Assembly: GCA_964429815.1 (NCBI GenBank)
Contig: CAYSCM010000001.1
Span: forward strand, 164,240-228,239
Direction of reading: 5' to 3'
Source of the DNA: an uncultured Candidatus Saccharibacteria bacterium
Lineage (GTDB): Bacteria; Patescibacteriota; Minisyncoccia; Phycocordibacterales; CAYSCM01
Length of the DNA: 64,000 nucleotides
Part shown: piece after piece, positions 1 through 64,000 of the stretch
Layout: each line of letters begins with the position of its first letter
Position numbering within the stretch: the stretch's first letter is position 1
Position numbers and translations under genes: made by a program
The notes under the pieces: generated by a model
Database searches by the model: none
Seen by the model: only the letters and a program-made list of their open reading frames with translations
Told to the model about the DNA's origin: nothing

Positions 1-938
1 ACAATAGGCCCCTTTAGCGAATATATAGTTCCTATTCTTTGCGGAAATTCTATAAGATCTTCCACTTCGAAACTTACTGTCTCGGCTTTATCGATTGAAC
101 CCTGTATCGAAGCTTTTTCCCTGGCAAGGTTTAATAACAATTCGGGCATTCCGGAAAAATGTCGAATATTGAATATTTCCGGCAAAAACCAACCGCGATG
201 GCTGCCGAGAGCCAAAAGATACCCCTTATCAGTGTATATGTCGCTGTTCTGTTTTTCTTTTTGTGTGAGCGGAATACGTAAATGACCCATAAGCGTAATT
301 TCGATTACGACAGTTTCAAGCTCACTAGGGCCTATAGGTTTAAAACGTGGATCTCGAGCAGCCATCATAGCCGCCGTGGCAACTGCTTGTCCGATTTCCT
401 TATTTTCTATGATGATGGAGCCGCGAAATTGTCCCTCAATCCAGAATGCTACATCAACATCATTACGTAAGTGTAGACGCGTAGATCTTTGTGGAAGAAT
501 AAATTTTTCATCTCCATTATTGACATAATGTGTAAGTGCATGCCGGGCAATCCTGAATAACTCCTTCTTTTCTTCATTTAATAAACCCCACCGTAATGGC
601 TGCGGTGAAACGTTTCGCTTTTTCGACTCACGTATCTGGATAGTTGGCGAGGAATATAGGATGGCCCACATTTCATCTACTTCCACGGATATCGGTGAAT
701 ATTCGATAATAAATGTTATAGAGTCTTTGGAAGGAGGTGGGGGGATTTCGATAGGATGGTCACCATACGTGAGCGGAAATGAAAAAGAAAAATATCTAAC
801 CTTCCCCTTCCCTCTTAAACAAAGGATGTCCTCTTTATTCGCCAATGTGCTAATAAAAAGAAAAGTTTCTTCAATTTGACGAGAAAAATGTTTGTTAAAA
901 AATCTCTTATGGGGGGTGAAAAAAAAACCCTTTCGCAT
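1..938 (-). CDS. AMMECR1-domain protein, 3' end cut by the window edge (start ATG 938, alternative ATG 671)
   Basis: Absent from the ORF track because it has no stop inside the window. Hand translation of the minus strand stays open from 938 to 1. It reads ...QFRGSIIIENKEIGQAVATAAMMAARDPRFKPIGPSELETVVIEITLM...KGYLLALGSHRGWFLPEIF..., matching AMMECR1 hallmarks (RGxI, DPRF, G-x-LP). The region is visibly AT-richer than its neighbours. Confidence 0.5.
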   Translation of the reverse strand, partial: MRKGFFFTPHKRFFNKHFSRQIEETFLFISTLANKEDILCLRGKGKVRYFSFSFPLTYGDHPIEIPPPPSKDSITFIIEYSPISVEVDEMWAILYSSPTIQIRESKKRNVSPQPLRWGLLNEEKKELFRIARHALTHYVNNGDEKFILPQRSTRLHLRNDVDVAFWIEGQFRGSIIIENKEIGQAVATAAMMAARDPRFKPIGPSELETVVIEITLMGHLRIPLTQKEKQNSDIYTDKGYLLALGSHRGWFLPEIFNIRHFSGMPELLLNLAREKASIQGSIDKAETVSFEVEDLIEFPQRIGTIYSLKGPI

Positions 939-1022
939 GATGAAGGCATCATAACACTCAGAAAATATCTGTAACAAAACTAGAAAAAAACGCTTTGCTC
1001 TGGTAGGATTCGACCACTATCT

Positions 1023-1094
1023 GCCCTCGTCGTTCAATGGATAGGACGCAAGCTTGCGGAGCTTGTAATGTCAGTTCGATTCTGGCCGAGGGCG
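1023..1094 (+). tRNA. tRNA-Arg, anticodon GCG
   Basis: 72-nt cloverleaf folded by hand. Acceptor GCCCTCG/CGAGGGC, D-stem GTTC/GGAC, anticodon stem CAAGC/GCTTG with loop TTGCGGA, T-arm GTCAG-TTCGATT-CTGGC, discriminator G. No encoded CCA. Confidence 0.85.
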
Positions 1095-1095
1095 C

Positions 1096-1252
1096 ACATA
1101 GGGATTTTTGCGCCCGGCCAAAATCGAACGGGAAGGGGTCGGGGAACGGGAGTTCCCCGGGAGGAAAGCAGAGCGAAGCTCGTCGGAAACCATGGGTTTC
1201 TGAAGAGCCACCCTGCGGCGAGTGAGATAGCGAAGCGTCTGGCCGAGGGCGC
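1096..1252 (+). repeat. tRNA-3'-linked structured element, copy A, including a terminal 15-nt direct repeat of the tRNA-Arg 3' end
   Basis: tctggccgagggcgc at 1081-1095 is repeated at 1238-1252. 1110-1129 (gcgcccggccaaaatcgaac) is an inverted copy of tRNA positions 1074-1095. The core (aatcgaacgggaaggggtcggggaacgggagttccccgggagg ... gagtgagatagcgaagcg) is homologous to 63117-63222. Confidence 0.6.
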
Positions 1253-1310
1253 CCATTTCCCAAGCGCCGCTTTTGTGGCATCATCCCGAGAGCTTAGTGA
1301 GGAGAGTTCG

Positions 1311-1913
1311 ATGCTCCGCAAAGCCGTCCCTATGGCGACGGCCGCTGGGCTCGTCGCACTTCTATCAGCCGCTGAACCCCTAGAGACCACCTACAAAACG
1401 CTGACCTACCGGACGTACCGCGTGGATCTTTCCGGTCGTGCAATGGCTCTTACCGAAGAGCGCTACGAGTTTGTGAGCCGCGACCTAAACGGAAGAACTC
1501 GACTGCGTCTCACGGTCCGAAAGCTCCCCGACGGAGAGATCCTCGAGAAAGACATCCCTGTAGTCACGACCCGCTTCGGCAACCTAGAGCGTCGCGGGGA
1601 GCTTCGGTGGAGCCCCTACCGCCCTCGCATCATCGAGCGTGAGTACGACACCCGCATCGACTACACGACTCGAATGGGAGCGCAAAAGATGGCTACCGGT
1701 CGATCATTCATGCTTTCGTATGGACTGCGCGAAGCCACCTACGCCGGGAAAATCTACAAGGCCTTCAAGGTGCGCTCCGACATTTTCGAAAATAACGGAT
1801 CAATGACGCGATACAAGTGCGTGTACGTGTTTGAACTTCGAACTATCGCTTTTTGTCGAGAACAGGGCACCGAAGCTGACATTGAAACCCGACTCGAAAA
1901 GGTTGAGAACTAA
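1311..1913 (+). CDS. secreted hypothetical protein (200 aa)
   Basis: Internal ATG of ORF 1068..1913, preceded by GGAGAG. The N-terminus MLRKAVPMATAAGLVALLSAAEP looks like a signal peptide. The upstream part of the tracked ORF overlaps the tRNA and element A and is not coding. Confidence 0.55.
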   Translation: MLRKAVPMATAAGLVALLSAAEPLETTYKTLTYRTYRVDLSGRAMALTEERYEFVSRDLNGRTRLRLTVRKLPDGEILEKDIPVVTTRFGNLERRGELRWSPYRPRIIEREYDTRIDYTTRMGAQKMATGRSFMLSYGLREATYAGKIYKAFKVRSDIFENNGSMTRYKCVYVFELRTIAFCREQGTEADIETRLEKVEN

Positions 1914-1992
1914 AAACCGCCCCTGGCTAAAACAAAATCTTCGATTTTGTTTGCCCGATCAGCGCAGCTGATCTAGGGAGGCGGTTTTTTCT
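1912..1992. terminator. bidirectional terminator built as a three-way junction
   Basis: The outer stem aaaaaccgcccct / agggaggcggttttt encloses two perfect hairpins: aaaacaaaatc-ttc-gattttgttt and gatcagc-gca-gctgatc. It has A-run and T-run flanks and lies between convergent genes. Confidence 0.55.
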
Positions 1993-2005
1993 TTATGTGG
2001 AGTTT

Positions 2006-2272
2006 TTATGTGGAGTTTTTGCGTACCAAGGCGACGAGGCGGCTCTTTTTGCGGGCAGCGGCACCCGCCTTAATGACGCCACGCTTGGCTGCTTTATCGA
2101 GGGCCTGGAAAGCCTCCGGGAGGAGTTTCAGAGCATCGGCAGCTTTTCCGACAGCGACAAGACGCCGGACCTCAGTCACGGCATCGTGCATCACGCGCTT
2201 GCGGCGCAGGTTGAAAACATACTTGCGCGAAGCATTGCGGATGGCCTTCTTGGCGTTCTTCGTAATCGGCAT
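2006..2272 (-). CDS. rpsT: 30S ribosomal protein S20
   Basis: MPITKNAKKAIRNASRKYVFNLRRKR... from the internal ATG at 2272 of ORF 2006..2308. Confidence 0.9.
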   Translation of the reverse strand: MPITKNAKKAIRNASRKYVFNLRRKRVMHDAVTEVRRLVAVGKAADALKLLPEAFQALDKAAKRGVIKAGAAARKKSRLVALVRKNST

Positions 2273-2346
2273 GGGGAGCACTGTAGCCGAAAACCCGCCA
2301 TGGCGCAACTACGCCGCAAGCGGGTTCTTTGCGGTATTATTGAGCC

Positions 2347-2925
2347 ATGATCGGCAGATTGCGCGGCACCGTTTCCGGAGGGACGGAGCGGGGCCTCATA
2401 CTCGACGTAGGAGGTGTTGGTTATCGCGTCCACACCAACCCCCAAAGCAGCGCAAAGTGGCGCAAGGAACGCGGTGAGATTGTGCTCTACACCCACCTCG
2501 CGGTCCGCGAGGATTCCCTCGACCTCTATGGGTTTGAGACCGAAGAAGAGCTTTCTTTCTTTGAACTTCTCCTCTCCGTCTCGGGGATTGGGCCCAGGTC
2601 GGCGCTCAGCATTCTCGCGGTTGGAGACATTGGCGCGCTGCGAAGGGCAATCGGCGCGGGCGACACCTCCTACCTCACCAAGATCTCCGGGATCGGCAAA
2701 AAAACCGCGGAGCGTATTATTCTTGATCTTCGCGATAAAGCCGGTGGCGGCTCGGCAGAAGAGGCGGCACAACTGCGCGGCGACGTTGATGTGCTCGAAG
2801 CGCTCCGGGCACTGGGGTATGCCGGCAAAGAGGCCCGAGACGCCGTGGTGAAGGTGAGTCGGGAAGGTATGGATACGAACCAAAAACTCAAGGCGGCCCT
2901 GCGCGAGCTCGGCTCCGGCGTATGA
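2347..2925 (+). CDS. ruvA: Holliday junction DNA helicase subunit RuvA
   Basis: MIGRLRGTV...LDVGGVGYRVH...GIGPRSALSIL...ISGIGKKTAERIILDL (HhH motifs). Confidence 0.9.
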   Translation: MIGRLRGTVSGGTERGLILDVGGVGYRVHTNPQSSAKWRKERGEIVLYTHLAVREDSLDLYGFETEEELSFFELLLSVSGIGPRSALSILAVGDIGALRRAIGAGDTSYLTKISGIGKKTAERIILDLRDKAGGGSAEEAAQLRGDVDVLEALRALGYAGKEARDAVVKVSREGMDTNQKLKAALRELGSGV

Positions 2926-4199
2926 GTATCGATTCTTTTCTCAACCTCATTCGACCTCTTATCCCGAAGCCGCTCTTTCGCTTGCTCATTTCTCCCTACC
3001 ACTTTCTTCTCGCGTACGCCGGCGCGCTGAAATATGGCTTTCCCTCAGGCTCTCTTGTCGTCATCGCGGTCACCGGAACGAAGGGAAAGACGAGCACCAC
3101 CGAGCTTCTCAATGCCATCCTGGAAGAGGGCGGCGAAAAAACCGCGCTCGCCAACACTATCCGTTTTAAAGTAGGTACCGATAGCCGTCGCAATCTTTTC
3201 AAAATGACGATGCCGGGGCGCTTTTTCCAACAGCGCTTCCTTGCGCAGGCACGCGACGCCGGGTGCCGCTACGCGATTATGGAAATGAGCTCCGAGGGTG
3301 CGCGCCAACATCGCCATCGTTTCATTGATCTCGATGCGCTTATTGTCACCAATCTTGCGCCGGAGCATATAGAATCCCACGGTTCCTTCGAAGCCTACCG
3401 CGCTGCGAAGCTTTCGATCGGGGTACAGCTTGCGGCCTCCCGCAAAAAGCGCCACCTGCTTGCTCTCAATGCCGATGACGAAAATCTACAACCGTTTTCC
3501 AAACTCCCCGGCGTCGAACTACTTCCCTACTCTCTCGGGAAAGTGGTGCCCTACCGCGGCGACGATTCCGGAAGTGCATTCACCCTCGAGGGTACGACTA
3601 TCCTTTCTAAACTCCCCGGTGTCTTTAACATCTACAACATGCTCGGCGCGGCGACACTCGGGCGCGCACTCGGCGTTCCGCTCGAAACCGTGAAGCACGC
3701 CCTTGAGCGTGTCGACACCATCGCCGGCCGTGCCGAGCGCATCGAAGAAGGTCAAACCTTTCCCGTCATTGTCGACTACGCTCACACACCCGAATCGCTG
3801 GAAGCTCTCTACAAAGCATTCGATGGCTATCGGCGCATCTGCGTGTTAGGAAATACCGGCGGCGGCCGCGACCGCTGGAAGAGACCAAAAATGGCCGCTA
3901 TTGCGGATTCCTACTGTGACGACATACTCCTCACCAACGAGGATCCCTACGATGAAAATCCGCGCGCTATTCTTGCGGATATGGAGAGCGGCATCACGAA
4001 GCGCACTCCGAAGATCGTACTCGATAGACGCGAAGCGATTGCGGAAGCACTTGCGCTCGCGAAAAGCGGCGGCGCGAAAAACGCGGTGCTCATTACCGGT
4101 AAAGGAACAGATCCCTACATCATGGAAGCTCATGGAAAAAAAACGCCCTGGAGCGACGCCAGCGTTACCCGCGAAGAACTTAAGAGGTTGCGCGCGTAG
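2922..4199 (+). CDS. Mur ligase family protein (MurE-like UDP-MurNAc-peptide ligase)
   Basis: P-loop VTGTKGKTSTTELL, DYAHTPESLEAL, NEDPYDENP. The N-terminal region is atypical and hydrophobic. ATGA overlap with ruvA. Confidence 0.7.
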   Translation: MSIDSFLNLIRPLIPKPLFRLLISPYHFLLAYAGALKYGFPSGSLVVIAVTGTKGKTSTTELLNAILEEGGEKTALANTIRFKVGTDSRRNLFKMTMPGRFFQQRFLAQARDAGCRYAIMEMSSEGARQHRHRFIDLDALIVTNLAPEHIESHGSFEAYRAAKLSIGVQLAASRKKRHLLALNADDENLQPFSKLPGVELLPYSLGKVVPYRGDDSGSAFTLEGTTILSKLPGVFNIYNMLGAATLGRALGVPLETVKHALERVDTIAGRAERIEEGQTFPVIVDYAHTPESLEALYKAFDGYRRICVLGNTGGGRDRWKRPKMAAIADSYCDDILLTNEDPYDENPRAILADMESGITKRTPKIVLDRREAIAEALALAKSGGAKNAVLITGKGTDPYIMEAHGKKTPWSDASVTREELKRLRA

Positions 4200-4223
4200 A
4201 GCCTCTGCGCGTAGCATAGATTC

Positions 4224-5174
4224 ATGGCAGAAGGAGGTGGTGGCAAAGGCGCGGGCAGCGATGCACTCTTTGTCATCATGGTGCTGGTCGTCCTCTTTAT
4301 CGTTTGGGCGGCAAGCGGTGGCATCGAGCGGGCCCGCCAAGACCCCGGCTACTTCTTGAAACCTCCAGCGCCGCTCGGCTCCGGCGAGGTCTACGGCAGC
4401 TCTCTGACGCAAGGAGTGCACCAAACCGGAGACGCCATTTCTCAGAGCCTCTCGCAAGCGCAAAGCGAGCTCGGCACAAACATTCCCGTTGGAACACTCT
4501 CTCCGTATCACGGTCTCGTCCATCTCACGACCATAAGCGGTGCAGGTAGCTTCGAGCCAGCGCAGGAATACGTCGAGATCGACTACAACGGGGAGGGTTC
4601 ACAATCTATACCCGTTACGGGATGGCGCATTGTAAGCGCGGTCAGTAATTTCTCCGCCGTACTCCCGCTTGGCACCCGTATCCCCAACTCCGGCGCGCTC
4701 TCCTACACGGAGCCCATATACCTGCGCCCGGGAGAACAGGCCTATATCGTGACCGGCCGCTCGCCCATCGGCTACTCGTTCCTCACCAACAAGTGCGTGC
4801 CATACTTCCAGCAGTTCCAGAACTTTTATCCGAGCCTCTTTAATTCCTGCCCCTACCCGACAGACGAGCTCCTGCGCTCACAAAACCAAGCCGTCCACAC
4901 CGACAACGCCTGCTACGACTTTGTCTCGACGCTTTCCTCTTGCCGGATCTATCTCACACCGCTTGACCCATCGCTCTCCGGAAGCTGCCAGAATTTCGTC
5001 GCTAACACGCTCACTTATACCGGCTGCGTGGAGAATCATCGCGCCGATGCCGACTTCTACGGGCACGACTGGCGAATCTACCTCAATCGTGACCAGTCGC
5101 TCTGGCGGGATCGTCGCGAAGTCATTAAACTCCTCGACCAGAACGGCCGCACGGTCGACGTGTTGACCTACTAA
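4224..5174 (+). CDS. membrane-anchored protein with a lamin-tail-like (LTD) domain and a Cys-rich C-terminus
   Basis: N-terminal TM segment LFVIMVLVVLFIVWAA. EYVEIDYNGEGSQSIPVTGWRIVS resembles the LTD signature. Confidence 0.45.
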   Translation: MAEGGGGKGAGSDALFVIMVLVVLFIVWAASGGIERARQDPGYFLKPPAPLGSGEVYGSSLTQGVHQTGDAISQSLSQAQSELGTNIPVGTLSPYHGLVHLTTISGAGSFEPAQEYVEIDYNGEGSQSIPVTGWRIVSAVSNFSAVLPLGTRIPNSGALSYTEPIYLRPGEQAYIVTGRSPIGYSFLTNKCVPYFQQFQNFYPSLFNSCPYPTDELLRSQNQAVHTDNACYDFVSTLSSCRIYLTPLDPSLSGSCQNFVANTLTYTGCVENHRADADFYGHDWRIYLNRDQSLWRDRREVIKLLDQNGRTVDVLTY

Positions 5175-5209
5175 CTTTGATTTACTACTTAAAGAGACCT
5201 AACGGACGC

Positions 5210-5247
5210 ATACTCAAATTCTAAGCTATAGCTTAGAATTTGAGTAT
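5210..5247. repeat. 38-nt perfect AT-rich palindrome, copy 1
   Basis: atactcaaattctaagcta|tagcttagaatttgagtat. A near-identical copy lies at 36497-36534. Confidence 0.85.
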
Positions 5248-5268
5248 CGAGAAAGCTATATTCTCTGG

Positions 5269-5748
5269 CTACACTCCCTGCACGTAAGCAAGAGCGATGC
5301 CCGCAGCGACGGAGACGTTGAGCGATTCTTTAGAACCTCGCATAGGGATTTCAGCGAGGACGTCGGCACCCTCGAGAAGGTTCTGACTGATTCCCTCGGT
5401 CTCGCTGCCGAGTATGAGGAGAATATGTTTGCCCTTTGGCAGAGCCGACACGGAGATCGAGCCGCTCCCCTGCTCGAGCGCGGCTATGAAAAAACCTTTC
5501 GCACGGTACGTGTCGATGACGGGGAGCCCCGCCTCGGTGTGCTCCCACTTCACCGTTTGTTCGGCGCCGAGGGAAACTTTGGCGAAATCCGCTCGAGCTC
5601 TTCCGAAGCGGTCGAGCGGAGTTGGTGTAGTGCCAACGCAGTAGATTCTTAAAACAGCAAAAGCATCTGCGGTGCGGAAAATTGAGCCGACGTTGTGGAC
5701 ACTTCGGATATTGTCGAGTATCAGCACGGTCTTTCGCCGTTGACTCAT
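5269..5748 (-). CDS. SpoU/TrmH-family RNA 2'-O-methyltransferase (159 aa)
   Basis: Internal ATG at 5748. NIRSVHNVGSIFRTADAF, ILGSETEGIS, IPMRGSKESLNVSVAAGIALA. Confidence 0.8.
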   Translation of the reverse strand: MSQRRKTVLILDNIRSVHNVGSIFRTADAFAVLRIYCVGTTPTPLDRFGRARADFAKVSLGAEQTVKWEHTEAGLPVIDTYRAKGFFIAALEQGSGSISVSALPKGKHILLILGSETEGISQNLLEGADVLAEIPMRGSKESLNVSVAAGIALAYVQGV

Positions 5749-6010
5749 GGGGGTTGGGCTAATAGTATCGAAAAAAGAGATCCTGAGGAGTTGGTAATGG
5801 CGAAGGGTGGGCGACGTAGCGACTGGCGCAATGGAAAACGAAAAGACCACGAGGAGTGTGAGAGGTTCAATCTCAAGCGTAAATCCTTTGAGCGTGGCTG
5901 CATCCGGTGCGGGCAAGGTCCCGTGGACCATACCCGCCGATGTGTACGATGTAAAACCCAAGAATCGAGGCCCGAATAGGGCCTCTTACTTTTTAGGGTA
6001 TACTTTTCCC

Positions 6011-6412
6011 ATGCTCAACCCATTCCCCTACGTTCTCTCCTTCGGTGCATTCGCACCGCTGCTTATTCGACTTTCTGTTTCTCTCTTTCTCATGCTTGCC
6101 GCACGCCACCTCTGGCAAAATCGGCAGCGCGCAGTCGCGGAACTTCTCCCCAAACTAGGCTCGCTCGCGTGGCCAAAATTCTATGGCCTCCTCGGTATAG
6201 AAGTGGCTGCAGCGCTCTCACTTTTTCTCGGATTCTATACGCAAATCGGTGCCATAGCCGGTATGGTTGTCTTTCTGGGACTCCCCTACGCATTGAAGCG
6301 TTTCCCCTCGCTCTCTCCCTGGACCTACGCGCTTCCGCTTCTTCTTGCGCTCCTCTCTCTGACTCTTCTCATAACTGGGGCGGGTATCTACGCCTTCGAC
6401 TATCCGTTTTAA
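6011..6412 (+). CDS. DoxX-like small membrane protein
   Basis: Internal ATG at 6011 of ORF 5807..6412. Four hydrophobic segments. The DoxX-like assignment is weak. Confidence 0.45.
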   Translation: MLNPFPYVLSFGAFAPLLIRLSVSLFLMLAARHLWQNRQRAVAELLPKLGSLAWPKFYGLLGIEVAAALSLFLGFYTQIGAIAGMVVFLGLPYALKRFPSLSPWTYALPLLLALLSLTLLITGAGIYAFDYPF

Positions 6413-6416
6413 CAAG

Positions 6417-6490
6417 TCCGCCCGGCAGGACTCGAACCTGCGACCTTCTCCTTAAAAGGGAGCGGCTCTACCAAACTGAGCTACGGGCGG
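6417..6490 (-). tRNA. tRNA-Lys, anticodon TTT
   Basis: 74-nt cloverleaf. CCGCCCG/CGGGCGG acceptor, GCTC/GAGC D-stem, loop CTTTTAA, T-arm GCAGG-TTCGAGT-CCTGC, discriminator A. Confidence 0.9.
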
Positions 6491-6503
6491 ATGTGCGCTC
6501 ACA

Positions 6504-6533
6504 TTATAGCGAAAGGATGAATTGCTCAAGCGG
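6504..6533 (-). repeat. displaced copy of the holA-like 3' end (encodes PLEQFILSL-stop)
   Basis: The minus strand reads ccg ctt gag caa ttc atc ctt tcg cta taa. Compare the real gene end at 8450-8479 (ALEQFILSI-stop) and the copy at 7483-7512. Confidence 0.65.
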
Positions 6534-6568
6534 AAAGGAAGAAACCCCACTTGCGTGGGGCTTCAAGG

Positions 6569-7198
6569 TTAACCTTCGTTCTCGAATCTCTCTTTAACGA
6601 AAGTAAGGAACTGTGAACTTACGACCGTCATGGCGGTCATGAGGCCGTATAAGATTACGAAGGTTATCACGGTCCAGAATGTTGACAGGGTCCTGCTGAA
6701 GATGGTCATCCAAGCGAAATAGAATACCATAACTGCGATGAGCCAGCTGCCAACATCCAAGTTGCGAAGTGTTATGGGACGAAGCCATTCGCATCGTTCG
6801 AAATACTTCGGCTTGCACTGCGCCCGAACATAAAAACGGGTAATGATCGCAGCGATGCCGAGGGCACTCATGAGAACAAACCACCAGTGTGATAATTCTC
6901 CCATTTTCAGTATCGCAGCGTACTCCAAGAAACCTAGCATGTAGGGAAATGCAACATCGGGGAAACGTGGTGTCGTTCTCATAATGAGTATCCACCAAGA
7001 GTATTCCGTTACTACCAGAAGTATTGCACACAATACTGCAAAAGCTTGAAGATAGAGCAACACGGACTCTTTTGTTTCTGCCATCCTCAAGATCAATCCA
7101 CCAAGAGCGATGCTTTGGATTACTCCAAGCGAGGTGAGGTATGAAGAGGCAAAAAGTTCTTCAGAACGTCTCCGGAACTCGGCAGCATTTAGGGGCAT
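6569..7198 (-). CDS. multi-pass membrane protein of unknown function (cassette 1)
   Basis: ATG at 7198 preceded by GGAGG. Several hydrophobic helices. An intrinsic terminator (ccccac-ttgc-gtgggg plus T-run on the minus strand) lies at about 6541-6562. A paralog lies at 7547-8177. Confidence 0.6.
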   Translation of the reverse strand: MPLNAAEFRRRSEELFASSYLTSLGVIQSIALGGLILRMAETKESVLLYLQAFAVLCAILLVVTEYSWWILIMRTTPRFPDVAFPYMLGFLEYAAILKMGELSHWWFVLMSALGIAAIITRFYVRAQCKPKYFERCEWLRPITLRNLDVGSWLIAVMVFYFAWMTIFSRTLSTFWTVITFVILYGLMTAMTVVSSQFLTFVKERFENEG

Positions 7199-7314
7199 GA
7201 CAGCCTCCATAGTCGGTTAGAACTTTTCGAAGCGACCTTACCGCAGAATCTTGCAAAAATCAATAAATATGTTATCATACTTTCTGGCAAGCTAGATTTT
7301 TGAAGGAGACGCAG

Positions 7315-7431
7315 ATGCAAGAAAGCCCTCAAAAGGAACAGGGGTTTTGGGATCGGTGGGGTACTCTGGTCTTCATCGGTCTACTCTTTGGGACCATGGC
7401 TGTAGTCGCGGCAAGCAAGCACTTCGCTTAG
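7315..7431 (+). CDS. 38-aa single-TM peptide (MQESPQKEQGFWDRWGTLVFIGLLFGTMAVVAASKHFA)
   Basis: Below the ORF-track cutoff. GAAGGAG Shine-Dalgarno. Upstream TTGCAA-16nt-TATCAT promoter-like site. Downstream hairpin ggcccc...ggggcc plus T-run. A paralog lies at 8285-8392. Confidence 0.5.
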   Translation: MQESPQKEQGFWDRWGTLVFIGLLFGTMAVVAASKHFA

Positions 7432-7482
7432 CGTCCCACGAACGGGCCCCGATGGTTTTTCATTGGGGCCTTTTCTTTTTCC

Positions 7483-7512
7483 TTAAATAGAAAGAATGAA
7501 ACGCTCAAGCGC
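7483..7512 (-). repeat. displaced copy of the holA-like 3' end (encodes ALERFILSI-stop)
   Basis: The minus strand reads gcg ctt gag cgt ttc att ctt tct att taa. Confidence 0.65.
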
Positions 7513-7546
7513 GAAAAAATAAGCCCCGCATACGCGGGGCTCGGGT

Positions 7547-8177
7547 TCAGCTTTGGCGTTCAAATTCTTCCTTAAGCGACCTGAGGAAGTTTGAACTTAT
7601 GATGGCCATCGAAACCATGAGGCCGTACAGGATGATGAAAGTTGTCACGGTCCAAAACGCTGACAGTGTTTTGCCAAAGATGGCCATCCATAGAAAATAG
7701 AAGGCCATCACAGCTACGAGACCACTGCCAATGTCAAGGTTGCGTAGCGTCAGTGGCCGGACCCGGTCGCATTCTTCGAAATATTTTGGTTCGCATTGCC
7801 CTCGTACGTAGAAGCGCGTGATGATCGCTATGACGGCTGAGGCGGTCATACTGATATACCACAGGGGTTCCTTGCCTATCAGCCAGCGCAATCGACACAT
7901 ACTCAAGGATTCCTAGCAGGTACGGAAAGACCGCGTCGAGAAAACTTGGTGTTTTCCTCATAATTATTAGCCACCAAGTATATTCAGTTACCACCAGAAG
8001 TATTGCAAGTATTGCGGTCATGCCTTCTAACATGAGAACTGTTGAGGTTGGCGATTCAGCTATTTTTAGTACGAGTCCACCAAGGGCGACACTTTGAATT
8101 ACGCCGATCGAACTGAGATAAGACCCTGCAAACATTTCCTCGGAACGTCTTCTGAATTCCGCTGCGTTTAAAGGCAT
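7547..8177 (-). pseudogene. frameshifted paralog of the 6569-7198 membrane protein (cassette 2)
   Basis: ORFs 7734..8177 and 7547..7906 together align with the intact paralog. The frame switches near 7881-7886 (ctggctgat). A single extra nucleotide explains it. An assembly error cannot be excluded. Confidence 0.6.
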
Positions 8178-8284
8178 CGATACCTCCTTAGATCAGATTC
8201 GGGGCAAGTTTACAGGAAATATTGTAAAAATCAATAAATGTGATATAACTGGCTTGAAAGTTCTACTTCTTATTGGAGGTATCC

Positions 8285-8392
8285 ATGGCCCGTGAATCCA
8301 AAGGTTTCTGGCAAACCTGGGAAGCTCCTATTGGGGCTGCACTTATGCTCCTGGTACCCGCCATAGTGTTGGTTCTACTCATCAAATGGTGA
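8285..8392 (+). CDS. 35-aa single-TM peptide (MARESKGFWQTWEAPIGAALMLLVPAIVLVLLIKW)
   Basis: GGAGG Shine-Dalgarno, TTGTAA-16nt-TATAAC promoter-like site, downstream hairpin aggccc...gggcct plus T-run. Shares the GFW-x2-W motif with the 7315 peptide. Confidence 0.5.
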   Translation: MARESKGFWQTWEAPIGAALMLLVPAIVLVLLIKW

Positions 8393-8449
8393 GGAAAACG
8401 AAACCAACTCGAAGAGGCCCGTCGCTTCAGCTGGGCCTTTTCTTTTTTA

Positions 8450-9157
8450 TTAAATCGATAAAATAAATTGCTCAAGCGCGACGGGGAGTTCGTGTTCTCC
8501 GCGACGAGCGTCGTGGTAGAGGCGGACAAGCTCGTGGGAGAGTGTCAAAAGCTCTTCTCGCGTGTAATTTTTCGCAAAACTATGTGCTTTTGAAAATACA
8601 AACGGCGAAAGCCCGCTCTCTTTGGCATTTTTCGAGGCGCTCGCGAGGAGCATCCCTTTCACGATCCAAAAGAGCATTCCGTGAAGCTGCTCCTCCTCGG
8701 CGCCGGTTGCCCGCGCCTTTTGATACAAGACCCAGGCATTTTTCCGATCACGGCGACCGAGGGCGTCAGTGAACGCAAACACGTCAAACGATTCCTTCTT
8801 TCCCTTCGGCAACTCAACGATTTCTACTTTTTCTGCATGCCTTTCGATCTTTTTTTTAAGTTCGGCCTTGGGTTTGCTCTGAAGCACGATAAAAATATTT
8901 TCCGACTGCGCAAAATCAGCGATCTTCTCAGCAACAGACCCATCGGCCTCCTCTAAAAGTTCATCGAGGACAATCACAATTTTGTCGTGAAAGAGGTCCT
9001 GCGCACCCGCGTATTCTTCAAGCCTTCCGCTCTCAAGATCCTCGGGGGTTATGCGCACGATGGATGGCTCATCGTAGCGACGACTCAGCCCTTCGGTGAG
9101 GGTATCGAGTTTTTCGAGCGCTTTCGCACGGTCATTGCCAATAATTGCGTAGAACAT
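8450..9157 (-). CDS. holA: DNA polymerase III delta subunit (HolA)-like protein
   Basis: Size, position next to polA, and weak family resemblance (MFYAIIGNDRAKALEKL..., helical C-terminal half). No strong motif. Confidence 0.45.
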   Translation of the reverse strand: MFYAIIGNDRAKALEKLDTLTEGLSRRYDEPSIVRITPEDLESGRLEEYAGAQDLFHDKIVIVLDELLEEADGSVAEKIADFAQSENIFIVLQSKPKAELKKKIERHAEKVEIVELPKGKKESFDVFAFTDALGRRDRKNAWVLYQKARATGAEEEQLHGMLFWIVKGMLLASASKNAKESGLSPFVFSKAHSFAKNYTREELLTLSHELVRLYHDARRGEHELPVALEQFILSI

Positions 9158-9158
9158 A

Positions 9159-9581
9159 CTAGTAGCAAAGATTTATACACTCTTCCAAATCACCAATAAG
9201 TGGCAGACCCTTTGCCGCCGTTGGCTTAACCCAGCGAAATGCTTTGTGAGATTTCGGATCGATAACAATCTCTTCGGAGGGAGCACGGAGCTTATACATG
9301 TGATAGCAAAAATCGTACTCCGGATACGAAACAAAGACTTCCTGTATAAACTGCAGAGCATCGCCCGGCACGATCATGCCCGTCTCTTCCTTAAGCTCAC
9401 GCCTCAGTGCGTCGACGATTGATTCTCCCTTTTCTCGCTTGCCGGCAGGAACGCCCCAGGTGTTTCCTTGGGGCTTAGTATCCTGCCGCAGGAGGAGTAA
9501 AATTTTTCCCCTGTTTTCCACAAAACAAGAGACAACATCAAAGAGAGGGTCGAATGTTTTTGGTTTTTCTATATAGAGCAT
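9159..9581 (-). CDS. NUDIX hydrolase
   Basis: Nudix box GKREKGESIVDALRRELKEETGM. Confidence 0.85.
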   Translation of the reverse strand: MLYIEKPKTFDPLFDVVSCFVENRGKILLLLRQDTKPQGNTWGVPAGKREKGESIVDALRRELKEETGMIVPGDALQFIQEVFVSYPEYDFCYHMYKLRAPSEEIVIDPKSHKAFRWVKPTAAKGLPLIGDLEECINLCY

Positions 9582-11989
9582 CAGAGTTTAATTTTTTGAA
9601 GCTCTCCCCACGAGCGACCACTGTGCGGCACTGCTTCAAAAAGAATGCCGCTTGTTTCTTTGCGAGGAAGAATGTTTTCCATTACTTCTTTAATTGCCTT
9701 TGCGATTGCCTTTACTTTTTTTTCTTCAACTTCGTAGACCAATTCATCGTGCACCTGAAGAAGAAGGTGCGCTGCACTGGCTTCCCCCATATCCTTAAGC
9801 TTCTCCTCCCCTTTGATCATGGCGAGCTTTACGATATCGGCCTCCGTTCCCTGGATGGGGGCATTTATGGCCATGCGTTCGGCTTGTGCGCGGATATAGG
9901 GAAGCGGTGATTTGAGCCCGGCAAAATAGCGTCGGCGACCGTAGTAGGTCTCAGTATAGCCCTTACGCTCTGCATCGGCCTTGGTGTGGTCGAGGTAGCG
10001 CGCAAGAGTCGCAAAGTTTTTGAAATATTCGTTGAGAAACTTCTGCGCTTCAGCGCGGTCGGTGCCGAGGTTAGCGCGAAGCGCATTGACGCCCATACCG
10101 TAGAGAATGCCGAAGTTGATGACCTTTGCACGACGGCGCATTTCATAGTCCACCTGCTCCTCGGGAACATTAAACACCTGCGCCGCGACTACTGCGTGGA
10201 CATCCCTCCCCGAGCGGAAAATATCGGTGAGCTTTTCATCCCCCGAGAGCCATGCCGCAATGCGAAGCTCGATTTGTGAATAGTCGAAGGTGAGCAGTTT
10301 ATAGCCGGATGGAGCGATGAACGCATGGCGTATCGCGCGCCCTAAATCGCTACGTATCGGTATGTTTTGAAGACCAGGATCCTTGGTGGCCATACGACCC
10401 GTGGCGGACCCGGCTTGAAGAAAGGTCGTATGAATGCGACTTTCCCTGTCGGCAAGCTCGGGCATGGCATCGATGTAGGTGCCGAGGAGTTTGGCGAGTT
10501 CACGGTACGAGAGAATTTCGCCAATGATCGCGTGCTCCTCGCGAAGCTTCTCGAGTTCCGATTCCTTGGTCGTGCGCTGTCCTCCTGCGGTTTTCTTGTG
10601 ATTCTTGAGCGCGAGGCCGAGCTTGTCGAAGAGAATGACGCCGAGCTGCCGCGGCGAGTTAATGTTAAATTCCTCGCCCGCGAGTTTGTAGATCTTCTTG
10701 CCGAGCGTGTCGAGCTCGTGGTGGTACTCCTTTGAAAGTTTTTTGAGGTACGGGATATCAATAAGAACACCGCGCGCCTCCATCTTCTCAAGAATCGGTA
10801 TGAGCGGCTCTTCGATTTCTTTGTATACCTTCTCGAGCTTTTGTTTTTTGAGCTCCGTAAAGATTTTTTCCTTGGCCTCCGAAAATTTTTTCGTCTTACC
10901 GTAGAGAAGGATGTCATCAAGTGTAGGATTGGTGATGTCGGAGTTGAGGAGCCACAGCGCAACCGCCGCGCGCTTTCGCTCGCCTGCCGCAACTTCTTCG
11001 GGAGCCTCTAGAGAGCCCTCCTCTGCCCCAGCCCCGTTGGTGAGGTCGAGCGTTTTGGTGCCGAAGAGCCCTTTTGCACGGGCAACGAGCGAGCGGAATT
11101 CGAAATCAGAGAGGGTGCGCGCAACCGTATCGAGGTCGAGATTTTCTCGGAAGGATTTTTCAGGAAGCTTCCAGGCGATCGGCGCATCGCGATGAATGGT
11201 CGCGAGCATTTTGCTAAACTGCGCCTCCTCCTCGTTCTCTTTCAAGATCTCTTGAATGCGCGGTGTTATGCCCACCTTGGAAAATTTGTCCGCAGATTTT
11301 TTGTCTTTGAGCGCCTTATAAACGCCGTCGACGGTGCCAAAATTTTTGATAAGTGCTGTTGCGGTCTTCTCCCCGATGCCGCGCACGCCCACAATGTTGT
11401 CAGAGGGATCACCACGGAGCCCTTTATAGTCGGGAAGTTGCTCCGGCGAGAAGCCGAAACGCTCCACGACCGCGTCCTCATCGTAAAAGACTGTATCCTG
11501 GAGCCCTTTGCGCAGCGTAAAGACGCGCACGCGAGAGGTATCGACAAGCTGAAGCGTATCCATATCACCGGAGGCAATGACTACGTCGAGATTTTTCTCC
11601 TTCTTTAATTTTTCAGACAGTGTACCGAGAATGTCATCGGCCTCGAATCCTTCTTTTTCATAGATCGGAATCCCGAACGCCTCGAAAATCTCCCGCGAGC
11701 GCTTAATCTGAGAAATGAGGGCGGGATCGAGCTTCGGGCGCTTCGCTTTGTATTCCTTGTACGCCTCATGACGATAGGTGGGGCCCGGAAGATCGTAGGC
11801 GGCGACGATGTAGTCGGGTTTGAGCTCGGAGACGATACGCATCAAAAATGCCGCAAGCCCGTAGAGCGCACCCGTCGGCTCGCCTCTGCTCGTCGTGAAC
11901 TCCGGAAGGGCGTGGAAGGCGCGGTGGATGATGGCGTGCGTATCGAGGAGAACAATGCGTTTTTTTTCTTTTTTAGCGGTTTTCGGCAT
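9581..11989 (-). CDS. polA: DNA polymerase I
   Basis: 5' nuclease N-terminus (RIVLLDTHAIIHRAFHAL) and family A polymerase motifs (DYSQIELRIAA, QVHDELV). Start taken at ATG 11989 (MPKTAKKEKK), overlapping the tsaE end. Confidence 0.9.
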   Translation of the reverse strand: MPKTAKKEKKRIVLLDTHAIIHRAFHALPEFTTSRGEPTGALYGLAAFLMRIVSELKPDYIVAAYDLPGPTYRHEAYKEYKAKRPKLDPALISQIKRSREIFEAFGIPIYEKEGFEADDILGTLSEKLKKEKNLDVVIASGDMDTLQLVDTSRVRVFTLRKGLQDTVFYDEDAVVERFGFSPEQLPDYKGLRGDPSDNIVGVRGIGEKTATALIKNFGTVDGVYKALKDKKSADKFSKVGITPRIQEILKENEEEAQFSKMLATIHRDAPIAWKLPEKSFRENLDLDTVARTLSDFEFRSLVARAKGLFGTKTLDLTNGAGAEEGSLEAPEEVAAGERKRAAVALWLLNSDITNPTLDDILLYGKTKKFSEAKEKIFTELKKQKLEKVYKEIEEPLIPILEKMEARGVLIDIPYLKKLSKEYHHELDTLGKKIYKLAGEEFNINSPRQLGVILFDKLGLALKNHKKTAGGQRTTKESELEKLREEHAIIGEILSYRELAKLLGTYIDAMPELADRESRIHTTFLQAGSATGRMATKDPGLQNIPIRSDLGRAIRHAFIAPSGYKLLTFDYSQIELRIAAWLSGDEKLTDIFRSGRDVHAVVAAQVFNVPEEQVDYEMRRRAKVINFGILYGMGVNALRANLGTDRAEAQKFLNEYFKNFATLARYLDHTKADAERKGYTETYYGRRRYFAGLKSPLPYIRAQAERMAINAPIQGTEADIVKLAMIKGEEKLKDMGEASAAHLLLQVHDELVYEVEEKKVKAIAKAIKEVMENILPRKETSGILFEAVPHSGRSWGELQKIKL

Positions 11990-12419
11990 AGGAAATAGCG
12001 ATGTCGCGCGTGTGCTCATCGACAAAGGTAAAGGTGATGCGGTGCATTTCCTTCGGGAGCACTTCCGCAACCCGCTCAGGCCACTCTATCAAAATGAGAT
12101 TCTTCGGATCCGACAGAATTTCCTTCCACCCAAGTACCGCAAGCTCCTCTCCCCTCTCAAGACGATAGGCATCGATGTGGATGAGTCGATCGAAGGGGCG
12201 CTTTTCAAGCTTGTATATTTTTTCAATGACGAAGGTGGGGCTCGTGACGGACTCCTCTACGCCGTAGGCTTTCGCGATGAGTTGCACAAACGCCGTCTTT
12301 CCCGAGCCGAGCTGTCCCGAGAGACCGACGACCGTGGCACCGCCCTCTCGCGGCATAAGGAGCTGTAAAAAATTGCGCGCTATGTGGTCGGTTTCCTGGA
12401 GGCTGTCCGAGCGCTTCAT
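11973..12419 (-). CDS. tsaE: tRNA t6A37 biosynthesis ATPase TsaE
   Basis: GQLGSGKTAFVQ P-loop, SPTFVIEKIY, IDAYRL. Start at 12419, because the longer ORF would run through an upstream terminator. Confidence 0.8.
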   Translation of the reverse strand: MKRSDSLQETDHIARNFLQLLMPREGGATVVGLSGQLGSGKTAFVQLIAKAYGVEESVTSPTFVIEKIYKLEKRPFDRLIHIDAYRLERGEELAVLGWKEILSDPKNLILIEWPERVAEVLPKEMHRITFTFVDEHTRDIAISYAENR

Positions 12420-12454
12420 AGGGGTAATCTTCCACCAAAAGGCAAAAGAAGACA

Positions 12455-12490
12455 AAAGCGAAAACAAAAGGGCGCGCCGGAGGCGCGCCC
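12455..12490 (-). terminator. intrinsic terminator
   Basis: gggcgcgcc-gga-ggcgcgccc, followed on the minus strand by ttttgttttcgcttttg. Confidence 0.7.
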
Positions 12491-12509
12491 TTGATAAAAG
12501 AAGAGGGAG

Positions 12510-13001
12510 TTAAAGTTGGATATCCTTCTCCCTCTGGGGAGCCGGATCCGCAACGGGCGGCGTCGGTGCGTCTTCGGAGGTGGGAGGGGGCGGTTCGAAC
12601 TTGGGGACCACCCTCTTATCCGCTGGTGGCGCCTCGAAACGCGGTCGCGCTTCGGGCTCCCCCACGAACGGGATCCGCGGCTCTTCGAGCCGCGGATAGA
12701 ACCGCTGTGTGAAGCAGCTCTGGTTCCACCCACGGTTCGTGGCGGTGTCGTAACGCCGATTCCCTCGTTCGTCGAACCAACGGTTCGACGAACGGTTGTA
12801 GTTTTGGTAATCAGTACATTCCCCGCGGCGGTAGCTATCGCCGCGCCACGCTTCGTAGTCCCTCGTGATGGAGTTGGAGAAGCTCGTATTGGAAGAAACG
12901 AGCCATCCCTGATCCATCAGAAAGCCGTCGACCTGCTGGTCGAAGCCGCTGCACGCGCCGAGCAAAAGCGCGACGAGTGCGAGACAGAGAGTGCGAATCA
13001 T
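12510..13001 (-). CDS. lipoprotein of unknown function
   Basis: Internal ATG at 13001 with GAAGGAGA Shine-Dalgarno. Lipobox MIRTLCLALVALLLGAC. Pro-rich C-terminus. Confidence 0.6.
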   Translation of the reverse strand: MIRTLCLALVALLLGACSGFDQQVDGFLMDQGWLVSSNTSFSNSITRDYEAWRGDSYRRGECTDYQNYNRSSNRWFDERGNRRYDTATNRGWNQSCFTQRFYPRLEEPRIPFVGEPEARPRFEAPPADKRVVPKFEPPPPTSEDAPTPPVADPAPQREKDIQL

Positions 13002-13240
13002 CGATCGTCTCCTTCGAGGTCGAGGCCTGGCGCGAACTCCGCTTGGAACTGCTGCTCGGCGCGGTTGTAGAAGCCGTTGTCCTTCGGCAGCGGCGGGCGA
13101 CGTTCCATTGTAAGTTTCCTGCGTAAGCGCTTGAGGCGCCGTGCGGAGAACTTCTCGAACTCCTTCCGCCGCCTCGCCCGAATAAGGGGTGAGTAGGAGA
13201 TGGAGTCGAGAACGCGTTCCATATTTTCCTGCTTGCTCAT
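12998..13240 (-). CDS. small basic protein (80 aa), translationally coupled to the lipoprotein gene
   Basis: ATG 13240 after GGAGG. ATGA overlap with the downstream gene. MSKQENMERVLDSISYSPLIRARRRKEFEKF... Confidence 0.4.
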   Translation of the reverse strand: MSKQENMERVLDSISYSPLIRARRRKEFEKFSARRLKRLRRKLTMERRPPLPKDNGFYNRAEQQFQAEFAPGLDLEGDDR

Positions 13241-13349
13241 GTGAGCCTCCACTCTGCAAAGAAAAATCTGAGTCAACTAATAGCACATCTTGGCAATTTT
13301 GTCAATAATCCCCTTGGTGCGACCCTCGAAGCGCGCTACGATTAGGAGA

Positions 13350-15020
13350 ATGGCTGTTTTCAATGAGGATAAGGAGCTCCGGAAGCTCTCCGAGCTCCGG
13401 AGCAAAGAGGAAGAGGACCTCGCGCAGCTTCTCTCCCAGAAGTACGGCACGCTCTACGCGGACCTCACGCGCATGTCCATCAATACCGATGCCCTGCGTC
13501 TCATCAAGGAGACGGATGCGCGGGGCGGAAACATCGCCGCTTTTGCGATGGTGGGCAAGAAGCTCTCGGTCGCGGTAAAAAGCCCCCAGACGCTAAAGGT
13601 CGCGGAAATCCTCGAGGAGCTTAAAAAGCGGGGTTTCCTGGTAGACCTCTACATGGTCTCGATGCGAAGCCTCGAGCGCGCGTTTGAGCATTACAAAGAC
13701 CTCTCCTTCGCCACCGAGACCAAGGCGGGGGTGCTCGACATCTCTGGGGAGGAAATCCATCGGCTCCTCGCGGCCATCAAGAGCCTTGCCGACGCCAAGG
13801 GCCAGATCGAAGAACTCCTAAAACAGAAGAAGCTCTACCGCATCAGCCGCATCCTCGAAACGGTGCTTGCCGGCGGCCTCTCGACCGACGCCTCCGACGT
13901 CCACATCGAGCCGCAGGAGGCTGACGTACGTCTGCGGTTCCGCCTCGATGGCGTCCTCACCGACGTTCTCACCTTCGATCGCGAGACATATCAGCTCCTC
14001 CTCTCGCGCATAAAGCTCCTCTCCGGACTCAAATTGAACATCAAAGACGCCGCTCAGGACGGGCGCTTTTCAGTAAAGATAGAAGGGAGCGATATCGAAG
14101 TGCGCACTTCGATACTTCCGGGCGCGTACGGCGAGTCGATAGTGCTGCGCATCTTAAACCCCAACACGATAGGCGTCCCCATGGAGGAGCTCGGCATTCC
14201 AAAAAATCTCCACGTAATTTTGGAGCGAGAAATACGAAAGCCGAACGGCATGATACTCAACACCGGCCCCACGGGCTCGGGCAAAACGACGACGCTCTAC
14301 GCGTTCATGAAAAAGATCCACACGCCCGACATCAAGATAGTCACCATCGAGGACCCCATCGAATACCACCTTAAAGGTGTCGTGCAGACGCAGGTCGAGC
14401 CCAAGTCTTACACGTTCGCGCAGGGGTTGCGCAGCGCGCTGCGCCAAGACCCGGACGTCATTATGATCGGCGAAATTCGCGACGAGGAGGTCGCGGGGGT
14501 CGCCATCAACTCCTCCCTCACCGGACATCTGGTGTTCTCAACGCTCCACACCAACGACGCCGCCGGCGCATTCCCCCGCCTCATCGACCTCGACGTAAAC
14601 CCGAAAATTATCGGCTCGGCGGTCAACATCGTGATGGCGCAGCGCCTCGTGCGGCGGCTCTGTGAGCAGTGTCGAAGAGAAGTGAAGCTCACGGGAGAAG
14701 ACAAAAAACTCATCGAGGAAACCCTCAAAGGCATTGTCGACTCTTCGCTCGTGCCGAAAGAAAAACCGACCGCCTGGGAGGCGGTTGGCTGCGAGGCCTG
14801 TAACGGGAGCGGCTACCGAGGGCGCATCGGCATTTTCGAGGCGATCATCATGGATAAAGGCATCGAAGATAGAGTGGCTGCCTCGGCAAGCGAGCGTGAA
14901 CTAGCCGCGGAAGCGCGTCGACAGAAGATTCTTTCGATGAAAGAGGACGGCGTGCTTAAAGTTCTCTCGGGCGTAACGACGCTTCCCGAGCTTGAGCGAG
15001 TCATCGAAATCCGCGATTAG
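13350..15020 (+). CDS. pilB: type IV pilus / type II secretion family assembly ATPase (PilB/GspE)
   Basis: ATG 13350 after AGGAG. Walker A GPTGSGKTTT, Asp box, His box. C-terminal Cys cluster CEQC...CEACNGSGYRGRIGIFE. Confidence 0.85.
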   Translation: MAVFNEDKELRKLSELRSKEEEDLAQLLSQKYGTLYADLTRMSINTDALRLIKETDARGGNIAAFAMVGKKLSVAVKSPQTLKVAEILEELKKRGFLVDLYMVSMRSLERAFEHYKDLSFATETKAGVLDISGEEIHRLLAAIKSLADAKGQIEELLKQKKLYRISRILETVLAGGLSTDASDVHIEPQEADVRLRFRLDGVLTDVLTFDRETYQLLLSRIKLLSGLKLNIKDAAQDGRFSVKIEGSDIEVRTSILPGAYGESIVLRILNPNTIGVPMEELGIPKNLHVILEREIRKPNGMILNTGPTGSGKTTTLYAFMKKIHTPDIKIVTIEDPIEYHLKGVVQTQVEPKSYTFAQGLRSALRQDPDVIMIGEIRDEEVAGVAINSSLTGHLVFSTLHTNDAAGAFPRLIDLDVNPKIIGSAVNIVMAQRLVRRLCEQCRREVKLTGEDKKLIEETLKGIVDSSLVPKEKPTAWEAVGCEACNGSGYRGRIGIFEAIIMDKGIEDRVAASASERELAAEARRQKILSMKEDGVLKVLSGVTTLPELERVIEIRD

Positions 15021-15060
15021 TCAATTGAAATAGCCGCGTGGAAAGAGTAGCGTAAGGGAA

Positions 15061-15228
15061 GAGTTGAGAGCGCAACCCCCTAAGCAATACTTCTTCAACA
15101 TAAGCGAAGAAGTTGGAAACCTATCTAAGGATAGTCTCCGTACGCGCCATAAAGGGCGACCGAGGCGTCCTCGATTGGCACCAGAAAGCCTAAGAGACCT
15201 ATTGTTTAGGGGGCTGTGAGCTCAACTC
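15061..15228 (+). ncRNA. candidate structured RNA of unknown class (multi-helix)
   Basis: Closing helices gagttgag(15061-68)/ctcaactc(15221-28) and ccccctaagcaata(15076-89)/tattgtttaggggg(15200-13, one G-U). These enclose at least five local hairpins. See findings. Confidence 0.35.
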
Positions 15229-15301
15229 GCGCACGTTTTAAAAATACTTTCGCAAACGTATCGAAATCTGCGTGAAAAGACTCTAGCACGATATTAATAT
15301 T

Positions 15302-16342
15302 ATGTCAAGTAAGCGGGGCGCAGCAGAAAGCGGAAACCCCTCCCCCAAGGAGGAACGCCATCTCGACCAAACGCTACGGCCGACGAAGTTTTCCGAGTAC
15401 ATCGGCCAGAAGGCCGTTATGGAAAACCTCCGCATTCTCCTCACCGCGGCCAAGGAGCGCGAGCACCCACCGGAGCACCTTCTCTTTTATGGCCCACCGG
15501 GTCTTGGGAAGACGACGCTCGCACACCTCGTTGCCAAGGAGCTTGGCGTCGGATTTAAGACGACCTCAGGACCGGCGATTGAAAAGGTGGGCGATCTGGC
15601 CGCTATTCTCTCCAACCTCACGCCAAACGATATTCTCTTTATTGATGAGGTTCACCGCCTCAACAAAGCCATCGAAGAGGTCCTCTACCCCGCAATGGAA
15701 AGCGGCGTGCTTGACATCATTATAGGTAAAGGCCCCTCCGCGCGCACCATTCAACTGGAACTTCCTCCGTTCACACTCGTCGCGGCAACAACCCGCATCG
15801 CCGATCTCTCTGCCCCGCTGCGCTCTCGCTTTTCAGGCGGCATGTTCCGACTTGAGTTTTATACAGAAAAAGAAATCGAGGAGATTCTCGCGCGCTCGGC
15901 AGGCATTTTAGGGATCGCGCCTTCGCGGGAGTCACTCGCTGCGATCGCTTCACGCGCTCGCGCGACACCACGTACGGGCAACTACCTACTCAAGCGCGCC
16001 CGCGACTTCGCGCAGGTGCATAAGCGCGACCTCACGCCGCAGCTTGTCGCCGAAGCGCTCAACCTCCTCGGTATCGACGAGCTTGGTCTCACTCCGGCCG
16101 ATCGGCACGTGCTCACTACCCTCATCGATAAGTTTGGTGGGGGTCCTGTGGGACTTTCGACGATCGCTGCAGCAACCAGCGAAGAGGAGGCGACTATCGA
16201 GGAAGTCTACGAACCCTACCTTATTCAATTGGGACTTCTTGAGCGCACGCCGCGAGGGCGCAGGACCACAGCTCAGGGAGCCGCTCACATCGAAAAAGCG
16301 GCTCCGCGAGGGCGGCGCATGGGTCAGGGGAAGTTGGTGTAA
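15302..16342 (+). CDS. ruvB: Holliday junction branch migration helicase RuvB
   Basis: LLFYGPPGLGKTTLAHLVAKELG, DEVHRL, winged-helix C-terminus. Confidence 0.95.
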   Translation: MSSKRGAAESGNPSPKEERHLDQTLRPTKFSEYIGQKAVMENLRILLTAAKEREHPPEHLLFYGPPGLGKTTLAHLVAKELGVGFKTTSGPAIEKVGDLAAILSNLTPNDILFIDEVHRLNKAIEEVLYPAMESGVLDIIIGKGPSARTIQLELPPFTLVAATTRIADLSAPLRSRFSGGMFRLEFYTEKEIEEILARSAGILGIAPSRESLAAIASRARATPRTGNYLLKRARDFAQVHKRDLTPQLVAEALNLLGIDELGLTPADRHVLTTLIDKFGGGPVGLSTIAAATSEEEATIEEVYEPYLIQLGLLERTPRGRRTTAQGAAHIEKAAPRGRRMGQGKLV

Positions 16343-16384
16343 GCCTAGTTGAACGAGAGAGGAATTTCCGTATACTCTATTGCC

Positions 16385-16915
16385 ATGAGCGGACACAGTA
16401 AGTGGGCCAAAATTAAGCACAAAAAAGCCATAACTGACGCTAAGAAAAGTAAGGCGTTTGGGAAGATTGTGCGTTTTCTTACCGTTGAATCAAAAAAGGC
16501 GAAGGGCGATGTAAACGCCCCAGGCCTTCGCGTTGCCATTGAAAAAGCAAAGGCCAACAATGTGCCCGGCGATACCATTGAGCGAGCTATTTCTAAGGGT
16601 AAAACCGATACCGGAGCGATTATGAATGAGGTCACCTTCGAAGCATACGGCCCGGGAGGGGTAGCTCTCATCATCGAAGGACTTACCGACAACAATAACC
16701 GCACCAGCCAGGAGGTAAAGCAGGTGCTTAGCAAGAACGGCTCCTCACTTGCTGCACAAGGAAGCGCCAGTTGGGCATTTTCCCGTGAAGGGCGCGAGTG
16801 GAAACCTTCGACCATGGTTTCCATTTCGGAAGAAGACGGCGGAAAACTGGAAAACCTCGTCGACGCACTCGAAGATCTCGACGACATCCAGGAGGTATAC
16901 ACGAACGCGGAGTAA
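16385..16915 (+). CDS. yebC: YebC/PmpR-family protein (short, 176 aa)
   Basis: MSGHSKWAKIKHKKAITDAKKSKAFGK... from the internal ATG at 16385. Confidence 0.85.
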   Translation: MSGHSKWAKIKHKKAITDAKKSKAFGKIVRFLTVESKKAKGDVNAPGLRVAIEKAKANNVPGDTIERAISKGKTDTGAIMNEVTFEAYGPGGVALIIEGLTDNNNRTSQEVKQVLSKNGSSLAAQGSASWAFSREGREWKPSTMVSISEEDGGKLENLVDALEDLDDIQEVYTNAE

Positions 16916-16917
16916 TC

Positions 16918-17391
16918 ATGCGCGTCATTGCCATAGACCCCGGATATGATCGCTGTGGAGTCGCGATACTCGAAAGGGCAGCGAAGGGAGAGGCGCTTCT
17001 CTTTTCGACGTGCGTAACGACCTCAAAAGAAAAACCCTTCATCGAACGCCTCGGTGAGGCCGTCGGCGCCGTGAAGCGGCTCATCAGTGCGCACCGCCCT
17101 TCCGAGATGGCTCTGGAGAAGCTTTTTTTCAATAAAAATCAAAAGACCGCGATGATGGTCGCCGAGGTGCGCGGCGCGCTCATTGAGCTCGCTCGCGGAA
17201 ACGACCTCCCCGTTTCCGAGTACACGCCTGGCGAGATCAAGGTAGCGGTGACCGGAGACGGGCGCGCGGACAAGCGGCGCGTCGCACGTATGACGCAGGT
17301 GCTTTTGAAACTCGACGGACACAAACGGCTCGACGATGAGTATGACGCTATGGCAGTCGGCATCACGCACCTCTCGCGACGCCGTCGCTAG
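16918..17391 (+). CDS. ruvC: crossover junction endodeoxyribonuclease RuvC
   Basis: MRVIAIDPGYDRCGVAILE..., DEYDAMAVGITH. Internal ATG at 16918. Confidence 0.9.
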   Translation: MRVIAIDPGYDRCGVAILERAAKGEALLFSTCVTTSKEKPFIERLGEAVGAVKRLISAHRPSEMALEKLFFNKNQKTAMMVAEVRGALIELARGNDLPVSEYTPGEIKVAVTGDGRADKRRVARMTQVLLKLDGHKRLDDEYDAMAVGITHLSRRRR

Positions 17392-17491
17392 CGTTATCCA
17401 CACCAAAATGCCCCTCGTCTTGCCTGTAGGAATCGGGCTGTGCTAACAATGAGGTGCATAGGCTTAGCAGTTAATTTCACGGGCGCATCGT

Positions 17492-17614
17492 ATGCGTGAC
17501 GATAGGGAAAAAGAAGAGGGCGAAGAGACGGAGGAAGGGCTGGGCGAGGAAGGTGCCGACGACGGCGAGGATGAAGATGAGGAAACTCTCCTCGATGAAG
17601 GCGATGAGATATAA
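17492..17614 (+). CDS. possible 40-aa highly acidic peptide
   Basis: MRDDREKEEGEETEEGLGEEGADDGEDEDEETLLDEGDEI, followed directly by a terminator. No clear Shine-Dalgarno sequence. Confidence 0.25.
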   Translation: MRDDREKEEGEETEEGLGEEGADDGEDEDEETLLDEGDEI

Positions 17615-17615
17615 A

Positions 17616-17650
17616 AACGAAATCACCCGCGTACGCGGGTGATTTTATTT
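17616..17650. terminator. bidirectional intrinsic terminator
   Basis: aaatcacccgcg-ta-cgcgggtgattt with A/T-run flanks, between convergent ORFs. Confidence 0.7.
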
Positions 17651-18865
17651 CGCCTTAAGCTCTATCGCGAGAAAGCGACGTTTGCCTATTTTAAGAATGA
17701 GTTCTTTCTCAAGGAGGGCTTCAGGAACGGTAATCGCTCCCCCGCCAACAACCTCAACGCCCCCTTGAGCGACGAGACGCTTCCATTCCGAGTTCGACGA
17801 GACAAGTCCGGAGCGTATGACCGCTTCGGAAAGCTTTGTGCCGAGCAAGGAGGAAACGCGAGGGAGATCGGCAGGAACGCCGCCTCCCTGAAAAGTCGTC
17901 GTGAAATCGTTCTCCGCGGCACGGGCCGCATCAGCGCCGTGGTAGAGCGTGACTATATCGCGGGCGAGGCGCATTTTGGCGTCCTTGGGGTGTAGGTTCC
18001 CCTCCTTCGTTTCCCGCGCGAGGCGCTTGGCTTCCTCGTAAGGAATCCGAGTCGCGTGTATGAAGTAGTCCGGAACCATGTCGTCGTGCATGCTCATAAT
18101 CTTCCCGTACATCTGCGAGGGAGCATCGGTGAGATTTATCGTATTGCCCCATGATGAGCTCATTTTGCGCCCATCGAACCCCTCGATAAGGGGGTTCATG
18201 ACGATGTTCTGCGGCTTTTGCTTAAAGTGTCCCTGAAGCGTCCTGCCGGCGAGAAGATTGAACTTCTGGTCGGTGCCGCCGAGCTCGACATCGGCCGCGA
18301 CGGCGACCGAGTCATAGCCTTGCATAAGCGGGTAGAGCACTTCGCGCAACGATACGCGCTTCCCCTCCGAGAGACGTTTGCCTATGTTTTCCCGTGCAAC
18401 GAAGTCGGAGAGGGAAAAAAGGTCGGCGTGCTCGCCGATTTCCCTATACGAAAGCTTTTCGAGCCATTCGGAATTTCGCCGAAGCTCGGCCTCGCGCACG
18501 TCGATGAGCTTCCCGACCTGGGCAAAGTACGTTTTTTTGTTCGTCTCTATCGCTTCGCGCGAGAGCATGGGGCGCTCCGCCTCCTTGTCGGAGGTGTCGC
18601 CGATGACCGCGGTAAAATCACCAAGGATAAAGACGACCTGGTGCCCGAGCTCCTCAAAATCGCGAAGCTTGAGGAGTGAGACGGCCCGGCCGAGGTGGAG
18701 ATGCGGGCTCGTGGGATCGATGCCGAGTTTTACCCGAAGTCGCCGGCCCGAGAGGAGCGCGCGACGGAGATCTTCCTTGACGATGACTTCGGAAACCCCG
18801 CGCTCCAGAAGCTCATCGATTTTGCGCACGTCGGTCGACACCGATCGGCTCTTCCTCCATAACAT
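17645..18865 (-). CDS. tyrS: tyrosyl-tRNA synthetase
   Basis: HIGH-type motif PTSPHLHLG, KMSKS-type motif RKMSSS, C-terminal S4-like domain. Confidence 0.9.
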   Translation of the reverse strand: MLWRKSRSVSTDVRKIDELLERGVSEVIVKEDLRRALLSGRRLRVKLGIDPTSPHLHLGRAVSLLKLRDFEELGHQVVFILGDFTAVIGDTSDKEAERPMLSREAIETNKKTYFAQVGKLIDVREAELRRNSEWLEKLSYREIGEHADLFSLSDFVARENIGKRLSEGKRVSLREVLYPLMQGYDSVAVAADVELGGTDQKFNLLAGRTLQGHFKQKPQNIVMNPLIEGFDGRKMSSSWGNTINLTDAPSQMYGKIMSMHDDMVPDYFIHATRIPYEEAKRLARETKEGNLHPKDAKMRLARDIVTLYHGADAARAAENDFTTTFQGGGVPADLPRVSSLLGTKLSEAVIRSGLVSSNSEWKRLVAQGGVEVVGGGAITVPEALLEKELILKIGKRRFLAIELKAK

Positions 18866-18930
18866 GGCCCCACTCTACCACGGACCCGCATATTTTTAAG
18901 CCCGCTCCTGCGTGTTAAAATAGCCAAACT

Positions 18931-21069
18931 GTGAGAGCTCACAAAACGAGTTTACTCCTCCTGCTCCTCTCCCTTTTCTTTTTTGCCGGGGGCATCTTCA
19001 TCATCTGGGCCGCGACGCTGCCGCTCCCGGACCTGGGAAGTATCTCCGCGCGGCGCGTCGAACAGTCGACCAAACTCTACGACCGAACAGGCAAGGTCCT
19101 CCTTTTTGATCTCCACGATGATAAACAGCGCACCCTCGTCACTTTCGACGAGATATCGCGCAACGTGAAAAACGCTACGGTCGCCATCGAGGACGCGCAA
19201 TTTTATCAGCACGGCGGCATCCGTCTCCTCTCCATCGCTCGCGCCATACTCGCCGACGCGCTCGTGACGCTCCACTTGAGCGCCGGCTACGTGCAGGGCG
19301 GCTCGACTATCACGCAACAGGTCGTAAAAAACGCCCTGCTCACCCAGCAACGCTCGCTCGCACGCAAACTCAAGGAGTGGGTGCTCGCGGTGAAGCTCGA
19401 CCGCGCTCTCCCGAAGGAGAAAATCCTCGAGCTCTACCTCAATGAGACTCCCTATGGCGGCAACATCTACGGTGTCGAGGAAGCGAGCCTCGCCTATTTC
19501 GGTAAGCGTGCCGTGGATGTTGACCTCGCGGAGGCCGCCTACCTTGCGGCGCTTCCGCAGGCACCGACCTATTACAGCCCGTACGGCAACCACAAGGGCG
19601 CGCTTGAGGAGCGAAAAAACTTAGTCCTCTCAAAAATGCTCGAGAACGGATTCATAACGCAAGGGGAGTATGACTCCGCGAAAGCAGAGCAAGTAATATT
19701 TGCGGCACAGGAAGATAAGAGCATTAAAGCGCCGCACTTTGTCTTTTACATACGCGAGTACCTCGAGAATAAGTACGGGAAGGATGCCTTGGAAAATGAA
19801 GGGCTTCGCGTCACGACGACCCTTGATTACGATCTCCAGGCCAAAGCGCAGGATATTGTGTCGCGCTACGCACAGAGCAACCAAAAAACCTTCAACGCGA
19901 GCAACGCCGGTCTCGTCGCGATAGATCCAAAAACCGGCCAAATACTTGTCATGGTAGGCTCCCGCGACTACTTCGATACGACGATCGACGGTGCGGTTAA
20001 TGTGACGCTCGCCAAGCGTCAGCCGGGCTCATCGTTCAAACCCTTCGTGTACGCGACCGCGATAGAAAAGGGCTATACGCCGGATACCGTCGTGTGGGAC
20101 GTACCGACACAGTTTTCCACCTCCTGTCCCGTCGATAAACTCGAGAGTGACAAGGACCAGTGCTATGCGCCTCAAAACTACGACGGCAAGTTCCGCGGTC
20201 CGGTGACGCTCCGGAGCGCCCTGGCACAGTCGCTCAACGTCCCCTCCGTGAAGGTTTTCTACCTTGCCGGGCTTTCCGATTCCCTCACGACCGCCAAGGC
20301 GATGGGTATCTCAACCCTCACCGATATCGGACGCTATGGGCTCACCCTGGTGCTCGGCGGCGGCGAGGTTACTCTCCTCGACGAGACGTCCGCCTACGGC
20401 GTGTTTGCCAACCAGGGCGTGCGCAACCCGCCGACCGGGATACTGCGCGTCGAGGACAGTAAGGGAAACGTGCTCGAGGAGTACGAGCAACACCCCTCCT
20501 CGGTGCTCGATCCCACAATCGCCAACACTATCTCTGATATGCTCTCGGACAACGTCGCACGTGCTCCTTCGTATGGGACGAATTCAGCACTGTATTTCCC
20601 CGGTCGTTCCGTCGCCGCAAAAACCGGTACCACCAACGACTACCGCGACGCTTGGATAATCGGCTACACGCCCTCCATCGCTGCCGGCGCATGGGCTGGC
20701 AACAACGACAATACGCCTATGCAAAAAAAGGTAGCGGGGTTCATCATCGCTCCTTTGTGGAACGAATTCATGCGTGAAGCTCTGAAAACCCTCCCCGAAG
20801 AAGCTTTCCCCGAACCACAGTACGATGACCCCTCGACCCTTAAGCCGATTCTTCGCGGTGTGTGGCAGCCGGATGTTTCAAACGGCACCGTCCAATACCA
20901 CGAGATTCTTCAGTACGTCGACCGGGGTAATCCGCGGGGCGCAGCGCCGGCAAACCCCGCGGCAGACCCACAGTACGCGTACTGGGAGTATGGACTCCAG
21001 CACTACCTTTCAAATTCGGGTGTCCCCCAGTCATTACCGACGGCGACACCGACGGTACCCACTAACTAA
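18931..21069 (+). CDS. bifunctional class A penicillin-binding protein (glycosyltransferase + transpeptidase)
   Basis: GT51 motif EDAQFYQHGGI. Transpeptidase motifs SSFKP, SLN, KTGTTN. N-terminal TM anchor. GTG start. Confidence 0.9.
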   Translation: MRAHKTSLLLLLLSLFFFAGGIFIIWAATLPLPDLGSISARRVEQSTKLYDRTGKVLLFDLHDDKQRTLVTFDEISRNVKNATVAIEDAQFYQHGGIRLLSIARAILADALVTLHLSAGYVQGGSTITQQVVKNALLTQQRSLARKLKEWVLAVKLDRALPKEKILELYLNETPYGGNIYGVEEASLAYFGKRAVDVDLAEAAYLAALPQAPTYYSPYGNHKGALEERKNLVLSKMLENGFITQGEYDSAKAEQVIFAAQEDKSIKAPHFVFYIREYLENKYGKDALENEGLRVTTTLDYDLQAKAQDIVSRYAQSNQKTFNASNAGLVAIDPKTGQILVMVGSRDYFDTTIDGAVNVTLAKRQPGSSFKPFVYATAIEKGYTPDTVVWDVPTQFSTSCPVDKLESDKDQCYAPQNYDGKFRGPVTLRSALAQSLNVPSVKVFYLAGLSDSLTTAKAMGISTLTDIGRYGLTLVLGGGEVTLLDETSAYGVFANQGVRNPPTGILRVEDSKGNVLEEYEQHPSSVLDPTIANTISDMLSDNVARAPSYGTNSALYFPGRSVAAKTGTTNDYRDAWIIGYTPSIAAGAWAGNNDNTPMQKKVAGFIIAPLWNEFMREALKTLPEEAFPEPQYDDPSTLKPILRGVWQPDVSNGTVQYHEILQYVDRGNPRGAAPANPAADPQYAYWEYGLQHYLSNSGVPQSLPTATPTVPTN

Positions 21070-21322
21070 GGTCACGCACAATGCGTTTCCCGGGGAGCGT
21101 CTCTGCGACCTCGCGTAGTATCGCTGCCTTATGGAGCATAATTTCGCTTCGTCGAACTGAATCTATCTTGAGGTGTACCTTTGAGCCAGATAGTTTTATT
21201 TCTTCGGTGGAGACAATAAATCCACAGACCTTCTTAACCGCGGCAGCGACAACGTCCTTGATCACTCGTTCGGGGGGTGTAAGGTTCGTAAACCTCGCGA
21301 GGTATTCTCGAAGTGGCCGCAT
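21062..21322 (-). CDS. DUF721/DciA-like small protein
   Basis: 86 aa, immediately downstream of dnaN. The pattern ...IKLSGSKVHLKIDSVRRSEIMLHKAAILREV resembles DUF721. Confidence 0.4.
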   Translation of the reverse strand: MRPLREYLARFTNLTPPERVIKDVVAAAVKKVCGFIVSTEEIKLSGSKVHLKIDSVRRSEIMLHKAAILREVAETLPGKRIVRDLS

Positions 21323-21325
21323 GCC

Positions 21326-22426
21326 TTAACGATTCATCGGCATGACGAGATAAAGAAACGATGCATCGCCCACACCTCGTATGACGAGCGGCTTGCCTGG
21401 TCCACCAAAGGTAAGGGTGAGGCTATCAGTGGAGATTGATTGGAGACAGTCGGAAAGGTAGCGATGGTTGAAGTGTATATCGAGTGATTCTCCGGATAAG
21501 GTTGCGGGTATCTGCTCCTCTATTTCACCGATATCCGCATTCCGGGAGCTTAGGGTAAATGCTTTTTTGTTTGGTTTGAGCGAGAAGGATACCTGATTGA
21601 ACTTATCGGAAAATACGACAGCGCGCTTAAGAATGGCCATGAAATCGGCTTTAAGGAGCACAGCCTCAGTGACTCCCTCTTTGGGAATTATTTGTCGATA
21701 GTCCGGGAAGGTGCCGTCGATGAGCCGTGAGGTTATGAACACCCGCTTAAAAGAGAGCGAGAGTTGGTTTTTTGAGAAGGAGATATTCAATTCAGCATCG
21801 GCTTCCTCGAGAATTTTCGCTATCTCAATGGCATTTCGTATGGGAAGTATGAGGGGATCGAAATCGACGCTCTTCTTTTCGGGAACTATTTTCTCCGCAA
21901 GCCTAAATGAATCCGTTGCTGCAAAGATGAGGCTTCCATTATGGTGATAGATATAAATACTGCAAAGCTCGGGTTTGATTGATGATGTTGAAGCGCTGTA
22001 GGCAACGGCTCGTACACCACGAGCGAGTATGTCGGGTTTTATGGAGAGCGACTTTCCGCCGGAAACGTAGGGGAGGTGAGGAAAATCGGCCGCTGCTTGT
22101 CCCTTGATTGTTGTTGTACTGCCTTTGGTTTCCACCTTAAGGTTCCCTTCAACTCCTACTAATCGCACCGGGGTTCCTGATGGTGTGGTATTTACCACTT
22201 GTGAAAGGATGTGTCCTGGTACCGCAACTACTCCTTCGGTCGAAACTTTAGCCGGTACTTCAACCTCTATCCCAAGCTCGAGGTTGGTAGAGCGAATGAG
22301 AAGGTTGTTCTTTCCTGCAACGATACAAAGGCAGGAGAGTACCGGAAGGGTAACGTTGCGCCCCGTTGCTCGTTCTGCGAGACCAATGGCCCTCTGGAGT
22401 TCTTCGCTTCGTACCTCAACCTTCAT
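21326..22426 (-). CDS. dnaN: DNA polymerase III beta sliding clamp
   Basis: 366 aa, three-domain length, directly downstream of dnaA. MKVEVRSEELQRAIGLAERA... Confidence 0.9.
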   Translation of the reverse strand: MKVEVRSEELQRAIGLAERATGRNVTLPVLSCLCIVAGKNNLLIRSTNLELGIEVEVPAKVSTEGVVAVPGHILSQVVNTTPSGTPVRLVGVEGNLKVETKGSTTTIKGQAAADFPHLPYVSGGKSLSIKPDILARGVRAVAYSASTSSIKPELCSIYIYHHNGSLIFAATDSFRLAEKIVPEKKSVDFDPLILPIRNAIEIAKILEEADAELNISFSKNQLSLSFKRVFITSRLIDGTFPDYRQIIPKEGVTEAVLLKADFMAILKRAVVFSDKFNQVSFSLKPNKKAFTLSSRNADIGEIEEQIPATLSGESLDIHFNHRYLSDCLQSISTDSLTLTFGGPGKPLVIRGVGDASFLYLVMPMNR

Positions 22427-22663
22427 ATATATGATTTTTAAATGAATTTAAAGAGATATTTCTATTTACTCTGTGGAAACCGTGAATAGTCATTGTAAGC
22501 TTTTATTTCAAGGGAATTTTTACGTTACTATATTCCTACTATGTGGATAGAATGCGTATTTCTCACTCAATAATCCCCACTCCCCGCTCATTTTATATTT
22601 TCAATCATCTTATGTACGCATAATTGTCGTTGTATCCATCGGCTACCAACGCACTCTCCACAC
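22427..22663. other. candidate oriC (AT-rich unwinding region plus DnaA-box-like 9-mers)
   Basis: AT-rich 22425-22470. TGTGGATAG 22540-48, TGTGGAAAC 22470-78, CTCTCCACA 22652-60, TAATCCCCA about 22569-77. Located in the dnaA-dnaN intergenic region. Confidence 0.55.
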
Positions 22664-24049
22664 TTATTTCAACATTCCCCGTATCTGCTCTATTTCCTGG
22701 GTGAGAGTAGCATCGACCTTGAGATCGTTTTTTATCTTTTCACACGAGTGAATCACGGTCGTATGGTCGCGACCACCAAGCCGTGAGCCTATTGTGGGGA
22801 ATGATACATGAAAATCCTCACGAAGAATGTACATAATGACTTGCCGCGGGCGCACCACCTCCTTTCGGCGCGTTTTTTCATAGATGGACTCTTCAGGGAT
22901 GTCATAAAAATCGGCGATTTTCTTGATAATCTCCTTTGTGGAGACTAATTTTTTTGGTCGCGATGACAATTTAATAAGATTTTTTACCTCAGGGAGCGTC
23001 AAGGTGCGTCCCTTAAGTTGTGACTGCATAACGACGGCGTTGAGCATCCCCTCGAGCTCTCGGATGTTGGCGACGATGGTTCCCGCGAGGTGCTCGAGGA
23101 GCTCATGGTCGAGGAGATAGCCTTGCTGGAGCGATTTTGTCTTGAGAATTGCCATTCTCGACTCGAAATCCGGCTCCGGTATGTCGACAATCATGCCGCC
23201 GGAGAAACGCGACTTAAGGCGGTCGTCGATATGCTGGAGCTCGGAGGGGTGCTTATCCGAGGAAAAGACTATCTGTTTGTTGTTGTCGTGGAGGACATTG
23301 AAGGTGTGGAAGAGCTCATCCATGGAGCGCTCTTTCTGCGAGATGAATTGCACGTCGTCCATGATGAGCACATCGTACTGGCGATACTTTTCCTTAAAGC
23401 CTGTGAAATTCGTGCTCTGCACCGCAGCGAGGTAGTCCATGACGAACCGCTCCGAGGTCACATAGTAAATTTTTTTACCCGAATGAGCTTTTTTTATCTG
23501 GTTCCCTATTGCTTGGATGAGATGAGTTTTACCTCGGCCCGTCGCGCCGTAGATAAAGAGGGGGTTGTAAGCGATCCCGGGCTTTTTGACGACCGCTTGC
23601 GCCGCGGCGAACGCGAGCTCATTAAACGGCCCGACAACGAAGGTGTCGAAGGTATAGCGGGGGTTGAGGTTGTCGCTTTTGTTTATGTAGTACTCGGAGA
23701 GGGGCAGCTCTCCGGTAAGAAGGACATTGGGCCGTGGAGCCTCTTCTTCAGAGCGCGTGCGGCCCCGGCTTATCGTGTATTCAAGCCCGCGGATGTGAGT
23801 ACTGGCGCTCCGGAGCGCCTTGAGTATGAATTTGTGGTACTTTTTTGAAAGCCAATCACGGACGAACTGGTTCGGAACGGCCAAAAACACCACGCCGTCC
23901 TCGATGCGCGCGATCGACGTGTCTTTAAACCACGTCGTGAAGTTCGGTTTTGAGATGGAGAGCTCTATTTCGACGAGGACGTTCTGCCATAGCTCCTTCG
24001 TATCGATTTCCTCTACGACGACGCCAGCATGCGTATCAACCCCATCCAT
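22664..24049 (-). CDS. dnaA: chromosomal replication initiator DnaA
   Basis: AAA+ motifs GATGRGKTHL, LIMDDVQF. C-terminal DNA-binding helix GGRDHTTVIHSCEKI. Confidence 0.95.
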   Translation of the reverse strand: MDGVDTHAGVVVEEIDTKELWQNVLVEIELSISKPNFTTWFKDTSIARIEDGVVFLAVPNQFVRDWLSKKYHKFILKALRSASTHIRGLEYTISRGRTRSEEEAPRPNVLLTGELPLSEYYINKSDNLNPRYTFDTFVVGPFNELAFAAAQAVVKKPGIAYNPLFIYGATGRGKTHLIQAIGNQIKKAHSGKKIYYVTSERFVMDYLAAVQSTNFTGFKEKYRQYDVLIMDDVQFISQKERSMDELFHTFNVLHDNNKQIVFSSDKHPSELQHIDDRLKSRFSGGMIVDIPEPDFESRMAILKTKSLQQGYLLDHELLEHLAGTIVANIRELEGMLNAVVMQSQLKGRTLTLPEVKNLIKLSSRPKKLVSTKEIIKKIADFYDIPEESIYEKTRRKEVVRPRQVIMYILREDFHVSFPTIGSRLGGRDHTTVIHSCEKIKNDLKVDATLTQEIEQIRGMLK

Positions 24050-24143
24050 AGTGGTCCTAGTATCGCACCGCCCCGCGGACCGTCAAACTTGCGTTAAAAC
24101 GGCCGATATGGTACTAACGTGTGTATAACCTGTTGAAAATTTC

Positions 24144-24281
24144 GTGCCGAAACGAACCTATCAACCCAAGAAGCGAAAACGCGCCCGTACCCACGGGTTC
24201 CTTGCTCGTACGCGTTCCCGAAAAGGAGGGAACGTTCTTGCACGCCGCCGCCGGCGCGGCCGGCGGCGTCTCTCTGTTTAG
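24144..24281 (+). CDS. rpmH: 50S ribosomal protein L34
   Basis: Below the ORF-track cutoff. GTG start. Translation (M)[44 protein letters not shown]. Confidence 0.9.
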
Positions 24282-24289
24282 GTTTTTCG

Positions 24290-24625
24290 ATGCTTCGGAA
24301 AAAAAATAGGCTAACCCGCGCCCACTTTGCGGGACTTGCCTCCGGGAGCATTTTCCAGAGACCCTCTATGACCCTTCGTTTACGTACAGGGCAGGGAGAG
24401 AGCCGCTTCGCCGTTGTTGTTTCCTCGGCCGTTTCTAGAAATGCGACGAGTCGCAACTATTTGCGGAGAGTCCTCTACGGTGCGCTACGTTTCCACTGGC
24501 CGAAGCTAAAAAAAGGCCTCAATGGAGCCATATTTTTGAAAAAACACGCTGTGAACCTCCGGCCCAATGAGCTCAAGGAAGAGCTTAAAGATCTCTTGAA
24601 CGTAAGCCGCAGCCTCACTCCGTAG
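24290..24625 (+). CDS. rnpA: RNase P protein component
   Basis: Position after rpmH. Basic 111-aa protein, MLRKKNRLTRAHF... Confidence 0.8.
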   Translation: MLRKKNRLTRAHFAGLASGSIFQRPSMTLRLRTGQGESRFAVVVSSAVSRNATSRNYLRRVLYGALRFHWPKLKKGLNGAIFLKKHAVNLRPNELKEELKDLLNVSRSLTP

Positions 24626-24678
24626 GCTACTTCCTTGGGAAAATTGTGGAATACCCTGAGAGCGGCTAGAATAGCCAA

Positions 24679-25407
24679 ATGTCGGCTCTCTTCCATGCCG
24701 CTCTCTACAACCCGCTTTACAACGGGCTTATTTTTTTGATAGGCGTCATGCCCGCGGGAGATGCGGGGCTCGCCATCATAGCGCTCACCATCATCGTCAA
24801 GCTCATCCTCTTCCCTCTCTCGCTCCGGGCGGCACGCACCCAGATACTCATGCGCTCCCTCGAAGACGAGTTGGCGACTATAAAACAGCGCTATAAAGAC
24901 CGGCGGGAACAGGCGATGAAGACCATGGAGCTCTACCGGCGCGAAAAGGTGAACCCGTTCTCAAGTTTCCTCCTCATCTTGATACAACTCCCTGTCATAT
25001 TCGCGCTCTATTTCGTGTTCGTGCGCGGTGGATTGCCTACCATCCACACCGCCATTCTTTACCCTTTCGTGCATGTACCCGGAAGCGTTGATCTCATCTT
25101 TCTAGGGCTCTTTGATCTTTCGACCCACAGCATTATTCTCGCAGTTCTTGCCGGCCTTTCTCAGTTCATCCAAGCCTCTATCAGCTTCTCGAAAGGTCCG
25201 CATGTGAAAGGCTCTGAAAGAACTGTTGCGCACGCCATGCAGCTCCAGATGAAATACCTCTTCCCCCTTCTCATCGCCTACATCGCCTACCGCTTCTTTG
25301 CCGCAGTTGCACTTTACTGGGTGACGAGTAATATCTTTGCAATCGGCCAGGAACTGTATGTGCGCGCAAAGCTCAAGCAGGTTGTCCGTCCAAACGCCGC
25401 GTCATGA
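24679..25407 (+). CDS. yidC: membrane protein insertase YidC (short form)
   Basis: YNPLYNGLIFL, MELYRREKVNPFSSFLLILIQLPVIFALY, five TM segments, position after rnpA. Confidence 0.9.
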   Translation: MSALFHAALYNPLYNGLIFLIGVMPAGDAGLAIIALTIIVKLILFPLSLRAARTQILMRSLEDELATIKQRYKDRREQAMKTMELYRREKVNPFSSFLLILIQLPVIFALYFVFVRGGLPTIHTAILYPFVHVPGSVDLIFLGLFDLSTHSIILAVLAGLSQFIQASISFSKGPHVKGSERTVAHAMQLQMKYLFPLLIAYIAYRFFAAVALYWVTSNIFAIGQELYVRAKLKQVVRPNAAS

Positions 25408-25934
25408 ATGAAGAAAACCAGCAAAAACAACAGCATGCCAAAGAAACGCGCCGCCCTATCGACCGGGCGCTCATTCGTAAACTTTTAACCGACGTACTGG
25501 AACGCCTCCAGATAACCGTTGAGGCGCTCGAGGAGATCGACCACCCGGCCCACCCCATTTTTTTGGTGAAGACACCCGATTCGGCGGTTCTCATAGGCAA
25601 CCGGGGAGAGAGCCTCCAAGCACTCAACTATCTCTTGCGAAAAATGGTCGAGCAAGAGGGTGACGGAGAGGGCATGGAGCAGTTTCTCGTCGACGTCAAT
25701 CACTACCAAAGCAAAAAAATAGACGAGCTGCGGCAAAAAGCGCTCATGCTCGCGGAGCGCGCTCGTCTCTTCAAGCACGACGTTGAAATGAGCCCCATGA
25801 GCGCCTACGAACGCATGATCGTGCACGCAACATTCGCCGATCATCCCGACGTCGGCACAGAATCGCAAGGCGAAGGAAAGTTCCGCCGCGTGGTCATCAA
25901 ATATAAGGGTTCAGGAAGCGGCGGAGGTACCTAA
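25404..25934 (+). CDS. jag: Jag/KhpB-like R3H RNA-binding protein
   Basis: C-terminal R3H region ERMIVHATFADHPDVGTESQGEGKFRRVVI. Position after yidC. Confidence 0.8.
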   Translation: MNEENQQKQQHAKETRRPIDRALIRKLLTDVLERLQITVEALEEIDHPAHPIFLVKTPDSAVLIGNRGESLQALNYLLRKMVEQEGDGEGMEQFLVDVNHYQSKKIDELRQKALMLAERARLFKHDVEMSPMSAYERMIVHATFADHPDVGTESQGEGKFRRVVIKYKGSGSGGGT

Positions 25935-27199
25935 CGGGCGCCCGTCGATGTGGCACTGTCGCTGAGCCTCACGCTCCAGAGTGAGAGATCTTTTTTGTTT
26001 TGAAAGAGAAGCTCGTCTTCGTTAGGTGAGAGCGAGAGATACTGCACGTCGAAGAGACGCGTGCCTTCACTGCTGAAGCGATAGAAGAGGGTTGAAGCAC
26101 CTGTTTGTGCGTCGATATGCCAAATGTTATCGGAGAAACTAGCTTGCCCCTGGTACCACAGGTCGGGATAGGTACCATTCGTATTTCCCGTAACTGCAAA
26201 CGGCACCGCACAGAGTATCTCCGTTGGTTTTTTGACGCTCCAGAGGCACTTGTCGGGGATGGTGGCGACGGCTGCATCGATGACTTTCCCTGTTCTAACG
26301 TTGAGGATATGCATAAGGATGGTAGAACCGATGGTCTCGCTCCACAGAATACGCTTGCCGTCCGCGCTCGGGAGAGCTGTGAGCCCCGAAATGTCGCCAA
26401 GGAGGCGCCCCACGGTGCCCGAGGAGGGATTCACGCTGTAAAGATAGCCCGGAGTGTTTCCGGAGGGTTTGGAGAGAAGAAGCGGGGTTCCTCCGAGCCA
26501 GTAGGGAAGCCACTCGGATATAGGCGAGGAAAAGAGCTTGGTGATTTTCCCGGTAGAAATGTTGTCGACGATGACCGAAGAACCCTGATTCTCCTTGCGG
26601 ATGTAGAGAAGCTGCTTTCCTTTGCTATCAGGTGCTACGGCGAGAATATTGTCTTCGAGATAGGTGCCGCCGAGCGACCCTCCGCCCCCGTTTGCGTTTA
26701 TACGGCCGAGGAACGTCTGTATGCGCTCGTCGCTCTCCGAGAGGAGACGCAAAAGCAAGATTATCGGGCTGTCGAGCCAGAGCGCCTGGTAGATCTTAGG
26801 TATAGTTGTATTGGTAACGCGCTTCGTCTCGCTATTTTCGAAGTTAGCTTCGTAGACGTTGCCATCTTCGCGTTCAATGTAGCGAATGAACTCGTTGCCA
26901 TTGGCGAGGAACGAGGCATACCCCGACACCGGCTTTCCGGATACCAGGTGCAGACGCGGTGATGTGCTGGCCTGCCCGGAGAGTTCTGCTCCGGTGTCAC
27001 CTCCTTGTGGAAAGGGCTCTCCCGAACCAGTGCCACCTTGCCCCGTTGGACTTTCAGAAATTTGTCCGAATATAGGCTGTTGAGCTTGCGATGAGCTCCT
27101 AGAACTCGCGGTTTTCCCTAAGAAATAATAGCTGCCAACCCCAAGTAGCACGAGGCCGAAGAAAAGTCCGAGAGTGATGTAGAGGGTCTTTCGTCTCAT
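25931..27199 (-). CDS. membrane-anchored beta-propeller (TolB/PD40-like) protein; last gene of the VirB4 locus
   Basis: N-terminal TM segment. Repeated PD40-like segments (SPDSKGKQLLYI, LPSADGKRILWS, LSLSPNEDELLF). Confidence 0.45.
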   Translation of the reverse strand: MRRKTLYITLGLFFGLVLLGVGSYYFLGKTASSRSSSQAQQPIFGQISESPTGQGGTGSGEPFPQGGDTGAELSGQASTSPRLHLVSGKPVSGYASFLANGNEFIRYIEREDGNVYEANFENSETKRVTNTTIPKIYQALWLDSPIILLLRLLSESDERIQTFLGRINANGGGGSLGGTYLEDNILAVAPDSKGKQLLYIRKENQGSSVIVDNISTGKITKLFSSPISEWLPYWLGGTPLLLSKPSGNTPGYLYSVNPSSGTVGRLLGDISGLTALPSADGKRILWSETIGSTILMHILNVRTGKVIDAAVATIPDKCLWSVKKPTEILCAVPFAVTGNTNGTYPDLWYQGQASFSDNIWHIDAQTGASTLFYRFSSEGTRLFDVQYLSLSPNEDELLFQNKKDLSLWSVRLSDSATSTGAR

Positions 27200-27200
27200 A

Positions 27201-28142
27201 TCAAAATCCTATAGCGCTGCACCTCGGTGCTTCTCCGAATCCCGGACAATATTGCTGGCAATCAGCGAGAGAGGAAAAGGCTACTTTCCCAGTCTCGATT
27301 CCCTTCCCCCAGGTGCAGAGTGTTTCCTGCGGGGCATTAAAAAGACTCTGTGGCTCTTGTGGCGGAGGTGGCAGGTTCGTCGTTTGTGATTGTAAAACGT
27401 CAGCCGACACCGCCGTGCATCTGCCCGAACAGGTTCGCTGGCACTCATCCATTGATGCAACATAGTAGCGTCGTCCTTGATATGAACCGTTATCTTCACG
27501 AAGTTCGCACGCCGCCTGAGAACTTATGCTAGTTGGAATCCCGTTTATAATCGGAGTCTTGTTTGGCTGGGTCGTTATTGTCGTCGGGCTCCCCGTCCCG
27601 GGCGTTGTGGATGGCCCGCCGAGGAGCGAATTATTTTTTACAATCTGCGGATTGATGGTGACGAGGAGTACGTAGGAGAGAAGGATGATAAGAAGGCCGT
27701 ATATCGCGGATTCAATGTAATCACGCCCACCCTCTTTCCCAAACGGCGTACTGCTCAGCATGTACTTGAAACCGCCAAAGGTAATCATAAGAACGGCGAG
27801 AAGCGCTGCGATGCCAAGGCCAAAATCAAAAATAGTATTGAGGACACTACTGAGACTCCCGTTGTTTTTTGTGTAAAGCCCTCCAATATTTTCAAGGGGG
27901 ACGAAACCTTGAGAGCCGGTTACTTGTGTTCCTAAGGGAGTAGTTTGTAAGGGGGAAGCGTCACCACATCCACCGGTTCCTTGTACATCAACGCAGGGTG
28001 TGCCCGATTGCGCTGGTTGAAGTGCAGAAGAACAATTTTCCGTATAGCCTCGAGAACAGGAGTCTCCAGATTCTGCCTTAGAAAAGGCAAACGGCAGCAT
28101 CAAAAGACAGAGAATGGAGATTATTATTTGTGACTTTCTCAT
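27201..28142 (-). CDS. T4SS-pilin-like (TrbC/VirB2-type) protein with a Cys-rich C-terminal extension
   Basis: Signal peptide, then LNTIFDFGLGIAALLAVLMITFGGFKYMLSSTPFGKEGGRDYIESAIYGLLIILLSYVLLVTINP (two-helix pilin core). Followed by about 130 aa with two Cys-containing modules. Confidence 0.6.
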   Translation of the reverse strand: MRKSQIIISILCLLMLPFAFSKAESGDSCSRGYTENCSSALQPAQSGTPCVDVQGTGGCGDASPLQTTPLGTQVTGSQGFVPLENIGGLYTKNNGSLSSVLNTIFDFGLGIAALLAVLMITFGGFKYMLSSTPFGKEGGRDYIESAIYGLLIILLSYVLLVTINPQIVKNNSLLGGPSTTPGTGSPTTITTQPNKTPIINGIPTSISSQAACELREDNGSYQGRRYYVASMDECQRTCSGRCTAVSADVLQSQTTNLPPPPQEPQSLFNAPQETLCTWGKGIETGKVAFSSLADCQQYCPGFGEAPRCSAIGF

Positions 28143-28143
28143 A

Positions 28144-29163
28144 TCATTTACCAAAGTTTATTTGAAGGGCTATCGATGTGGCCTGAAAAATTTGCGAAAC
28201 ATTTTGTAGCGAGAGAGCAAGATTTGCTGTGCCCGATGATGGGGCCGTCTGGCGCAGCACTACATCGGCCGGATTTTTACTCGAGGGAGTCACGCTCTTG
28301 TCATTGAGCGTCCAGGCGTAGGTGAGCGCTCCTCCGCCGCGGGAATCCGTCGAGAAAAAGTACGGGAAGGCGGAGACCGTCGCCTCGCTTTTAGTGAGAT
28401 TGACACTTTCAGGAAGTGCCCGGTCGAAACGAAATCCTAGAAGTGGGTCGTTTTCATAGAGGATGACGAATGGCTCGTCTCCGTTGAACGAGAGGGAACG
28501 AGTTGCTTTGATGGAACCATCCGAACTCGCTACGTCTACCGACACATTGATCCCGCGATAGACGCGGGCGCCGGGGATGGTAACGGACTGAGCGCCGCGC
28601 CCCGAAGAATCCCCCAGCACCTGGCCATTAAGGTGCCACGTGTAGAAAAGGGCCTCAGGCCTGATGCGCGCGCCGTTCTCGTCTACGAAAAACGGCATCG
28701 CAAAGAGGACCATCGTGGCGTCATAGGGAGCGAGAGCTTTACCGCGGTAAAAGGGCGGGGTGTAGACATTCGCTTGCCACAGCAGATCAAGGCCTGCCGG
28801 GCGAACGATGGCTGTTTTGGTAAGGGTCGAGCCATTGGGGAGTGTTGCGTTAACGCGAAGCACATTGATGCTTCCAATACCGCCAACCGTGAAGTGGGCC
28901 GTGACGACACCAACCCCTGAGTCAATGATCTTCCCGTTAAGGCTCCACACCAAGGTGGCGCGGGCAAGGTTTTCTGCGTAACTGGCGACCTGGGCCGATA
29001 CGGCTTGACCCGCTCCGGGTACCTCAGGCGAGAGGGAGAGCGAAAAATCTCCTGGCACGGTGGGCAAATTTAGCTGTGCAAAGAGCGTTGTAGGGAGCGA
29101 AAGGGCCGCGACGAGGAGTGTCGTCGCGCAGAGGCCGCGCATGATTCGGGGGGAAATAGTCAT
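28144..29163 (-). CDS. secreted beta-rich protein of unknown function
   Basis: Signal peptide MRGLCATTLLVAALSLPTTLFA. ATGA coupling with the upstream gene. Confidence 0.5.
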   Translation of the reverse strand: MTISPRIMRGLCATTLLVAALSLPTTLFAQLNLPTVPGDFSLSLSPEVPGAGQAVSAQVASYAENLARATLVWSLNGKIIDSGVGVVTAHFTVGGIGSINVLRVNATLPNGSTLTKTAIVRPAGLDLLWQANVYTPPFYRGKALAPYDATMVLFAMPFFVDENGARIRPEALFYTWHLNGQVLGDSSGRGAQSVTIPGARVYRGINVSVDVASSDGSIKATRSLSFNGDEPFVILYENDPLLGFRFDRALPESVNLTKSEATVSAFPYFFSTDSRGGGALTYAWTLNDKSVTPSSKNPADVVLRQTAPSSGTANLALSLQNVSQIFQATSIALQINFGK

Positions 29164-29777
29164 CAGGCTGCCTTCACTTTGGCTTGAGATTTATTATATT
29201 CCCTATCCTCCTGGTGAACGAGGCGGATTTCCGACCACACGCACATCGTCCATATAGGTATTGCATTTAACCCAGGCGCTAATTTAACCGCGATGAGAAT
29301 CAAATCTCGGATCGGGCGTTTTAGTGTCAAAAAGTTATGACCAGAAGTAGCAAACCATCCAATGAAAATAAAGAAAATCACGATCGACAAAACCGTGTTG
29401 ATGATGAGTCCAATGATGAGAAAGGTGAGAACAAGTTGGATAAGATCGAAAAACATCGCCACTCCCATCATGGCCGCATACTGAAGTCCTCCGATGCGGT
29501 GACGTTTTTTTGCGGGTACGGAAACGCGTTGGGCCGTCGCCACTTGAGCGGGCTCCCGTGGTGAAACCCGCGTATATCCCGATGGCTGCCGTTGCCAAAA
29601 CGCACGCTCTTGCGGGTCGAGTTCCTTACTCCCCATGCTCACCTTCGGGTTCCCGCCTATGCGAATGCCTCGCTTTACTCCTTCGGCTCGTAAGGCTTCG
29701 TATTCCTGTCGAGTCATGGAGGGATCCGCTCCAGCCGGAGGGGTCCACTTTTTTGATTGCGGGTCACGCGGAGGCAT
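29163..29777 (-). CDS. membrane protein (cytosolic N-terminal region, three C-terminal TM helices)
   Basis: Hydrophobic segments GLQYAAMMGVAMFFDLIQLVLTFLIIGLIINTVLSIVIFFIFIGWF. Confidence 0.5.
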   Translation of the reverse strand: MPPRDPQSKKWTPPAGADPSMTRQEYEALRAEGVKRGIRIGGNPKVSMGSKELDPQERAFWQRQPSGYTRVSPREPAQVATAQRVSVPAKKRHRIGGLQYAAMMGVAMFFDLIQLVLTFLIIGLIINTVLSIVIFFIFIGWFATSGHNFLTLKRPIRDLILIAVKLAPGLNAIPIWTMCVWSEIRLVHQEDREYNKSQAKVKAA

Positions 29778-29779
29778 GA

Positions 29780-31612
29780 CTATTTATTCGCCTCGGCCTC
29801 GAGCTCCTGGCGGGCCTTTTTAATAGCGAGAATTTGGCTCGGATCGGAGGTGATGATTTGATCTTCGGTATAAGAGGCGATGATTTTGATGGCGACGTGT
29901 TTGAGGCCGGCAAAGAATATCCCCTCTCCCACGTCCGATTCCAGGAGCAGGTACTTTTCCTCGTCGGTGAGGTTAAACGTTTTCTGCACGTTGTCGATGG
30001 AGGTTGGCGATTGCTTCAGCAGCAGCTGAATGGAGGAGTTGGTTATCATAGGGAGCCCGTAGGGAGAGTTCAAGAAATCAGAAACGTCTTGCGTGATGGT
30101 GGCAAGACCCAGGAAGTATTTGCGCCCGCGTTTGGCGACCGAAAAGAGGAAACTCGCCGTATCCTCGCTCTGCATCATCCAGTGCGCTTCATCGACGATA
30201 AAGAGGCGTTTCTTGAGCTCCTTGCGCACTGCGGTCCAGATGAAGTGCGTGACGATGTACATGGCGACGGGCTTGAGCTCATCCTCCATGTCGCGCACGG
30301 AGAATACGACAAAATTTTTGTTGATATCGACATTGGTCGGGCGATTGATGAAACCTGCCCACGTACCCTTGGTGTACTTGGAGAGGCGCTGCACGAGCGA
30401 CTCGGAGCCTTCCATTCCGGCGAGCACGAGCTCGAAGTCGGAGAGGAGCGGCGGCTCGATGCTGGTGAAGTCGCTCTCCCCCGTTATGTCCTTGAGCGCA
30501 TAGGTTTCCGTGATAGCCCGGTCGATGATGGAGTCTTCCTCCGGCGTTAGGCCGCCGAGCATGATGCGGAACAGGCCCACGAGATTCACGATGTTGCTTC
30601 GAAGCACGTCGCCGGGAGCTTCGTCTTCCCGCGGGGTCGGCAGGTCGAAGGGGTTGATGTGGTGCTCGGAGGTGAGGGATATGTTGAAGTAGCGCCCACC
30701 GACGGCGTCCGCCATGTACTCGTACTCACGCTCAGGGTCGATGACAATGACCTCGGTGCCGAACATAAGGGAGCGCAAAATTTCGAGCTTTACCGCGTAG
30801 GATTTGCCGGCGCCGGATTTTGCGAACGTCACCGAGTTGTAGTTTTCGAGGCTAAAGCGATCAAAGAGGATGAGGGAGCTGTTGTGGCGGTTGATGCCGT
30901 AGAGAATTCCCTTGTCGGAAGTGAGATCGAAGGAGACAAAGGGAAAGAGCGAGGAGAGCGGCGAGGAGTTGAGCTTCGTGTGCACGGAGAGCTCATCGGA
31001 GGCTATGGGAAGTACGGAGCGGAACCCCTGCTCCTGCTGAAAGAGCGCGGGCTTCACGTAGATGAGGCGGCTCTCGAGCATGGTCTTTATCTCGCTCTCC
31101 ACCTTGTCGAGCTCTTCCTGCGAGTTGCCATAGATAGAAATGTAAAGCCCGACATCGAAGAGTTTCTCTTGCGCCTGCTGGAGCTGGTCGCGGAGCGATT
31201 CAAGGTCACGATAGGCGGTGTCGAGCATTGGATCGCGCACGAGCCCGCGCTCCTCTCGGGTCGTGATCTGACTTTGCACCTCCGCGACCTTTTTTTGGAA
31301 TTTCCGAAGCACTGTAGCGGTGTCCGCCGGATGCACGAATATGGATACGTCGAAGACCCGATCGAGATTTATGATGGGAGCAAACCAGGAATCCGCGAGG
31401 TAGCGTGGGTAGGAAATAACAAATAGCGTGCGCACCAGCTTGTCGCCGAGATTCATCTCCCGCGGGGTGATCTTGAGCGCTGAAGGGGCGATGATGTCGT
31501 GGAACTCAAGCGCTCCCGCTTCATAGATTTCCTGCGGCAAAATGGGAGTGACCGGGACTTCCCTCCTCTTTTTCCCGCCCAAGCCTCCTGTGAGAAAATC
31601 AAGTAGAGCCAT
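29780..31612 (-). CDS. virB4: VirB4/TraC-family type IV secretion ATPase (C-terminal ATPase portion)
   Basis: Walker A FAKSGAGKSY, Walker B RLFIVDEAHWMM, ATITQDVSDF. Confidence 0.85.
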   Translation of the reverse strand: MALLDFLTGGLGGKKRREVPVTPILPQEIYEAGALEFHDIIAPSALKITPREMNLGDKLVRTLFVISYPRYLADSWFAPIINLDRVFDVSIFVHPADTATVLRKFQKKVAEVQSQITTREERGLVRDPMLDTAYRDLESLRDQLQQAQEKLFDVGLYISIYGNSQEELDKVESEIKTMLESRLIYVKPALFQQEQGFRSVLPIASDELSVHTKLNSSPLSSLFPFVSFDLTSDKGILYGINRHNSSLILFDRFSLENYNSVTFAKSGAGKSYAVKLEILRSLMFGTEVIVIDPEREYEYMADAVGGRYFNISLTSEHHINPFDLPTPREDEAPGDVLRSNIVNLVGLFRIMLGGLTPEEDSIIDRAITETYALKDITGESDFTSIEPPLLSDFELVLAGMEGSESLVQRLSKYTKGTWAGFINRPTNVDINKNFVVFSVRDMEDELKPVAMYIVTHFIWTAVRKELKKRLFIVDEAHWMMQSEDTASFLFSVAKRGRKYFLGLATITQDVSDFLNSPYGLPMITNSSIQLLLKQSPTSIDNVQKTFNLTDEEKYLLLESDVGEGIFFAGLKHVAIKIIASYTEDQIITSDPSQILAIKKARQELEAEANK

Positions 31613-31614
31613 AG

Positions 31615-32250
31615 CTATAGGTTCGCTGCGATCGGCTTTTCGAGCTCACCGGGGTTGAAGAGTTTGTAGTAAAGCTCGATGGCTTCCTCGGTGCCTAAGG
31701 TCGCGACCCTAACTCCGGTGCGCACGAGCCCTTGCTCGACGACCGCGACGCGTTGCTCAAGTTGGGTGCGGCTCTCTTCGAACGTCGCGGCGGCCTCCTC
31801 CTTCGTTTTTTTGCCGAAGCTCGGGAGCGTTGGGAGCCCGCTTTTTCCCACGGAGAGCACCGCCGGCGAGTACGGCACAACGATAAAGAAATTTTTCGTC
31901 ATAATGTTGGCCTGCTCGACGAAGCTTTTTATGAAATCAATGTACTCGCGTGTCTGGATTTTCATAAGCTCGGTGGTCTGCTCTTTGTACTTTCCCTCAA
32001 GGAGCGCCACGTAGGGGCGGATATCGAGCTGGCGTGATTCGATGAATATCTGGATGGAAAAGTCGAGCGAGTTGAGGAAGTTTTGGAACTGCGCGAGGAT
32101 GGCGGTCTGTTCGTCGGCGGATTTAAGCGCAAAATTGAGCGAGGAGGCGATGAGAATGGAGCGCAACCCTCCGTCCTTGAGGACCACGATGCCATCACGC
32201 ACCTCCTTGATGGGCACGAACTCCTGGCTTGCTTTTCCGGCGACGGCCAT
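31615..32250 (-). CDS. VirB4 N-terminal-domain-like protein (apparent split VirB4)
   Basis: FVPIKEVRDGIVVLKDGGLRSILIASSLNFALKSADEQTAILAQFQNFLNSLDFSIQIFI resembles the N-terminal domain of Gram-positive-type VirB4 proteins. Lies 2 nt upstream of the ATPase gene. Confidence 0.45.
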   Translation of the reverse strand: MAVAGKASQEFVPIKEVRDGIVVLKDGGLRSILIASSLNFALKSADEQTAILAQFQNFLNSLDFSIQIFIESRQLDIRPYVALLEGKYKEQTTELMKIQTREYIDFIKSFVEQANIMTKNFFIVVPYSPAVLSVGKSGLPTLPSFGKKTKEEAAATFEESRTQLEQRVAVVEQGLVRTGVRVATLGTEEAIELYYKLFNPGELEKPIAANL

Positions 32251-32256
32251 GGTGAT

Positions 32257-32670
32257 TTAGCGATAGGCGCCCGTTTTCTCCTTTATATCGAGGCTCCAGG
32301 CGAGATCCTTAAGTTTGCTCTCCGAGAGCTTAGGCACGACGATAGTCGCCTCCAGTTTCGTCTCCGGAGTGGCTTTTGCGGCGGCTTTGGGAACAACCTT
32401 TTTCCAGAGGTAGAGCCGGCCGCGCATCATGTAGTAGAAGGCCGCCTCGAGAGTCTCGATGAACGGACGATTATTTATCTTATAGAACGCAAGTGCAGCG
32501 GAAAGCGCGGCGACCGGAATACCAAGGAGTATCACGAGAAAAAGTGGCAGAAAAACGTAGAGAATGGCGATCACTCCTCCACCGCCGGCGAGGTAGACAA
32601 ACTGGCGGAACGTGAGGGGCCCCACTATCTTGTCTTCCACCTCAATGAACTGCGGCACCTGGAACTGCAT
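32257..32670 (-). CDS. PrgI-family (VirB3-like) membrane protein
   Basis: MQFQVPQFIEVEDKIVGPLTFRQFVYLAGGGGVIAILYVFLP. Internal ATG at 32670. Confidence 0.6.
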   Translation of the reverse strand: MQFQVPQFIEVEDKIVGPLTFRQFVYLAGGGGVIAILYVFLPLFLVILLGIPVAALSAALAFYKINNRPFIETLEAAFYYMMRGRLYLWKKVVPKAAAKATPETKLEATIVVPKLSESKLKDLAWSLDIKEKTGAYR

Positions 32671-32743
32671 AGAAGTAGTATACCCCGCGCAAAGCCGCAT
32701 CGCGGCTTTGCGCTGTAGATTCGGCGCGTACTACTATGAGTGC

Positions 32744-33034
32744 ATGAAATTCTATACGCCAAACTATGGAAACGCTTCACACGACGCCCGTCCGCAGTTT
32801 GAAATGCGCGGCAACGCCATCTACATCACCGCGCACCACCCCGGCTTTACCCCCAAAGGGGCGGTGCTCCCCTGGTATGAAAATAGGGGCGGGAAAGTCT
32901 ATGCGACCGAGCATCACCCCGAGGGCAAATCACTCCATCCGGTCTATGAAATCCGGGGCGATAGGGTGCACACTACGGTCGAACATTCTCAGCACGACCC
33001 ACTACGCCACAGCTTTGAACTCCGCCTGCATTAA
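32744..33034 (+). CDS. 96-aa His-rich protein made of three ~28-aa repeats
   Basis: PQFEMRGNAIYITAHHPG / PWYENRGGKVYATEHHPEG / PVYEIRGDRVHTTVEHSQHD. The only plus-strand gene inside the locus. Confidence 0.45.
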   Translation: MKFYTPNYGNASHDARPQFEMRGNAIYITAHHPGFTPKGAVLPWYENRGGKVYATEHHPEGKSLHPVYEIRGDRVHTTVEHSQHDPLRHSFELRLH

Positions 33035-33042
33035 AGCGAGTT

Positions 33043-33441
33043 CTATTTTTTTCGATATACAAATACTGACTTTATGCCGATGATGATCAGACTGATCAAG
33101 AAGAAAAGTATCGAGAGGAAGAACGAAATCCGCCCCTTGTCATTCGGAAACATCCAGTCAGTGCTGGTATTTGGCGCGATAAGTATCAACGCCACGGAGA
33201 TTGCAAGAAACCACTGGGCAAAGCGGATCCACATTCGGAAAATTTCATCTCGGAGTTTATAGGTGACTAAACTCAAGATGAACAAAATTGGAAAAAACCT
33301 AAGTAAATCAATCAACCACAAAGTCTGATCTCTACAGAAAAAAAATTTATCTTGACATCCATTACGAAGCACGAGGCTGAGAAGGATAAGAAACATTCCC
33401 GCGCCTATTCCGGAAAAAATTAAAAGAGTTTTTTTGGTCAT
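33043..33441 (-). CDS. small 4-TM membrane protein
   Basis: Four hydrophobic helices. AT-richer codon usage than the flanking genes. Confidence 0.5.
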   Translation of the reverse strand: MTKKTLLIFSGIGAGMFLILLSLVLRNGCQDKFFFCRDQTLWLIDLLRFFPILFILSLVTYKLRDEIFRMWIRFAQWFLAISVALILIAPNTSTDWMFPNDKGRISFFLSILFFLISLIIIGIKSVFVYRKK

Positions 33442-33443
33442 AA

Positions 33444-36440
33444 CTATCTCAATCCTACCGTCACCGAATAGGTCTTTCCATCATCTAGCTGTGCAGACAC
33501 TTTATACCAGTACCCAGGAGTAACCCCCTTCGTGTTCCAGTTGTAAATATATTGCCCTGGTGCCGAGTCCCAACGAAACTCACCTCCAGAGGTGCTGGGG
33601 TCGGAATATGTTGACTCATCGATGGCGGCAGTTAAAGTCGAGCCTTTAATCGGGGTAAGCCAAACTGGATTTTTACCTGCTTGTGCTAGCATTCCATTCA
33701 CTTTCTTAAGTTGGAATTTTACCGGTACGGTACTTCCTCCTTTAAAAACGCTTAGAGACTGAGTGGGATTAATCGACGGGTCGTTTATTGGCTGGAGAAA
33801 ACCGCTCCACCGATAGGTGATAGTCAGTGTGCCGACAATAAAAGAGGTGAATTGGTAGGTGCTCGAAGTTAAGGTGCCTATGGTGCAAATAATTGGATAA
33901 ATTCCAATACCAGTTGTTGCTGTTGCCGTGGTTGAACATTGTGGAACCCCGGCAATGTCGTTGTGTGCCGCATCATCGCCATTTACAAATCCGCTGAAAC
34001 TTACCGTAAAGGAAGGAATAGGAGAACCGAGCACGATGGTTTTATTATCCACGGTGACCGTAAGGGGATTGAAAACTACTAGTCCGTCCAACTTCGGAGT
34101 GAGAGAATAAACTGTAGTTCCGTCTCCGTTTACATCGAGTGAGAGAGGACTCGCGCCAGCGATCGTCCCGTCAGAGAAATTCATAGTCGCGATGGTAGTT
34201 GTTGCCGAAGGAATGTCTGCGAACGTTGTTGTTGCAAGAATAGAATTCCCTTCAACCTCTTCTATTTTGAGAGTAAATCCTCCAGCCGATTCTCCTTCCA
34301 ACCGCAGAGTCGGGAGGTCTTCTGCAGGGACACTCACGTATTTAATGTCACCAAACTCAGTGTACGTTGCTCCTGGGATGGTATTTTCAAGAATCCTTGT
34401 ACTCGTTGCTAGTTTCAGGTGGTTCCCATTTTTATCATTGATCTCAATGGAAAGTGGTGAGTGCAGGAAGTATCTTAGACGCTTTTGAATTAAATGAGAG
34501 GGAACTTCTTTGGAGATGTATTGCGGTAGCTGTGCTGCGCTATTTATAATGATACCGTCAATCAAATCGTTGAGTTGCCCAACTTCAAGGATGTCTGCGT
34601 GGTCTCTGCCCAAAGGAATAGTGAGTCGGTTGTCCTTATTGAACTGGTTCAAATCAACCCAATATCTGCTCACGTTAGGCGAGCTCGTACTCATCGTGAG
34701 CGCACTTGGAGTGACTACAGTTCCGTCCCCATCGACAACGATGCCAAGGTCTTCGTCGAGACATGGGTTGTACCTGAGACAATGGTAAAAGCCACCATTT
34801 CGATAAGAAATATTACCCACTGTTTCGTTGCCCCACCCCGCAATTTGATACAACTGAATTCCCGACGGTGGAACCCACGTATCGAGATGGCTATGCAGGA
34901 CGTCAGCATCATTCAAGAGCAATGCATTACCGACGAGAGGATAGGTCACATTGGAAAATGAAGGCCCAGTTCGCCCCTCGATCCCCGAGACAAATGAAGC
35001 GAGCTCATTGAAAGTATTTATATTCGAGCCATAGGCGTCAGTAAATATTTTTGTCGTGCTGCCGCTCCGAAATGATATGGGTGGAGTAATCACATCACTC
35101 CCAGGCCCGTCAAAGTACGCTCGGGACGGGAGGAGGTTGTACACCATTGGAGAATTTTGTGCGAATGCGCGCGCCGTCGCCTCGCTTAGAACGAACCCCA
35201 AGGCATGTGATTGATTGGTTCCATCCAGGAGAGCCCCTACGGCGATAGGGGTCCCCGTTTGAGGAACGGCGACAAAAATAATCTTGTCGATAAGGGAGCT
35301 AGCTTCCGGACCGAGTATTTCCATCAATCTTTTGGCCAAAAGGCCCCCGTTGGAATGGGCGATGATAGTGACTTTTCCGGTATTCGAGGTTCCGGCCAAG
35401 CGTCGAAGTTCCTGGAGTATGTACGGGGTCGTAGTGGAGCGGAGGTTTCCCGAATAGTAGATATGATCGCCGACCTGATGCCCATACTTTAGAATATCAT
35501 CGAGCGACAATCGCCAGTCATAAGCAGCCGGCAGCCAATCCTTGATCGTGCCGGCGGTTTTGAGTTGATCCATTTCACCGATAAAACTTTTGTAAATATT
35601 CGCTCCGGTCGGCAATTCGTCGATAACGTCGCCGATTTTTGTATATATATCGCCACGCACGCTTGAACCATCCGGATTCATGAAAAGATCCCGCGCATCG
35701 GCATTGCTGAAGGGCTCCCACAGTCTATCTTCCCCTCCGCCGTCGGCCGGGCGATATAAGCGACTTGCCTCTATGCCAGGCAAAAAGAGCACGTTTGAGT
35801 TGCTTTGCGTATTGATATTACTCGTTCCGAGTTCGTCATACATCAGAAGATCGCCCAGGTCTGGGCGTGCACCGAATTCTGCCGACAAAGCGACGGTGTC
35901 GATGAAATCTCCCGCCGCATGAGCCACGGCGCCTACCCACGAGCAGTGTCCAACATCAACATCATCTTGCTGAAAACATGTTTCCTTGGCACCTACATGA
36001 TCTCGCCATGCAAAAAGATATTGATGCCACTGTCCATCGAGAGGAGTAAATCTATTTCTGAATTCACAATTGGTTGAAGCCGAAACATTCGGCGCACCGG
36101 TACAAAGTAAAACGATGCTGCCGTACCCAAATTGAGCCCATCCGCTCTGGGCTTTTGCGTAGAATGTGATGTTTCCTTCGGTTAACGGAGTCCCTGTTTT
36201 GTAAATTCTAGGAATTTGGAAAAGCACGGTACTTTGAAGACATTGACCGGAGATACACCCGCTGCTCACTTGGGTAAACGGGCCTACACTTCCACCGTAC
36301 ACGTTCCAGCCAAAGTATCCGAAGGGTAAATCGAAGGAGTCGGAGACGGGAGCGGCCGCAAACGCGTGACTGCCGGAGAGAAGAAGAAAAAATAGTCCGA
36401 AAACGAAAACGAAGAGTCGCCAGTAGCGGACTTTTTTCAT
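33444..36440 (-). CDS. 998-aa secreted alpha/beta-hydrolase (lipase / LCAT / PGAP1-like) with C-terminal MBG-like and Ig-like domains
   Basis: Signal peptide. VLFLPGIEASRLY. Nucleophile elbow VTIIAHSNGGLLAKRL (AHSxG, as in Bacillus-type lipases). The C-terminal YQFTSFIVGTLTITY region resembles MBG adhesin modules. Confidence 0.65.
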   Translation of the reverse strand: MKKVRYWRLFVFVFGLFFLLLSGSHAFAAAPVSDSFDLPFGYFGWNVYGGSVGPFTQVSSGCISGQCLQSTVLFQIPRIYKTGTPLTEGNITFYAKAQSGWAQFGYGSIVLLCTGAPNVSASTNCEFRNRFTPLDGQWHQYLFAWRDHVGAKETCFQQDDVDVGHCSWVGAVAHAAGDFIDTVALSAEFGARPDLGDLLMYDELGTSNINTQSNSNVLFLPGIEASRLYRPADGGGEDRLWEPFSNADARDLFMNPDGSSVRGDIYTKIGDVIDELPTGANIYKSFIGEMDQLKTAGTIKDWLPAAYDWRLSLDDILKYGHQVGDHIYYSGNLRSTTTPYILQELRRLAGTSNTGKVTIIAHSNGGLLAKRLMEILGPEASSLIDKIIFVAVPQTGTPIAVGALLDGTNQSHALGFVLSEATARAFAQNSPMVYNLLPSRAYFDGPGSDVITPPISFRSGSTTKIFTDAYGSNINTFNELASFVSGIEGRTGPSFSNVTYPLVGNALLLNDADVLHSHLDTWVPPSGIQLYQIAGWGNETVGNISYRNGGFYHCLRYNPCLDEDLGIVVDGDGTVVTPSALTMSTSSPNVSRYWVDLNQFNKDNRLTIPLGRDHADILEVGQLNDLIDGIIINSAAQLPQYISKEVPSHLIQKRLRYFLHSPLSIEINDKNGNHLKLATSTRILENTIPGATYTEFGDIKYVSVPAEDLPTLRLEGESAGGFTLKIEEVEGNSILATTTFADIPSATTTIATMNFSDGTIAGASPLSLDVNGDGTTVYSLTPKLDGLVVFNPLTVTVDNKTIVLGSPIPSFTVSFSGFVNGDDAAHNDIAGVPQCSTTATATTGIGIYPIICTIGTLTSSTYQFTSFIVGTLTITYRWSGFLQPINDPSINPTQSLSVFKGGSTVPVKFQLKKVNGMLAQAGKNPVWLTPIKGSTLTAAIDESTYSDPSTSGGEFRWDSAPGQYIYNWNTKGVTPGYWYKVSAQLDDGKTYSVTVGLR

Positions 36441-36496
36441 CCGGGAAGCCTACCATTGTCCCGCTTAGAGTCAATGCATACCGTGGCGTGCATTGA

Positions 36497-36534
36497 ATAC
36501 TCAAATTATAAGCTATAGCTTATAATTTGAGTAT
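36497..36534. repeat. 38-nt perfect AT-rich palindrome, copy 2
   Basis: atactcaaattataagcta|tagcttataatttgagtat. Differs from copy 1 by C>A in the left arm and the mirror G>T in the right arm. Confidence 0.85.
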
Positions 36535-36590
36535 GGTGTTTTTCTGCTGCACACCGCTCTGAGCCTACAACGACATCTGGTCGGGTCTGA

Positions 36591-37493
36591 TTAGGAGAGG
36601 GGTTCGCGGTAGGGGTCGACTTTTGGCTTTTCAGGACCTGCGGAGGCGGAGGGGCCTATCGGTGGCACGATTTTTTTCTCCTGCATCGGGGAGCGCACCT
36701 GGCTTTGGAGCTTCGCCGCGGTGAAGTCTTGTCCAAAAGTGCGAAGTGGGGGAAGTGAGCTTTCCTGCACCGGCGCTCCCACCACCGGCCCTCTATTAAT
36801 AGAGGGGGTCGGGGCAGGTTGCGGTGCGACCAGAGATGTGGCTTTTGTCGGAGCTGAGGAGACCGAGGCCGGACGGACGGGAATTTCTGGCGTCTTTTGA
36901 AGAGCAGCTATCGCGTCGGCGAGAGCTTCTCTGCCGCCGGGCGCCGTCGAGGGGCGCGCAGGAATTGAACTCGAAAGTGGAGGTTTTGTCTGGGGAGGGG
37001 GCGGGGCTTGCCTTGGTACTTGCTCCCCAGGTGGCCTTTGTGGTTGCGGGGTTTGCGTCGCGGGTTGCGGTCGTGGTGTTTGTTGGGGTGCGGCTCCTCC
37101 TTCCCCACCGCGGGCATGTGCGAAGGGGGCGGATTGAAGGGAGGGCGTTATATCTCCTTTGAGAGGAGTTTGTTTTGAGGGTTCCTCGGTAATTTTTTTA
37201 AGAGAGTCGCGAATGGGTTTAAAAATCTGTTCATTAACATCCAGAACAACCGAGCCGACTTTTTCTACAGGAAAACCACGTTTTCGAAGTTCATCTGGTA
37301 GTACCTCAGCCTTAATTTCTCCAAGAATGACTAGCGTGATTACATCACTAAGAAGACCAACCTTATCAATGAGTAGCGCCTGTTTCCTACCAATGGCTTG
37401 AATAGCTTCTGTTACTTTCTCAGAAAAAAGAACGTCTTGGAGTTCTGAAGGAAGTTGGAATATCCGTCTTATTTTTTGCTTAGTATCGATCAT
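36591..37493 (-). CDS. protein with a globular N-terminal domain and a long Pro-rich tail
   Basis: 300 aa, no TM segment. A PQ/PP-rich segment fills the C-terminal two thirds. Confidence 0.5.
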   Translation of the reverse strand: MIDTKQKIRRIFQLPSELQDVLFSEKVTEAIQAIGRKQALLIDKVGLLSDVITLVILGEIKAEVLPDELRKRGFPVEKVGSVVLDVNEQIFKPIRDSLKKITEEPSKQTPLKGDITPSLQSAPFAHARGGEGGAAPQQTPRPQPATQTPQPQRPPGEQVPRQAPPPPQTKPPLSSSIPARPSTAPGGREALADAIAALQKTPEIPVRPASVSSAPTKATSLVAPQPAPTPSINRGPVVGAPVQESSLPPLRTFGQDFTAAKLQSQVRSPMQEKKIVPPIGPSASAGPEKPKVDPYREPLS

Positions 37494-37498
37494 ACTTC

Positions 37499-39943
37499 TT
37501 ATGGAATCCTACCGAGAGTGTGGAAGAGACGTCCCCCTTGGCTATTTCCAAAGTTTGCTAGCGCAAGTATGGCAGGATCGGTCGCACCCGCGTTTCGGCG
37601 ATTAATTACTTCTTGCATAATGGCATTACCAGCACCCACATCAGCGCCTGCTTTCATCATTTCTCGAAGCGCTTCTTGTTTTAGGTGAGGAACAAGCTCG
37701 GGAAGGAGGGTGGCTCTCGTACTTGAATCGTCATAGAGACCCAGCGCCATTTTGGCCATTGCCTTGGGATCAACCCGCAACTTCTTAATATCCGTACCAA
37801 AGGTTCCAATCGCTCCATGGCCCAGAGACTCTTTAAGGAAATCCCCTCGCTGTTTACCAAGTGCCGCTTTAATACTGGCGGCGATCTTGTCGCTTTTCAT
37901 AACCTCGTCGTATTTATCCTGGGACAGTGTCCTCGCCAAGGTGTCGATTTGTCCAGCGAGGGCCTTTTCAGTAATTATGAGCTCGAGCTCTTTATTGTTT
38001 ACCTTGTCGAATTTCTTTATTAACTCCTCGTCTTCCGCTGAAAGATGGCCAGGAATTGCGGCCGCTGCCGCACGTGCAGCATTTTCCAGAAGTTCTTTGT
38101 GACGAGCGGTGGTTACTTTATCGCGCATTTCGTCGGTGTACTTATCATTTTTCACATCAGATATGGATAGATACTGTGAAGAGGTAAGATTCTTCGCTAC
38201 CCAGTCTTTTGTCAAAGTCTTCACCCCCAAAGAGGCCAGCTGCGTATCACTCATCGCACCAAGAGCTCGAAGACCTTTTGCTTCAGCTTCTTGTTTTTGT
38301 GCGTCTGTGTATTTTGTTGGATTCTCACTGATCTCAATCGCGCGCTCAATGTCGTCGCGGAAGTCTGCCTCCCTGCGTACCGCAGCACGCCCGAGCTTTT
38401 CCTTCTTAACCTCTTCCTTGATCGCGACTCCTGATTTAGTCGTTCCAAACTTAGCACCTGCAATTAGGCCGGTGGTGTACTTGCGGGCAAGGGAACCCAA
38501 CTGGGTCCCACCAATAAGGCGTGACTGAGCGAGCCTTTGATCAAGGTTCGCAATGGGCCTGCCAATTGCATTGCGGGCCAGGAAGCCACCGCCGTATTTG
38601 CCGATAGATTTTACAGTAAAGTTGATTGCATTCAGGCCTTCATTGCCAATTTTTTTTGCAACCGATAGGGTTAGAAGTGATAATCCAATAACAACTGCAA
38701 AGTTTATTAGCAATTGGATTGATCCGGGGGCAGTAGCCGCCGAGCTTCCGTCCGCTAGGTCCGCAAACGTTCCATTACCAATAGCGGTTTGAAATGCTGG
38801 ATTTTTCATTACACCCAACACGAACCACAATAATCCAAAGTAGGCCGGTAGCATTATCGCATTTGACCAAAGCGCCCCCCACCACTGGTTCCATAGTCCA
38901 CCGAAGAAGGGTAAAAAACGAGCAAGCACAGCTAACGGAGAGGTGACCATTAGCACAAGGAATACAATAATTCGCCCAATTATATGTAAAGCAGCGATGA
39001 GGAATGAATAGGCAAGGATTATAAAGAGAATGCAGCCAAGCATACTCAAAAGAAAACTATTGCCATTACTGAGCAGGGCGGCCGCCCTACTGCCGGTGAA
39101 GTTTTTCAAATCATATAAAGACCCCATCCGTAAAACTTGCATAAACTGTCCCGATAGCCCGACATCCGAGTTTAGAAATTGATCAGTCTGCCCCTTCGCA
39201 AGTAACTGAGTGTAGAACTGTGTTGAAATATAATTACTTGCATCGATTACGACCCTTGTTAGAGCGAAGCTAAAATTTATCAGTAACGCCGCTATTACCA
39301 CGTTCGCCAAAAGTTTTTTTGCCCCGTATTGTTGTACCCGCAATATGGTGGAAATGCCGATAATCAAAAGGCTGAAAATAAGAACAATATTCGCCACATC
39401 ACGAATGGTCATCCAAAATCCGTCGAGAGTACCGAAGGTCTTTATTGTTGTTCCAAAGTCAAGAACACCCCACACCACCACCTTGTTCAAGAAGAACCCG
39501 GCAACTCCCAGAATCCAAGCAAACAAGGTTAGGAATGCGTACCCAATACATCCGATGGAAATATCAGGAATAAAGCCGACGTACGGGTCACAGTTGGGTG
39601 GCTTACTTCGTATATCGTCACCCTTTTTCTTTGAGGCATCGGCTGCTTGTGTATCGGTACTTTCCCTTACGTCTGCATCACTCACAGCGTCACCCTTTAC
39701 GGTAATTAAGGAACCATCGGCCGCACGATAAAAATACGGATCAGTTATGTTTTTCCCTGGGCCAAGCAATGTATAGGTCTTTCCATTCCAAGTGCAAGCT
39801 GGGGGGTAGTTGTTTGCGCCAGTGGCTGTGCAAAGAGGGTCCGCGGCGAGAGCAACTTCTGTATGTAGTGAAAAGCCATACCCAACCACAAAAGACTTTA
39901 AGATGAAAATTGTGAGTAGTAATGTTGAAACAGCTTTTCTCAT
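37499..39943 (-). CDS. 814-aa polytopic membrane protein (VirB6/TrbL-like channel candidate) with a long helical C-terminal domain
   Basis: Signal peptide, Cys-containing ectodomain, about 8 TM helices, then about 370 aa of charged helical region. ATGA coupling with the upstream gene. Confidence 0.4.
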   Translation of the reverse strand: MRKAVSTLLLTIFILKSFVVGYGFSLHTEVALAADPLCTATGANNYPPACTWNGKTYTLLGPGKNITDPYFYRAADGSLITVKGDAVSDADVRESTDTQAADASKKKGDDIRSKPPNCDPYVGFIPDISIGCIGYAFLTLFAWILGVAGFFLNKVVVWGVLDFGTTIKTFGTLDGFWMTIRDVANIVLIFSLLIIGISTILRVQQYGAKKLLANVVIAALLINFSFALTRVVIDASNYISTQFYTQLLAKGQTDQFLNSDVGLSGQFMQVLRMGSLYDLKNFTGSRAAALLSNGNSFLLSMLGCILFIILAYSFLIAALHIIGRIIVFLVLMVTSPLAVLARFLPFFGGLWNQWWGALWSNAIMLPAYFGLLWFVLGVMKNPAFQTAIGNGTFADLADGSSAATAPGSIQLLINFAVVIGLSLLTLSVAKKIGNEGLNAINFTVKSIGKYGGGFLARNAIGRPIANLDQRLAQSRLIGGTQLGSLARKYTTGLIAGAKFGTTKSGVAIKEEVKKEKLGRAAVRREADFRDDIERAIEISENPTKYTDAQKQEAEAKGLRALGAMSDTQLASLGVKTLTKDWVAKNLTSSQYLSISDVKNDKYTDEMRDKVTTARHKELLENAARAAAAAIPGHLSAEDEELIKKFDKVNNKELELIITEKALAGQIDTLARTLSQDKYDEVMKSDKIAASIKAALGKQRGDFLKESLGHGAIGTFGTDIKKLRVDPKAMAKMALGLYDDSSTRATLLPELVPHLKQEALREMMKAGADVGAGNAIMQEVINRRNAGATDPAILALANFGNSQGGRLFHTLGRIP

Positions 39944-41601
39944 ATCGTTTGTTGTTGCGGGAAGGCGTAGCAGGCATCGAGCCTCTGCAAGGCGTCCTGA
40001 ATGAGCGGATTTATTTCGGCGAGCATGTCGGACTGCTCTTGCTGCGCTGTTGCGATATCGGCATCGGAGGGGAGCGCGCCGGAGGATGTGAGTGCAGTGA
40101 ACTGGGCCGAAGCGGCATCGAGCTCGTCGGGAGAAGTTGCATTCTGTATCTGGGATTCAAGTTGATACGCCTGGTTGATAGCACCCTGTGTTTTGGCGAT
40201 TTGAGCCGAGAGAGCCACCTTCTTGGTCGTGACGAGGCTCGCCTGCGTCGTCGAGGCGGCGAGAATGCTTCGCTGCGCCGTCGCTAGGTCGGTGGAGCTG
40301 AGGGAAGAGCTGGCAATTTTGTTCCGGTAACAGTCAATGAGGCTCCCGAAATCGCTGTCGGCGATGAGCACTTGGTTTAGCGTCGCCTGCTTGACGCTTA
40401 TGTACTGCTGGGCTTTAGCGATCGAGACATCGACGAGCGAGAGACCCGCACTTTGACGCCCCGAAATTTCTGCTGATTGCGCGTTGGCGACGTAGACGTC
40501 AAGTGCGGTACCGCCGCCAAACTGGCCGTTTTGCGTCGAGAGACCCTTGACGCCGCCGAGCGCGAGAAGGCCTTGCTTGATGAGCTGTCCGACGAGCGCG
40601 GAGATGATGGAGTTTATGTCATTGGCGAGCTCGAGCTGGTCTATATCGGTGCCTAGGACTTTTGAGAGCTGATCTTGTATCGCCGCTCCCGGGGTGACGA
40701 TGGTGCAATTTGCTTTCGGGTCCGTTTTATAAGGATCTTGTCCAGGATAGTAGGTCGTGAAGGTGCCGCCGGTGCCGCTTGTTCCGTCGCTGTAGGTGGT
40801 TATAGGTGATTGGCTGCTGCACTGTTTGAACGAGAAGAAGCCGCGGCCGAACTCAAGAAGCTTCGTGTTGGTGTACTGCGCGCTCGCGATACGCACGGAG
40901 AGCTCGCTCTGTGCCATGAGGTAGGAGCCATAGGGATTGTTTTGCGGATTGGTTGTCATCGCAAACCACGCGGGCCAACCGCCGGCAGCAAAATTCGTGA
41001 ACGCACTGTTGACGTTTCCGACGACGCTTGAGAGTGTGCAGCGCGCTTTGTTTTGGTACGGTTGGAAATTAAGCGCGAGCGCGACGCGCACCTGGAGCTG
41101 AAAGGGGGAACACAGGAATGAGAGTTCGGAGCCGTAAATAAATTCTCCTATCACCTGGTCGGCGACGTTGGTGAGGAATCCTTGAAGGTCGGTGACGAAG
41201 GCGGGATTCCCCTGAAAGCCGTTGTTTATCCAATTGACGATGCTTCTGGTGAGCTGCGCAAGGAGCGTCTTGGCGATGAGGATGATGATGGGCTTAATAA
41301 CACAGTCATGAATGGTCGCGCTTTCGGTCGCGCCCTGGATGCCACCGCTCGCGATATGGAGATACTTGTCTACGGCTGGGACATCAGCAGCTTGAAGTCC
41401 TATAGAACTGACCCCCGTTGCCTTGCCCTGAATAAGGGAGCTTAGGCAGAAAGCCGTATCGGGGCCGGCGGGAGTCTGAGCACTCGCCCTCTGGGGGAAG
41501 AAAGAAATAGCGGCAGCCCATGGCGCCAGAAGCACGACGAGGAGGAGCCCGGCGATTTGCCTTTGCATTGAGCCACGGATTGTAGAAATAAGCCCCCTCA
41601 T
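39940..41601 (-). CDS. 553-aa secreted protein of unknown function
   Basis: Signal peptide ...LLLVVLLAPWAAAISFFPQRASA. The C-terminal third is Ala/Gln-rich and helical. ATGA coupling. Confidence 0.5.
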   Translation of the reverse strand: MRGLISTIRGSMQRQIAGLLLVVLLAPWAAAISFFPQRASAQTPAGPDTAFCLSSLIQGKATGVSSIGLQAADVPAVDKYLHIASGGIQGATESATIHDCVIKPIIILIAKTLLAQLTRSIVNWINNGFQGNPAFVTDLQGFLTNVADQVIGEFIYGSELSFLCSPFQLQVRVALALNFQPYQNKARCTLSSVVGNVNSAFTNFAAGGWPAWFAMTTNPQNNPYGSYLMAQSELSVRIASAQYTNTKLLEFGRGFFSFKQCSSQSPITTYSDGTSGTGGTFTTYYPGQDPYKTDPKANCTIVTPGAAIQDQLSKVLGTDIDQLELANDINSIISALVGQLIKQGLLALGGVKGLSTQNGQFGGGTALDVYVANAQSAEISGRQSAGLSLVDVSIAKAQQYISVKQATLNQVLIADSDFGSLIDCYRNKIASSSLSSTDLATAQRSILAASTTQASLVTTKKVALSAQIAKTQGAINQAYQLESQIQNATSPDELDAASAQFTALTSSGALPSDADIATAQQEQSDMLAEINPLIQDALQRLDACYAFPQQQTI

Positions 41602-42566
41602 GAAGAAAGCGTAAGCTTGAGGTTATTCACGAGCATAAAGCTTCCTAGGGTGCGGAAGGACTGGTTGAGCGCGGCTTCTCGCGCCTCATAGCCGCTCATG
41701 GCGACGAAGGCGACGAGAGGGTCGGTCGCGATGGTCTCGAGGTCGGCGAGCGTTGCCTTCATGCCCGAGAGAGCGTTGAGGAGTCCCACATGTGCCGAAA
41801 GTGCGTCGCGCGGAACGTTCATCGACACGAGCGCGCGGATACTTTCCCCATAGAGCGCGACGTCGTGCTTGTAGGTCATCATCCCGTTTGGATCTTGACC
41901 GCTGATGGCATTCTGGAGCGTGAGAAGCTCGTACTCTTTGATGGAAAGGACCGGTGCGAGCGCGGCGCTGAGGGCACGGTTGTATGCGGCAAGCGTCGAC
42001 GATGAGGTGCCGGTGACGGAAACGTCGCCGGCTGCGTACACCGTTGGTTTGGTCGCGACGTTGCCGCTTGCGGCTACGGCATTGACGACCGCCTGCTCAT
42101 CCTCGGGGGTGAGCGTCTGGCCGCCCTGCTTTTTGCTCAAATAATTTTTGAACAGATTGATGGCAAGCGCGTCGGTGTTGCTGAGGCCATTGCCGGGGGC
42201 GGTACGAGCGGTAAGGTCGAGCGTCGATCCTGGAGACGTGACAGACGGACTTTTTCCCTCCCCCGGTGTGAGAGGGTCGCGGCCCTGCGCGACTTCCTGT
42301 CCGTCGGAGACCCCGTCGCCGTCGGTGTCGGGATTGTGCGGATCGGTGCCGCGGAGTTGTTCTTCCCAGTCGGGAAGGCCGTCCCCGTCACTGTCCTTAC
42401 TTGCCGACGCTATAAGAGCGCTACTTATAGCATCTTCCGAGCTCGCAAGTGAGGGGGAGGATGGGGTTTTTGGTTGTAGGAGCGTGAAAAAGGCGACTAA
42501 GGCGACGAAAAGAGCCACCACAATGAAAACAAGTACCAGCCCTCTGCTTGGTAGCCACTTGTACAC
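41598..42566 (-). CDS. membrane-anchored protein with thrombospondin type-3-like Ca-binding repeats; first gene of the locus
   Basis: TM anchor LVLVFIVVALFVALVAFFTLL. DSDGDGLPDWEE...DTDGDGVSDGQE. Confidence 0.55.
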   Translation of the reverse strand: MYKWLPSRGLVLVFIVVALFVALVAFFTLLQPKTPSSPSLASSEDAISSALIASASKDSDGDGLPDWEEQLRGTDPHNPDTDGDGVSDGQEVAQGRDPLTPGEGKSPSVTSPGSTLDLTARTAPGNGLSNTDALAINLFKNYLSKKQGGQTLTPEDEQAVVNAVAASGNVATKPTVYAAGDVSVTGTSSSTLAAYNRALSAALAPVLSIKEYELLTLQNAISGQDPNGMMTYKHDVALYGESIRALVSMNVPRDALSAHVGLLNALSGMKATLADLETIATDPLVAFVAMSGYEAREAALNQSFRTLGSFMLVNNLKLTLSS

Positions 42567-42638
42567 ACCTTAAGTATAAGCGCCGACCCTGTAATCCCTC
42601 GCTATTTTGCTGTGAATACCGGCGCACGTTCCACAGGA

Positions 42639-43142
42639 ATGAGCTATAGTTGGCTTATCATGCGGAAAATCTCCCGTCTTGGAATCGTGACGCTCCTCCT
42701 CGGGGCATTTTTGCTTACGTTTTCGCCACTTTCCGGCGTTTTTGCTAAAACAGGCATGAGTACAAACAAGGCATCGACGTTCGGCTTTATAGGGCTTGGA
42801 GCGTTAGGGCTTGGCATAGGAGCGTCTTTGTTTGGGAGCGGAGCGGGAACGGTAGCGAACGCACCAGCCGCCATCACCGCCTTCGGTGGGCTTATAACTA
42901 AAATAGTCCCTTGCACGAACGGCGGCTTCTGGATGCTTGTTGCCCAACCTCCCCCGAAACAACCGACCATCCAAGCTCTGATCTGGACCCCCGCTACGCG
43001 GACTTATTTGTGGGGCCCTCCCCGCAAGGTGGGGCAATGGGTACTCGGCCGCTACGATATCCCCTACGCGTGCACCCAAGGACCACACATCCCAGCGCTC
43101 TATGGCTTTCGCATGACTATGGTCGGAACAAGCGCTATCTAA
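42639..43142 (+). CDS. secreted Gly-rich / Cys-containing protein, divergent from the locus
   Basis: Signal or anchor segment RKISRLGIVTLLLGAFLLTFSPLSGVFA. Start uncertain (42612, 42639 or 42660). Confidence 0.4.
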   Translation: MSYSWLIMRKISRLGIVTLLLGAFLLTFSPLSGVFAKTGMSTNKASTFGFIGLGALGLGIGASLFGSGAGTVANAPAAITAFGGLITKIVPCTNGGFWMLVAQPPPKQPTIQALIWTPATRTYLWGPPRKVGQWVLGRYDIPYACTQGPHIPALYGFRMTMVGTSAI

Positions 43143-43153
43143 CTGGCAATTAT

Positions 43154-43933
43154 TTAAAGCGCTTTCGCCAACGCAAGCCACGTTTCAAGTCCCACATCCT
43201 CGGCACGGGCTTTTTCGGAAAGTCTGAGGCGCGCGAAAAGCTCGAGGAGCTTTTCGCGCGGAGCAAACTTTTTCAGATTTCCAACGAGCTGTTTTCGTTT
43301 GCTCGAGAATCCCGCGCGAAGCAGTTTAAAAAATAATGCTTCGTCAGCGTCGGCGAAGTTCTTTCGTGAGATATCCTCGATATTCAAAACCGCGGAGTCG
43401 ACCTTCGGAGTTGGCGCAAATGCGCCACGGGGAATTTTCGCTACGTAGCGGGGCCTTCCAAAAACTTTTACCGAAATGGAGAGAATACTTTCTTTTGTAT
43501 CTTTGGCGATTCGCTTTGCCACATCGTCTTGCACGAGTAGCGTCATGCGCTCGGGAAATATTGCGCTCGAAAGAAATGAGCGCAGAATTTCTCCCGTAAT
43601 GTAGTAGGGAATGTTAGCGACCACTTTATATGCACCTGGCTTAAGGCCAAGCTTTGAAAGAGGAACATCGCGGATATCGGCGTTAATGAGCGTGAGTTTG
43701 TTACGCTCGATTTCCGTTTTAAATTTTTCTGAAAGAAGCGGAATGAGGTCGCGATCTTTTTCGATCGCGATGATATGGTGGGCCCGCAACAGTAGCTCTT
43801 GCGTAAGCACTCCCTGCCCGGGCCCGATCTCCAGAACGTTTTCTTCGGGGGTAATGTCGGCGGCGTCGACAATGCGCTTAAGCGCCGCTTGAGAGCGCAA
43901 AAAGTTTTGTCCTAAGGCCTTTTTTGCCTGCAT
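43154..43933 (-). CDS. rsmA: 16S rRNA (adenine1518/1519-N6)-dimethyltransferase
   Basis: ALGQNFL, VLEIGPGQGVLT, NIPYYIT. Confidence 0.9.
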   Translation of the reverse strand: MQAKKALGQNFLRSQAALKRIVDAADITPEENVLEIGPGQGVLTQELLLRAHHIIAIEKDRDLIPLLSEKFKTEIERNKLTLINADIRDVPLSKLGLKPGAYKVVANIPYYITGEILRSFLSSAIFPERMTLLVQDDVAKRIAKDTKESILSISVKVFGRPRYVAKIPRGAFAPTPKVDSAVLNIEDISRKNFADADEALFFKLLRAGFSSKRKQLVGNLKKFAPREKLLELFARLRLSEKARAEDVGLETWLALAKAL

Positions 43934-43934
43934 G

Positions 43935-45869
43935 TCAGTCTAAATAGATCACCTTTCTCGGCATCTGCGGGTCGACCGTCTCGAGAAGATCCTCCGGTAC
44001 GTCGGTGATGAACTCGGAGGGAACATTGACCTGACGTGCGCCGAACAGGGTGCGTACAGATGCATACGAGAGGTAGAGTTTTTTGCGCGCGCGGGTGAGA
44101 GCCACGTAAAAGAGACGCCGCTCTTCCTCGTCGTCGCGTCTTTCATCGCCGAGCCCTTCGTGCGGGAAAAGCCCGTCTTCAAGGCCGGCAATGAACACGT
44201 AGTCGAACTCGAGGCCTTTGGCGGCGTGCACGGTCATAAGCCTGATGGCCGATTTCTTTTCATCGAGCTCATCCTGCTCGCTTTGGAGCGCCGCATCGGA
44301 GAGCATCGTCTCGATGCCGGAGGGTATCGGCAGATGGTCATAGCGGCTCGCGAGCGTCGCAAGCTCGCGAATGTTCTCGAGTCGCTCGAGGTCTTCTTCC
44401 GTTCCTTTTTTCAAAAAATCCTCGATACCGGATGACTGCAGCGCTATTTTTACTACCTCGCTCGGAGATTTTGTTGCCACGGCCGCTTTTATTTTATCCA
44501 ACGTGCTCGTGACAGCGGCGATTTTGGCGCGCATGTTTGCCGGTAACGTCTCTCTCTTACCTTCCAATAGTTTCAGGAGCGTCACCTTGCCGATACCGCG
44601 TGGCGGAAAACTGTACGCGCGCTTTACGTCCGAGATACTCTCACTGCCGAGCGCGAGCCGCAGATACGAGAGCACGTCCTTCACCTCCTTGCGCTCGAAG
44701 AAACGCACCCCGAGCACCTGGTAGGGAAGGTTTTCAGCCAGCATTGCCTCCTCTATAGCGCGCGACTGGAAGTTCGCGCGGTAGAGAACCGCGATTTCTT
44801 CCGGAGGGACGTACTGCAGAAGCTCTTTGGCGGTCGTCGCGATAAAGCGCGCTTCATCTATCTCGTCATAGGCGCCATAGAGCGCCACCTTGTCCCCTTC
44901 AGGGTTGTCGGTGAAGAGGTTTTTTTCCTTTCGGCGAACGTTCTTTTTGATGATGTCGTTGGCGGCAGCAAGAATAGTCTTCGTCGAGCGATAGTTTTGT
45001 TCAAGCACTACGGTGCACACTCCAGAGTAATCCTTTTCAAAATTGAAAATGTGCTCGAGGTCCGCGCCGCGCCAGCTGTAGATGTTCTGGTCGATGTCGC
45101 CGACGACGCAAATATTCTTGTGTTTTCCGGCAAGGAGCTTTATGAGCTCGTACTGTACGCCGTTGGTGTCTTGGTATTCGTCGACATGGATGTACTTCCA
45201 GAGTCCCTGGTAGTAGTCGCGGATGGCGGAGTTTTCGCGCAGCAGGGTGAGGGTGCGCAGGAGAAGATCGTCGAAGTCGAGAGCCTTCTCTTCTCGCAGG
45301 GAGCGCTCGTACCGCTCCCACACCGCAAGAACGAGCCGTTTGAAAAAGTCGTTCCCCGGATTCTCTCTAAACTGTGCGAGCGCAACCCCCTTCCCTTTCT
45401 CCCGCGAGATGGCCGAGAGAATACGGCGTGGCTCGAACTCCTTCGGATCGAACCCGGCTTCCGAGAGGGCTTCTTTCACCGCGCGAGTTGAGTCGGTGCG
45501 GTCGTAGATAGTGAAATTGCGGGGTATATTGAGGGCGCGGGAATTTTCTTTAAGGATGTGGACGCCAAGGCTATGAAAGGTTGAAACAAAGGGGGCGCCC
45601 TCCGCGCGCATCAACGTGGAGCTTCGAAGGAGCGCGCGGACGCGCTCGCGCATCTCCTTGGCGGCTTTGTTGGTAAAGGTGACGGCGAGAATTTCATGGG
45701 GGGCGACGCCCGACTGAATGAGAACTCCGATACGATGTGTTATGACGCGGGTTTTGCCGGCCCCCGCTCCTGCGAGAATGAGGAGTGGGCCCTCGGTCTG
45801 AAGAACGGCCTTTTTTTGGACGGGATTGAGACCCTCGGTGAGCGAAGAAAAATCGCTTTTCATCGGCAA
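43935..45869 (-). CDS. pcrA: UvrD/PcrA-family ATP-dependent DNA helicase
   Basis: LNPVQKKAV, AGAGAGKTRVITHR, VDEYQDTN, TVHAAKGLEF, LFYVALTRARKKL. Confidence 0.9.
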   Translation of the reverse strand: MPMKSDFSSLTEGLNPVQKKAVLQTEGPLLILAGAGAGKTRVITHRIGVLIQSGVAPHEILAVTFTNKAAKEMRERVRALLRSSTLMRAEGAPFVSTFHSLGVHILKENSRALNIPRNFTIYDRTDSTRAVKEALSEAGFDPKEFEPRRILSAISREKGKGVALAQFRENPGNDFFKRLVLAVWERYERSLREEKALDFDDLLLRTLTLLRENSAIRDYYQGLWKYIHVDEYQDTNGVQYELIKLLAGKHKNICVVGDIDQNIYSWRGADLEHIFNFEKDYSGVCTVVLEQNYRSTKTILAAANDIIKKNVRRKEKNLFTDNPEGDKVALYGAYDEIDEARFIATTAKELLQYVPPEEIAVLYRANFQSRAIEEAMLAENLPYQVLGVRFFERKEVKDVLSYLRLALGSESISDVKRAYSFPPRGIGKVTLLKLLEGKRETLPANMRAKIAAVTSTLDKIKAAVATKSPSEVVKIALQSSGIEDFLKKGTEEDLERLENIRELATLASRYDHLPIPSGIETMLSDAALQSEQDELDEKKSAIRLMTVHAAKGLEFDYVFIAGLEDGLFPHEGLGDERRDDEEERRLFYVALTRARKKLYLSYASVRTLFGARQVNVPSEFITDVPEDLLETVDPQMPRKVIYLD

Positions 45870-45908
45870 ACTATACCTCGCGCGACGCTCTTAAGAAAAT
45901 GAGCAGCG

Positions 45909-46202
45909 CTATCCTTGAAGTTTTCTTGCGGCCACGAGAATTTTCGCGGCTTCTTCACTGACGATGTGTTCGAAGTTTTTAAGGTGGGAGCACAAAAATT
46001 CATACACTTCCTCGGTCGAGGCGTTAGCGTCGATGAGGGAAGAAAGCTTAGAAACGTCCTTTTCTGAAAGTTCGCCAACGGAGCGCACCGAAACGGCCGC
46101 GAACACGGCCGTTGCTACGTCAGCGGATACTTCGGCCGCTCCCTCTGTAGTCAGTGTGTCGAGGGCGAGGAGTTCTGCGAGTGATTTTTGTTCGGAGTCC
46201 AT
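45909..46202 (-). CDS. small acidic hypothetical protein
   Basis: 97-aa ORF tightly packed between two genes on the same strand. Confidence 0.4.
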   Translation of the reverse strand: MDSEQKSLAELLALDTLTTEGAAEVSADVATAVFAAVSVRSVGELSEKDVSKLSSLIDANASTEEVYEFLCSHLKNFEHIVSEEAAKILVAARKLQG

Positions 46203-46204
46203 GA

Positions 46205-48895
46205 TTATTTCAAATAGGGCAGTCGCGAAGCGATGATGTCGAGTCGAGAAATCTGTTCAGGGGAGAGATGTTGCGCCTGGGAAAGAAATTTCCCAAATAG
46301 CGAAGGGTCTTTCAAAATCCCGGCATAGTTTATGGTGCCGCCGATATTGGCACCTTGGTTGATGCCCTTCAAAACTTCCTCTGGCTTCAATCCCCACCTT
46401 GCGAGCTGTTCGAAGTTGCCGCTATCGAGAGCTCCTTTCACCGTCTTGCTTAGACCGTCCGCGATGTACATACGCTGGCCGGGAGAGAGGTCGAGACTAT
46501 CGAGATCGGGATGCCCATGCATCGTTTTTGCGAGCGTACTCCAAAGACTGTCTCCTCGCTCGATGGTAACTCCTCCATAGATCGGATTTTCTGGAGCCGC
46601 AGGAACCTCGCCAGGGTGGGCCGGTACGCTGGGCGCTTCTGGGTGGTACGGTGGCGTTGGGGGTGATGTATCTGGATTGGCTAATGAGGATTGATCGAGC
46701 TGATGCTGCGCTTCGTTGAAACCTTCGGGAGCCGATGGGGAACCTGGTGCGATCGAACCAACTCCTAGATCGGTCAGTGCCGCCATCGCGCCGGCTCCCC
46801 CTGCAGTGGAAACGGCACGAATTATTTTTTCATTTCGCTCGACACGTGCGGTTCTTCTTTCTATTTCCTTAAGGAGATAGTCCTTCTCGGCGATCGGAGC
46901 GCCCTGGAGAGCGAACTTAAGCTTGGCGATTTCCTGTTTTTCCTTTTCGGCACGATTTTGCCAGGCGCTATAGGAGTGCGCGGCGAATTCTCCCAAAAAT
47001 CTACCACCAGCAGCTCCGAGAAGAGCACGCCCGACCAATATCGCGCCTCCAGTTAGTGATGCTCCGCCGCCAGCCGCAAGTATCGTCGCACCCGCAGCAG
47101 CCTTTGCGTAGCGATTTTGCCTCCCATACCAACTCGCCATCTTTCTAAACGCACCTGCACGTCGCGAAGGTAGAGCGGCAGCGCGTTCCTCGGCAAGTTT
47201 ACGTGACTCTAGAAGTACAAGTTGTTGCACGAGGCGGCCCTCGTAGCGGCGTTTAAATATTTCCTCTGCTTCGGCCGCAGTTCTCCTTCCCGGGCCCCGA
47301 TTTTTCTCAATTTTTTTCCAAAATTGCCACCAGCTTTTGTTTTCCTCCTGTCCTTGTTCGAAGGCCGCCTGGTTTGCGACAGCAGCTTTACGCAGCTTGC
47401 TCTTACGAAAATGTTCGTCAGCTTCCGCTCGGAGCCGCATAAGCATTTCTTGTCGCACGGCTTCGTGTTGATGGCGCGCCGCCGCTAACGTTTCGGGCTC
47501 CCCTCGGCTTCGCAAACCCACAAATTCAAGGGTTTTGCTAAGTCTCCCACGAGAGTTATACCGCACCTCTTCCTGGGCAAGTTTTTTGCGTGCCTGTACG
47601 AGATGCGCCGCTCTCTCCTGGCCAAGGTATCTCTCAAGCAAATCCTCTTCCTTCACGGGGGCTCTTTCTCGAAGTTTTGCACGGGGTTCATCAGGGAGAC
47701 GATCGGTAAGTTCCAAAACGTCTTCCTGTTCGCGTCGCGCCTTCTCCTCCTTTTCAAAATCAGGACGAAATTGTTCTGCGAGAACGAGCGCCTCAGCTTT
47801 CGTTGCTCGAGTATCAGCGTCTTGTGCGCGAAGTTTCTCTCGGGCCGCCTCCGCCGCAGCTCCTGCCTCGGAACTTAGCGGCGAGACTTTTTCAGCTTTG
47901 AGTTTTCGCAGATAGCGCTGGGGCACGGGTACTTCATGCGGAGGTTTTTGCTCCGTGGCGGCGTTAATCCGTACCGTACGGTAAAAATCACTTCGGTTTT
48001 GAAAACGCTGCAGTTCATTTGTGTAAGCCGCGGATGGCGCTACGAATTTGTTTTCAGGGCGCAGCTCTTTTGTGGTTGAGGTCCTTGCCGTGTCTTTCTT
48101 CATAGGTACGGTATCTTCACCTCTCCACTCACCACCAACGTTTACTCGCCGGACCATCTTCGCCCCTCCATCACGTTGACGCCGGTATTCCTGACCTTCC
48201 GGCTCTTTCGCTACCATAGGCGCGTCAATCTGCGCCTCCTCGTGCGTGGTAATGGTTTCAGTACTTTCGGTTGAGACATGGCCGGGTTGGGAATCATCCA
48301 CCTCTACAGCGGGAATTTCGATTTGCGGTTCCTCGTACGTGGTGATGGTGTTGCCACGCCCTATCGTTTCATTTGCTCGGACACGATCCCCAGGAGCAAC
48401 CACGGTAGAGACCTTGGACGGTTTCTTCCCATCGCGTGAGCCGCGTCCGTATCTTTTTTCGAGAACTTCCTTTTGACGACGCACACTTGTTACCCATTGG
48501 TCATGGCCAATGGACTTTTGGATGTCTTTAACCTCGTCCATGTGTCGTCGGTACTTGGTGGCCACTCCTCGCGCGACTCTCCCGAGCTTCCCAAAGCGAT
48601 CCCTCCCTTGAGCGGGCTTCTCTTTGGAAGTCGCTCCAACTTCAAGGTGCTCGGTTTTATCTGACCGTTTCATTTCAACAGTCGGACGAAACCGCAGTGG
48701 CGAGCGCCTAACCGTAGTTCCCTGTTCACTTTTGGGACGCCGGATACCAACGGGGATGGGAGCACCTTTTTGGTTAACCTGGGCCTCTCGATCACCCAGG
48801 GCGTTTTTGGATGGAGAGCTGGTTAGTTTGCGGGCGTTGTTGAGGGGTGACTGACCTTTTTTCCTTGAAGAAGGAAGGTTCTCAATCCTTTTCAT
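46205..48895 (-). CDS. 896-aa hypothetical protein (basic charged N-terminal half, Gly/Ala-rich TM segments, Pro-rich linker, globular C-terminal domain)
   Basis: Long uninterrupted ORF. Hydrophobic ATILAAGGGASLTGGAILVGRALLGAAGG. No recognised catalytic motif. Confidence 0.5.
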   Translation of the reverse strand: MKRIENLPSSRKKGQSPLNNARKLTSSPSKNALGDREAQVNQKGAPIPVGIRRPKSEQGTTVRRSPLRFRPTVEMKRSDKTEHLEVGATSKEKPAQGRDRFGKLGRVARGVATKYRRHMDEVKDIQKSIGHDQWVTSVRRQKEVLEKRYGRGSRDGKKPSKVSTVVAPGDRVRANETIGRGNTITTYEEPQIEIPAVEVDDSQPGHVSTESTETITTHEEAQIDAPMVAKEPEGQEYRRQRDGGAKMVRRVNVGGEWRGEDTVPMKKDTARTSTTKELRPENKFVAPSAAYTNELQRFQNRSDFYRTVRINAATEQKPPHEVPVPQRYLRKLKAEKVSPLSSEAGAAAEAAREKLRAQDADTRATKAEALVLAEQFRPDFEKEEKARREQEDVLELTDRLPDEPRAKLRERAPVKEEDLLERYLGQERAAHLVQARKKLAQEEVRYNSRGRLSKTLEFVGLRSRGEPETLAAARHQHEAVRQEMLMRLRAEADEHFRKSKLRKAAVANQAAFEQGQEENKSWWQFWKKIEKNRGPGRRTAAEAEEIFKRRYEGRLVQQLVLLESRKLAEERAAALPSRRAGAFRKMASWYGRQNRYAKAAAGATILAAGGGASLTGGAILVGRALLGAAGGRFLGEFAAHSYSAWQNRAEKEKQEIAKLKFALQGAPIAEKDYLLKEIERRTARVERNEKIIRAVSTAGGAGAMAALTDLGVGSIAPGSPSAPEGFNEAQHQLDQSSLANPDTSPPTPPYHPEAPSVPAHPGEVPAAPENPIYGGVTIERGDSLWSTLAKTMHGHPDLDSLDLSPGQRMYIADGLSKTVKGALDSGNFEQLARWGLKPEEVLKGINQGANIGGTINYAGILKDPSLFGKFLSQAQHLSPEQISRLDIIASRLPYLK

Positions 48896-48994
48896 GTCGT
48901 CAGTGTATCAGAAGGGTAAATTTTGTCGGAAAATGAGCCTACGAAAGCCCTTTTTTGACAAAATATTGCTATCCACATGTAGTTTGCATGGCAG

Positions 48995-49022
48995 TTGACG
49001 CGCCTACCCCGGGGGCTATAGT
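48995..49022 (+). promoter_or_regulatory. sigma70-like promoter
   Basis: TTGACG (48995-49000), 16-nt spacer, TATAGT (49017-49022). Confidence 0.5.
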
Positions 49023-49050
49023 GGGTATATACCGAACGGAAGCTAAATCC

Positions 49051-49074
49051 ATGGCTCAACAGAGCCATTTTTTC
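49051..49074 (+). terminator. intrinsic-terminator-like hairpin in the peptidase leader, coinciding with an 8-codon mini-ORF
   Basis: atggctc-aaca-gagccat followed by a T-run. The same bases read ATG GCT CAA CAG AGC CAT TTT TTC TGA. Confidence 0.45.
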
Positions 49075-49268
49075 TGAAAAGGATCGAAATTCCGCATAAA
49101 AACAGGCCTATAGCTCACGAACGCTCAAAGCTCAGGTCAAAGCTGAAAATATGGCTTAACCGGGCCAAATACCGAGTACTACGCGCACTTTTCCTTTCCG
49201 GGGTTGTCGCTTCCCTTTCCTTTACCCCGATCATTGCAAGCGCCGGCCTTCTCTCAAATCTTAGCGGT

Positions 49269-50186
49269 ATGTTGGGCACATCCGTATCTGCTGCCTCGGC
49301 CACCGCACCGAAGACTTTCTGGAATCTCCAAACCATGCCGCTTCTCCAGGCGGCTCACAATCAGGATCTGACGCTTGCGCGCGGCGGCGGGGACATCACC
49401 ATCGTCGATAATACCTCGCTTCTCCCTGAATCAGGCCCCTCGGGAACACTTGCCGACATAGAGGATGCACAATCGACCGTGATCAGCGTCTACGTCGTAC
49501 GACCAGGCGACACGCTCTCCTCGATAGCCAAACTCTTTGGCGTGACCGCCAACACCATCTTCTGGGCCAACGATCTCAAGAGCATCCGCGACATCCATCC
49601 TGGGGACACCCTCGTCATTCTCCCCATTTCGGGCGTTCGCTACACGGTGAAGAAAGGTGATACGGTCGCCTCCGTCGCTAAAAAATTCAAAGCCGACGCC
49701 GCCGACATTATTTCCTACAACAATCTCGGCGACGGCGGGCTCACGGTGGGTGCGGACATCATCATCCCCGACGGCGAGCTCGCAACTCCGCCAACGCCGG
49801 TAAAAGGGAATCCTTACCGTGGTGGCAGTGGCCCTCTCTACGCGGGTTACTATATTGCACCACTTGCGCACTACATAAAGACGCAGGGCCTCCATGGCTA
49901 CAACGGCGTCGACCTGGCTGCGCCCTACGGCTCCCCTGTTCTTGCCGCAGCGGGTGGCACTGTAATCATCGTCAAAGACTTTGGCTGGAACGGCGGCTAC
50001 GGCAACTACATCGTCATAAGCCATCCAAACGGCACCCAGACGCTCTACGCTCATACGTCCAAAAATATCGTTTCTGTGGGCGAGAGCGTCGTTCAGGGCC
50101 AAGTAATCGGCTACGAGGGAGCGACCGGCAAGGCGACCGGGCCTCATGTCCACTTCGAGATACGCGGTGCGAAAAATCCGTTCTAA
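49269..50186 (+). CDS. LysM-domain M23 family peptidoglycan endopeptidase (tracked start 49269; true start probably upstream, see findings)
   Basis: Two LysM repeats (YVVRPGDTLSSIAKLFGV, YTVKKGDTVASVAKKFKA). M23 motifs HGYNGVDLAAP, GYGNYIVISHPNG, GPHVHFEIR. Confidence 0.85.
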   Translation: MLGTSVSAASATAPKTFWNLQTMPLLQAAHNQDLTLARGGGDITIVDNTSLLPESGPSGTLADIEDAQSTVISVYVVRPGDTLSSIAKLFGVTANTIFWANDLKSIRDIHPGDTLVILPISGVRYTVKKGDTVASVAKKFKADAADIISYNNLGDGGLTVGADIIIPDGELATPPTPVKGNPYRGGSGPLYAGYYIAPLAHYIKTQGLHGYNGVDLAAPYGSPVLAAAGGTVIIVKDFGWNGGYGNYIVISHPNGTQTLYAHTSKNIVSVGESVVQGQVIGYEGATGKATGPHVHFEIRGAKNPF

Positions 50187-50220
50187 CGAAGCGGTTTCGC
50201 CCGAGCGCGAAGAATCCGCT

Positions 50221-50748
50221 CTAGAGCCGCTCTACGTCGCGAAACTCTTCCTTTCGAGTTTCAAGCTCTTCCGGGGTTTGTTCACCATAACCTTTGATCT
50301 CAAGAAGTCCTTCTGCCACGAGATTGATTGAGGCGGGCAATTTTGACTGAACAAATTCATATACCTGCGGACGTAGTGTATCGATAATTTCTCGTCGCAC
50401 CGAAAGGGGAATGGTCGCCAGGAGGCCTTTTTTGCTGAATGCCCGCATTGGCGGATCGCAGGCAAACACTATGTCGACGTCGCTTTCCTCACTCATTTCC
50501 TTCCCAAAAGCATTTCCGCCAACGACATAGAGAGCTGTCTCCTTGGTGGTGACGCCAGCTGCGGCCTCAGCGATGGTTTTAAAAAGTTCTACTACCTCTG
50601 TGCGCTGCTCAGTCAGTACGGTAAGTACAGCTTCGAGAGTCTTTTTTCGTTCCGAAATTTTTGTTGGATCGGAATCGGCCACAGCTTCTCGAGCTTGCAT
50701 TCTTTCGATAAGCGACGGAGAGGGTTTTTGTGGAAAAGATTCTTTCAT
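50221..50748 (-). CDS. putative minimal nucleotidyltransferase-fold protein
   Basis: LYVVGGNAFGKEMSEESDVDIVF resembles the G-x-S...D-x-D NTase signature. Confidence 0.4.
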   Translation of the reverse strand: MKESFPQKPSPSLIERMQAREAVADSDPTKISERKKTLEAVLTVLTEQRTEVVELFKTIAEAAAGVTTKETALYVVGGNAFGKEMSEESDVDIVFACDPPMRAFSKKGLLATIPLSVRREIIDTLRPQVYEFVQSKLPASINLVAEGLLEIKGYGEQTPEELETRKEEFRDVERL

Positions 50749-52289
50749 TGGATGTTTTGTTTAGGGCGGTACCGCAGTGCTTCAAGCACGTGCACATCGG
50801 CAACCTCATCAGCGCCCTCGACATCCGCGATCGTGCGGGCGATTTTTATGACACGGTGGTAGGCGCGAGGTGAAAGATCCAGCTTTTGTGCCGATTCATT
50901 GAGAAGTCCTCGGACATTCGGCGCAAGTTCGGCGAATTCCTCTAGATCTTTCACGCCCATGTCGCTGTTTTTCGAAATAGCCCTGCCCGCAAAACGCTCA
51001 CGCTGACGCTCTCGAGCTTCCGCGACGATCCTCTGCGCTCGCGTCGTTTCGCCCTCGGAGCCGCGCTTTCCCGAAAGTTTTTCGTGGTCGATATGAGGCA
51101 CCTCTATCCAGAGGTCAACGCGATCGATGATGGGGCCGGAAATTTTTCTGCGATAGCGCGAGAGCGCGACTGGCGTGCACAGGCAGGGCTTCCCTGAGCC
51201 GAAATTGCCGCACGGGCAGGGATTCATCGCGGCGATAAGAGTGAAGTTCGCCGGAAAACGGGCGGAGCCTTTCGCGCGGGAGATGGAAACGACACGGTCT
51301 TCGAGCGGCTGGCGCAGGGCGTCGATGACGCGCCGGTCGAATTCGGGAAACTCGTCCATGAAAAGCACGCCGCGATGGGCGAGCGTTATCTCGCCGGGTT
51401 TAGGGAACGCGCCGCCGCCCACAAGCGACACGTAGGAGGCGGTGTGATGGGGCGAGCGAAGCGGTGGCATCGTGAGAGGTTCTCCGGATAGCGTACCGGC
51501 AACCGAGTGAATGCCGGTCACCTCGAGCACTTCCGCCGAGGAGAGCGGCGGCAGGAGGCTGACGAACGCTTTGGCGAGCATGGATTTGCCGGTCCCCGGC
51601 GGACCGTAGAGGACGACATTGTGCCCGCCCGCAGCTGCAATGATGAGCGCGCGCTTGCCGCTTTCCTGTCCGCGAATGTCTTCAAGGGCGACGAGCGGTT
51701 CTTCATTCTTCACGTCGATCGGAGTCAGTGGAGCTGGTTGTATGCGAAATGTGCTCACGTTCCCGGATCTTTCCCCCGTAAGATGTTCGATGAGTTTACC
51801 GAGGGTTTCAAGAGGGTATACTGAAATGCCTTCGATGAGAGCGGCTTCCTCGACGTTCTCTCGAGGAACATAGAGCTCCTTGATTCCCCCCTCGCGCGCA
51901 GCACGCGCCGCGGAGAGGATTCCAGTAATTTTACGTATCGAGCCGTCAAGACCAAGCTCACCCAAAAACAGCTTTCCCGTCGGATCGAACGTTATCTCGT
52001 CAGCCGCGAGGAGATAAGAAAGTGCGATCGGTACGTCAAACGCGGGCCCCTCTTTTTTGAGATCGGCCGGTGCGAGGGATATCGTTATCTTATGGTTTTT
52101 TGATTTTGGGGAGACGAACCCCGAATTTTTTATCGCCGCCGAAACGCGGTCCCGCGACTCCTCAACGGCTTTATCCGGGAGGCCGACGATAGTGAACGAG
52201 TGGAGACCGCGCGCGATGTCAGCTTCGACCGAGAGCAGACACGCGCCCAGAAGTTGTGGCTGGGCACTCCCGACTTTTGCGAACGACAT
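50745..52289 (-). CDS. comM: Mg-chelatase-like AAA+ protein YifB/ComM
   Basis: Lon-protease-like N-terminal domain. GPPGTGKSMLA, VLFMDEFPEF. Internal ATG at 52289. Confidence 0.85.
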   Translation of the reverse strand: MSFAKVGSAQPQLLGACLLSVEADIARGLHSFTIVGLPDKAVEESRDRVSAAIKNSGFVSPKSKNHKITISLAPADLKKEGPAFDVPIALSYLLAADEITFDPTGKLFLGELGLDGSIRKITGILSAARAAREGGIKELYVPRENVEEAALIEGISVYPLETLGKLIEHLTGERSGNVSTFRIQPAPLTPIDVKNEEPLVALEDIRGQESGKRALIIAAAGGHNVVLYGPPGTGKSMLAKAFVSLLPPLSSAEVLEVTGIHSVAGTLSGEPLTMPPLRSPHHTASYVSLVGGGAFPKPGEITLAHRGVLFMDEFPEFDRRVIDALRQPLEDRVVSISRAKGSARFPANFTLIAAMNPCPCGNFGSGKPCLCTPVALSRYRRKISGPIIDRVDLWIEVPHIDHEKLSGKRGSEGETTRAQRIVAEARERQRERFAGRAISKNSDMGVKDLEEFAELAPNVRGLLNESAQKLDLSPRAYHRVIKIARTIADVEGADEVADVHVLEALRYRPKQNIQ

Positions 52290-52294
52290 GGAAA

Positions 52295-52666
52295 TCAGGC
52301 GTTCATGTGCTTTATGCACGTTTGCGCCGCCGGGTCGGCATCGAGGCGCTTCTCTTCGATGGGCTCTCCGGATATTTTGCAGATGCCGTAGGTACTCTGC
52401 TCAATGCGAGCGAGTGCGTCTTTTACCTCGTTGTAGCGCGTCTCGAGCTCCTTGAGAATGGCGGAATTTTCTTCGTAGCCCTCGATGCGGTCCGCCGCTT
52501 CGTTGGTATCGGCTTCGACGTCCTCCGCGAGCGGGGCGGTCGCCTCCCAGTCGGCCGGATTCTGAGGATTCTTTCGCCCGACGCCCCGGAGCTCCTCTTC
52601 GAGCTCAGTGAGCTCTTCCTCGAGACGGCTTTTGTATTTTTTCACGTCGATCATGTGCGCCATCAT
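52295..52666 (-). CDS. DksA/TraR-family zinc-finger-like protein
   Basis: Coiled-coil N-terminus. C-terminal YGICKISGEPIEEKRLDADPAAQTC (partly degenerate C4 finger). Confidence 0.6.
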   Translation of the reverse strand: MMAHMIDVKKYKSRLEEELTELEEELRGVGRKNPQNPADWEATAPLAEDVEADTNEAADRIEGYEENSAILKELETRYNEVKDALARIEQSTYGICKISGEPIEEKRLDADPAAQTCIKHMNA

Positions 52667-52692
52667 ACCAAGAGGGCGCGGGCACGCAAACG

Positions 52693-53748
52693 CTAAAGGC
52701 GTTTGCTTTGGAGTCGAGTGAGCACCTCGGCGAAGGTGTTTTCGTTGGTCGTGATGACAAGCGTGTTTCTGTCGACGAACGAATACACGAGACGCATCTT
52801 TCCGGTCTCGTCATAAAGCGCCCGCGCGTCGTGGTTTTTTATGATTTTATCGACGAAGGCGGGATTGAACGCCGGCGTCGTCGTGCCGCTTGCGGGGTGT
52901 GAAAGGAGTTGCGGCCCGAAAAAGCCGAAAAAGTCGTTGAGAATATTTCTCTCGAATGCGAGCATTCCTGAAAATGCCCCCTCATAGTTGTCGGTTTCAA
53001 GAATGAGGAACCCCTGATTGCCGTCGAAGACATGAACCCCGAGCATAAACGGTGCGGAAAGCGTTCGTGTAAGCTCTTGCGGCGCAGAGGTGCCGAGGAG
53101 TTTTAGAAAGCTTTGCGCGTCGATAAGTTTTTTAGTCGCATCTTCCCCCTGCGTGAAGTGGATGTCCTCAACGCTCCCGAGCCGCAAAGTGACACTATCC
53201 CTCTCAGCAACGAGACGCTGTCCGAGATTTCTTCCGAAGAGCCCCATGACGGGGATTTCGGCTTGCTTGTCGACGAATATGAGCGGCGTATAGACGAAAC
53301 CCTCTGGCGCTGAGGAAGGAAGCGACGAGAAGTAGAGCCCGATACCTATCGAAAGTCCGACGACGACGAGCACCGTCGCCACGGTAACGGTAATGCGCCT
53401 GACACGAGTATCGTGAATTTCCCGTTTCATCTCGTCGCTCAAGACCTCGGCTTCTTTGGCGCTGTGCGTGCGTTTTTCCTGCTCTGCGGCGGCGACCTGC
53501 ACGGTCGATATATGCTCGGTTTTGATGATCTCAGCGAGATCATCTTTGAAGGTGCGCAATCGCGGGATGGAACCCTCCTCGGAGGGCGTCTGCATGCGGG
53601 CCGACGTTGGTATAGATGGTCCGTTCATCGGTCCACCTGTCGGGTTTTTGAGATCGGCACTACTAAATCGCCGCTCGAATTCGCTGCTGAGCGCTGACTT
53701 TATCTTTTCATTTTCTCCCTGGGGAGATTCTTTAATGTCGTCGGCCAT
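52693..53748 (-). CDS. single-pass membrane protein of unknown function
   Basis: TM segment ITVTVATVLVVVGLSIGIGLYF. 17-nt overlap with the pnp end. Confidence 0.45.
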   Translation of the reverse strand: MADDIKESPQGENEKIKSALSSEFERRFSSADLKNPTGGPMNGPSIPTSARMQTPSEEGSIPRLRTFKDDLAEIIKTEHISTVQVAAAEQEKRTHSAKEAEVLSDEMKREIHDTRVRRITVTVATVLVVVGLSIGIGLYFSSLPSSAPEGFVYTPLIFVDKQAEIPVMGLFGRNLGQRLVAERDSVTLRLGSVEDIHFTQGEDATKKLIDAQSFLKLLGTSAPQELTRTLSAPFMLGVHVFDGNQGFLILETDNYEGAFSGMLAFERNILNDFFGFFGPQLLSHPASGTTTPAFNPAFVDKIIKNHDARALYDETGKMRLVYSFVDRNTLVITTNENTFAEVLTRLQSKRL

Positions 53749-55918
53749 TGCCGTGTGTGGGTGGGCGCGGTGAAGTGTCGGGCTCGACTCCTTTGCGCGA
53801 GGCGAACTCCGGGTCTACGTCTTTGATCGAAAGGTTGATGCGCCCCTCCCTGTCGATCTCTCGTATGACGACTGGCACTTTCTCGCCAAGCGAGAGCGCC
53901 TGCTCGACGCGGCCGATGCGGAAGGGCGCGATCTCCGAAATGTGGACGAGTCCCTCGGCCGAATCATTGAGCCTCACGAAGGCCCCAAATGTCGCGATGC
54001 GCGACACGGTGCCTTCGAAGCGCTCCCCGGCTACGTACTGCCGGGTCATATCGACAATGATAGCAGCAGCCTTGTTTGCCGTCCCGTTTTTTCCGGTGAT
54101 AAATACCGAGCCGTCGTCCTCGATGTCGATTTCTTCGACACCGGTCTTTTCCTTGATGGCCTTGATGACTTTTCCAGCCGGCCCGATGATGGAGCCGATT
54201 TGATCGGGGCGGATCTTGAGCGCGACTATCTTCGGCGCATTCGGCGAAATATCCGGCCGCGGCGCGGCGATGGCGCGCTCGATGACGTCAAGAATTTCCA
54301 TGCGCGCGGTCCTAGCCTGCGCGAGCGCTTCAGAGAGAATCCGCACCGGTATCGCACCTACCTTGATGTCGAGTTGGATGGCCGTGACGCCGCGGCGCGT
54401 GCCGGCCACCTTGAAGTCCATGTCTCCATACTCGTCCTCCGGACCCTGAATATCGGTGAGAATTTTGTACGCTCCGTCCGTGTGGTGCTTCGGCGAGAGC
54501 ATGAGTCCCATGGCGATGCCAGCAACGGGCGCTTTAATGGGCACTCCGCCATCCATGAGCGCGAGCGTGGAGGCGCAAACTGAACCCATGGACGTAGAGC
54601 CGTTGCTGGCAAGGCATTCGGAGACGAGGCGTATGGTGTAGGGAAACGTCTCCTTGGGCGGAATGACGGCTTCGAGCGCTTTTTCCGCGAGAGCGCCGTG
54701 TCCGACCGCGCGGCGATTCGCGCCTCCAACACGGCCTGTCTCGCCCGGCGCGAACGGAGGAAAGTTGTAATGGTGCATGAAGCGCTTCTGTGCCTCGCGC
54801 GCTTCCATGGAGTCGATTATCTGAGAGTCCTGCGGACCGCCGAGGGTGAGGGTCGAGAATACGTGCGTGCCGCCGCGATAGAAGATTCCCGAACCATGGA
54901 GCATGGGCGAAAAGTCTCCAGCCTGCGCGAAGAGTTGGCGCAGCTGCCCCATACCCCTCCCGTCGGCACGCGCGGTGCGCTTCACCGCTCCCTCGTGGAT
55001 GGCAAGGTCGACGCCATCATCGAAGAGGCTTGAAGCTTGTCTAATGTTCGCATCGGGAAGTTTCTCCGTGAGCGCCGCCTTCCACTCATCCTTAAGTGCG
55101 TAAATTTTTTCCTTACTTGCGGAGTTGGAGAAGACGGCCTTTTCCATCCTCGGCGCAATGAGCTCGTCGTAGAGCGCCCGCACGTCGACTGGAATCTCGG
55201 ACTTTGCGAACGCACGCTTTTCCTGCCCAAGCTCGGTACGAAGTTTCTGTTGGAATTCCTGCAGCTTCTCGATTTCTTCCGATGCGCGAGTGAGGGCGGC
55301 GATGAGCACCTCCTCCGACACCTCTTGCGCACTGACCTCGATCATATTAATAGCGGCATCCTTGCCGCAGGCGAGGAGGTCGAGCTCATAGTCCCCGTGA
55401 GCGCGGCTCGCATACGAAGGATTCACTTCGAAGCTGTCACTGCCGTGCTTTTTCCCGATGCGTACCGCGCTCGCCGGTCCACTCCAGGGTATATCACTGG
55501 TGTGGAGCGCGACCGAGGCGGCGTTGATGGCCATGACGTCCGGATCGTCCTCGTCGATGGAGAGAACGGTAATGATGGCCTGCACCTCATTTCTGATGTG
55601 ATGATCGAAGAGAGGCCTAATGGTGCGATCGACGACACGCCCGGAAAGGATCGCCTCCTCAGAAGGCTTCCCTTCGCGGCGTACGAAACGCGAGCCAAGA
55701 ATTTGCCCGGCAGCATAAAAGCGCTCTTCGAAATCGACCGTGAGCGGAAAATGGTCGATATCGTCGCGTGTCTTCTCCGACAGTACTGCCGTCGCGAGCA
55801 CCACAGTGTTGCCGTAGCGTACAAGGACCGAGCCGTTGGCATTCTCGGCGAGGTCCGAGAAGGTGAAAGTCATGGGTTTCCCGCCTACGGCAAGCGAGTA
55901 TTCTTTTTTCTGCATCAA
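53732..55918 (-). CDS. pnp: polyribonucleotide nucleotidyltransferase (PNPase)
   Basis: Two RNase PH domains, KH (IGPAGKVIKAIKEKTG) and S1 (GTVSRIATFGAFVRL) domains. Confidence 0.95.
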   Translation of the reverse strand: MMQKKEYSLAVGGKPMTFTFSDLAENANGSVLVRYGNTVVLATAVLSEKTRDDIDHFPLTVDFEERFYAAGQILGSRFVRREGKPSEEAILSGRVVDRTIRPLFDHHIRNEVQAIITVLSIDEDDPDVMAINAASVALHTSDIPWSGPASAVRIGKKHGSDSFEVNPSYASRAHGDYELDLLACGKDAAINMIEVSAQEVSEEVLIAALTRASEEIEKLQEFQQKLRTELGQEKRAFAKSEIPVDVRALYDELIAPRMEKAVFSNSASKEKIYALKDEWKAALTEKLPDANIRQASSLFDDGVDLAIHEGAVKRTARADGRGMGQLRQLFAQAGDFSPMLHGSGIFYRGGTHVFSTLTLGGPQDSQIIDSMEAREAQKRFMHHYNFPPFAPGETGRVGGANRRAVGHGALAEKALEAVIPPKETFPYTIRLVSECLASNGSTSMGSVCASTLALMDGGVPIKAPVAGIAMGLMLSPKHHTDGAYKILTDIQGPEDEYGDMDFKVAGTRRGVTAIQLDIKVGAIPVRILSEALAQARTARMEILDVIERAIAAPRPDISPNAPKIVALKIRPDQIGSIIGPAGKVIKAIKEKTGVEEIDIEDDGSVFITGKNGTANKAAAIIVDMTRQYVAGERFEGTVSRIATFGAFVRLNDSAEGLVHISEIAPFRIGRVEQALSLGEKVPVVIREIDREGRINLSIKDVDPEFASRKGVEPDTSPRPPTHGNGRRH

Positions 55919-55941
55919 AGGAGTGACCTTCGGATTCCAGA

Positions 55942-55959
55942 ATTGAACCGCGGTTCAAT
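55942..55959 (-). promoter_or_regulatory. perfect 18-nt palindrome in the pnp 5' leader
   Basis: attgaaccgcggttcaat, 24 nt upstream of the pnp start codon. Confidence 0.4.
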
Positions 55960-56106
55960 GCTGTCTATCCAAAGGCCACGGTTACGAGTAATGATCCAAC
56001 AATAACAAAATGGCAAAAAAAGAAAATTCTCGAAATTGAGGGAGTTGTGGCGATACGTTGTTTTTGGTAATTTCTTTGCAGTTGGTCTCAACGAAGGAGA
56101 AATGTC

Positions 56107-56607
56107 GTGCAACATGTGCACCCCAAAAGCGGCAAGATCGTCGAAGGACTTCGTCTCGTGCCAGGCGCTGTCTTCCGGGAGGAGGATCTCTACACTTCCA
56201 CATCTGGGGACTGGGAGCCATGCCCTATGGACGTCAGCGAAGGGGTAGAGCTAAAACAGACCCCAGCTATCTGGATTCGGCCGGGGAATCTGTCCGAACC
56301 CGCGCGAACCCTCCTCGCCGTTCTCAGTGACCCAAAAGCCTTTTATTCGTGCGCGATCGAATCGACACGAGGAACTGTGGCAGCTCCTGCTCCTCACTGG
56401 AACCACGATGGACGCTGGGACTTGCCAATAATTCTTCACCCCGAGTGCCTCCAAGAGCTCGTCGACGTCGGCTACCTGAAATTCGGCGAACATCCGATCA
56501 AGAATTGGGAATCGGATTATGCCGTGTGCCGACCGGAGGGCACCAACAAGGCCTATACGGTCACAGAAATAGGTAAGCGAAAGGGCGAAGAGCTTCGCAC
56601 TACGTGA
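56107..56607 (+). CDS. hypothetical protein (166 aa)
   Basis: GTG start 8 nt after AAGGAG. No recognised motif. Confidence 0.45.
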   Translation: MQHVHPKSGKIVEGLRLVPGAVFREEDLYTSTSGDWEPCPMDVSEGVELKQTPAIWIRPGNLSEPARTLLAVLSDPKAFYSCAIESTRGTVAAPAPHWNHDGRWDLPIILHPECLQELVDVGYLKFGEHPIKNWESDYAVCRPEGTNKAYTVTEIGKRKGEELRTT

Positions 56608-56609
56608 AC

Positions 56610-56646
56610 CAAAAACCCGAGCAGGACTACCTGCTCGGGTTTTCTT
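56610..56646. terminator. bidirectional intrinsic terminator
   Basis: aacccgagcagg-acta-cctgctcgggtt with A-run and T-run flanks, between convergent genes. Confidence 0.75.
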
Positions 56647-57178
56647 AAAAGTGTATGAGGGGTTTGCCTTCGGCTCGGTAGCCGATGAGGAACTTGCGCG
56701 GGTCGTCGCACATGTCGATGAAATCGTCAACTTCCTCACGCAAGCGCGAGGAAGTTGATTTGCCGAACGCCATCGCTTCCACCTGGCAGGAACCCTTCAG
56801 ATACTCGACGAGCGGCACGAAGTCCCCATCCCCGGAGGCGATGATGATGGCGTCGAGCTTCGGAGCCATCTTGATGGCGTCGACCGCCATGCCCACGTCC
56901 CAGTCGGCCTTCTTGGCGCCACCGTAGAAAACCTGGAGGTCCTTTGTTTTCGTCTCGATGCCGATCTTGGTGAGCGCATCGAAAAACGCCTTCTCCTCCC
57001 CGCTCTCCGTGGTGACGACGTAGGCGACGGCGCGCACCAGAATGCGTCCGGCGAGCGCTTCTTTTAATACGTTTGCGAAATTGACCTTCGCTCGGTAGAG
57101 ATTCTTGGCGGAGTGATAGAGATTCTGCGTGTCGATGAAAAGGCCGACCCGCTGCGCCTTATGTTTAATGATAGCCAT
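56645..57178 (-). CDS. NYN-domain (LabA/DUF88-like) putative RNase
   Basis: VGLFIDTQNLYHSAK..., IIIASGDGDFVPLVEYLK. Internal ATG at 57178. Confidence 0.65.
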   Translation of the reverse strand: MAIIKHKAQRVGLFIDTQNLYHSAKNLYRAKVNFANVLKEALAGRILVRAVAYVVTTESGEEKAFFDALTKIGIETKTKDLQVFYGGAKKADWDVGMAVDAIKMAPKLDAIIIASGDGDFVPLVEYLKGSCQVEAMAFGKSTSSRLREEVDDFIDMCDDPRKFLIGYRAEGKPLIHF

Positions 57179-57290
57179 ATAAATTACTGACAAAACTGCT
57201 GTTAAAAAGTGCCTGCTGGCACGACTGCTGACGTTAAAAAACAAGAAAACCTACAAAAAGTATACGCCCGAAGCGGCGAAAGGAGAAAAA

Positions 57291-57557
57291 CTACTTCTTA
57301 AGGTCGTGTTTCTTCAAGACCGCGTTGTAGAGACGCTTGTTGGTCTTCTCGAGGTAGCGAAGGTGTGCGCGGCGATCGGCCACCATCTGCAAAAGTCCGC
57401 GGCGGGAATGCTTATCCTTCCCATGCTTCCGGAGGTGGCTTGTAAGCTCGTCGATGCGTTTGGAGAGGAGCGCGACCTGAACCTCCGGGGAGCCGGTATC
57501 CGTGTCGTGACGCTTGGTTTCCTTGATTACGTTAGCTTTTTGTCGTTTCGTGAGCAT
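57291..57557 (-). CDS. rpsO: 30S ribosomal protein S15
   Basis: DTGSPEVQVALLSKRIDELTSHLRKHGKDKHSRRGLLQMVADRRAHLRYL. Confidence 0.95.
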   Translation of the reverse strand: MLTKRQKANVIKETKRHDTDTGSPEVQVALLSKRIDELTSHLRKHGKDKHSRRGLLQMVADRRAHLRYLEKTNKRLYNAVLKKHDLKK

Positions 57558-57597
57558 AAATGCAGAATATCACGCTTTTTTCACCTTTGCAAGACCC

Positions 57598-57630
57598 TCG
57601 AAAGAAAAGAGGGCTCACCGAGAGCCCTCT
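57598..57630 (-). terminator. intrinsic terminator
   Basis: agagggctc-accg-gagccctct, followed on the minus strand by tttctttcg. Confidence 0.65.
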
Positions 57631-57811
57631 AAGCGGCACGTGGAAGCGGGATAACCTTGATGTACTCGGCGCACCCCGGGGATTCGACCACAGTGGCGAG
57701 GCGGTGATTTGCCTCGCTGCAACCACAGTGCACACAGAGGCCTTCGCGCAGTCTCCGAGCAAGTTCGTCGAGGTATTCGGGCGACAGATCATAACCGCGG
57801 AGTTTCAGCAT
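57629..57811 (-). CDS. 60-aa Cys-containing small protein
   Basis: ATG 57811 after GGGAGG. MLKLRGYDLSPEYLDELARRLREGLCVHCGCSEANHRLATVVESPGCAEY... Confidence 0.4.
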   Translation of the reverse strand: MLKLRGYDLSPEYLDELARRLREGLCVHCGCSEANHRLATVVESPGCAEYIKVIPLPRAA

Positions 57812-57981
57812 GGCCACCTCCCTCAATCCTATGTATAAGTGTAGCGCTTGGATCGTGAGCGCTCTAGATATTTGTGTGTAAAAGCAAGCGGCCCCCACCG
57901 GGTTGCTTGCAATATTTTGCATCAGATAAAAGAATTGTCAAGTATATTGTGCGACGTTTGCGTTAGCTGCACAATATCCCT

Positions 57982-58893
57982 ATGGCCGACCTTGAGACGC
58001 TCAAACGCCAGTTCCTCGAACACCTTGAGATAGAAAAGGGCCGCTCGCTCAAGACGATCGAAAATTACGATCGCTACCTCTCGCGCTTCCTCGATTTCAC
58101 CAAAACGAAATCCCCCAAAAGCATCTCGGACGATTCGGTGCGAGAATTCCGGCTTTGGCTCAACCGCCAGCCAGGCGGCGGCAACGAGACGCTCAAGCGC
58201 AAGACGCAAAACTACTACCTCATCGCGCTTCGCGCGTTCCTCAAGTACTTGCGCAAGCGCGGCATTGAGTCCATCTCCCCGGAGCGCATCGAGCTTGCCA
58301 AAGTATCGCAGCGGGAACTCGATCTCATTTCAGGAAGCGAACTCGAGCGTTTGATGAAAGCACCGGAAGAGAACACTCTCTCTTCCCTTCGCGATCGCGC
58401 CATCCTTGAGCTTCTTTTTTCGACCGGATTGCGGGTGTCAGAGCTCACCTCGCTCAATGCCGACATCGACTTGGGGAGCGACGAGCTTTCCGTGCGCGGC
58501 AAGGGCGAAAAAATACGCGTGGTGTTTCTCTCCCCCTCAGCCAAAGATGCCCTGAAAAAGTACCTCGCGAAACGAAAGGACATGGACGAAGCGCTCTTCG
58601 TGCAGATGGGAAAAAACGCTAAAGGAGTGAGTGAACTTCGCCTCACCCCGCGCTCCGTCGAGCGGCTCGTGAAACGCTACGCGATAAAGGCCGGCATCAC
58701 GCGCAAGGTGACCCCGCATGTCATCCGTCACTCCTTCGCCACCGACCTTCTTCATAATGGCGCGGACCTTCGAAGTGTGCAGGCGATGCTCGGGCACGCC
58801 AACATCGCGACGACGCAGGTCTACACACATGTTACCGACAAGCACCTACGAGACATTCACAAACATTTTCACGGGCGTAAGCGTCGCTCCTAA
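57982..58893 (+). CDS. tyrosine recombinase, XerC/XerD family
   Basis: N-terminal SAM-like domain. Catalytic region RHSFATDLLHNGADLRSVQAMLGHANIATTQVYTHV. Confidence 0.9.
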   Translation: MADLETLKRQFLEHLEIEKGRSLKTIENYDRYLSRFLDFTKTKSPKSISDDSVREFRLWLNRQPGGGNETLKRKTQNYYLIALRAFLKYLRKRGIESISPERIELAKVSQRELDLISGSELERLMKAPEENTLSSLRDRAILELLFSTGLRVSELTSLNADIDLGSDELSVRGKGEKIRVVFLSPSAKDALKKYLAKRKDMDEALFVQMGKNAKGVSELRLTPRSVERLVKRYAIKAGITRKVTPHVIRHSFATDLLHNGADLRSVQAMLGHANIATTQVYTHVTDKHLRDIHKHFHGRKRRS

Positions 58894-58970
58894 CAAAAAA
58901 ACCGCGTGCCGGGGAGGGTTCCCAAAACACGCGGTGCGTCCAGTTACGGCAAGGGCGGACGCAAGTACCC

Positions 58971-59366
58971 CTACTCTATCACGCGATACGTCGGCCTCCC
59001 TTGTACGCGGGAGGGGTTGCGGACGGCTATCGTGCAGCGCGCCTTCACTGCGCCGCCTTTCTCCCAAAACGGCACGCGCTGCGATACCGCCTCGCCACGA
59101 GTGAGCGTTTGTCTAAGGAGCGGAAGTGGTCCTGTCCACATGCTGCGCGTGCCTTCCATAACGATGCAGGTCTTGATCGATACCCTCACGGTATCGCTCG
59201 AGCCGTTTTCGAACACGAGGCGTGTCGTGCCAGAGAGCGTGCATACAAGGACGGTAATGCGGAGGTCAGTGCTCACCCCTGGTTGACAGCGCCACGAGGG
59301 CGATGCGACGGTCTGCTGCGAGAGGACGATAAGAGCGAGAATAGAGAGCGGGAACATACAGCGCAC
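58971..59366 (-). CDS. small secreted hypothetical protein
   Basis: Signal peptide MFPLSILALIVLSQQTVA. A terminator hairpin accgcgtg...cacgcggt lies between it and the recombinase gene. Confidence 0.35.
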   Translation of the reverse strand: MRCMFPLSILALIVLSQQTVASPSWRCQPGVSTDLRITVLVCTLSGTTRLVFENGSSDTVRVSIKTCIVMEGTRSMWTGPLPLLRQTLTRGEAVSQRVPFWEKGGAVKARCTIAVRNPSRVQGRPTYRVIE

Positions 59367-59439
59367 GGGTACCTCCTTATGCGAACCGCTCCCACCTTAC
59401 CATAGCGGCACCGTAAAAGAAGAAGCCCGCTTTCGCGGG

Positions 59440-59982
59440 CTACGTACAGGTCGGAAAGCGGCGCATTTTTTCAAGGATATGCTCCTCCCGCTCCCTGCTC
59501 TTGCCGAAAAGTTTGAGGTGCTTCTCGCTTGCGTGCAGCATCTGCTCACGGACGAGCGAGAGACGCACCATCTGGGCGAGGAGCTCTTCGAGCCCGAGGC
59601 CCTCGGGAAGGGGAACGGTCTTGTTGAGCTTCTCCAAATCGAGTCCGCGGTCGCGCGCAAGCATCCAAAAGAGGTGTGCCGCGGCGAGCATGCGGTCGGT
59701 CTCTCGCCGCTGCTCCTCGTAGTCTCTCGAGAGAAGAAACCACTCCTGGCGCTGGAAGCGAATGTCCTCGGGCGTGCAACCGCGCCGGGCAAGAGCCACA
59801 GGATCTATCTGCTTTGGTTCGTCAGGCTTGGTCTCGTCGACCGTGGTCGCCAGAACGTATTTGAGACGCAACAGGTCCATAGGACCCGGCGACAAGCTCC
59901 CGTACAGAACGCCGCAGCAGGCCGCTACGGCGAGGATAGTGAACACCTTTCGCATCATGGGGTTCCTCCCCGTTTCCTTCAT
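59440..59982 (-). CDS. secreted or lipoprotein-like hypothetical protein
   Basis: MMRKVFTILAVAACCGVLYG. Downstream terminator aagcccgc-tttc-gcgggctt plus T-run (minus strand). Confidence 0.45.
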   Translation of the reverse strand: MKETGRNPMMRKVFTILAVAACCGVLYGSLSPGPMDLLRLKYVLATTVDETKPDEPKQIDPVALARRGCTPEDIRFQRQEWFLLSRDYEEQRRETDRMLAAAHLFWMLARDRGLDLEKLNKTVPLPEGLGLEELLAQMVRLSLVREQMLHASEKHLKLFGKSREREEHILEKMRRFPTCT

Positions 59983-60062
59983 ATACTGAACCGCCGCGAG
60001 CCTTTTTTGTCAAAAGCATTCGGTGCGTTTGCAATCGCCCGACATACCGGTAGCATGTAGCT

Positions 60063-60860
60063 ATGAAAATTTTTTCCTGGAACGTGAACGGCCTGCGCGC
60101 AGTGCATCGAAAAAATCTTTTCATACCGTTCATCGAGAGATACGATCCCGACATTCTCTGTCTCCAAGAGACCAAAGCGCAGCAGCATGAGTCGGTTATC
60201 GATTTGCCACAGTACGAAGAGTATTGGAATTCCGCCGAGAAAAAAGGATACAGCGGCACGGCGATTTTCACGAAAGAAAAACCGAAAAAAGTTATGTTAG
60301 GGCTGCCGGAAGATTTGGAGAAGAAGTACCGTCTCCACAATGACGGCTACGGAGATCCAAACAAAGAGGGGCGCATCGTCGTTGCTGAGTACAAAACATT
60401 TTTTGTGGTGTCGGTGTACACGCCAAACGCCAAGGATGATCTCTCGCGTCTCTCGCTGCGGCACAAACAGTGGGACCCGGCATTTCTTGCGTACATGAAA
60501 CGTTTGGAGCGAGAAAAACCTGTCATTTTTTGCGGAGATCTCAACGTCGCTCATACCCCCGATGACTTGGCGCGTCCAAAAGAAAATGAAGGCAATAAAG
60601 GTTTCACGAAAGAAGAGCGCGAAGGGATACAGGCCCTCGTCGACGCGGGCTTCGTCGACACGTTCCGCCTCTTCACCAAAGGCAACGGGCACTACAGTTG
60701 GTGGAGCCACTTCGCGGACGCCCGCGCGCGCAATGTCGGTTGGCGCATCGATTACGTATTCGTTTCACCGGTGCTAGGCGGAAAGGTGAAGAAAACATAT
60801 CTTGAGTCGAAGGTCATGGGGTCCGATCACTGCCCTGTCGGGATAGAAATCGCGGTTTAG
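60063..60860 (+). CDS. xth: exodeoxyribonuclease III
   Basis: MKIFSWNVNGLRA, LCLQETK, GDLNVAH, SDHCPV. Confidence 0.95.
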   Translation: MKIFSWNVNGLRAVHRKNLFIPFIERYDPDILCLQETKAQQHESVIDLPQYEEYWNSAEKKGYSGTAIFTKEKPKKVMLGLPEDLEKKYRLHNDGYGDPNKEGRIVVAEYKTFFVVSVYTPNAKDDLSRLSLRHKQWDPAFLAYMKRLEREKPVIFCGDLNVAHTPDDLARPKENEGNKGFTKEEREGIQALVDAGFVDTFRLFTKGNGHYSWWSHFADARARNVGWRIDYVFVSPVLGGKVKKTYLESKVMGSDHCPVGIEIAV

Positions 60861-61205
60861 GCCTCAATTGCGGCTTATTCTTTCGGACAATCCACACGTT
60901 GTCCTTTACGAGTGGTGATGCTTTGCATACAATGGTTAGCGGAGAACATGCGGTGTCATTAAGTTCTTTCTAGAGTTCTTTAACGTTTTTCCAGTTCTTT
61001 CCGTGCGCTCCGAGAGACAGTGCGTGAACGGCACGTTCACTACGATACATATACCTCCAAGCTTTAACACTTTTGTACTCACAGGTATGATGTACGGGCT
61101 CTGACGTCCCGCTCAAACACTCTCTTACGAAGCAACAATAAAAGCCGTTCAGGCGCAAATCTCCACCCGAAGTCGCCATGGGCGGCTTTTTTCTTTGCCT
61201 ATTTT

Positions 61206-62738
61206 CTAGGAAACGTGGTAGCGTCCGCGAATTTTTTTTATCTCCTCCCCTTCCGCCTCAGCCTTTTTCTCTTTACCGCTATCACCTAACTTTTTTAGTT
61301 CTGCTTCCGAAAGCTTCACTAATTCTTTCGAACGCGATTCAAGATACTCCGCTGAATTTTTTTTCGGGTCATCGAGTACTTCTTCCAAAAGTGCGTGCAG
61401 AACGAATCCTATTTTTGGCCCGGGCTTTTCATTCGTCACCTCCATTACCTTCACCCCATCGATTTTGAGCATGCCCACGGAGATCGGATCGCGCAACGCC
61501 TCCTCGACCATCGATTGATATTTACGAAATCGAAAGGGTTGTTCTTTCGGTCGGCCCGTGCCGATGCGATCACACACGCGCAGATTCATAAGATCCCAAA
61601 TATTTTCCGGTCCGACATTTCTAATGACGCGACGCACTGCGGAAAGTGTTATTTTTTCTGGATCGGAAAAAAACATGTGCCAACGAACAAGCTCCACAAC
61701 CTTACTGATGGTGTCGCTCGGAAAGCGCAGGTCGGTGAGGATTTTTTTAGTACGCTTCGCGCCAACTACGTCGTGGCCGTAAAAAGTCCAGTCTTTTTTT
61801 TCATCCGACCAGCGTCTCGTCTCCGGTTTAGCTATGTCGTGAAAAAGCCCCGCCAGGCGAAGATCGAGCGACCACCCTTTATCTGCCGCGTGCTGAAGGG
61901 TGCGTAAGTTATGCTCAAAAACGTCGAATTTGTGGGCTTGATTTTGATCTACCCCGATACCCTGCTCGAGCTCCCCCGCGATGAAGGGCAGGACCTTGAG
62001 TTTCTCTGCCAGCCAGAGACCTTGGGCGGGACTATCCGTTTGAAGAATGCGGACAAACTCGTCTCGAATACGCTCCTTCGATATCTTGGAGAGGCTTCTG
62101 GCACTTTGTTCTATGGCTGCCGCCGTCCTCTCTTCTAGAGAGAAGGTAAGGTCGGTCGCTATGCGAATAGCGCGAAGCATGCGAAGCGCATCCTCGGCGA
62201 AGCGGTCTGCTGGCTCTCCCACTGCACGAACGAGTTTCTTTTTAAGATCCACTTCCCCCTCAAAATGGTCGACAACCTCTCCGGTATGGGGGTTTAGCGC
62301 GAGTGCATTTATGGTGAAATCGCGGCGCTTGAGATCTTCTTCGAGTGTGGCACCAAATTCAACCGAATCAGGGCGGCGGGCATCCGAGTACTTCCCCTCC
62401 CGTCGGTATGGGGTTACCTCGATAACCTTCAGACGAAGGTCGACGGCCTCCTCGTTCACTACCCCCACTGTGCCGAATTCATTGGTGTAGAAGGTATTAG
62501 AAAACAACTTCTGTATTTCCTCGGGACGGGCATTCGTCGCCACGTCCCAATCTTTTGGTTCGCGTCCGAGGAGGAGGTCGCGTACGCAGCCACCGACGAT
62601 GTAGGCCTCAAAACCGGCCTTTTCTAGGGCTTCAGTGACAGCGAGCACCTCATGTGGGATGGAAACGTCGTGCGATTTTGGCACCCCTGCATTATACGTG
62701 TTTTCCCATAAGCTCACTTTGTCGTAGTATGGCCTCAC
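61206..62738 (-). CDS. cca: CCA-adding tRNA nucleotidyltransferase with HD domain and a charged C-terminal extension
   Basis: YIVGGCVRDLLLGREPKDWDVAT, RDFTINAL, HDIAKP. The GTG start abuts the divergent tRNA-Arg(TCG), so the exact start is uncertain. Confidence 0.85.
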   Translation of the reverse strand: MRPYYDKVSLWENTYNAGVPKSHDVSIPHEVLAVTEALEKAGFEAYIVGGCVRDLLLGREPKDWDVATNARPEEIQKLFSNTFYTNEFGTVGVVNEEAVDLRLKVIEVTPYRREGKYSDARRPDSVEFGATLEEDLKRRDFTINALALNPHTGEVVDHFEGEVDLKKKLVRAVGEPADRFAEDALRMLRAIRIATDLTFSLEERTAAAIEQSARSLSKISKERIRDEFVRILQTDSPAQGLWLAEKLKVLPFIAGELEQGIGVDQNQAHKFDVFEHNLRTLQHAADKGWSLDLRLAGLFHDIAKPETRRWSDEKKDWTFYGHDVVGAKRTKKILTDLRFPSDTISKVVELVRWHMFFSDPEKITLSAVRRVIRNVGPENIWDLMNLRVCDRIGTGRPKEQPFRFRKYQSMVEEALRDPISVGMLKIDGVKVMEVTNEKPGPKIGFVLHALLEEVLDDPKKNSAEYLESRSKELVKLSEAELKKLGDSGKEKKAEAEGEEIKKIRGRYHVS

Positions 62739-62739
62739 T

Positions 62740-62811
62740 GCCCCCGTGGTGAAATGGATATCACAACTGGCTTCGGACCAGTTATTGTGGGTTCGAGTCC
62801 TGCCGGGGGCG
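62740..62811 (+). tRNA. tRNA-Arg, anticodon TCG
   Basis: 72-nt cloverleaf. GCCCCCG/CGGGGGC, GTGA/TCAC, ACTGG-CTTCGGA-CCAGT, T-arm GTGGG-TTCGAGT-CCTGC, discriminator G. Confidence 0.85.
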
Positions 62812-63014
62812 CAAACGGCACAAAACGCGGTGCATTTTGCGCGTTTGCGCCAGGCGGAGCGATGTTTTGCGAGTACACAAAACCGTGAGCCGAGGCCGCG
62901 AAAATTCTGAGCGACGACGAAAAACTATTTTTGTGACCGCCTCGGCGTCGGGTGACAGATTCTAGATTGAGAAAGCACTGACGCGTGCTATAGTTTCCCC
63001 GAAGTATAAAGCAG

Positions 63015-63085
63015 GCGGCCATAGTTTAGTGGTAGGACGGATCCTTGCCAAGGATCAGGTGGGAGTTCGATTCTCCCTGGCCGCA
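63015..63085 (+). tRNA. tRNA-Gly, anticodon GCC
   Basis: 71-nt cloverleaf. GCGGCCA/TGGCCGC, GATCC-TTGCCAA-GGATC, T-arm GGGAG-TTCGATT-CTCCC, discriminator A. Upstream TTGAGA-16nt-TATAGT promoter-like site. Confidence 0.9.
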
Positions 63086-63088
63086 CAA

Positions 63089-63239
63089 AAGGACACTTCC
63101 CTACGGGGTCAGGGAGAATCGAACGGGAAGGGGTCGGGAAACGGCAGTTTCCCGCGGAGGCGGAGGAAGGCAGGCAAAGCCTCTGGAAAACCTGGGTTTC
63201 CAGAGAGTGAGATAGCGGGGCGTCTCCCTGGCCGCACAA
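63089..63239 (+). repeat. tRNA-3'-linked structured element, copy B, including a terminal 17-nt direct repeat of the tRNA-Gly 3' end
   Basis: tctccctggccgcacaa at 63072-63088 is repeated at 63223-63239. 63110-63124 (cagggagaatcgaac) is the exact reverse complement of tRNA positions 63065-63079. The core is homologous to 1122-1237. Confidence 0.6.
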
Positions 63240-63373
63240 TACGTAATAAACTTTTCTTACATGGCCTGTCTCATAGAAAACTCATAATTTGAGCGTTTCT
63301 GTGGATAAATCTGTGAGTATGTGTATTAAGGACAGTCCTATAACCAAAGAATGGCTTTAAATCCGTAAAAGTT

Positions 63374-63416
63374 TCACGTGAAAATTAGTTACACGTGAAA
63401 ATGTTACATGTGAAAT
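63374..63416 (+). promoter_or_regulatory. three tandem CACGTG-type repeats upstream of yraN
   Basis: tcacgtgaaaat (63374-85), acacgtgaaaat (63391-402), acatgtgaaat (63406-16). Confidence 0.35.
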
Positions 63417-63427
63417 GGCAATCCACA

Positions 63428-63808
63428 ATGAACGAACTGGGAAGACTCGGAGAGGACATTGTTTGCCGCTATCTTTCTGATAGGGGGTATCGGATTGTTT
63501 CAAGGAACTATCGTAAAAAGTGGGGTGAAATTGATGTAATTACGACTAAGGGCGGAATCCTCCATTTCATTGAAGTTAAAGCTGTTTCGCGTGAAAATCT
63601 TGACTCAATTTCACAAGAAACAAATTCCTATCGTCCAGAGGACAATGCTCATCCGGAAAAGCTCAGACGCCTTGCAAGAACCGTTGAAACATATTTACTG
63701 GAAAAAGGTGTAGAAGGTGGGCAGTGGAGATTTGATGTTGCGGCTGTCTATATCGATCAGAGGAAAAAGAAGGCAAAAGTTTCTCTTCTCGAGAACGTTA
63801 TTTTATAG
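63428..63808 (+). CDS. yraN: YraN-family (UPF0102) PD-(D/E)XK endonuclease-like protein
   Basis: GRLGEDIVCRYLSDRGYRIVSRNYRKKWGEIDVI...LHFIEVKA. Internal ATG at 63428. Confidence 0.8.
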   Translation: MNELGRLGEDIVCRYLSDRGYRIVSRNYRKKWGEIDVITTKGGILHFIEVKAVSRENLDSISQETNSYRPEDNAHPEKLRRLARTVETYLLEKGVEGGQWRFDVAAVYIDQRKKKAKVSLLENVIL

Positions 63809-63865
63809 GACATTATTAAGGACATGTCTTTTGGCGCTCAACCGTGCTATGATTTTGCCAACCAT

Positions 63866-63926
63866 GGGGCGTGGTGTAACGGCTAACATACCCGCGTGGG
63901 GAGCGGTTTTCCTTCGAGTTCTTCGT
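63866..63926 (+). pseudogene. decayed tRNA-Pro(GGG)-like fragment (intact 5' two thirds, no valid T-arm or acceptor 3' strand)
   Basis: 63866-63895 is identical to 63928-63957 of tRNA-Pro. The anticodon loop reads GTGGGGA. The downstream ttttccttcgagttcttcgtc cannot form a T-arm or acceptor stem. Confidence 0.6.
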
Positions 63927-63999
63927 CGGGGCGTGGTGTAACGGCTAACATACCCGCTTTGGGAGCGGGCGACTCCCGGTTCGAATCCGGGCGCCCCGA
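63927..63999 (+). tRNA. tRNA-Pro, anticodon TGG
   Basis: 73-nt cloverleaf. CGGGGCG/CGCCCCG (C1-G72), CCCGC-TTTGGGA-GCGGG, T-arm CCCGG-TTCGAAT-CCGGG, discriminator A. Ends one base before the window edge. Confidence 0.9.
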
Positions 64000-64000
64000 C

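Follow-up and report, generated by a model that had tools for sequence, protein, structure and literature searches.

In the 64-kb stretch of DNA analysed here (the window), the gene for tRNA-Arg(GCG) is followed by a short segment that begins with an inverted copy of the 3′ end of that tRNA and finishes with a direct one, raising the question whether this segment is a miniature element mobilised in trans, a co-transcribed ncRNA whose closing helix mimics an acceptor/T-stem, or the outcome of target-primed copying, the three readings offered in an earlier note on this DNA. The arrangement itself is borne out by gene calling, Rfam and repeat searches (Table 1). The 15-mer TCTGGCCGAGGGCGC is found exactly twice in the 64 kb, at 1081-1095 within the tRNA gene and at 1238-1252, with a chance expectation of 0.18 matches at up to two mismatches, and the repeat lengthens to 19 nt if one mismatch is allowed. 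The inverted copy reported earlier holds as well: 1074-1093 and 1110-1129 are complementary over 20 nt (85%, ungapped), and two mutually exclusive pairings are possible, 1074-1095 with 1110-1129 or 1110-1129 with 1238-1252. In the predicted fold, the closing helix P1 of this Arg copy extends over the discriminator and the next base, and GUGAGAU at 1222-1228 forms tandem G·A pairs opposite AAUCGAAC. Three open reading frames overlap the copy, at 958-1284(-), 1034-1390(-) and 1068-1913(+).

A second copy lies behind tRNA-Gly(GCC), where it carries the repeats of the Gly tRNA, a 17-nt direct repeat and an inverted repeat of its own, as had been noticed before. The core identity of about 90 percent claimed for the pair proved too high: alignment of the two copies including tRNA ends and flanks gives a column identity of 76%, the near-perfect match being confined to ~45 nt at the 5′ side and to GAGTGAGATAGCG, with indels between. 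The 18-mer CGAACGGGAAGGGGTCGG (1125-1142) is exact in both copies, and GAGTGAGATAGCG, which they also have in common, aligns with GUUCGAAU of other members of the family described below. A covariance-model search of the window returned exactly these two copies (1120-1189, E=1.7e-13; 63115-63190, E=4.7e-14; next match, E=0.07), and the window's tRNAs Lys, Arg-TCG and Pro are all three without the element. Only tRNAs passed threshold in the Rfam scan of the window, and a search of 1000-1300 and 62700-63300 against Rfam 15 at E<=10, covering families that include HDV-like, hammerhead, twister, hatchet, pistol, HEARO, IS605-orfB, tmRNA and Y RNA, gave only spurious miRNA/lncRNA matches below 21 bits.

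Table 1 Coordinates of the two element copies in the 64-kb window and of their partner tRNA genes (DR, direct repeat; IR, inverted repeat).
Feature	Position	Strand	Basis and remarks
tRNA-Arg(GCG), partner gene of copy 1	1023-1095	+	ARAGORN; Rfam tRNA, 57.1 bits; T-loop 1075-1081
DR1, copy 1: tRNA-Arg from the final T-loop base through the 3′ strands of T-stem and acceptor to the discriminator, plus one base	1081-1095	+	
Linker, 14 nt, without terminator or promoter	1096-1109	+	
IR, copy 1: reverse complement of the tRNA-Arg T-loop, T-stem 3′ strand and acceptor 3′ strand (2-nt gap); 5′ strand of closing helix P1	1110-1129	+	Repeat search
Junction GGGAAGGGGU, invariant in the family	1130-1139	+	
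Hairpin P2, CGGGGAAC-GGGA-GUUCCCCG	1140-1159	+	Covarying pairs, e.g. A-U to G-C between the window copies
Purine-rich joiner GGAGGAAAGC and small variable hairpin GAGC-GAA-GCUC	1160-1182	+	Alignment, fold; site of optional P3 insertions in the family
Hairpin P4, UCGGAAACC-AUG-GGUUUCUGA, one G·U pair	1183-1203	+	Fold; covariation across the family
Variable segment, T-loop remnant GUGAGAU (1222-1228) and GCGAAGC mini-hairpin (1230-1236)	1204-1237	+	
DR2, copy 1: repeat of the 3′ end of tRNA-Arg, forming the 3′ strand or tail of P1	1238-1252	+	
tRNA-Gly(GCC), partner gene of copy 2	63015-63086	+	ARAGORN, Rfam; promoter-like site at 62967-62994
DR1, copy 2: 17 nt, 2 nt past the called tRNA end at 63086	63072-63088	+	
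IR, copy 2: complementary to T-loop, T-stem and some of the acceptor of tRNA-Gly	about 63104-63124	+	
Core, copy 2: GGGAAGGGGU, P2 (63135-63154), joiner and small hairpin, P4 (63181-63205), GUGAGAU (63207-63213), GCGGGGC	63125-63222	+	Covariance model, fold, alignment
DR2, copy 2: identical to 63072-63088	63223-63239	+	

The two window copies belong to a larger family. Pattern scans, which demanded an exact 18-22-nt motif and therefore give a biased sample that underestimates both diversity and taxonomic range, yielded about 110 distinct copies, nearly all from CPR/Patescibacteria genomes and metagenomes, to which the family is so far specific; recovered were 24 true matches among 118 genome loci, and 110 metagenome loci. 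The CPR affiliation supposed in the earlier note fits this distribution, although one variant of the element (subtype B) is also carried by MAGs that bear the label 'Bdellovibrionales'. Many 18-mer matches in GC-rich genomes were chance matches in coding sequence and were discarded; among them is a ...TNGKGS... motif that is presumably FolC-like. Members have a median length of ~125 nt (range 73-249). The search for further copies proposed in the earlier note thus found many homologues, almost all placed 3′ of a tRNA and flanked by that tRNA's own 3′ end: a same-strand tRNA lies less than 110 nt upstream of at least 87 of the 106 unique, non-edge copies, and 31 anticodons are represented among these tRNAs. 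Of the remainder, one copy (L224) follows a tRNA that is split by a group I intron and was missed by the tRNA caller, and two others (L158 and L168) that follow uncalled tRNA-like 3′ ends may be similar cases. We found no description or family matching this tRNA-coupled element in the literature or in Rfam, in line with the earlier statement that none had been described, and we know of no precedent for its architecture.

Members share a common order. From 5′ to 3′ they comprise an arm complementary to the T-loop of the tRNA and the 3′ strand of its T-stem (and, in roughly one copy in three, to the acceptor 3′ strand too), the junction GGGAAGGGGU, P2, a purine-rich joiner, optional hairpins, the conserved P4 hairpin AAACC-GNG-GGUUU, a T-loop remnant (GUUCGAAU or GUGAGAU) and the copy of the tRNA 3′ end, and a motif of ~35 nt is invariant across CPR phyla. 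In the model alignment, 96.7% of the cells are paired and 10 of the 13 pairs show double-sided changes, and the observed covariation values were reached by none of 500 shuffled alignments. The outer stem of P4 displays 11 distinct fully compensatory combinations across the family, with covariation of the inner pairs too, while P2 is closed by GGGA, GGAA, GAAA or GGUA loops. Once bulged-A artefacts had been removed by eye, ~18 G·U pairs stood against ~4 A·C pairs, and the plus strand is the better folder in 20 of 25 copies. An RNA on the tRNA strand is what the compensatory changes, the GNRA loops and the excess of G·U together point to, and the compensatory changes and strand-specific G·U tolerance of the family are those of a structured ncRNA; the core, judged from the aligned copies, consists of two covarying hairpins on a conserved junction.

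Several other interpretations of the core were considered and set aside. A minus-strand gene converging on the tRNA had been prompted by linker terminators that look bidirectional and was rejected on the plus-strand-only GNRA loops of P2, the G·U excess and the plus-strand folding. Protein coding was dismissed too, the apparent conservation of minus-strand ORFs across loci arising because the nucleotide sequence is conserved. A G-quadruplex in GGGAAGGGGUCGGGAAACGGG would need a fourth G-run that is unconserved, because P2 loops include GGUA and GAAA, and the motifs of a CsrA-type GGA sponge, or of a Shine-Dalgarno site followed by a small ORF, vary across subtypes. HDV-like, hammerhead and other ribozyme folds were discarded for the absence of consistent pairing partners and of any Rfam signal.

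The arms tie each element to its own tRNA. The tRNA 3′ end is copied exactly over 12-27 nt at the element end in 73 of the 88 copies with an upstream tRNA, including the gene-encoded CCA where there is one, and the inverted repeat complements the local T-loop at all seven positions in 53 of 81 copies, following local T-loop variants such as GTTCAAAT. Complementarity to the T-stem is complete (5/5) in 35 of these 81 copies, against an expected 5, and reaches 4/5 in another 21. The acceptor is complemented at no fewer than five of seven positions in 24/81 (expected, 6.7), so that a full acceptor/T minihelix, the usual substrate of RNase P, RNase Z and the CCA enzyme, is often absent and mimicry of such a minihelix is not universal. 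Of the three earlier readings, the co-transcribed ncRNA is the best supported, with compensatory changes, GNRA loops and G·U bias on its side, but its acceptor/T-stem mimicry is complete only in the roughly one third of copies in which the acceptor is paired. At positions where the tRNA has G·U pairs, the inverted repeat is, family-wide, the Watson-Crick complement of the tRNA 3′ strand and not a copy of the 5′ strand (12 versus 1), a result that excludes its origin as a copy of the tRNA 5′ acceptor and T-stem strands, as in a tRNA duplicate with an internal deletion.

Comparison of related loci indicates that both arms keep pace with the tRNA. In 11 related same-anticodon pairs whose tRNA 3′ ends differ, each DR2 agrees with its own tRNA, and in L012/L119, the sole pair compared for the inverted repeat, this arm tracks its own tRNA as well. 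At the tRNA-Leu(GAG) loci DR2 tracks five tRNA differences, and between L124 and L203, whose cores are 93% identical, it does so even at an unpaired acceptor position. Both arms have their inner boundary fixed within the T-loop and a variable outer one, and the direct copy sometimes overruns into the linker, the inverted repeat and even the first 15 nt of the core (63 nt in L174, 43 nt in L205 and 32 nt in L190). Because the repeats follow tRNA substitutions that postdate insertion, they are not the fossil scar of an att site or of a target-site duplication; arm identity at unpaired positions could, as an alternative to re-copying from the tRNA, stem from a functional need for the exact tRNA 3′ end or from cycles of excision and reintegration. 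Fold-back copying was also considered as the source of the linker palindromes, the long perfect ones being enriched only 2.5-fold (28% versus 11%), and was rejected since these also occur behind tRNAs without an element; the palindromes are probably native terminators.

Taken together, these observations lead us to favour, tentatively and at somewhat less than even confidence, a model in which the element is an RNA gene on the tRNA strand that occupies a tRNA-like slot and whose arms are repeatedly re-copied from the neighbouring tRNA. The element would be transcribed with or just after its tRNA, and would be co-transcribed with it in the window; the rod into which its tRNA-derived 5′ and 3′ arms close the fold would resemble the T-stem, in some cases the acceptor stem too, and would terminate like the 3′ end of a pre-tRNA. 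By virtue of such a rod the element would fill a tRNA-like slot and be released and trimmed by the tRNA-maturation machinery, namely by RNase P through its action on the tRNA that follows, by RNase Z or exonucleases, and by the CCA enzyme. The conserved three-way-junction core would be the functional part. The arms would be held identical to the adjacent tRNA through recurrent re-copying, for which the most economical mechanism may be template switching during replication, or short-tract gene conversion, that starts from the T-loop sequences at the inner edges of both arms; the TTCGAA of the T-loop is palindromic and can thus seed direct and inverted copying alike. A relocated copy would adopt the arms of its new tRNA by the same process, and the family would undergo gain and loss over evolutionary time with mostly vertical inheritance. 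From sequence we infer the transcription, processing and trans function of the element, as well as template-switch conversion, the latter from its putative products.

Direct repeats that run from the T-loop to, or slightly past, the tRNA 3′ end are the classical signature of tRNA-targeting integrases, and the main rival to our model is a miniature non-autonomous integrative element of ~150-250 nt that enters the region between T-loop and tRNA 3′ end by site-specific recombination in trans, with a tyrosine recombinase, Xer-like or other, as one conceivable catalyst. In that case the two direct repeats would be attL and attR, and the inverted repeat together with DR2 would form, perhaps in single-stranded DNA, a hairpin attP mimicking the target duplex in the manner of CTXphi attP(+) or integron attC. 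The T-loop-to-3′-end repeat in 73/88 copies speaks for this idea, and the order DR1, short linker, inverted repeat, loop of ~100 nt and DR2 would fit single-strand integration of a folded hairpin site. A XerC/D-like recombinase gene, the sole recombinase seen, lies ~4 kb from the Gly locus in the window genome; no integrase, however, lies in or beside the element, none of 25 loci has a linked recombinase, and viral contigs, phage records and plasmid records hold no element matches, for which reason an origin in phages, plasmids or viruses was rejected as well. A matching attP with both arms would moreover be needed for at least 31 tRNAs. When read by eye, the inner ends of the hairpin formed by the inverted repeat and DR2 are T-loop sequence (ATTCGAAC/GTTCGAAT or GAGA variants), and they fit neither the integron R and L boxes (GTTRRRY/RYYYAAC) nor the dif consensus.

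The history of individual loci bears on the same question. An orthologous empty site (L160, occupied in L134) and arrays are in agreement with integration: at L123 the same tRNA 3′ end comes after each of two different cores, three direct repeats are found at L190, and at L162 an orphan tRNA-Trp 3′ fragment and a second element lie past an intervening gene, and there are chimeric copies (L034, L210). L056 on the one side and L156/L004 on the other differ reciprocally in where the element is present, which is in line with the vertical inheritance with gain and loss of our model. Yet L160 also lacks the 45 nt found after DR2 in L134 and is therefore not the product of a precise excision between DR1 and DR2. 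Copies compared within one genome are not near-identical, the element is kept at syntenic loci of 70-85% identity, and the repeats follow later tRNA substitutions; covariation, G·U bias and GNRA loops would also be unexpected of a mere DNA site. Hence the trans-mobilised miniature element proposed earlier retains the empty site and the tandem or partial duplicates in its support but is not favoured, and we regard integration as an unlikely explanation, albeit the most serious of the competitors. Strain-level empty sites in the source population were sought and set aside, the same-sample contigs being 100% identical. Target-primed copying, the third earlier proposal, gained no direct support: as in a SINE-like process, repeat length varies around a fixed inner end, yet the repeats track the tRNA after insertion. 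No reverse transcriptase was found in the flanks of 25 loci, and a published survey describes Patescibacteria as lacking group II introns (PMC13011429).

Our model of an RNA gene with re-copied arms also has to be weighed against a purely cis-acting role, in which the element would be a tRNA 3′ trailer that acts as an insulator for the upstream tRNA transcript, governs its stability or processing, or switches it between alternative pairings of the inverted repeat, with DR2 or with the 3′ end of the tRNA itself, and that yields no independent RNA product. In agreement with such a role, the element lies on the tRNA strand and near the tRNA, its segments a, a′, a permit mutually exclusive pairings, the core is fused straight to the tRNA end in L126 and L171, and there is no conserved downstream gene. 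In the window neither a terminator nor a promoter separates tRNA and element, no -10-like hexamer precedes the core and no terminator-like hairpin follows DR2; elsewhere elements lie between tRNAs in clusters, a context in keeping with the co-transcription suggested earlier and with the tRNA-like slot of our model. One locus (L049) has the order tRNA-Gln, element, 2 nt, tRNA-Glu, element, and the next tRNA begins 0-30 nt past DR2 in 7 of 72 elements. Terminator-like hairpins follow DR2 in 23/70 loci. On the other hand, a terminator-like hairpin intervenes between tRNA and element in 43% of the loci (31/72), which, along with a -10-like hexamer that precedes the inverted repeat, 14-26 nt ahead of the core, in only one locus in three (33/104), implies that the mode of expression is not uniform. 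The element is found behind only about one third of the tRNAs even in element-positive loci (83/226), solo copies without a tRNA occur, and the invariance of the ~35-nt motif across CPR phyla speaks for a specific molecular partner and against a generic structure. We thus consider a trailer acting only in cis to be improbable.

Retention of the identity between DR2 and tRNA where it is unpaired within the element (L124/L203) makes it tempting to consider that the RNA acts on the tRNA itself. As a tRNA-directed guide or ribozyme, it would bind the T-loop and T-stem of its cognate tRNA with the 5′ antisense arm, its core would catalyse a reaction or recruit an enzyme, and its 3′ arm would provide a spare tRNA 3′ end or a tail resembling an RNase-P external guide. 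Its task could be to repair or replace damaged tRNA 3′ ends or to target the tRNA 5′ strand. Engineered trans-splicing ribozymes likewise join an antisense guide to a structured core and a replacement 3′ segment, a resemblance of layout only, and the 3′ tail of the element, being the acceptor 3′ strand, is complementary to the tRNA 5′ acceptor strand. Against this stand the lack of likeness to any known ribozyme or guide-RNA family at permissive Rfam thresholds, the fact that the arms mostly pair with each other, and the flanks of 25 loci, in which no associated protein was found: within ±5 kb they share no protein family and no conserved neighbouring or downstream gene. That such tRNA-specific trans RNAs repair, replace or quality-control tRNA 3′ ends, or act like RNase-P guides, in these minimal genomes, each genome keeping the spare 3′ end current by copying it from the tRNA gene, is in our judgement very improbable.

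Fainter still is the case for descent from a palindrome-associated element of the IS200/IS605 type (HUH transposase) or for an orphan TnpB/IscB guide RNA, in which the core would be the scaffold, the flanking tRNA 3′ end the guide and the T-loop the target-adjacent motif. Right-end guide RNAs consist of a scaffold followed by a guide identical to the sequence beside a short motif, and the scaffold of ~110 nt followed by ~16 nt identical to the sequence beside the T-loop is reminiscent of them, as are the subterminal hairpins. The Rfam IS605-orfB and HEARO models, however, do not match, none of the 25 loci has tnpA, tnpB or iscB in its flanks, and the upstream tRNA is intact and has its own copy of the segment, so that we find this origin scarcely credible.

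The family has a bearing beyond the window. CPR/Patescibacteria make up a large share of bacterial diversity and have tiny genomes, and a conserved non-coding element that follows about one in three tRNA genes of the element-containing loci sampled from such genomes is unlikely to be neutral. The covariance model gives annotators a marker of CPR tRNA loci and accounts for spurious ORF calls there, and should the RNA act on its cognate tRNA, it would open a new chapter in tRNA maintenance. A family of tRNA-coupled RNAs with arms that co-evolve with the neighbouring gene is without precedent known to us.

Among known systems, tRNA-targeting integrative elements and CIMEs are similar in lying directly 3′ of tRNA genes, in direct repeats that run from the T-loop to or past the tRNA end, in tandem accretion at one tRNA and in the use of many kinds of tRNA. 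The family differs from them in its length of ~125 nt, the lack of a nearby integrase, an extra inverted copy of the tRNA end and a conserved core with an RNA fold, and in that one family is found on at least 31 tRNA species with repeats that keep tracking tRNA substitutions. CTXphi attP(+) and integron attC share with it the repeat order expected from hairpin-site integration and a stem that imitates the target duplex, whereas the family has no Xer/dif or IntI-type core sequences and no demonstrated link to a recombinase, and its loop is conserved, covarying and G·U-biased; were it nonetheless a trans-mobilised hairpin element, we would know of no smaller mobile element that targets tRNA genes, and a folded att site would be put to a new use. 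HDV-like 'theta' ribozymes, which occur downstream of phage tRNAs, are likewise small structured RNAs immediately 3′ of tRNA genes, but in our family no nested double pseudoknot can be drawn, GGGAAGG has no C-rich partner, no Rfam ribozyme matches, and terminators often separate tRNA and element.

Also comparable are the t-elements of plant mitochondria, mascRNA from MALAT1, viral TLS and the tRNA-like domain of tmRNA, with which the family has in common an acceptor/T-arm-like helix on a non-tRNA RNA, a pre-tRNA-like 3′ end and a placement among tRNAs by which RNase P, RNase Z or the CCA enzyme could define the ends. In contrast to these signals, the 3′ strand is here an exact, continuously updated copy of that of the adjacent tRNA, to which the 5′ strand is complementary by Watson-Crick pairing as far as the T-loop, while a three-way-junction core replaces the T-loop and acceptor pairing is often missing. 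Finally, template-switch mutagenesis and short-tract conversion would explain the concerted inverted and direct copies, their variable outer ends and the overshoots. Template switching is a known mutational process rather than an element, and the role in maintaining an RNA gene family that we suggest for it has, to our knowledge, not been described; if switching seeded at the T-loop does operate at these loci, CPR bacteria would possess a natural gene family that re-programmes part of its own sequence from its neighbour.

Each of the two elements in the window is bracketed by copies of the tRNA gene that it follows (table): an inverted copy (IR) of the tRNA's 3' part opens it, and a direct copy (DR2) of the tRNA's own 3' end (DR1) closes it. 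This is the arrangement that the earlier note had read at tRNA-Arg(GCG) and, with that tRNA's own repeats, at tRNA-Gly(GCC), and it was found at both loci. For TCTGGCCGAGGGCGC, the direct repeat at tRNA-Arg, 0.18 matches with at most two mismatches would be expected in the window, and the repeat can be extended to 19 nt with one mismatch. Both elements contain CGAACGGGAAGGGGTCGG and GAGTGAGATAGCG exactly, while their overall identity in an alignment with indels is 76%; the core identity of about 90% in the note therefore applies to the conserved blocks only. A covariance model matched these two copies and no others in the window. The GC content rises from 40% (1-1000) to 56-59% (1001-6000) exactly at the tRNA-Arg/element locus, and on the low-GC side lies the N-terminal coding region of a 616-aa AMMECR1-domain protein, adjoining a YcaO gene. 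Near the other end, the intact tRNA-Pro(UGG) is preceded, at a distance of about 20 nt, by a partial copy that has no T-arm and differs at two anticodon-loop positions (TTTGGG to GTGGGG), apparently a truncated tRNA-Pro pseudogene or a partial tandem duplication.

Positions of elements, tRNAs and neighboring features in the window and in numbered loci (L) retrieved by pattern scans
Sequence	Feature	Position	Remark
Window	tRNA-Arg(GCG), partner of copy 1	1023-1095	ARAGORN and Rfam
Window	Direct repeat, copy 1 (15-mer TCTGGCCGAGGGCGC)	1081-1095 and 1238-1252	exact; only these two in the 64-kb window
Window	Inverted copy, copy 1	1110-1129	reverse complement of 1074-1093, 85% ungapped
Window	Mini-hairpins, GCGAAGC type (examples)	1173-1179, 1230-1236	
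Window	CCA-adding enzyme/poly(A) polymerase-family gene	61206-62738 (-)	PolyA_pol and HD
Window	Promoter-like site of tRNA-Gly	62967-62994	good
Window	tRNA-Gly(GCC), partner of copy 2	63015-63086	
Window	Direct repeat, copy 2	63072-63088 = 63223-63239	17 nt, from tRNA-Gly's own sequence
Window	Inverted copy, copy 2	~63104-63124	from tRNA-Gly's own sequence
Window	Duplicate of tRNA-Pro(UGG) 5' part	63866-63906	41 nt, near-exact
Window	tRNA-Pro(UGG), intact	63927-64000	
L123	Second, distinct core	~830-1130 (-)	
L153	LOOT RNA	2545-2660	RF03000
L162	Two tRNA-Trp 3' ends with elements	1625 to 540 (-)	
L224	Group I intron splitting a tRNA gene	7360-7562	Rfam hit

The further copies that the earlier note had proposed to look for are numerous. 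When one genome per species was scanned for an exact pattern, 118 loci emerged, comprising 24 true homologues (plus the variant L019) and 94 chance matches, many of the latter inside coding sequence of GC-rich genomes; a stricter pattern gave 110 loci in metagenomes and none in viral contigs, and phage and plasmid collections held no match to the element. The homologues come from Saccharibacteria, Parcubacteria-group lineages, Berkelbacteria, Moranbacteria and Uhrbacteria, and the element also occurs in five MAGs deposited under the label Bdellovibrionales. These five (L010, L012, L060, L076 and L082, 'uncultured Bdellovibrionales' from one assembly project) are all the genome hits of subtype B; either the family extends beyond the CPR or the labels are unreliable. 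As every search demanded an exact motif, the sample understates both the diversity of the family and its range of hosts. The 18-mer CGAACGGGAAGGGGTCGG also recurs by chance in GC-rich genomes (L001, L006, L011, L017 and others), mostly as ACGAACGGGAAGGGGTCGGT, encoding a ...TNGKGS... motif that by eye we take to resemble the FolC/Mur-ligase P-loop, a caution for pattern-based searches.

A same-strand tRNA ends less than 110 nt upstream of 87 of the 106 evaluable, de-duplicated copies; 31 anticodons are represented, and within positive loci 83 of 226 tRNA genes are followed by an element. In 73/88 copies the end of the element reproduces the upstream tRNA 3' end exactly over 12 nt or more (median 16 nt). 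This stretch starts at the T-loop's 3' edge, 14-20 nt short of the tRNA end, and stops at a variable point, from -1 to more than +8. The expectation that every copy lies directly 3' of a tRNA and is flanked by that tRNA's end thus holds broadly but not universally: a few copies are solo, and some (such as L034 and L210) carry mismatched ends. For several copies without a called tRNA, the caller may have missed it. In L224 the element follows the 3' exon of an intron-split tRNA gene uncalled by ARAGORN, and elements are therefore linked to intron-containing tRNAs too; L158 and L168 may be similar cases: a tRNA-like 3' end precedes the element there, with neither a called tRNA nor an Rfam hit. 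The LOOT RNA on the same contig as an element in L153 is apparently unrelated.

These copies form a family of plus-strand structured RNAs coupled physically and evolutionarily to tRNA 3' ends. In a model-based alignment of 119 copies, paired cells amount to 96.7% and both-sided changes occur in 10 of 13 pairs, values attained in 0/500 shuffles, and the outer stem of hairpin P4 shows 11 distinct fully compensatory 4-bp combinations. On the plus strand the P2 hairpin loops read GGGA, GGAA, GAAA or GGUA. With stem finding that allowed G·U and A·C alike, G·U outnumbers A·C by about 18 to about 4 once bulged-A artefacts in P4 are set aside by eye, and the plus strand gives the more stable fold in 20/25 copies. 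Covariation, GNRA loops, G·U excess and fold stability together lead us to reject a minus-strand gene, a candidate prompted by the bidirectional-terminator look of many linkers between tRNA and IR.

Minimal members (e.g. L077, L025) form a three-way junction: the closing helix P1, made of IR and DR2; an invariant joiner, GGGAAGGGGU, after its 5' strand; hairpin P2, CGGGAAAC-GNRA-GUUUCCCG; a second joiner, UGGAGGAAGG; hairpin P4 with a conserved AAACC-GNG-GGUUU centre; and a short joiner back to P1. Larger members carry extra hairpins at two points, past the second joiner and past P4, and there are at least three subtypes. Both strands of inner P1 derive from the T-loop, the 5' strand being AUUCGAAC or NGAGAAC and the 3' strand GUUCGAAU, GUGAGAU or GCUCGAAAU, with pairing by eye that is Watson-Crick or tandem G·A. 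Outward from there, the IR is complementary to the local T-loop at 7/7 positions in 53 of 81 copies; its complementarity to the T-stem 3' strand is 5/5 in 35 (expected 5) and 4/5 in 21 (expected 22), and to the acceptor 3' strand 5/7 or better in only 24 (expected 6.7). At informative G·U positions it follows the complement of the tRNA 3' strand 12 times and the 5' strands once, and is therefore not derived from the latter. The mini-hairpin GCGAAGC (variants GCGCAGC, GCGGAGC) is strikingly frequent within and just 3' of elements. Between tRNA-Met and a standard element, L123 carries in tandem a second core, GCCGGAACGAUG-hairpin-...GGCGAAGCC, within the same bracket of IR and copied tRNA 3' end, which suggests a wider superfamily; this may include the weaker model hits in L155, L162, L187, L132, L188, L171, L120 and L049.

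The elements persist vertically, with occasional gain and loss and no autonomous machinery nearby. Syntenic loci at about 70-85% nucleotide identity keep the element at the same tRNA. The search for empty sites advised in the earlier note found one: in L160 the next gene directly follows tRNA-Leu(UAG), whereas in the orthologous L134, where the tRNA is 100% identical and the flanks are about 75-78% identical, a linker, IR, core, DR2 and 45-nt tail are inserted. Two tRNA-Ser genes show reciprocal presence and absence (L056 vs L156/L004). Such an empty site, the repeats running from T-loop to 3' end, the DR-linker-IR-loop-DR topology and the arrays would all be explained by a miniature integrative element that is mobilised in trans and whose att site folds into a hairpin. 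We nevertheless consider this unlikely: it leaves the RNA-type constraints unexplained, has no recombinase link, needs more than 30 matched attP versions, meets an imprecise L160/L134 difference and does not account for how arms track later tRNA substitutions. Eleven pairs of related copies share an anticodon, are 75-93% identical in the variable core part and have tRNA 3' ends that are 1-8 substitutions apart; in each, DR2 equals its own tRNA, and the repeats are therefore not the decaying scar of a single old insertion. The IR does likewise in L012/L119, the one pair compared for it; DR2 tracks five tRNA differences at tRNA-Leu(GAG) loci and, in L124 vs L203, a position unpaired within the element. 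A derivative of IS200/IS605 or of a guide RNA is hardly credible, having failed both the Rfam test and the gene-content test; the element has no Rfam match even at E<=10, and no protein family common to the flanks was found within 5 kb on either side of 25 loci.

The inner end of each arm is fixed in the T-loop and the outer one varies, and the direct copy can overshoot into linker, IR and even 15 nt of core (L174, 63 nt; L205, 43 nt; L190, 32 nt). In L034 the arms match each other but differ from the tRNA upstream, L210 bears a different tRNA's 3' end, and L087 is truncated. L162 is an island-like arrangement between tRNA 3' ends, in which tRNA-Trp and a variant element are followed by a gene for a membrane protein (about 800 nt) and then by an orphan tRNA-Trp fragment, spanning T-arm to 3' end, with a second element. 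These exceptions are consistent with relocation, or with recombination between copies.

In both window copies neither terminator nor promoter separates tRNA and element, and tRNA-Gly has a promoter-like site, so that the simplest reading is that the two would be co-transcribed. Across the family the context varies: a terminator-like hairpin lies in 31/72 linkers and after the element in 23/70, and in about a third of copies a -10-like hexamer (often TATGAT) lies 14-26 nt before the core. Intervening terminators, solo copies and the invariant motif make a purely cis-acting trailer or switch quite improbable. DR2 contains CCA where the tRNA gene encodes it, the next tRNA starts 0-30 nt past DR2 in 7/72 cases, and L049 has the order tRNA-Gln, element, 2 nt, tRNA-Glu, element; from this context, the element sits in a tRNA-like slot of tRNA clusters. 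In the window, the CCA-adding enzyme/poly(A) polymerase-family gene abuts the tRNA-Arg(UCG)/tRNA-Gly/element cluster, whose tRNA genes lack encoded CCA, which may be coincidence.

Our best explanation overall, held tentatively, is a tRNA-coupled plus-strand RNA with arms recurrently re-copied from the tRNA. In this model, the RNA would be made together with its tRNA or just after, its tRNA-derived arms would close it on itself, tRNA-maturation enzymes would set its ends, and the invariant junction core would act on a partner. Recurrent short-tract copying, seeded at T-loop sequences flanking the core, would keep the arms identical to the tRNA. TTCGAA is palindromic, and one microhomology can therefore seed direct and inverted template switches. 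Such copying would explain why the arms have a fixed boundary inside and a variable one outside, why some copies overshoot, why even unpaired positions follow the tRNA, and how one family can serve more than 30 different tRNAs without carrying information on its targets. That the element is instead a tRNA-directed guide or ribozyme with a spare tRNA 3' end seems to us very improbable.

The earlier note knew of no family with this architecture, and none was found in Rfam or in the literature, searched by topic and by sequence; the one related paper, about group I introns in tRNAs of Patescibacteria, treats anticodon-loop introns only (PMC13011429). Single features are shared with tRNA-targeting islands and CIMEs, with folded att sites (CTXphi, integron attC), with tRNA-like processing signals (t-elements, mascRNA, TLS, the tRNA-like domain of tmRNA) and with template-switch mutagenesis, but the element lacks the full defining set of each. 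Because it matches none of these systems and no published description that we found, we rate it a new kind of tRNA-coupled RNA element, whose function and copying mechanism we infer.

Follow-up and report, generated by a model that had tools for sequence, protein, structure and literature searches.

How can gene-sized insertions come to lie within the last codons of a gene essential for replication and leave that gene undamaged? The question is raised by the 3′ end of holA, which encodes the delta subunit of DNA polymerase III, in the 64-kb stretch of DNA analysed here (the window). Members of the CPR/Patescibacteria have tiny genomes, few recognisable mobile elements have been described in them, and their gene exchange is poorly understood. 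The holA locus presents a concrete route for such exchange, in which gene-sized modules without a recombinase are stacked in the end of the gene and the gene stays intact. It is proposed, with a probability of about 0.6, that the locus holds a gene-end-restoring integrative element, in which a cassette and a captured gene tail would be mobile together, and which would have arrived by two successive integrations or as a ready-made array.

The end of holA and its copies

The target gene, holA (9157..8450, minus strand; 235 amino acids), is assigned by Pfam, NCBIfam and its homologues. Residues 125–234 match the Pfam model DNA_pol3_delta_C up to model position 120 of 121, and the NCBIfam holA model matches with an E-value of 9e-19, which is under the curated cut-off. 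A C-terminal motif is common to at least 25 of the holA homologues read (69 homologues), and the form ALE[QRK][FL][IV]L.. followed by the stop codon is kept in ~160 holA genes. The repeat found at the locus is the coding tail of holA and not a conserved terminator, an alternative that the earlier note had left standing.

Three copies of the tail are present, all in frame and all on the minus strand. Copy A is the functional end of holA (ALEQFILSI-stop, 8479-8450; GCGCTTGAGCAATTTATTTTATCGATTTAA). Copy B, at the cassette–cassette junction (ALERFILSI-stop, 7512-7483; GCGCTTGAGCGTTTCATTCTTTCTATTTAA), is read as a displaced holA end, and copy C (PLEQFILSL-stop, 6533-6504; CCGCTTGAGCAATTCATCCTTTCGCTATAA) as the displaced original end. 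The right edge of the insertion site is formed by tRNA-Lys(ttt) (6490-6416, minus strand), a conserved downstream neighbour that comes after holA in most of ~160 loci. This layout had been described before, and all of its coordinates hold. A codon-degenerate pattern for the tail, YTNGARCRNTTYATHYTNWSNHTNTRR, has three matches in the 64 kb, which are copies A, B and C only, and no site in 100 shuffles (expected 0); chance is thus excluded for the tail copies. Genuine tail duplicates aside, 1.4 Mb of related loci contained no 30-mer within seven mismatches of a holA tail.

Anatomy of the cassettes

The 1.98 kb separating holA from tRNA-Lys is made up of two diverged cassettes of a single small cassette family, inserted within the last 30 nt of holA. 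The tails are spaced 967 and 979 nt apart, start to start, in agreement with the two tandem cassettes of ~0.97 kb proposed earlier. The cassettes align end to end with ~65% nucleotide identity (invariant alignment columns), and their GC content is 0.45–0.49 vs 0.52–0.59 in the flanks. TRF reported no array over them, because the copies are too diverged. Each cassette carries a gene for a 35–38-residue peptide with a single transmembrane (TM) helix and a gene for a six-helix membrane protein of ~209 residues, transcribed back to back from one conserved divergent promoter, together with hairpin terminators. Both peptide genes are convergent with holA and have good Shine–Dalgarno (SD) sequences.

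At the left end of cassette 2, a hairpin read from the sequence (ggccc-N12-gggcc, 8416..8437) lies between the holA stop and the stop of the peptide gene; it is homologous to the predicted terminator at 7444-7471 of cassette 1 and is probably a bidirectional terminator. Peptide gene 2 follows (8285..8392, plus strand; 35 residues, one TM helix, GGAGGT as SD; MARESKGFWQTWEAPIGAALMLLVPAIVLVLLIKW), and its architecture recurs in five other loci. The divergent promoter region (8178..8284) has a conserved core, 8218-8246, which is 86% identical to the core 7247-7275 of cassette 1 (repeat D4), and the promoter motif TATATCA..TTG-N7-CAA..TGnYATAnT is common to seven cassettes. The membrane protein gene of cassette 2 (7547..8177, minus strand) is interrupted near 7869-7880 by a +1 frameshift, which leaves fragments of 147 residues (8177..7734) and 119 residues (7906..7547), catalogued as P0002 and P0072. 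The identical frameshift appears in three separate Logan assemblies, each 100% identical to the window, and this copy is therefore a pseudogene or a split gene. The pair of genes reported earlier is carried by both cassettes, with the frameshift in the second having been overlooked. A terminator hairpin for this gene (7521..7542, minus strand), homologous to 6541-6564, directly abuts tail copy B.

Cassette 1 has the same order. Its left end is a predicted terminator hairpin (7444..7471, plus strand), followed by peptide gene 1 (7315..7431, plus strand; 38 residues, one TM helix, AAGGAG as SD; MQESPQKEQGFWDRWGTLVFIGLLFGTMAVVAASKHFA) and the divergent promoter region (7199..7314, core 7247-7275), within which the promoter of the peptide gene is predicted as TTGCAA-16-TATCAT at 7251-7278. 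The membrane protein gene (6569..7198, minus strand) is intact and encodes 209 residues with six long helices, and its predicted terminator hairpin (6541..6564, minus strand) abuts tail copy C. The terminator-to-tail junction is homologous between the two cassettes (alignment columns ~940-1016); it was thus inherited, as expected of a circularly permuted unit.

Neither terminal inverted repeats nor a transposase were found in the cassettes, and no recombinase domain was detected in any cassette ORF with Pfam, PADLOC or NCBIfam. The absence of a recombinase claimed for the cassettes extends to the adjoining sequence, and the sole tyrosine recombinase in the window is an Xer-type gene at 57982..58893, 50 kb away. 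By eye, no common sequence motif was found at the cassette ends or across the differing target tails. There was no sign of an excision junction, of a circular form or of heterogeneity within the population; the three additional assemblies are identical to the window.

Occupancy of the holA site in relatives

The interpretation given in the earlier note is supported, its predictions having held when they were tested. Variable occupancy of the site, which the note had put forward as a check, is observed among related genomes. In L007, whose holA is 66% identical, the site is empty: holA ends in ALERLILSL-stop and is followed by 13 nt and tRNA-Lys. In L004, L005 and L088 (holA 74% identical), the interval is occupied by a gene for a 219-residue methyltransferase, with a probable decayed tail remnant before the tRNA, and in the window it is occupied by the two cassettes. 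Furthermore, locus L131 contains a second, independent duplication of the holA tail, which begins at the same codons (GCG CTT GAG) and encloses unrelated cargo. Two further candidates were set aside: an identical inverted holA tail in L156, which lies at a contig end and is a probable assembly artefact, and a 9-mismatch 'remnant' in L094, which was judged indistinguishable from chance.

A tblastn search with the cassette proteins over 160 holA-flanking loci gave no match, and the cassette is therefore not a common occupant of the holA site. No intact, integrase-bearing parent element was found among the 160 holA loci, around six loci of the cassette family or in viral contigs; the viral contigs were likewise free of membrane-protein relatives and of any attP resembling the holA tail.

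Tail comparisons

Copy C is identical at 28 of 30 nucleotides to the holA tail of the relative L175, and, together with the 13-nt spacer, it aligns with the empty-site sequence of L007. Copy C is thus the displaced original end of holA, and the earlier reading of the remnants as gene ends pushed aside by insertion is upheld. The left 15 nt of copy A and the right 15 nt of copy C each match the L175 tail at 15 of 15 positions, and the right 15 nt of copy A are of the cassette type (ending in SI-stop). From this comparison, the right half of the last nine codons of holA is now cassette-derived. As A-left and C-right together reproduce the intact tail of a relative, all three tails have the appearance of products of reciprocal crossovers between tail nucleotides 15 and 18.

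Copies A, B and C differ from one another by 6–7 nt, which is as far as they are from the holA tails of unrelated lineages (5–8 nt). Copy C and the L175 tail are 93% identical, compared with 70% for the holA genes overall and 43% at third positions. Such closeness would not be expected from simple vertical descent of a 'native' tail.

The differences between tails were said earlier to be mostly synonymous, and counts of synonymous to non-synonymous codon differences agree: 3:1 for A/B and 3:2 for A/C in the window, 2:1 for L131, and, at other family loci, 7:0 for L169, 6:0 for L173, 5:1 for L171 and 10:1 for the hand-counted pair of L168, which together give 36 synonymous vs 6 non-synonymous differences. 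In simulations of random substitution, P was 0.003 for A/B, 0.014 for A/C, 0.004 for L171 and within 0.003–0.014 for L131, and 0 of 5000 simulations did as well as L169 or L173. The synonymous bias is real, and it is much stronger at the other family loci than at holA of the window. It argues against a neutral remnant, which at these divergences would gather mostly non-synonymous changes.

The cassette family at other loci

Homologous loci were found by profile search and their contexts retrieved, and about seven family loci were inspected. In other CPR-type contigs, cassettes of the family occupy the 3′ ends of further housekeeping genes. At least five different genes serve as targets for the cargo, among them cysS, ykuD and a gene for a thioredoxin-like protein, whose tail sequences are unrelated. 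The flanking tail duplicates measure 36 nt in L169 (ykuD-like), 64 nt in L171 (cysS) and at least 109 nt in L168. At L173, a duplicate of the mreB tail lies beside the cassette; both mreB tails are on one side, 74 nt apart, an arrangement that does not fit the simple picture of a cassette between tails. No tail duplicate was found in L174 or L172.

The orientation of the cassette relative to the target gene varies and is inverted in L171. In the gene tables, no integrase was present within 4–6 kb at six family loci, and none was found near the window cassettes. Decay is frequent (cassette 2 of the window and L171 are frameshifted, and L172 is truncated), which fits a dispensable mobile element. 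The tail-duplicate signature also accompanies unrelated cargo in L131 and L140, and in the latter the two copies of the polA tail are 97% identical.

The membrane protein and its possible function

The membrane proteins of cassettes 1 and 2 are 63–66% identical, close to the roughly 70% estimated by eye. A single-sequence search retrieved only the query itself; an exhaustive profile search yielded about 270 members (~267), which defines a new family linked to mobile or conflict contexts. This family, together with its predicted fold, is a practical result of the analysis. For the cassette 1 protein, a six-TM, TMEM175-like fold is confidently predicted, of the type seen in the TMEM175/DUF1211 potassium channels (PDB 5vre, 6w8n and 6hd8).

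At the level of sequence, however, no relationship to TMEM175 is apparent. Pfam gave no match at E ≤ 0.1, TMEM175/DUF1211 included, and a profile of 55 family members searched against PDB sequences matched no TMEM175 chain at E ≤ 10, returning only spurious GPCR matches. By reading, the FSD signature of TM1 in TMEM175 is absent from the protein, and neither a small TM-peptide partner nor a mobile context is a feature of TMEM175. NCBIfam, Pfam and PADLOC provided no annotation for the cargo: the cassette protein and its close homologues matched no defence or toxin–antitoxin model in PADLOC, and PDC-S02 was matched only by distant fused homologues, through their N-terminal Mrr_cat part. The two cargo genes probably form a conflict or addiction module, in which a channel-like membrane effector is paired with a small peptide that acts as regulator or antidote; this suggestion, which draws on the modelled fold, is the weakest made here.

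Alternative explanations

The alternative that survives best, although it is judged unlikely, is that larger, integrase-encoding islands specific for the 3′ end of holA and, elsewhere, of genes such as cysS and ykuD integrated by ordinary site-specific recombination and have since decayed to att-flanked cargo of the kind termed CIMEs, with a second island added at the regenerated att site of holA by accretion. The formal structure matches CIME/IME accretion (PMC5704250) and stacked tycheposons (10.1101/2020.12.28.424599): the end of the target is directly repeated, the gene is restored, genes for integration are missing, and a partial copy of the target separates the units of a tandem array. 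In addition, both window events place the inferred crossover in one shared 3-nt interval, which would be expected of a site-specific enzyme. However, six independent loci in five target genes would all have been reduced to just this two-gene unit, with nothing more between the repeats, with no integrase within 4–6 kb of any family locus and no intact parent among the 160 holA loci or in viral contigs.

In-situ tandem duplication, in which a single tail-flanked cassette was doubled by unequal crossing-over and the copies then diverged, is improbable. An unequal crossover between A and C does give exactly the order A-cassette-B-cassette-C, with B a hybrid of C-left and A-right, and the cassettes are homologous from end to end, including the terminator–tail junction. 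Nevertheless, they differ by ~35% in nucleotide sequence and 34–37% in protein, a span over which decay of the non-coding remnants B and C would be expected, whereas B still reads ALERFILSI-stop and C remains at 28 of 30 nucleotides identical to a relative's functional tail. This disparity, ~35% between cassettes against at most two changes in remnant C, supports the earlier note in favouring old or independent acquisition over a recent duplication. Moreover, relatives at 66–74% holA identity lack the cassettes, although a divergence of 35% should predate those splits, and the first insertion would be left unexplained.

Even less credible is a long target-site duplication, in which a transposition-like or repair-mediated event copied 30–125 nt of the target, after which the functional copy drifted synonymously and the remnant neutrally. 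Direct repeats of variable length (30, 36, 64, 71 and 109+ nt) do flank the inserts, the polA tail copies of L140 are still 97% identical, and the same signature occurs with unrelated cargo (L131 and L140). Neutral drift of the remnant is rejected by the ratio of 36:6, and by 7:0 and 6:0 in the most diverged pairs, where mostly non-synonymous changes are predicted. A transposon with target-site duplication is likewise dismissed, there being no transposase, no terminal inverted repeats, and repeats of 30–109 nt that differ synonymously.

Exploitation of Xer/dif, whereby a host XerC/D-type recombinase inserts recombinase-less modules at a dif-like 30-nt tail, accords with the tandem array and the Xer-type gene at 57982..58893, but it is rejected as scarcely plausible on position and on the diversity of targets: the site is a coding end ~15 kb from dnaA/dnaN and not the replication terminus, the tail as read has no dif-like 11-nt arms around a 6-nt spacer, the Xer/dif-type site suggested in the junction GCTTGAGC is not supported, and family members occupy the unrelated tails of cysS, ykuD and the thioredoxin-like gene. 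Integron gene cassettes were also rejected, as the cassettes have their own divergent promoters, no intI lies nearby and the repeats are gene tails rather than attC.

Proposed mechanism

In the preferred reading, that of a gene-end-restoring integrative element, the mobile unit would be the cassette plus a captured gene tail, and it would probably move in circular form, with the terminator of the membrane gene linked to the beginning of the tail. Such units would spread between related genomes and integrate in Campbell fashion, recombining with the orthologous gene over its short conserved tail. The target gene would be left intact, and the differences between the two tails would be synonymous, like those between orthologues. 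The array in the window could reflect two successive integrations (accretion) or the import of a ready-made array; older holA ends have been pushed downstream, B to the cassette junction and C to where it still abuts tRNA-Lys. New target genes might be gained when an imprecise excision takes the end of a neighbouring gene along.

The recombination enzyme would act in trans, with a host Xer-type tyrosine recombinase or RecA/microhomology as candidates. Identical blocks in the tails are 9–20 nt long, which is short for RecA-type recombination, and the differing target tails appear to have no recognition motif of a single site-specific enzyme in common. If the cassette plus tail is the mobile unit, it would represent a minimal form of site-directed integration whose address label is a protein-constrained gene tail, and gene ends would be portable attachment sites that need no dedicated integrase. 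A further practical result is that tail duplicates differing only synonymously provide a simple, searchable signature of such insertions in metagenomes.

Comparison with known systems

Phage 21 and e14 occupy the 3′ end of icd in Escherichia coli, and bring with them an alternative end of that gene whose differences are mostly synonymous. With elements of this type, and with the tDNA islands catalogued by Islander (PMC4383910), the window locus has in common a split target, an end supplied by the element, a displaced fragment at the far end and relatives with an empty site. Here, holA is full length and ends in the family motif, its tail A is host-type on the left and cassette-type on the right, copies B and C form displaced distal direct repeats, and L007 provides the empty site. 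As at icd, the replacement end is conserved in protein and diverged at synonymous sites. The Islander and icd elements, however, are 10–100 kb long, carry their own integrase next to att and have one fixed target per integrase lineage, whereas the window cassettes are ~1 kb long with no integrase adjacent to the att-like tail, and one cargo family is found in at least five target genes.

Xer-dependent modules, namely IMEX at dif (CTX/TLC) and the pdif modules of Acinetobacter plasmids, lack a recombinase, use sites of ~28–30 nt and form arrays. The window cassettes resemble them as small, recombinase-less modules in an array with bounding sites of that length, but their sites are gene tails of unrelated sequence, and the holA tail, as read, contains no dif or dif-like 28-nt XerC/D site.

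CIMEs are att-flanked elements without integration and transfer genes, and tandem accretion is known from streptococcal ICE/IME systems (PMC5704250; accretion work by Pavlovic 2004 and Bellanger 2011, as cited in PMC5704250). Similarly, direct tail repeats flank each window cassette, mobility genes are absent, and the tandem array at a gene 3′ end would be built by integration into a regenerated att-like site. CIMEs are decay products of an identifiable ICE or IME of the same species; for the window cassettes, by contrast, no parent was found among the holA loci, family loci and viral contigs searched, and their minimal unit of two genes turns up intact at different targets. Tycheposon arrays in the islands of Prochlorococcus (10.1101/2020.12.28.424599) also belong to streamlined genomes, but tycheposons encode recombinases of the tyrosine or serine type together with replication modules, neither of which the window cassettes carry, and their targets are mostly tRNAs.

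In the literature searched, neither this cassette nor recoded tail duplicates were found described for CPR bacteria. Set beside these systems, the cassettes can tentatively be viewed as an undescribed class of minimal mobile element of the CPR/Patescibacteria, possibly a ~1-kb cassette that carries, in place of a recombinase, the captured and recoded tail of a housekeeping gene and that could be retargeted by capturing another.

The holA gene and its displaced ends

The holA gene of the window (9157..8450, minus strand) ends in GCGCTTGAGCAATTTATTTTATCGATTTAA, which encodes ALEQFILSI and a stop codon (copy A). It is read as a genuine holA because it matches Pfam DNA_pol3_delta_C over residues 125–234, reaching model position 120/121, and the NCBIfam holA model with E 9e-19, below the curated cut-off. 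Two further in-frame versions of its last nine codons lie downstream on the same strand: copy B at 7512–7483 (ALERFILSI-stop) and copy C at 6533–6504 (PLEQFILSL-stop). A tRNA-Lys(ttt) gene (6490–6416, minus strand) begins 13 nt past copy C. The three tails had been reported at these positions in an earlier note; re-reading bore this out, and a codon-degenerate pattern for L-E-Q/R-F-I-L-S-I/L-stop matched these three sites only across the 64 kb, with 0 matches in 100 shuffles of the sequence. The inserts sit at the 3′ end of a restored holA, and the displaced ends lie beyond them.

Anatomy of the cassettes

The insert between copies A and B (cassette 2) and that between copies B and C (cassette 1) can be aligned end to end at ~65% nucleotide identity, with start-to-start spacings of 967 and 979 nt. 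A TRF run did not report the tandem units, as the cassettes are too diverged. In the direction of holA, each unit comprises the 30-nt tail, a hairpin, a peptide gene, a promoter region, a membrane protein gene and a terminator. The hairpin after the tail is a predicted terminator in cassette 1 (7444–7471) and is assigned by homology to it in cassette 2 (8416–8437); it is a probable terminator for holA and for the peptide gene that converges on it. The peptide genes (7315..7431 in cassette 1 and 8285..8392 in cassette 2, both plus strand) have strong SD sequences and encode 35–38 residues with a polar N-terminus and one TM helix. The core of the ~110-nt divergent promoter region is the best-conserved non-coding stretch, with 86% identity between cassettes. 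Predicted terminator hairpins of the membrane protein genes directly adjoin copy B (7542–7521, cassette 2) and copy C (6564–6541, cassette 1).

The membrane protein gene of cassette 1 (6569..7198, minus strand) encodes 209 residues. Its counterpart in cassette 2 is split by a frameshift near 7869–7880 into fragments of 147 and 119 residues. The frameshift is real, since three Logan assemblies, each from a different run, match the window at 100% identity across this locus; being identical, they are not an independent comparison. The GC content of the cassettes is 5–8 points below that of their flanks.

Related cassettes at other gene ends

A word-indexed search with the membrane protein returned the window's own proteins only. 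Searching exhaustively with a profile raised this to 267 relatives at E<=1e-3, 8 of them at E<=1e-30. Around homologues of 35–40% identity, a small TM peptide gene is again divergent from the membrane protein gene. All seven cassettes compared (7/7) have a common promoter layout of TATATCA, TTG-N7-CAA and an extended -10, in which TTG-N7-CAA represents overlapping, back-to-back -35 boxes.

Family cassettes elsewhere are bordered by duplicated 3′ ends of genes other than holA. At loci L169/L170, the end of a YkuD-domain gene (IGTKVVVRD-stop) is repeated after the cassette with eight nucleotide differences, all synonymous. At L171, the cysS tail YEVTDTAEGPKVTPRE-stop has a remnant YEVTDTSEGPKVTPRE-stop, and the cassette is inverted relative to its target; at L168, the duplication covers more than 109 nt of a thioredoxin-like gene. 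L173 is a variant at odds with the simple flanking pattern, with two mreB tails (YKKAIISKR-stop, six synonymous differences) that both lie to one side of the cassette, separated by 74 nt. No tail duplicate was found at L174 or at L172, whose cassette is truncated and has no peptide gene. The N-terminus of the L171 membrane protein is likewise damaged, lying in another frame. No integrase is on record within 4–6 kb of the family loci.

A second, independent holA case, with unrelated cargo, is L131, whose holA tail is duplicated (590–619 and 1291–1320) from the same GCG CTT GAG codon as in the window. Its 671-nt insert holds a 134-residue ORF and a fragment that reads as a carbamoyltransferase-like C-terminal part; a reverse-transcriptase-like ORF with a YFDD motif (2402–3265) lies 1 kb beyond the duplication. 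L140 shows a recent instance of this signature, again with other cargo: 71 nt of the polA 3′ end are duplicated at 97% identity (3288–3358 and 4646–4716) around a 1358-nt insert with two unrelated minus-strand genes. A generic scan of 1.5 Mb for tail duplicates gave no further cases. The signature is rare generally and strongly associated with this cassette family. An identical inverted holA tail at opposite ends of the 3-kb contig L156 (82–111 and 2960–2989) is probably an assembly artefact.

Synonymous recoding and mosaic structure of the tails

Differences between paired tails are mostly synonymous. The ratio of synonymous to non-synonymous differing codons is 3:1 for copies A/B, 3:2 for A/C, 2:1 for L131, 7:0 for L169, 6:0 for L173, 5:1 for L171 and 10:1 for L168 (counted by hand), or about 36:6 summed over tail pairs. 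Simulations of random substitution gave P = 0.003–0.014 for A/B, A/C and L131 and P = 0.004 for L171, while 0/5000 simulations did as well as the observed tails at L169 and L173. An identical target-site duplication followed by neutral drift of the remnant is rejected, as at these divergences it predicts many non-synonymous changes and lost stop codons, and neither is observed. Both copies of each pair must consequently have served as functional gene ends during their evolution. On the simplest view, the tail that a cassette carries was acquired horizontally from another lineage's copy of the orthologous gene. This is consistent with the low GC content of the cassettes and with the distances among copies A, B and C (6–7 nt, compared with 5–8 nt to holA tails of unrelated lineages).

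Comparison with the holA tail (GCGCTTGAGCAATTTATCCTTTCGCTATAA; 844–873) of locus L175, a relative with 74% identity in holA, revealed a mosaic. Copy C matches this tail at 28/30 positions. The left 15 nt of copy A and the right 15 nt of copy C are each 15/15 identical to it, whereas the right half of A matches at only 10/15 and the left half of C at only 13/15. This is the pattern that reciprocal crossovers within the tail would leave, and, judged by the informative positions, both events fall between tail nucleotides 15 and 18. Copy C is the displaced original holA end, and copies A and B have cassette-borne right halves, both ending in SI-stop. The 93% identity between copy C and the L175 tail exceeds that of the holA genes overall (70%; 43% at third positions). 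This likeness goes beyond the expectation from descent, and tails may circulate between lineages with the cassettes.

Occupancy of the holA site in relatives

Homologues of holA have a conserved C-terminal motif, ALE[QRK][FL][IV]L followed by two residues and a stop. In about 160 Paceibacteria/Parcubacteria loci (L008–L167), tRNA-Lys(ttt) usually lies downstream of holA, in either orientation and at a distance of 2 to about 5600 nt. ARAGORN predicts a 'tRNA-Stop(tta)' at the tRNA-Lys(ttt) position of some loci (L062, L094, L050, L080 and L086).

Occupancy of this site varies among relatives, as the earlier note had anticipated. L007 (holA 66% identical) is an empty site, in which ALERLILSL-stop is followed by TAATGTTGGCGAGTAA and then by tRNA-Lys, and window copy C with its spacer can be aligned with this sequence. 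L004, L005 and L088 (holA 74% identical) instead hold a gene for a 219-residue methyltransferase, its start overlapping the stop of holA. The stretch from that gene to tRNA-Lys (L004 9365–9410) aligns with copy C and its spacer and is probably what remains of a decayed holA tail (...GGCTATATTGACGGCACTT); the methyltransferase would in that case be a third cargo type at the holA site. The 3′ end of the L004 tRNA-Lys (gagtcctggtgggcggac, 9466–9484) recurs ~155 nt downstream (9622–9645), with a hairpin between the copies, and looks like a small att-like trace left by an element that formerly targeted the tRNA itself.

A NUDIX gene (9159..9581, minus strand; region 9143–9584) lies upstream of holA in the window. 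In L007 and L004, polA and holA are not separated by a NUDIX gene, and the L007 polA stop shares bases with the start of holA (ctcTAATGCTCTACGCAATT). The window's polA stop shares bases with the start of NUDIX (ctcTGATGCTCTAtatag), and holA begins anew with ATGtTCTACGCAATT, giving an 8-nt 'head' duplication. This duplication suggests an insertion of NUDIX at codon 3 of holA that mirrors the logic of the tail cassettes.

Proposed origin and movement of the cassettes

It is concluded that the array joins two cassettes that diverged within one holA-associated lineage, either stacked by successive integration or imported together. The proposal of successive insertions, each bringing a replacement 3′ end, is supported and extended. 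It is tentatively proposed, with a probability of about 0.35, that these elements represent a new class of homology-addressed mobile cassette.

The main rival is that they are CIMEs (PMC5704250), that is, decayed att-flanked cargo; this requires parent elements, and none were found among about 160 holA loci, around six family loci or in viral contigs. Unequal crossing-over between flanking tails could also generate the order A, cassette, B, cassette, C by duplication in situ. Three observations speak against this. The cassettes differ at ~35% of nucleotides, yet the non-coding remnants are nearly intact; relatives at 66–74% holA identity lack cassettes; and the terminator-to-tail junction is homologous between both cassettes, so that it must go back to a shared ancestral cassette with a holA tail already attached. 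The old or independent acquisition suggested earlier is favoured over a recent duplication.

The mobile form is probably a circular intermediate of cassette plus tail, which would integrate in Campbell fashion across the tail using recombination enzymes supplied in trans; imprecise excision capturing a new gene end would retarget it. No recombinase is encoded locally, the single Xer-type tyrosine recombinase of the window (57982..58893) being ~50 kb from the cassettes. The shortness of the identical blocks (9–20 nt) speaks against RecA, and the lack of a common motif among the target tails speaks against a dedicated site-specific enzyme. An Xer/dif model fails on the diversity of target sequences and on position (~15 kb from dnaA/dnaN), and an integron model on the cassettes' own promoters and the absence of intI. 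As dnaN and dnaA (21326–24049) are ~15 kb away, the cassette locus is probably near the replication origin.

Cargo of the cassettes

The cassette membrane protein is described as TMEM175-like in fold only; Pfam and profile searches against the PDB gave no sequence-level link to TMEM175, and PADLOC has no model for the protein. Two distant family members (P0082 and P0087) have an N-terminal Mrr_cat / NA-iREase1 nuclease-like domain, and others have N-terminal extensions of at least 300 residues, without a Pfam match in those scanned. The nuclease-like fusions hint at a conflict-system context. Decay is frequent, as seen in cassette 2 of the window, the frameshifted L171 copy and the truncated L172 copy, and agrees with a module that is dispensable and possibly selfish. 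As a guess, the cargo might be an effector resembling a channel, partnered by a small TM peptide.

Relation to known systems

Phage 21 and e14 restore their target gene, icd, by the logic seen at holA. Genomic islands that split a gene and make it whole again (Islander, PMC4383910) share this logic with the holA cassettes, and the stacking resembles CIME/IME accretion (PMC5704250) and tycheposon arrays (10.1101/2020.12.28.424599). A literature search found no description of such cassettes or recoded tail duplicates in CPR bacteria. What is new is the minimal size without any recombinase, the occurrence of a single cargo family at the ends of at least five different genes, and the clean signature of synonymous recoding.

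Follow-up and report, generated by a model that had tools for sequence, protein, structure and literature searches.

In the window (the whole 64-kb stretch of DNA that was analysed), ruvB lies directly after a pilB-type ATPase gene and is the first gene of an operon with the order ruvB–yebC–ruvC, YebC and RuvC having been identified downstream. The 281-nt spacer between pilB and ruvB is strongly structured. On the plus strand it folds to −91.1 kcal/mol, compared with −68.5 ± 4.4 kcal/mol for dinucleotide shuffles (z = −5.1), and 0 of 200 shuffles fold as stably; for the minus strand, z = −3.9. Its inverted repeats are I1, with arms of 34 nt (15061–15094 and 15195–15228), and I6 (15089–15096 and 15106–15113), and the element occurs once in the 64 kb.

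The original prediction placed an unclassified multi-helix RNA of about 170 nt in this spacer. The long-range complementary segments that it listed are all present (15061–15068 with 15221–15228, and 15076–15089 with 15200–15213, including one G–T), and the folding statistics, the conservation of helices in relatives and the lack of an Rfam match bear out a genuine unclassified RNA of that size. The local hairpins proposed for its interior fared less well: all of the segments exist, namely cttcttc/gaagaag, ctatc/gatag, tctc/gaga, ccgagg/cctcg and ttggc/gcctaa, but the ctatc/gatag and ccgagg/cctcg pairings are not kept in relatives, which pair AGGA (15128–15131) with TCCT (15168–15171) instead. 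We conclude that the element is the predicted core of a discrete, highly structured non-coding small-RNA gene on the minus strand, opposite ruvB (Table 1).

Table 1. Genes, RNA elements and promoter elements at the pilB–ruvB locus (window coordinates)
Feature	Position	Strand	Evidence or remark
pilB-type (T2SSE) ATPase gene	13290–15020	+	Pfam T2SSE, E = 2e-114; convergent with the RNA gene
Conserved core, 168 nt (P1, variable P2, long P3 arm, P4)	15061–15228	−	Covariance models, covariation
P1, 3′ arm	15061–15088	−	Pairs with 15201–15228; no U-tract after it in the window
P4 hairpin, CUUCUUC.../...GAAGAAG plus closing A–U	15089–15113	−	Inverted repeat I6, helix map
J3/4, 3′ junction strand	15114–15127	−	14 nt in 94 of 98; sequence variable
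P3 arm	15128–15171	−	P3a, P3b and apical hairpin
P3a, AGGA/UCCU	15171–15168 with 15131–15128	−	Invariant in 99 of 99 sequences
P3b	15166–15159 with 15141–15134	−	8 pairs, 5 changed on both sides
P3 apical hairpin	15158–15142	−	Part of the P3 arm
P2 region and 5′ junction strand	15172–15200	−	Hairpin optional; 13–38 nt in the family
P1, 5′ arm	15201–15228	−	Pairs with 15061–15088
Predicted 5′ leader, about 45 nt	15229–15273	−	Start placed from promoter geometry; small hairpin at 15272–15251
Extended −10, TG-c-TAGAGT	15280–15288	−	Promoter scan of the window
−35 hexamer, TTGACA	15303–15308	−	Reverse complement of ruvB bases 2–7 (aTGTCAAg)
ruvB	15302–16342	+	Pfam RuvB_N, AAA_lid_4, RuvB_C; same start in an independent gene call

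A single-copy family linked to ruvB

Two covariance models, R1 and R2, together define about 135 copies of the family among Patescibacteria genomes and metagenomes. R1 was built on the plus (ruvB-sense) strand and gives the window 138.9 bits; R2 matches it on the minus strand (15055–15232) with 115.7 bits. Matches to R1 comprise loci L001–L023 and L027 as well as nearly all metagenome pattern matches, and R2 gains two loci over R1 (L014 and L043). R2 found no element at 55 further ruvB loci, of which 51 belong to other phyla and 4 (L024, L025, L028 and L052) are Patescibacteria-like. Many of the matches came from groundwater sites, and the exact ruvB of the window is also present in the samples behind SRR12313482 and SRR12313479.

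The association with ruvB is strict. ruvB lies downstream on the ruvB-sense side in 95 of 95 true matches with more than 500 nt of room, and none of the 13 pattern matches without ruvB is supported by the covariance model. pilB is the usual rather than an obligatory neighbour: among the 96 metagenome loci with room for it, 70 have it upstream and co-oriented with ruvB, and four loci (L005, L008, L020 and L021) carry other genes there. As judged from these comparisons, the small-RNA gene is present in single copy across a class-level clade of Patescibacteria, immediately 5′ of ruvB and pointing away from it. Viral contigs gave one chance match to the family pattern and chance matches alone to the P1 14-mer; the P3-core pattern matched 17 times there, and two of these matches reached no more than weak partial model scores.

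Strand, architecture and covariation

The three G–U pairs of the window copy fit the plus strand, as the original prediction had pointed out for one of them, and the element is equally stable on both strands (−73.9 kcal/mol each). Across the family the asymmetry is reversed. When the alignment is fitted to the ruvB-sense strand, A–C and C–A combinations outnumber G–U and U–G pairs (345 versus 218, 98 of the latter from one invariant column pair); an antisense fit gives 521 G–U and U–G pairs versus 99 A–C and C–A combinations. The antisense fold is the stabler one in 94 of 100 copies, with a mean gain of 13.3 kcal/mol, and family z-scores are −7.4 for antisense versus −6.0 for sense, the antisense value being lower in 25 of 34 copies. 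We abandoned the plus-strand reading of R1 because of the excess of A–C mismatches in its alignment. A wobble-pair asymmetry between strands implies a single-stranded RNA, and we assign this RNA to the minus strand because the wobble statistics, the folding energies, the consensus promoter and the U-tracts described below all indicate it, contrary to the strand first proposed.

In the antisense alignment 93.1% of cells are paired, and 35 of the 42 pairs are altered on both sides, which 0 of 500 shuffles equal; slid controls have 35–53% of cells paired. These abundant compensatory changes establish the conservation of helices in relatives that had been suggested as a check. The core measures 143–189 nt across the family. 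P1 has 25 modelled pairs (about 25–27 bp in the family), with 95% of cells paired and both-side changes in 24, and all 5 modelled pairs of P4 have changed on both sides. P3b carries a conserved tandem U–G/G–U that adjoins an invariant G–C, and contains two mismatches in the window. The P2 hairpin is missing from L019, L022, L020 and L161, and the fold of L019 indicates that such members form a tight three-way junction. Support for the P2 and P3-apex hairpins comes from per-sequence folds, MAFFT/RNAalifold having given no consensus over these variable parts; the apical loops are of stable UUCG/GNRA type.

The last 13 nt of the P2 region (J2/3) co-evolve a weak pairing with J3/4. Cognate duplexes average −5.6 kcal/mol versus −2.8 kcal/mol for non-cognate ones and are lower in 79 of 98 cases, and the outer positions of the junction strands pair as U–A, R–U and N–Y. 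An extension helix in fixed register, P3.0, had 45% of its cells paired and was dropped as a regular helix; the junction pairing is real but irregular.

Promoter and predicted transcript ends

A near-consensus sigma-70 promoter is predicted to drive the RNA from the minus strand. The promoter scan of the window returned 2 sites in total, versus 0.2 expected, and placed this one at 15308..15280 (TTGACA-17-TAGAGT, 10 of 12 matches, with TG). The AT-rich, promoter-like stretch originally noted before ruvB does contain a promoter, but one on the minus strand that would drive the RNA and whose −35 hexamer overlaps the ruvB start codon. A perfect TTGACA with a TG-extended TAnnnT points into the element at 94 of 100 loci. 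Among 99 relatives, the −35 hexamer is TTGACA in 96 and is preceded by ATG in 87, the spacer is 17 nt in 90 and 16 nt in 9, and TG-n-TAnnnT was found in 97. Of 25 ruvB loci with the RNA, 20 have the promoter motif, compared with 1 of 55 without it. On the other strand, the −35 hexamer falls within the first three codons of ruvB, whose second codon is TCA in about 96% of loci. The overlap with the start codon is not universal, because at L025 the promoter lies clear of it.

Transcription would start at about 15273, some 7 nt past the −10 hexamer; across the family, 6–183 nt (median 47) separate the end of this hexamer from the element. At the other end, P1 runs straight into a U-tract (at least 6 in 8) in 54 of 98 relatives, so in about half of them P1 would double as a terminator stem, and a separate hairpin-plus-U terminator occurs in 20 further loci of the 98. 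U-rich stretches follow P1 in 57 antisense flanks versus 15 sense flanks. The window copy has no U-tract or recognisable terminator after P1 on the minus strand.

On the plus strand, the window scan found no promoter for ruvB, and there is no terminator in 14900–15450. Of 99 loci, 52 have a plus-strand TGnTAnnnT in the stretch from the element to ruvB, 45–68 nt before the ATG, and in 30 loci this facing −10 site reads TGCTATAAT; such sites would yield predicted 5′ overlaps of about 10–30 nt. Upstream of the element, plus-strand promoter scores are no better than those of shuffled sequence (6.6 versus 7.0). A few clades have promoter-like sites there, TGCTATAGT in L019 and L022 and TTGCCT-17-TAsTAT in L104, L118 and L176; in these clades, transcription may thus involve the plus strand as well. 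We also considered whether AGTnTAGCAYA might serve generally as a promoter or operator on the plus strand and rejected this: the motif is unrepeated in the window, its sixth −10 position is C or G in about one-third of loci, and its region, read on the minus strand, is the invariant TG-n-TAnnnT.

Comparison with known RNA families

The Rfam check suggested with the original prediction gave no match for the element at either the gathering or a permissive threshold. Across the whole window, Rfam 15 at the gathering threshold returned 5 tRNAs and nothing else. At E ≤ 10, one chance match to rli42 appeared in 14950–15350 (12.5 bits versus 80 needed), and no family recurred over the element in 20 homologous loci; there was no match to 6S RNA even at this threshold. 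Lui et al. (2021, PMC8172020) report that the RNase P RNAs of these bacteria, although diverged, can be recovered with RF00010 once thresholds are lowered; we rejected RNase P as no comparable match was obtained over 14950–15350 at E ≤ 10. The searchable literature held nothing relevant on a ruvB-associated or Patescibacteria small RNA. The small RNA beside ruvB is thus a family without an earlier description in Rfam 15 or that literature.

Proposed function

We favour reciprocal control with the ruvB–yebC–ruvC operon, a protein-binding role, or both, as inferred from sequence. The explanation that we consider best, and on the whole probable, is a minus-strand small RNA with a promoter that faces ruvB, expressed reciprocally with it, possibly forming double-stranded RNA and serving as a protein platform. 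With a consensus promoter, the RNA is expected to be abundant and stable. The promoter footprint would span the ruvB start and, in many relatives, would face a plus-strand extended −10; with RNA polymerase on one of the two facing promoters at a time, expression of the RNA and of ruvB–yebC–ruvC would be reciprocal. Plus-strand transcripts that enter ruvB from upstream, for example by read-through from pilB in the window, would moreover be complementary to the RNA, and the resulting double-stranded RNA could be exposed to RNase III. A protein-binding platform would most likely be formed by the conserved P3 core together with the inner part of P1.

Several features shape this proposal. No plus-strand ruvB promoter was found in the window, so the face-to-face arrangement is hypothetical at this locus. 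The predicted RNA start is about 29 nt upstream of the ruvB ATG, which leaves the ribosome-binding region uncovered and makes a simple block of translation by antisense pairing unlikely. The 3′ end of pilB is convergent, so there is nothing downstream on the RNA's own strand for it to regulate. Promoter interference would not call for so elaborate a conserved structure, which suggests that the RNA product has a further function. We regard it as possible, though less probable than not by a clear measure, that the family represents a new class of abundant, protein-binding stable RNA in Paceibacteria-type Patescibacteria, a housekeeping RNA or global regulator with output reciprocal to ruvB–yebC–ruvC through the shared promoter region. 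One version is that the junction and long duplex arms could act as a decoy that titrates RNA polymerase, RNase III or a Holliday-junction protein.

Alternative explanations

The alternative to which we give most weight, while doubting it, is that the RNA acts in trans as a housekeeping RNA or global regulator of a new class (sequestering a protein or forming part of a ribonucleoprotein, possibly as a 6S analogue that binds RNA polymerase). Its link to ruvB would then be purely architectural, the promoter being fixed within the start of ruvB. A near-consensus promoter at 94 of 100 loci is what is expected for abundant stable RNAs, and single-copy conservation across a whole class with very small genomes, a structure in excess of what promoter interference needs, UUCG/GNRA-type loops, a length of 145–190 nt, two extended helical arms and a junction strand of constant 14-nt length all agree with such a role; moreover, no 6S RNA is described for Patescibacteria in the searchable literature. 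However, the linkage to ruvB is absolute, tighter than the synteny of pilB and ruvB, and it persists in L025, whose promoter misses the start codon. The 6S version in particular conflicts with the Rfam result at E ≤ 10, with the P2-less members that have a tight three-way junction (L019) and with the co-evolution of the junction strands to pair, which leaves no persistent open bubble.

A structured RNA on the plus strand is very unlikely, whether it is read as a cis-regulatory 5′ leader of ruvB, as a riboswitch or as a small RNA in the pilB–ruvB spacer. The constant position and orientation of the element just upstream of ruvB would fit such an RNA, as would the G–U pairs and the lower plus-strand z-score (−5.1 versus −3.9) of the window copy and the promoter-like sites upstream of the element in a few clades, but family-wide the plus strand has more A–C mismatches than G–U pairs and is less stable in 94 of 100 copies, and its upstream promoter scores stay at the shuffled level. 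We rejected a riboswitch or 5′ leader because the opposite strand is favoured, no plus-strand terminator or other expression platform is present and a P1 of 27 bp is far too stable as a switching helix; the spacer to ruvB is itself taken up by the opposite-strand consensus promoter. With promoter and RNA both on the minus strand, the element would be neither a plus-strand leader nor an independent plus-strand transcript. Even more improbable is a DNA-level or trivial element, that is, a bidirectional terminator, a cruciform, a protein-binding inverted repeat, a MITE or REP, or a small-protein gene. Although the inverted repeat with 34-nt arms and the terminator-like P1 and U-tract of about half of the relatives invite such a reading, it is largely refuted by the covariation of the interior helices P3 and P4, which neither a terminator nor a cruciform needs and which upholds the original remark that there is more structure here than in a terminator. 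The window copy, which lacks a U-tract, does not fit a plain intrinsic terminator either, and the wobble asymmetry, implying single-stranded RNA, opposes any DNA-level element. A mobile element, MITE or REP was rejected given one copy in 64 kb at a fixed position that constantly adjoins ruvB. The 51-codon TTG-initiated open reading frame of the window (15064–15219), the conservation of which would have spoken for a protein, is not conserved and has no Pfam match. Only 15 of 98 sequences in sense and 20 of 98 in antisense contain an open stretch of 50 codons or more, and element lengths are spread evenly modulo 3 (32/34/32) rather than being multiples of three. The comparative evidence leads us to conclude that the element is a new, discrete small-RNA gene and that it is neither a leader of ruvB nor a terminator nor a gene for a peptide.

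Relation to known systems and significance

As a minus-strand small RNA facing ruvB, the predicted transcript resembles RNA-OUT/RNA-IN of IS10 and RNA I/RNA II of ColE1, which are cis-encoded antisense RNAs with face-to-face promoters. It shares with them a strong promoter that lies within the partner gene or at its 5′ end and is directed outward, a (here predicted) small-RNA product that is stable and extensively base-paired, two promoters too close for joint occupancy and, in about half of the loci, predicted 5′ ends that overlap by about 10–30 nt. Unlike these systems, the ruvB-linked RNA is larger and more elaborate (a three- or four-way junction, about 170 nt), leaves the ribosome-binding site and start codon of ruvB uncovered, and is chromosomal, single-copy and conserved class-wide; in the window, the scan found no plus-strand promoter that would give an overlapping ruvB transcript.

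Similarities to 6S RNA (RF00013 and relatives) are its size of about 150–190 nt, a long closing stem and a second long, irregular arm (P1 of about 25–27 bp; P3 of 4 + 8 bp and an apical hairpin), hairpins in the central region, a strong sigma-70 promoter and lineage-wide occurrence in single copy. In contrast to 6S RNA, there is no covariance-model match, the central strands co-evolve to pair where 6S RNA has an open bubble of 13–15 nt, P1 is nearly perfect where the closing stem of 6S RNA is bulged, and linkage to ruvB is strict. The position just upstream of a gene, the multi-helix junction and the conserved internal-loop nucleotides recall riboswitches and 5′ leaders, from which the element differs in its strand, the lack of an expression platform and the 27 bp of P1.

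Patescibacteria (the candidate phyla radiation) comprise a large share of bacterial diversity, have tiny genomes and are believed to rely on taking up and recombining DNA; to our knowledge, almost none of their regulation has been characterised experimentally. As far as we know, and as far as the searchable literature goes, this would be the first lineage-specific small-RNA family described for the group. A strongly structured, class-wide family with a textbook-perfect promoter is a concrete target for strand-specific metatranscriptomics and for work on the few cultured members, and the covariance model can be used to annotate Patescibacteria genomes. The obligatory pairing with the Holliday-junction motor operon ruvB–yebC–ruvC, together with the usual pilus- or competence-type ATPase neighbour, provides a direct lead to the regulation of recombination.

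Comparative genomics has also turned up orphan structured small RNAs specific to single lineages, such as the Chloroflexi-1 and Bacteroidales-1 type motifs in Rfam. These are likewise defined solely by covariation, have their own promoter and often an intrinsic terminator, and are confined to one phylum or class. The present family matches none of them in sequence or structure, and its fixed partner gene is unusual among them. It also differs in having the −35 hexamer embedded in the first codons of that gene, an example of dual coding in which a promoter element constrains the start of an essential gene.

A structured RNA between pilB and ruvB

The spacer between the pilB-type gene and ruvB folds at −91.1 kcal/mol, compared with −68.5 ± 4.4 kcal/mol for its dinucleotide shuffles (z = −5.1), and none of 200 shuffles folds as well; the reverse strand of the spacer gives z = −3.9. 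All of the complementary segments listed in the original prediction, which proposed an unclassified multi-helix RNA on the plus strand, were found in place. A search of the whole window against Rfam 15 returned five tRNAs and no other match, and even a permissive Rfam scan of the spacer gave no meaningful match. Taken with the fold z-score and the covariation in the family, this upholds the claim of a real, unclassified structured RNA. The 64-kb window holds one copy of the element (core 15061–15228).

Features of the locus and of the predicted RNA (window coordinates)
Feature	Position	Strand	Remarks
ruvA	2347–2910	+	tblastn 42% identity, E = 2e-39
T2SSE/PilB-type ATPase gene	13290–15020		Pfam E = 2e-114
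Spacer between pilB-type gene and ruvB	15021–15301
ruvB	15302–16342
yebC	16349–16915		next after ruvB
tRNA genes	1023–1094, 6417–6490, 62740–62811, 63015–63085, 63927–63999		sole Rfam matches in the window
Predicted promoter, TTGACA-17-TAGAGT with TG	15308..15280	−	independent promoter scan of the window
Small hairpin CGCAGAU...GUUUGCG, then AAAGUAUUUU	15251–15272	−	in predicted 5′ leader
P1 helix	15228–15201 with 15088–15061	−	about 25–27 bp
P2 region	15200–15172	−	13–38 nt; hairpin optional
P3 arm	15171–15128	−
J3/4 (strand joining P3 and P4)	15127–15114	−	14 nt in 94/98
P4 hairpin	15113–15089	−	both-side changes in all 5 modelled pairs

A protein-coding reading was rejected. Only 15 of 98 copies in sense and 20 of 98 in antisense have an open stretch of 50 codons or more, element lengths are evenly spread modulo 3, and gene callers placed nothing in the spacer; the open reading frame that the original prediction had named as a possible refutation is not conserved. 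Upstream of pilB, a 258-codon open reading frame on the minus strand (12510–13286) has no Pfam match.

A family linked to ruvB

The RuvB of the window is closest to those of Patescibacteria MAGs (62–73% identity), the labels of which include Paceibacteria, Minisyncoccia, Nomurabacteria, Kaiserbacteria, Zambryskibacteria and Ryanbacteria. Homologues of the element were found at two loci by profile search of ruvB-upstream DNA and at three more by pattern search. A covariance model of the ruvB-sense strand made from six copies (R1) matches directly upstream of ruvB at loci L001–L023 and L027, and a pattern scan of metagenome contigs gave at least 120 loci. Among the matches listed, the strong model matches comprise nearly all of the metagenome pattern loci, and the 13 pattern loci that fail the model are exactly those without a ruvB neighbour; in all 95 hits with room, ruvB keeps one side and one orientation relative to the element, and in 70 of 96 loci a pilB-type gene flanks the element on its other side. 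Several genomes carry other genes in place of the pilB-type neighbour. Within the window, R1 also weakly matches both strands of an AT-rich palindromic hairpin at 5211–5246 (28% G+C; 18.4 bits, E = 0.018), which is probably an unrelated terminator-like stem.

A model of the antisense strand (R2) had no match beside 55 other ruvB genes, 51 from Chloroflexota, Bacillota and other phyla and four Patescibacteria-like (L024, L025, L028 and L052); L025 has a diverged copy that the model missed. Diverged copies lie at L014:~2690–2790, L025:~2310–2480, L027:2715–2892 and L043:1961–2143. No Patescibacteria small RNA or ruvB-associated RNA turned up in literature searches, and the family appears to be undescribed.

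The RNA is absent from the classical operon, in which ruvA is directly upstream of ruvB. Across 80 genome loci, adjacency of ruvA and ruvB is confined to those that lack the RNA; in RNA-bearing loci ruvA lies elsewhere (about 12 kb from ruvB in the window), which argues that the RNA-bearing lineage broke the classical ruvA–ruvB operon. Downstream of ruvB, yebC is followed by ruvC (window 15302–16915 and beyond; L339:3001–5090), placing the RNA at the head of a ruvB–yebC–ruvC operon.

The RNA is probably encoded on the minus strand

In the ruvB-sense alignment, 86.7% of cells are paired and covariation is clear, but A–C/C–A combinations (345) outnumber G–U/U–G (218, of which 98 come from one invariant column pair). 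Because A–C on one strand is G–U on the other, this excess points to the antisense strand. When both strands of each copy were folded, the antisense was more stable in 94 of 100 copies, by a mean of 13.3 kcal/mol, of which base composition accounts for approximately 5 kcal/mol; its z-score is −7.4 versus −6.0 for the sense strand, and it is lower in 25 of 34 copies. In the R2 alignment, 93.1% of cells are paired, G–U/U–G combinations number 521 against 99 A–C/C–A, and 35 of 42 pairs change on both sides, so that covariation is borne out in relatives; none of 500 shuffles matches the observed values, and slid controls are 35–53% paired.

We therefore consider it highly probable, from this comparative evidence, that the element is a minus-strand small-RNA gene. 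Wobble counts across the family, fold energies, z-scores and R2 all speak against the plus strand that was originally assigned on a single G–U pair; that pair was misleading because the window copy is G+C-rich and both of its strands fold at −73.9 kcal/mol.

Five loci (L104, L118, L176, L117 and L139) carry a ruvB-sense promoter-like motif (TTGCCT or TTGCAA, 16–17 nt, TAsTAT). This motif lies 20–40 nt before the element and is clade-specific, not general across the family; in some lineages, transcription of the ruvB-sense strand may also run through the element.

A predicted promoter over the ruvB start codon

Locus flanks share a conserved string at the start of ruvB, A-NNN-TAGCA-N13-ATGTCAAG. 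Its reverse complement (TTGACA, a 17-nt spacer ending in TGC, then TAnnnT) is a predicted consensus sigma-70 promoter with an extended −10. Of 100 loci, 94 have the perfect TTGACA, TG and TAnnnT combination; the spacer measures 17 nt at 90 loci and 16 nt at 9. ATG precedes the −35 hexamer in 87 of 99 loci, and the hexamer therefore occupies the ruvB start codon and codons 2–3. The second codon reads TCA at about 96% of loci, a constraint at the DNA level. The motif occurs at 20 of 25 RNA-bearing ruvB loci versus 1 of 55 others, the one being L025, where the consensus promoter is placed about 90 nt upstream of the ruvB ORF and does not overlap its start. The original prediction misread the promoter-like stretch before ruvB, which contains a predicted consensus promoter on the minus strand.

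The −10 hexamer and the structured core are separated by 6 to 183 nt (median 47). The leader hairpin of the window copy was flagged as terminator-like by the scan, at a count that is at chance level. An antisense U-tract directly follows P1 in 54 of 98 loci, and 20 more have a separate hairpin-plus-U terminator; a scan of the window found neither for its copy, so the 3′ end of that RNA is uncertain. In L004, a perfect DnaA-box-like 9-mer (TTATCCACA), seen by eye only, precedes the element by about 25 nt in the ruvB-sense direction. Sequence analysis shows the predicted RNA gene to be discrete, single-copy and on the minus strand; it carries a consensus promoter, often ends in an intrinsic terminator and is obligatorily linked to ruvB.

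Architecture and relation to known RNAs

Overall, P1 and P3 make up a long rod, from which one or two side hairpins project at a tight junction. The inner P1 sequence, CUCUAAGCAAU/AUUGYUUAGAG, is nearly invariant in the main clade and gives way to fully compensated variants in L014, L025, L027 and L043 (for example, CUCUGGGCAAU/AUUGCCCAGAG in L027). P3 combines an invariant AGGA/UCCU helix, a C-versus-UA internal loop and an 8-bp helix with a conserved tandem U–G/G–U beside an invariant G–C; its apical hairpin is variable, with loops often of UUCG or GNRA type. The strands flanking P3 co-evolve as a weak, irregular helix (means of −5.6 kcal/mol for cognate versus −2.8 kcal/mol for non-cognate strands); when a single fixed register was imposed on them, 45% of cells were paired.

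6S RNA is architecturally closest, in size, two long arms and a strong promoter, but the RNA has no match to the 6S model and lacks the open central bubble that 6S RNA requires. RNase P was rejected: the RNA has no RNase P match, although RF00010 with lowered thresholds still recovers the diverged RNase P RNAs of these bacteria (PMC8172020).

Possible regulation of ruvB

In 52 of 99 loci the interval from the element to ruvB contains a plus-strand extended −10 (TGnTAnnnT), mostly 45–68 nt before the ruvB ATG; its sequence is TGCTATAAT in 30 of 99. The TGCTATAAT site and the RNA promoter form an inverted repeat (ATGCTATA...TATAGCAT). Perfect copies of this site face the RNA promoter in L005, L007, L008, L009, L015, L016, L110 and others.

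We tentatively propose, with modest confidence, a mechanism in which the RNA would be abundant and stable and its promoter would leave a footprint over the ruvB start. Given how close the facing plus-strand extended −10 lies, only one of the two promoters would be occupied at a time; the RNA and the ruvB–yebC–ruvC operon would be expressed reciprocally, and their transcripts would overlap by about 10–30 nt at their 5′ ends. In mechanism, the nearest known systems are cis-antisense RNAs whose promoters face each other, IS10 RNA-OUT and ColE1 RNA I among them. Interference alone fails to explain the elaborate, conserved P3 core, which suggests that a protein partner may bind it. No plus-strand promoter or terminator was detected between pilB and ruvB in the window; ruvB might be reached there by read-through from pilB, and the RNA, fully complementary to the pilB–ruvB intercistronic RNA, would then form RNase III substrates with it.
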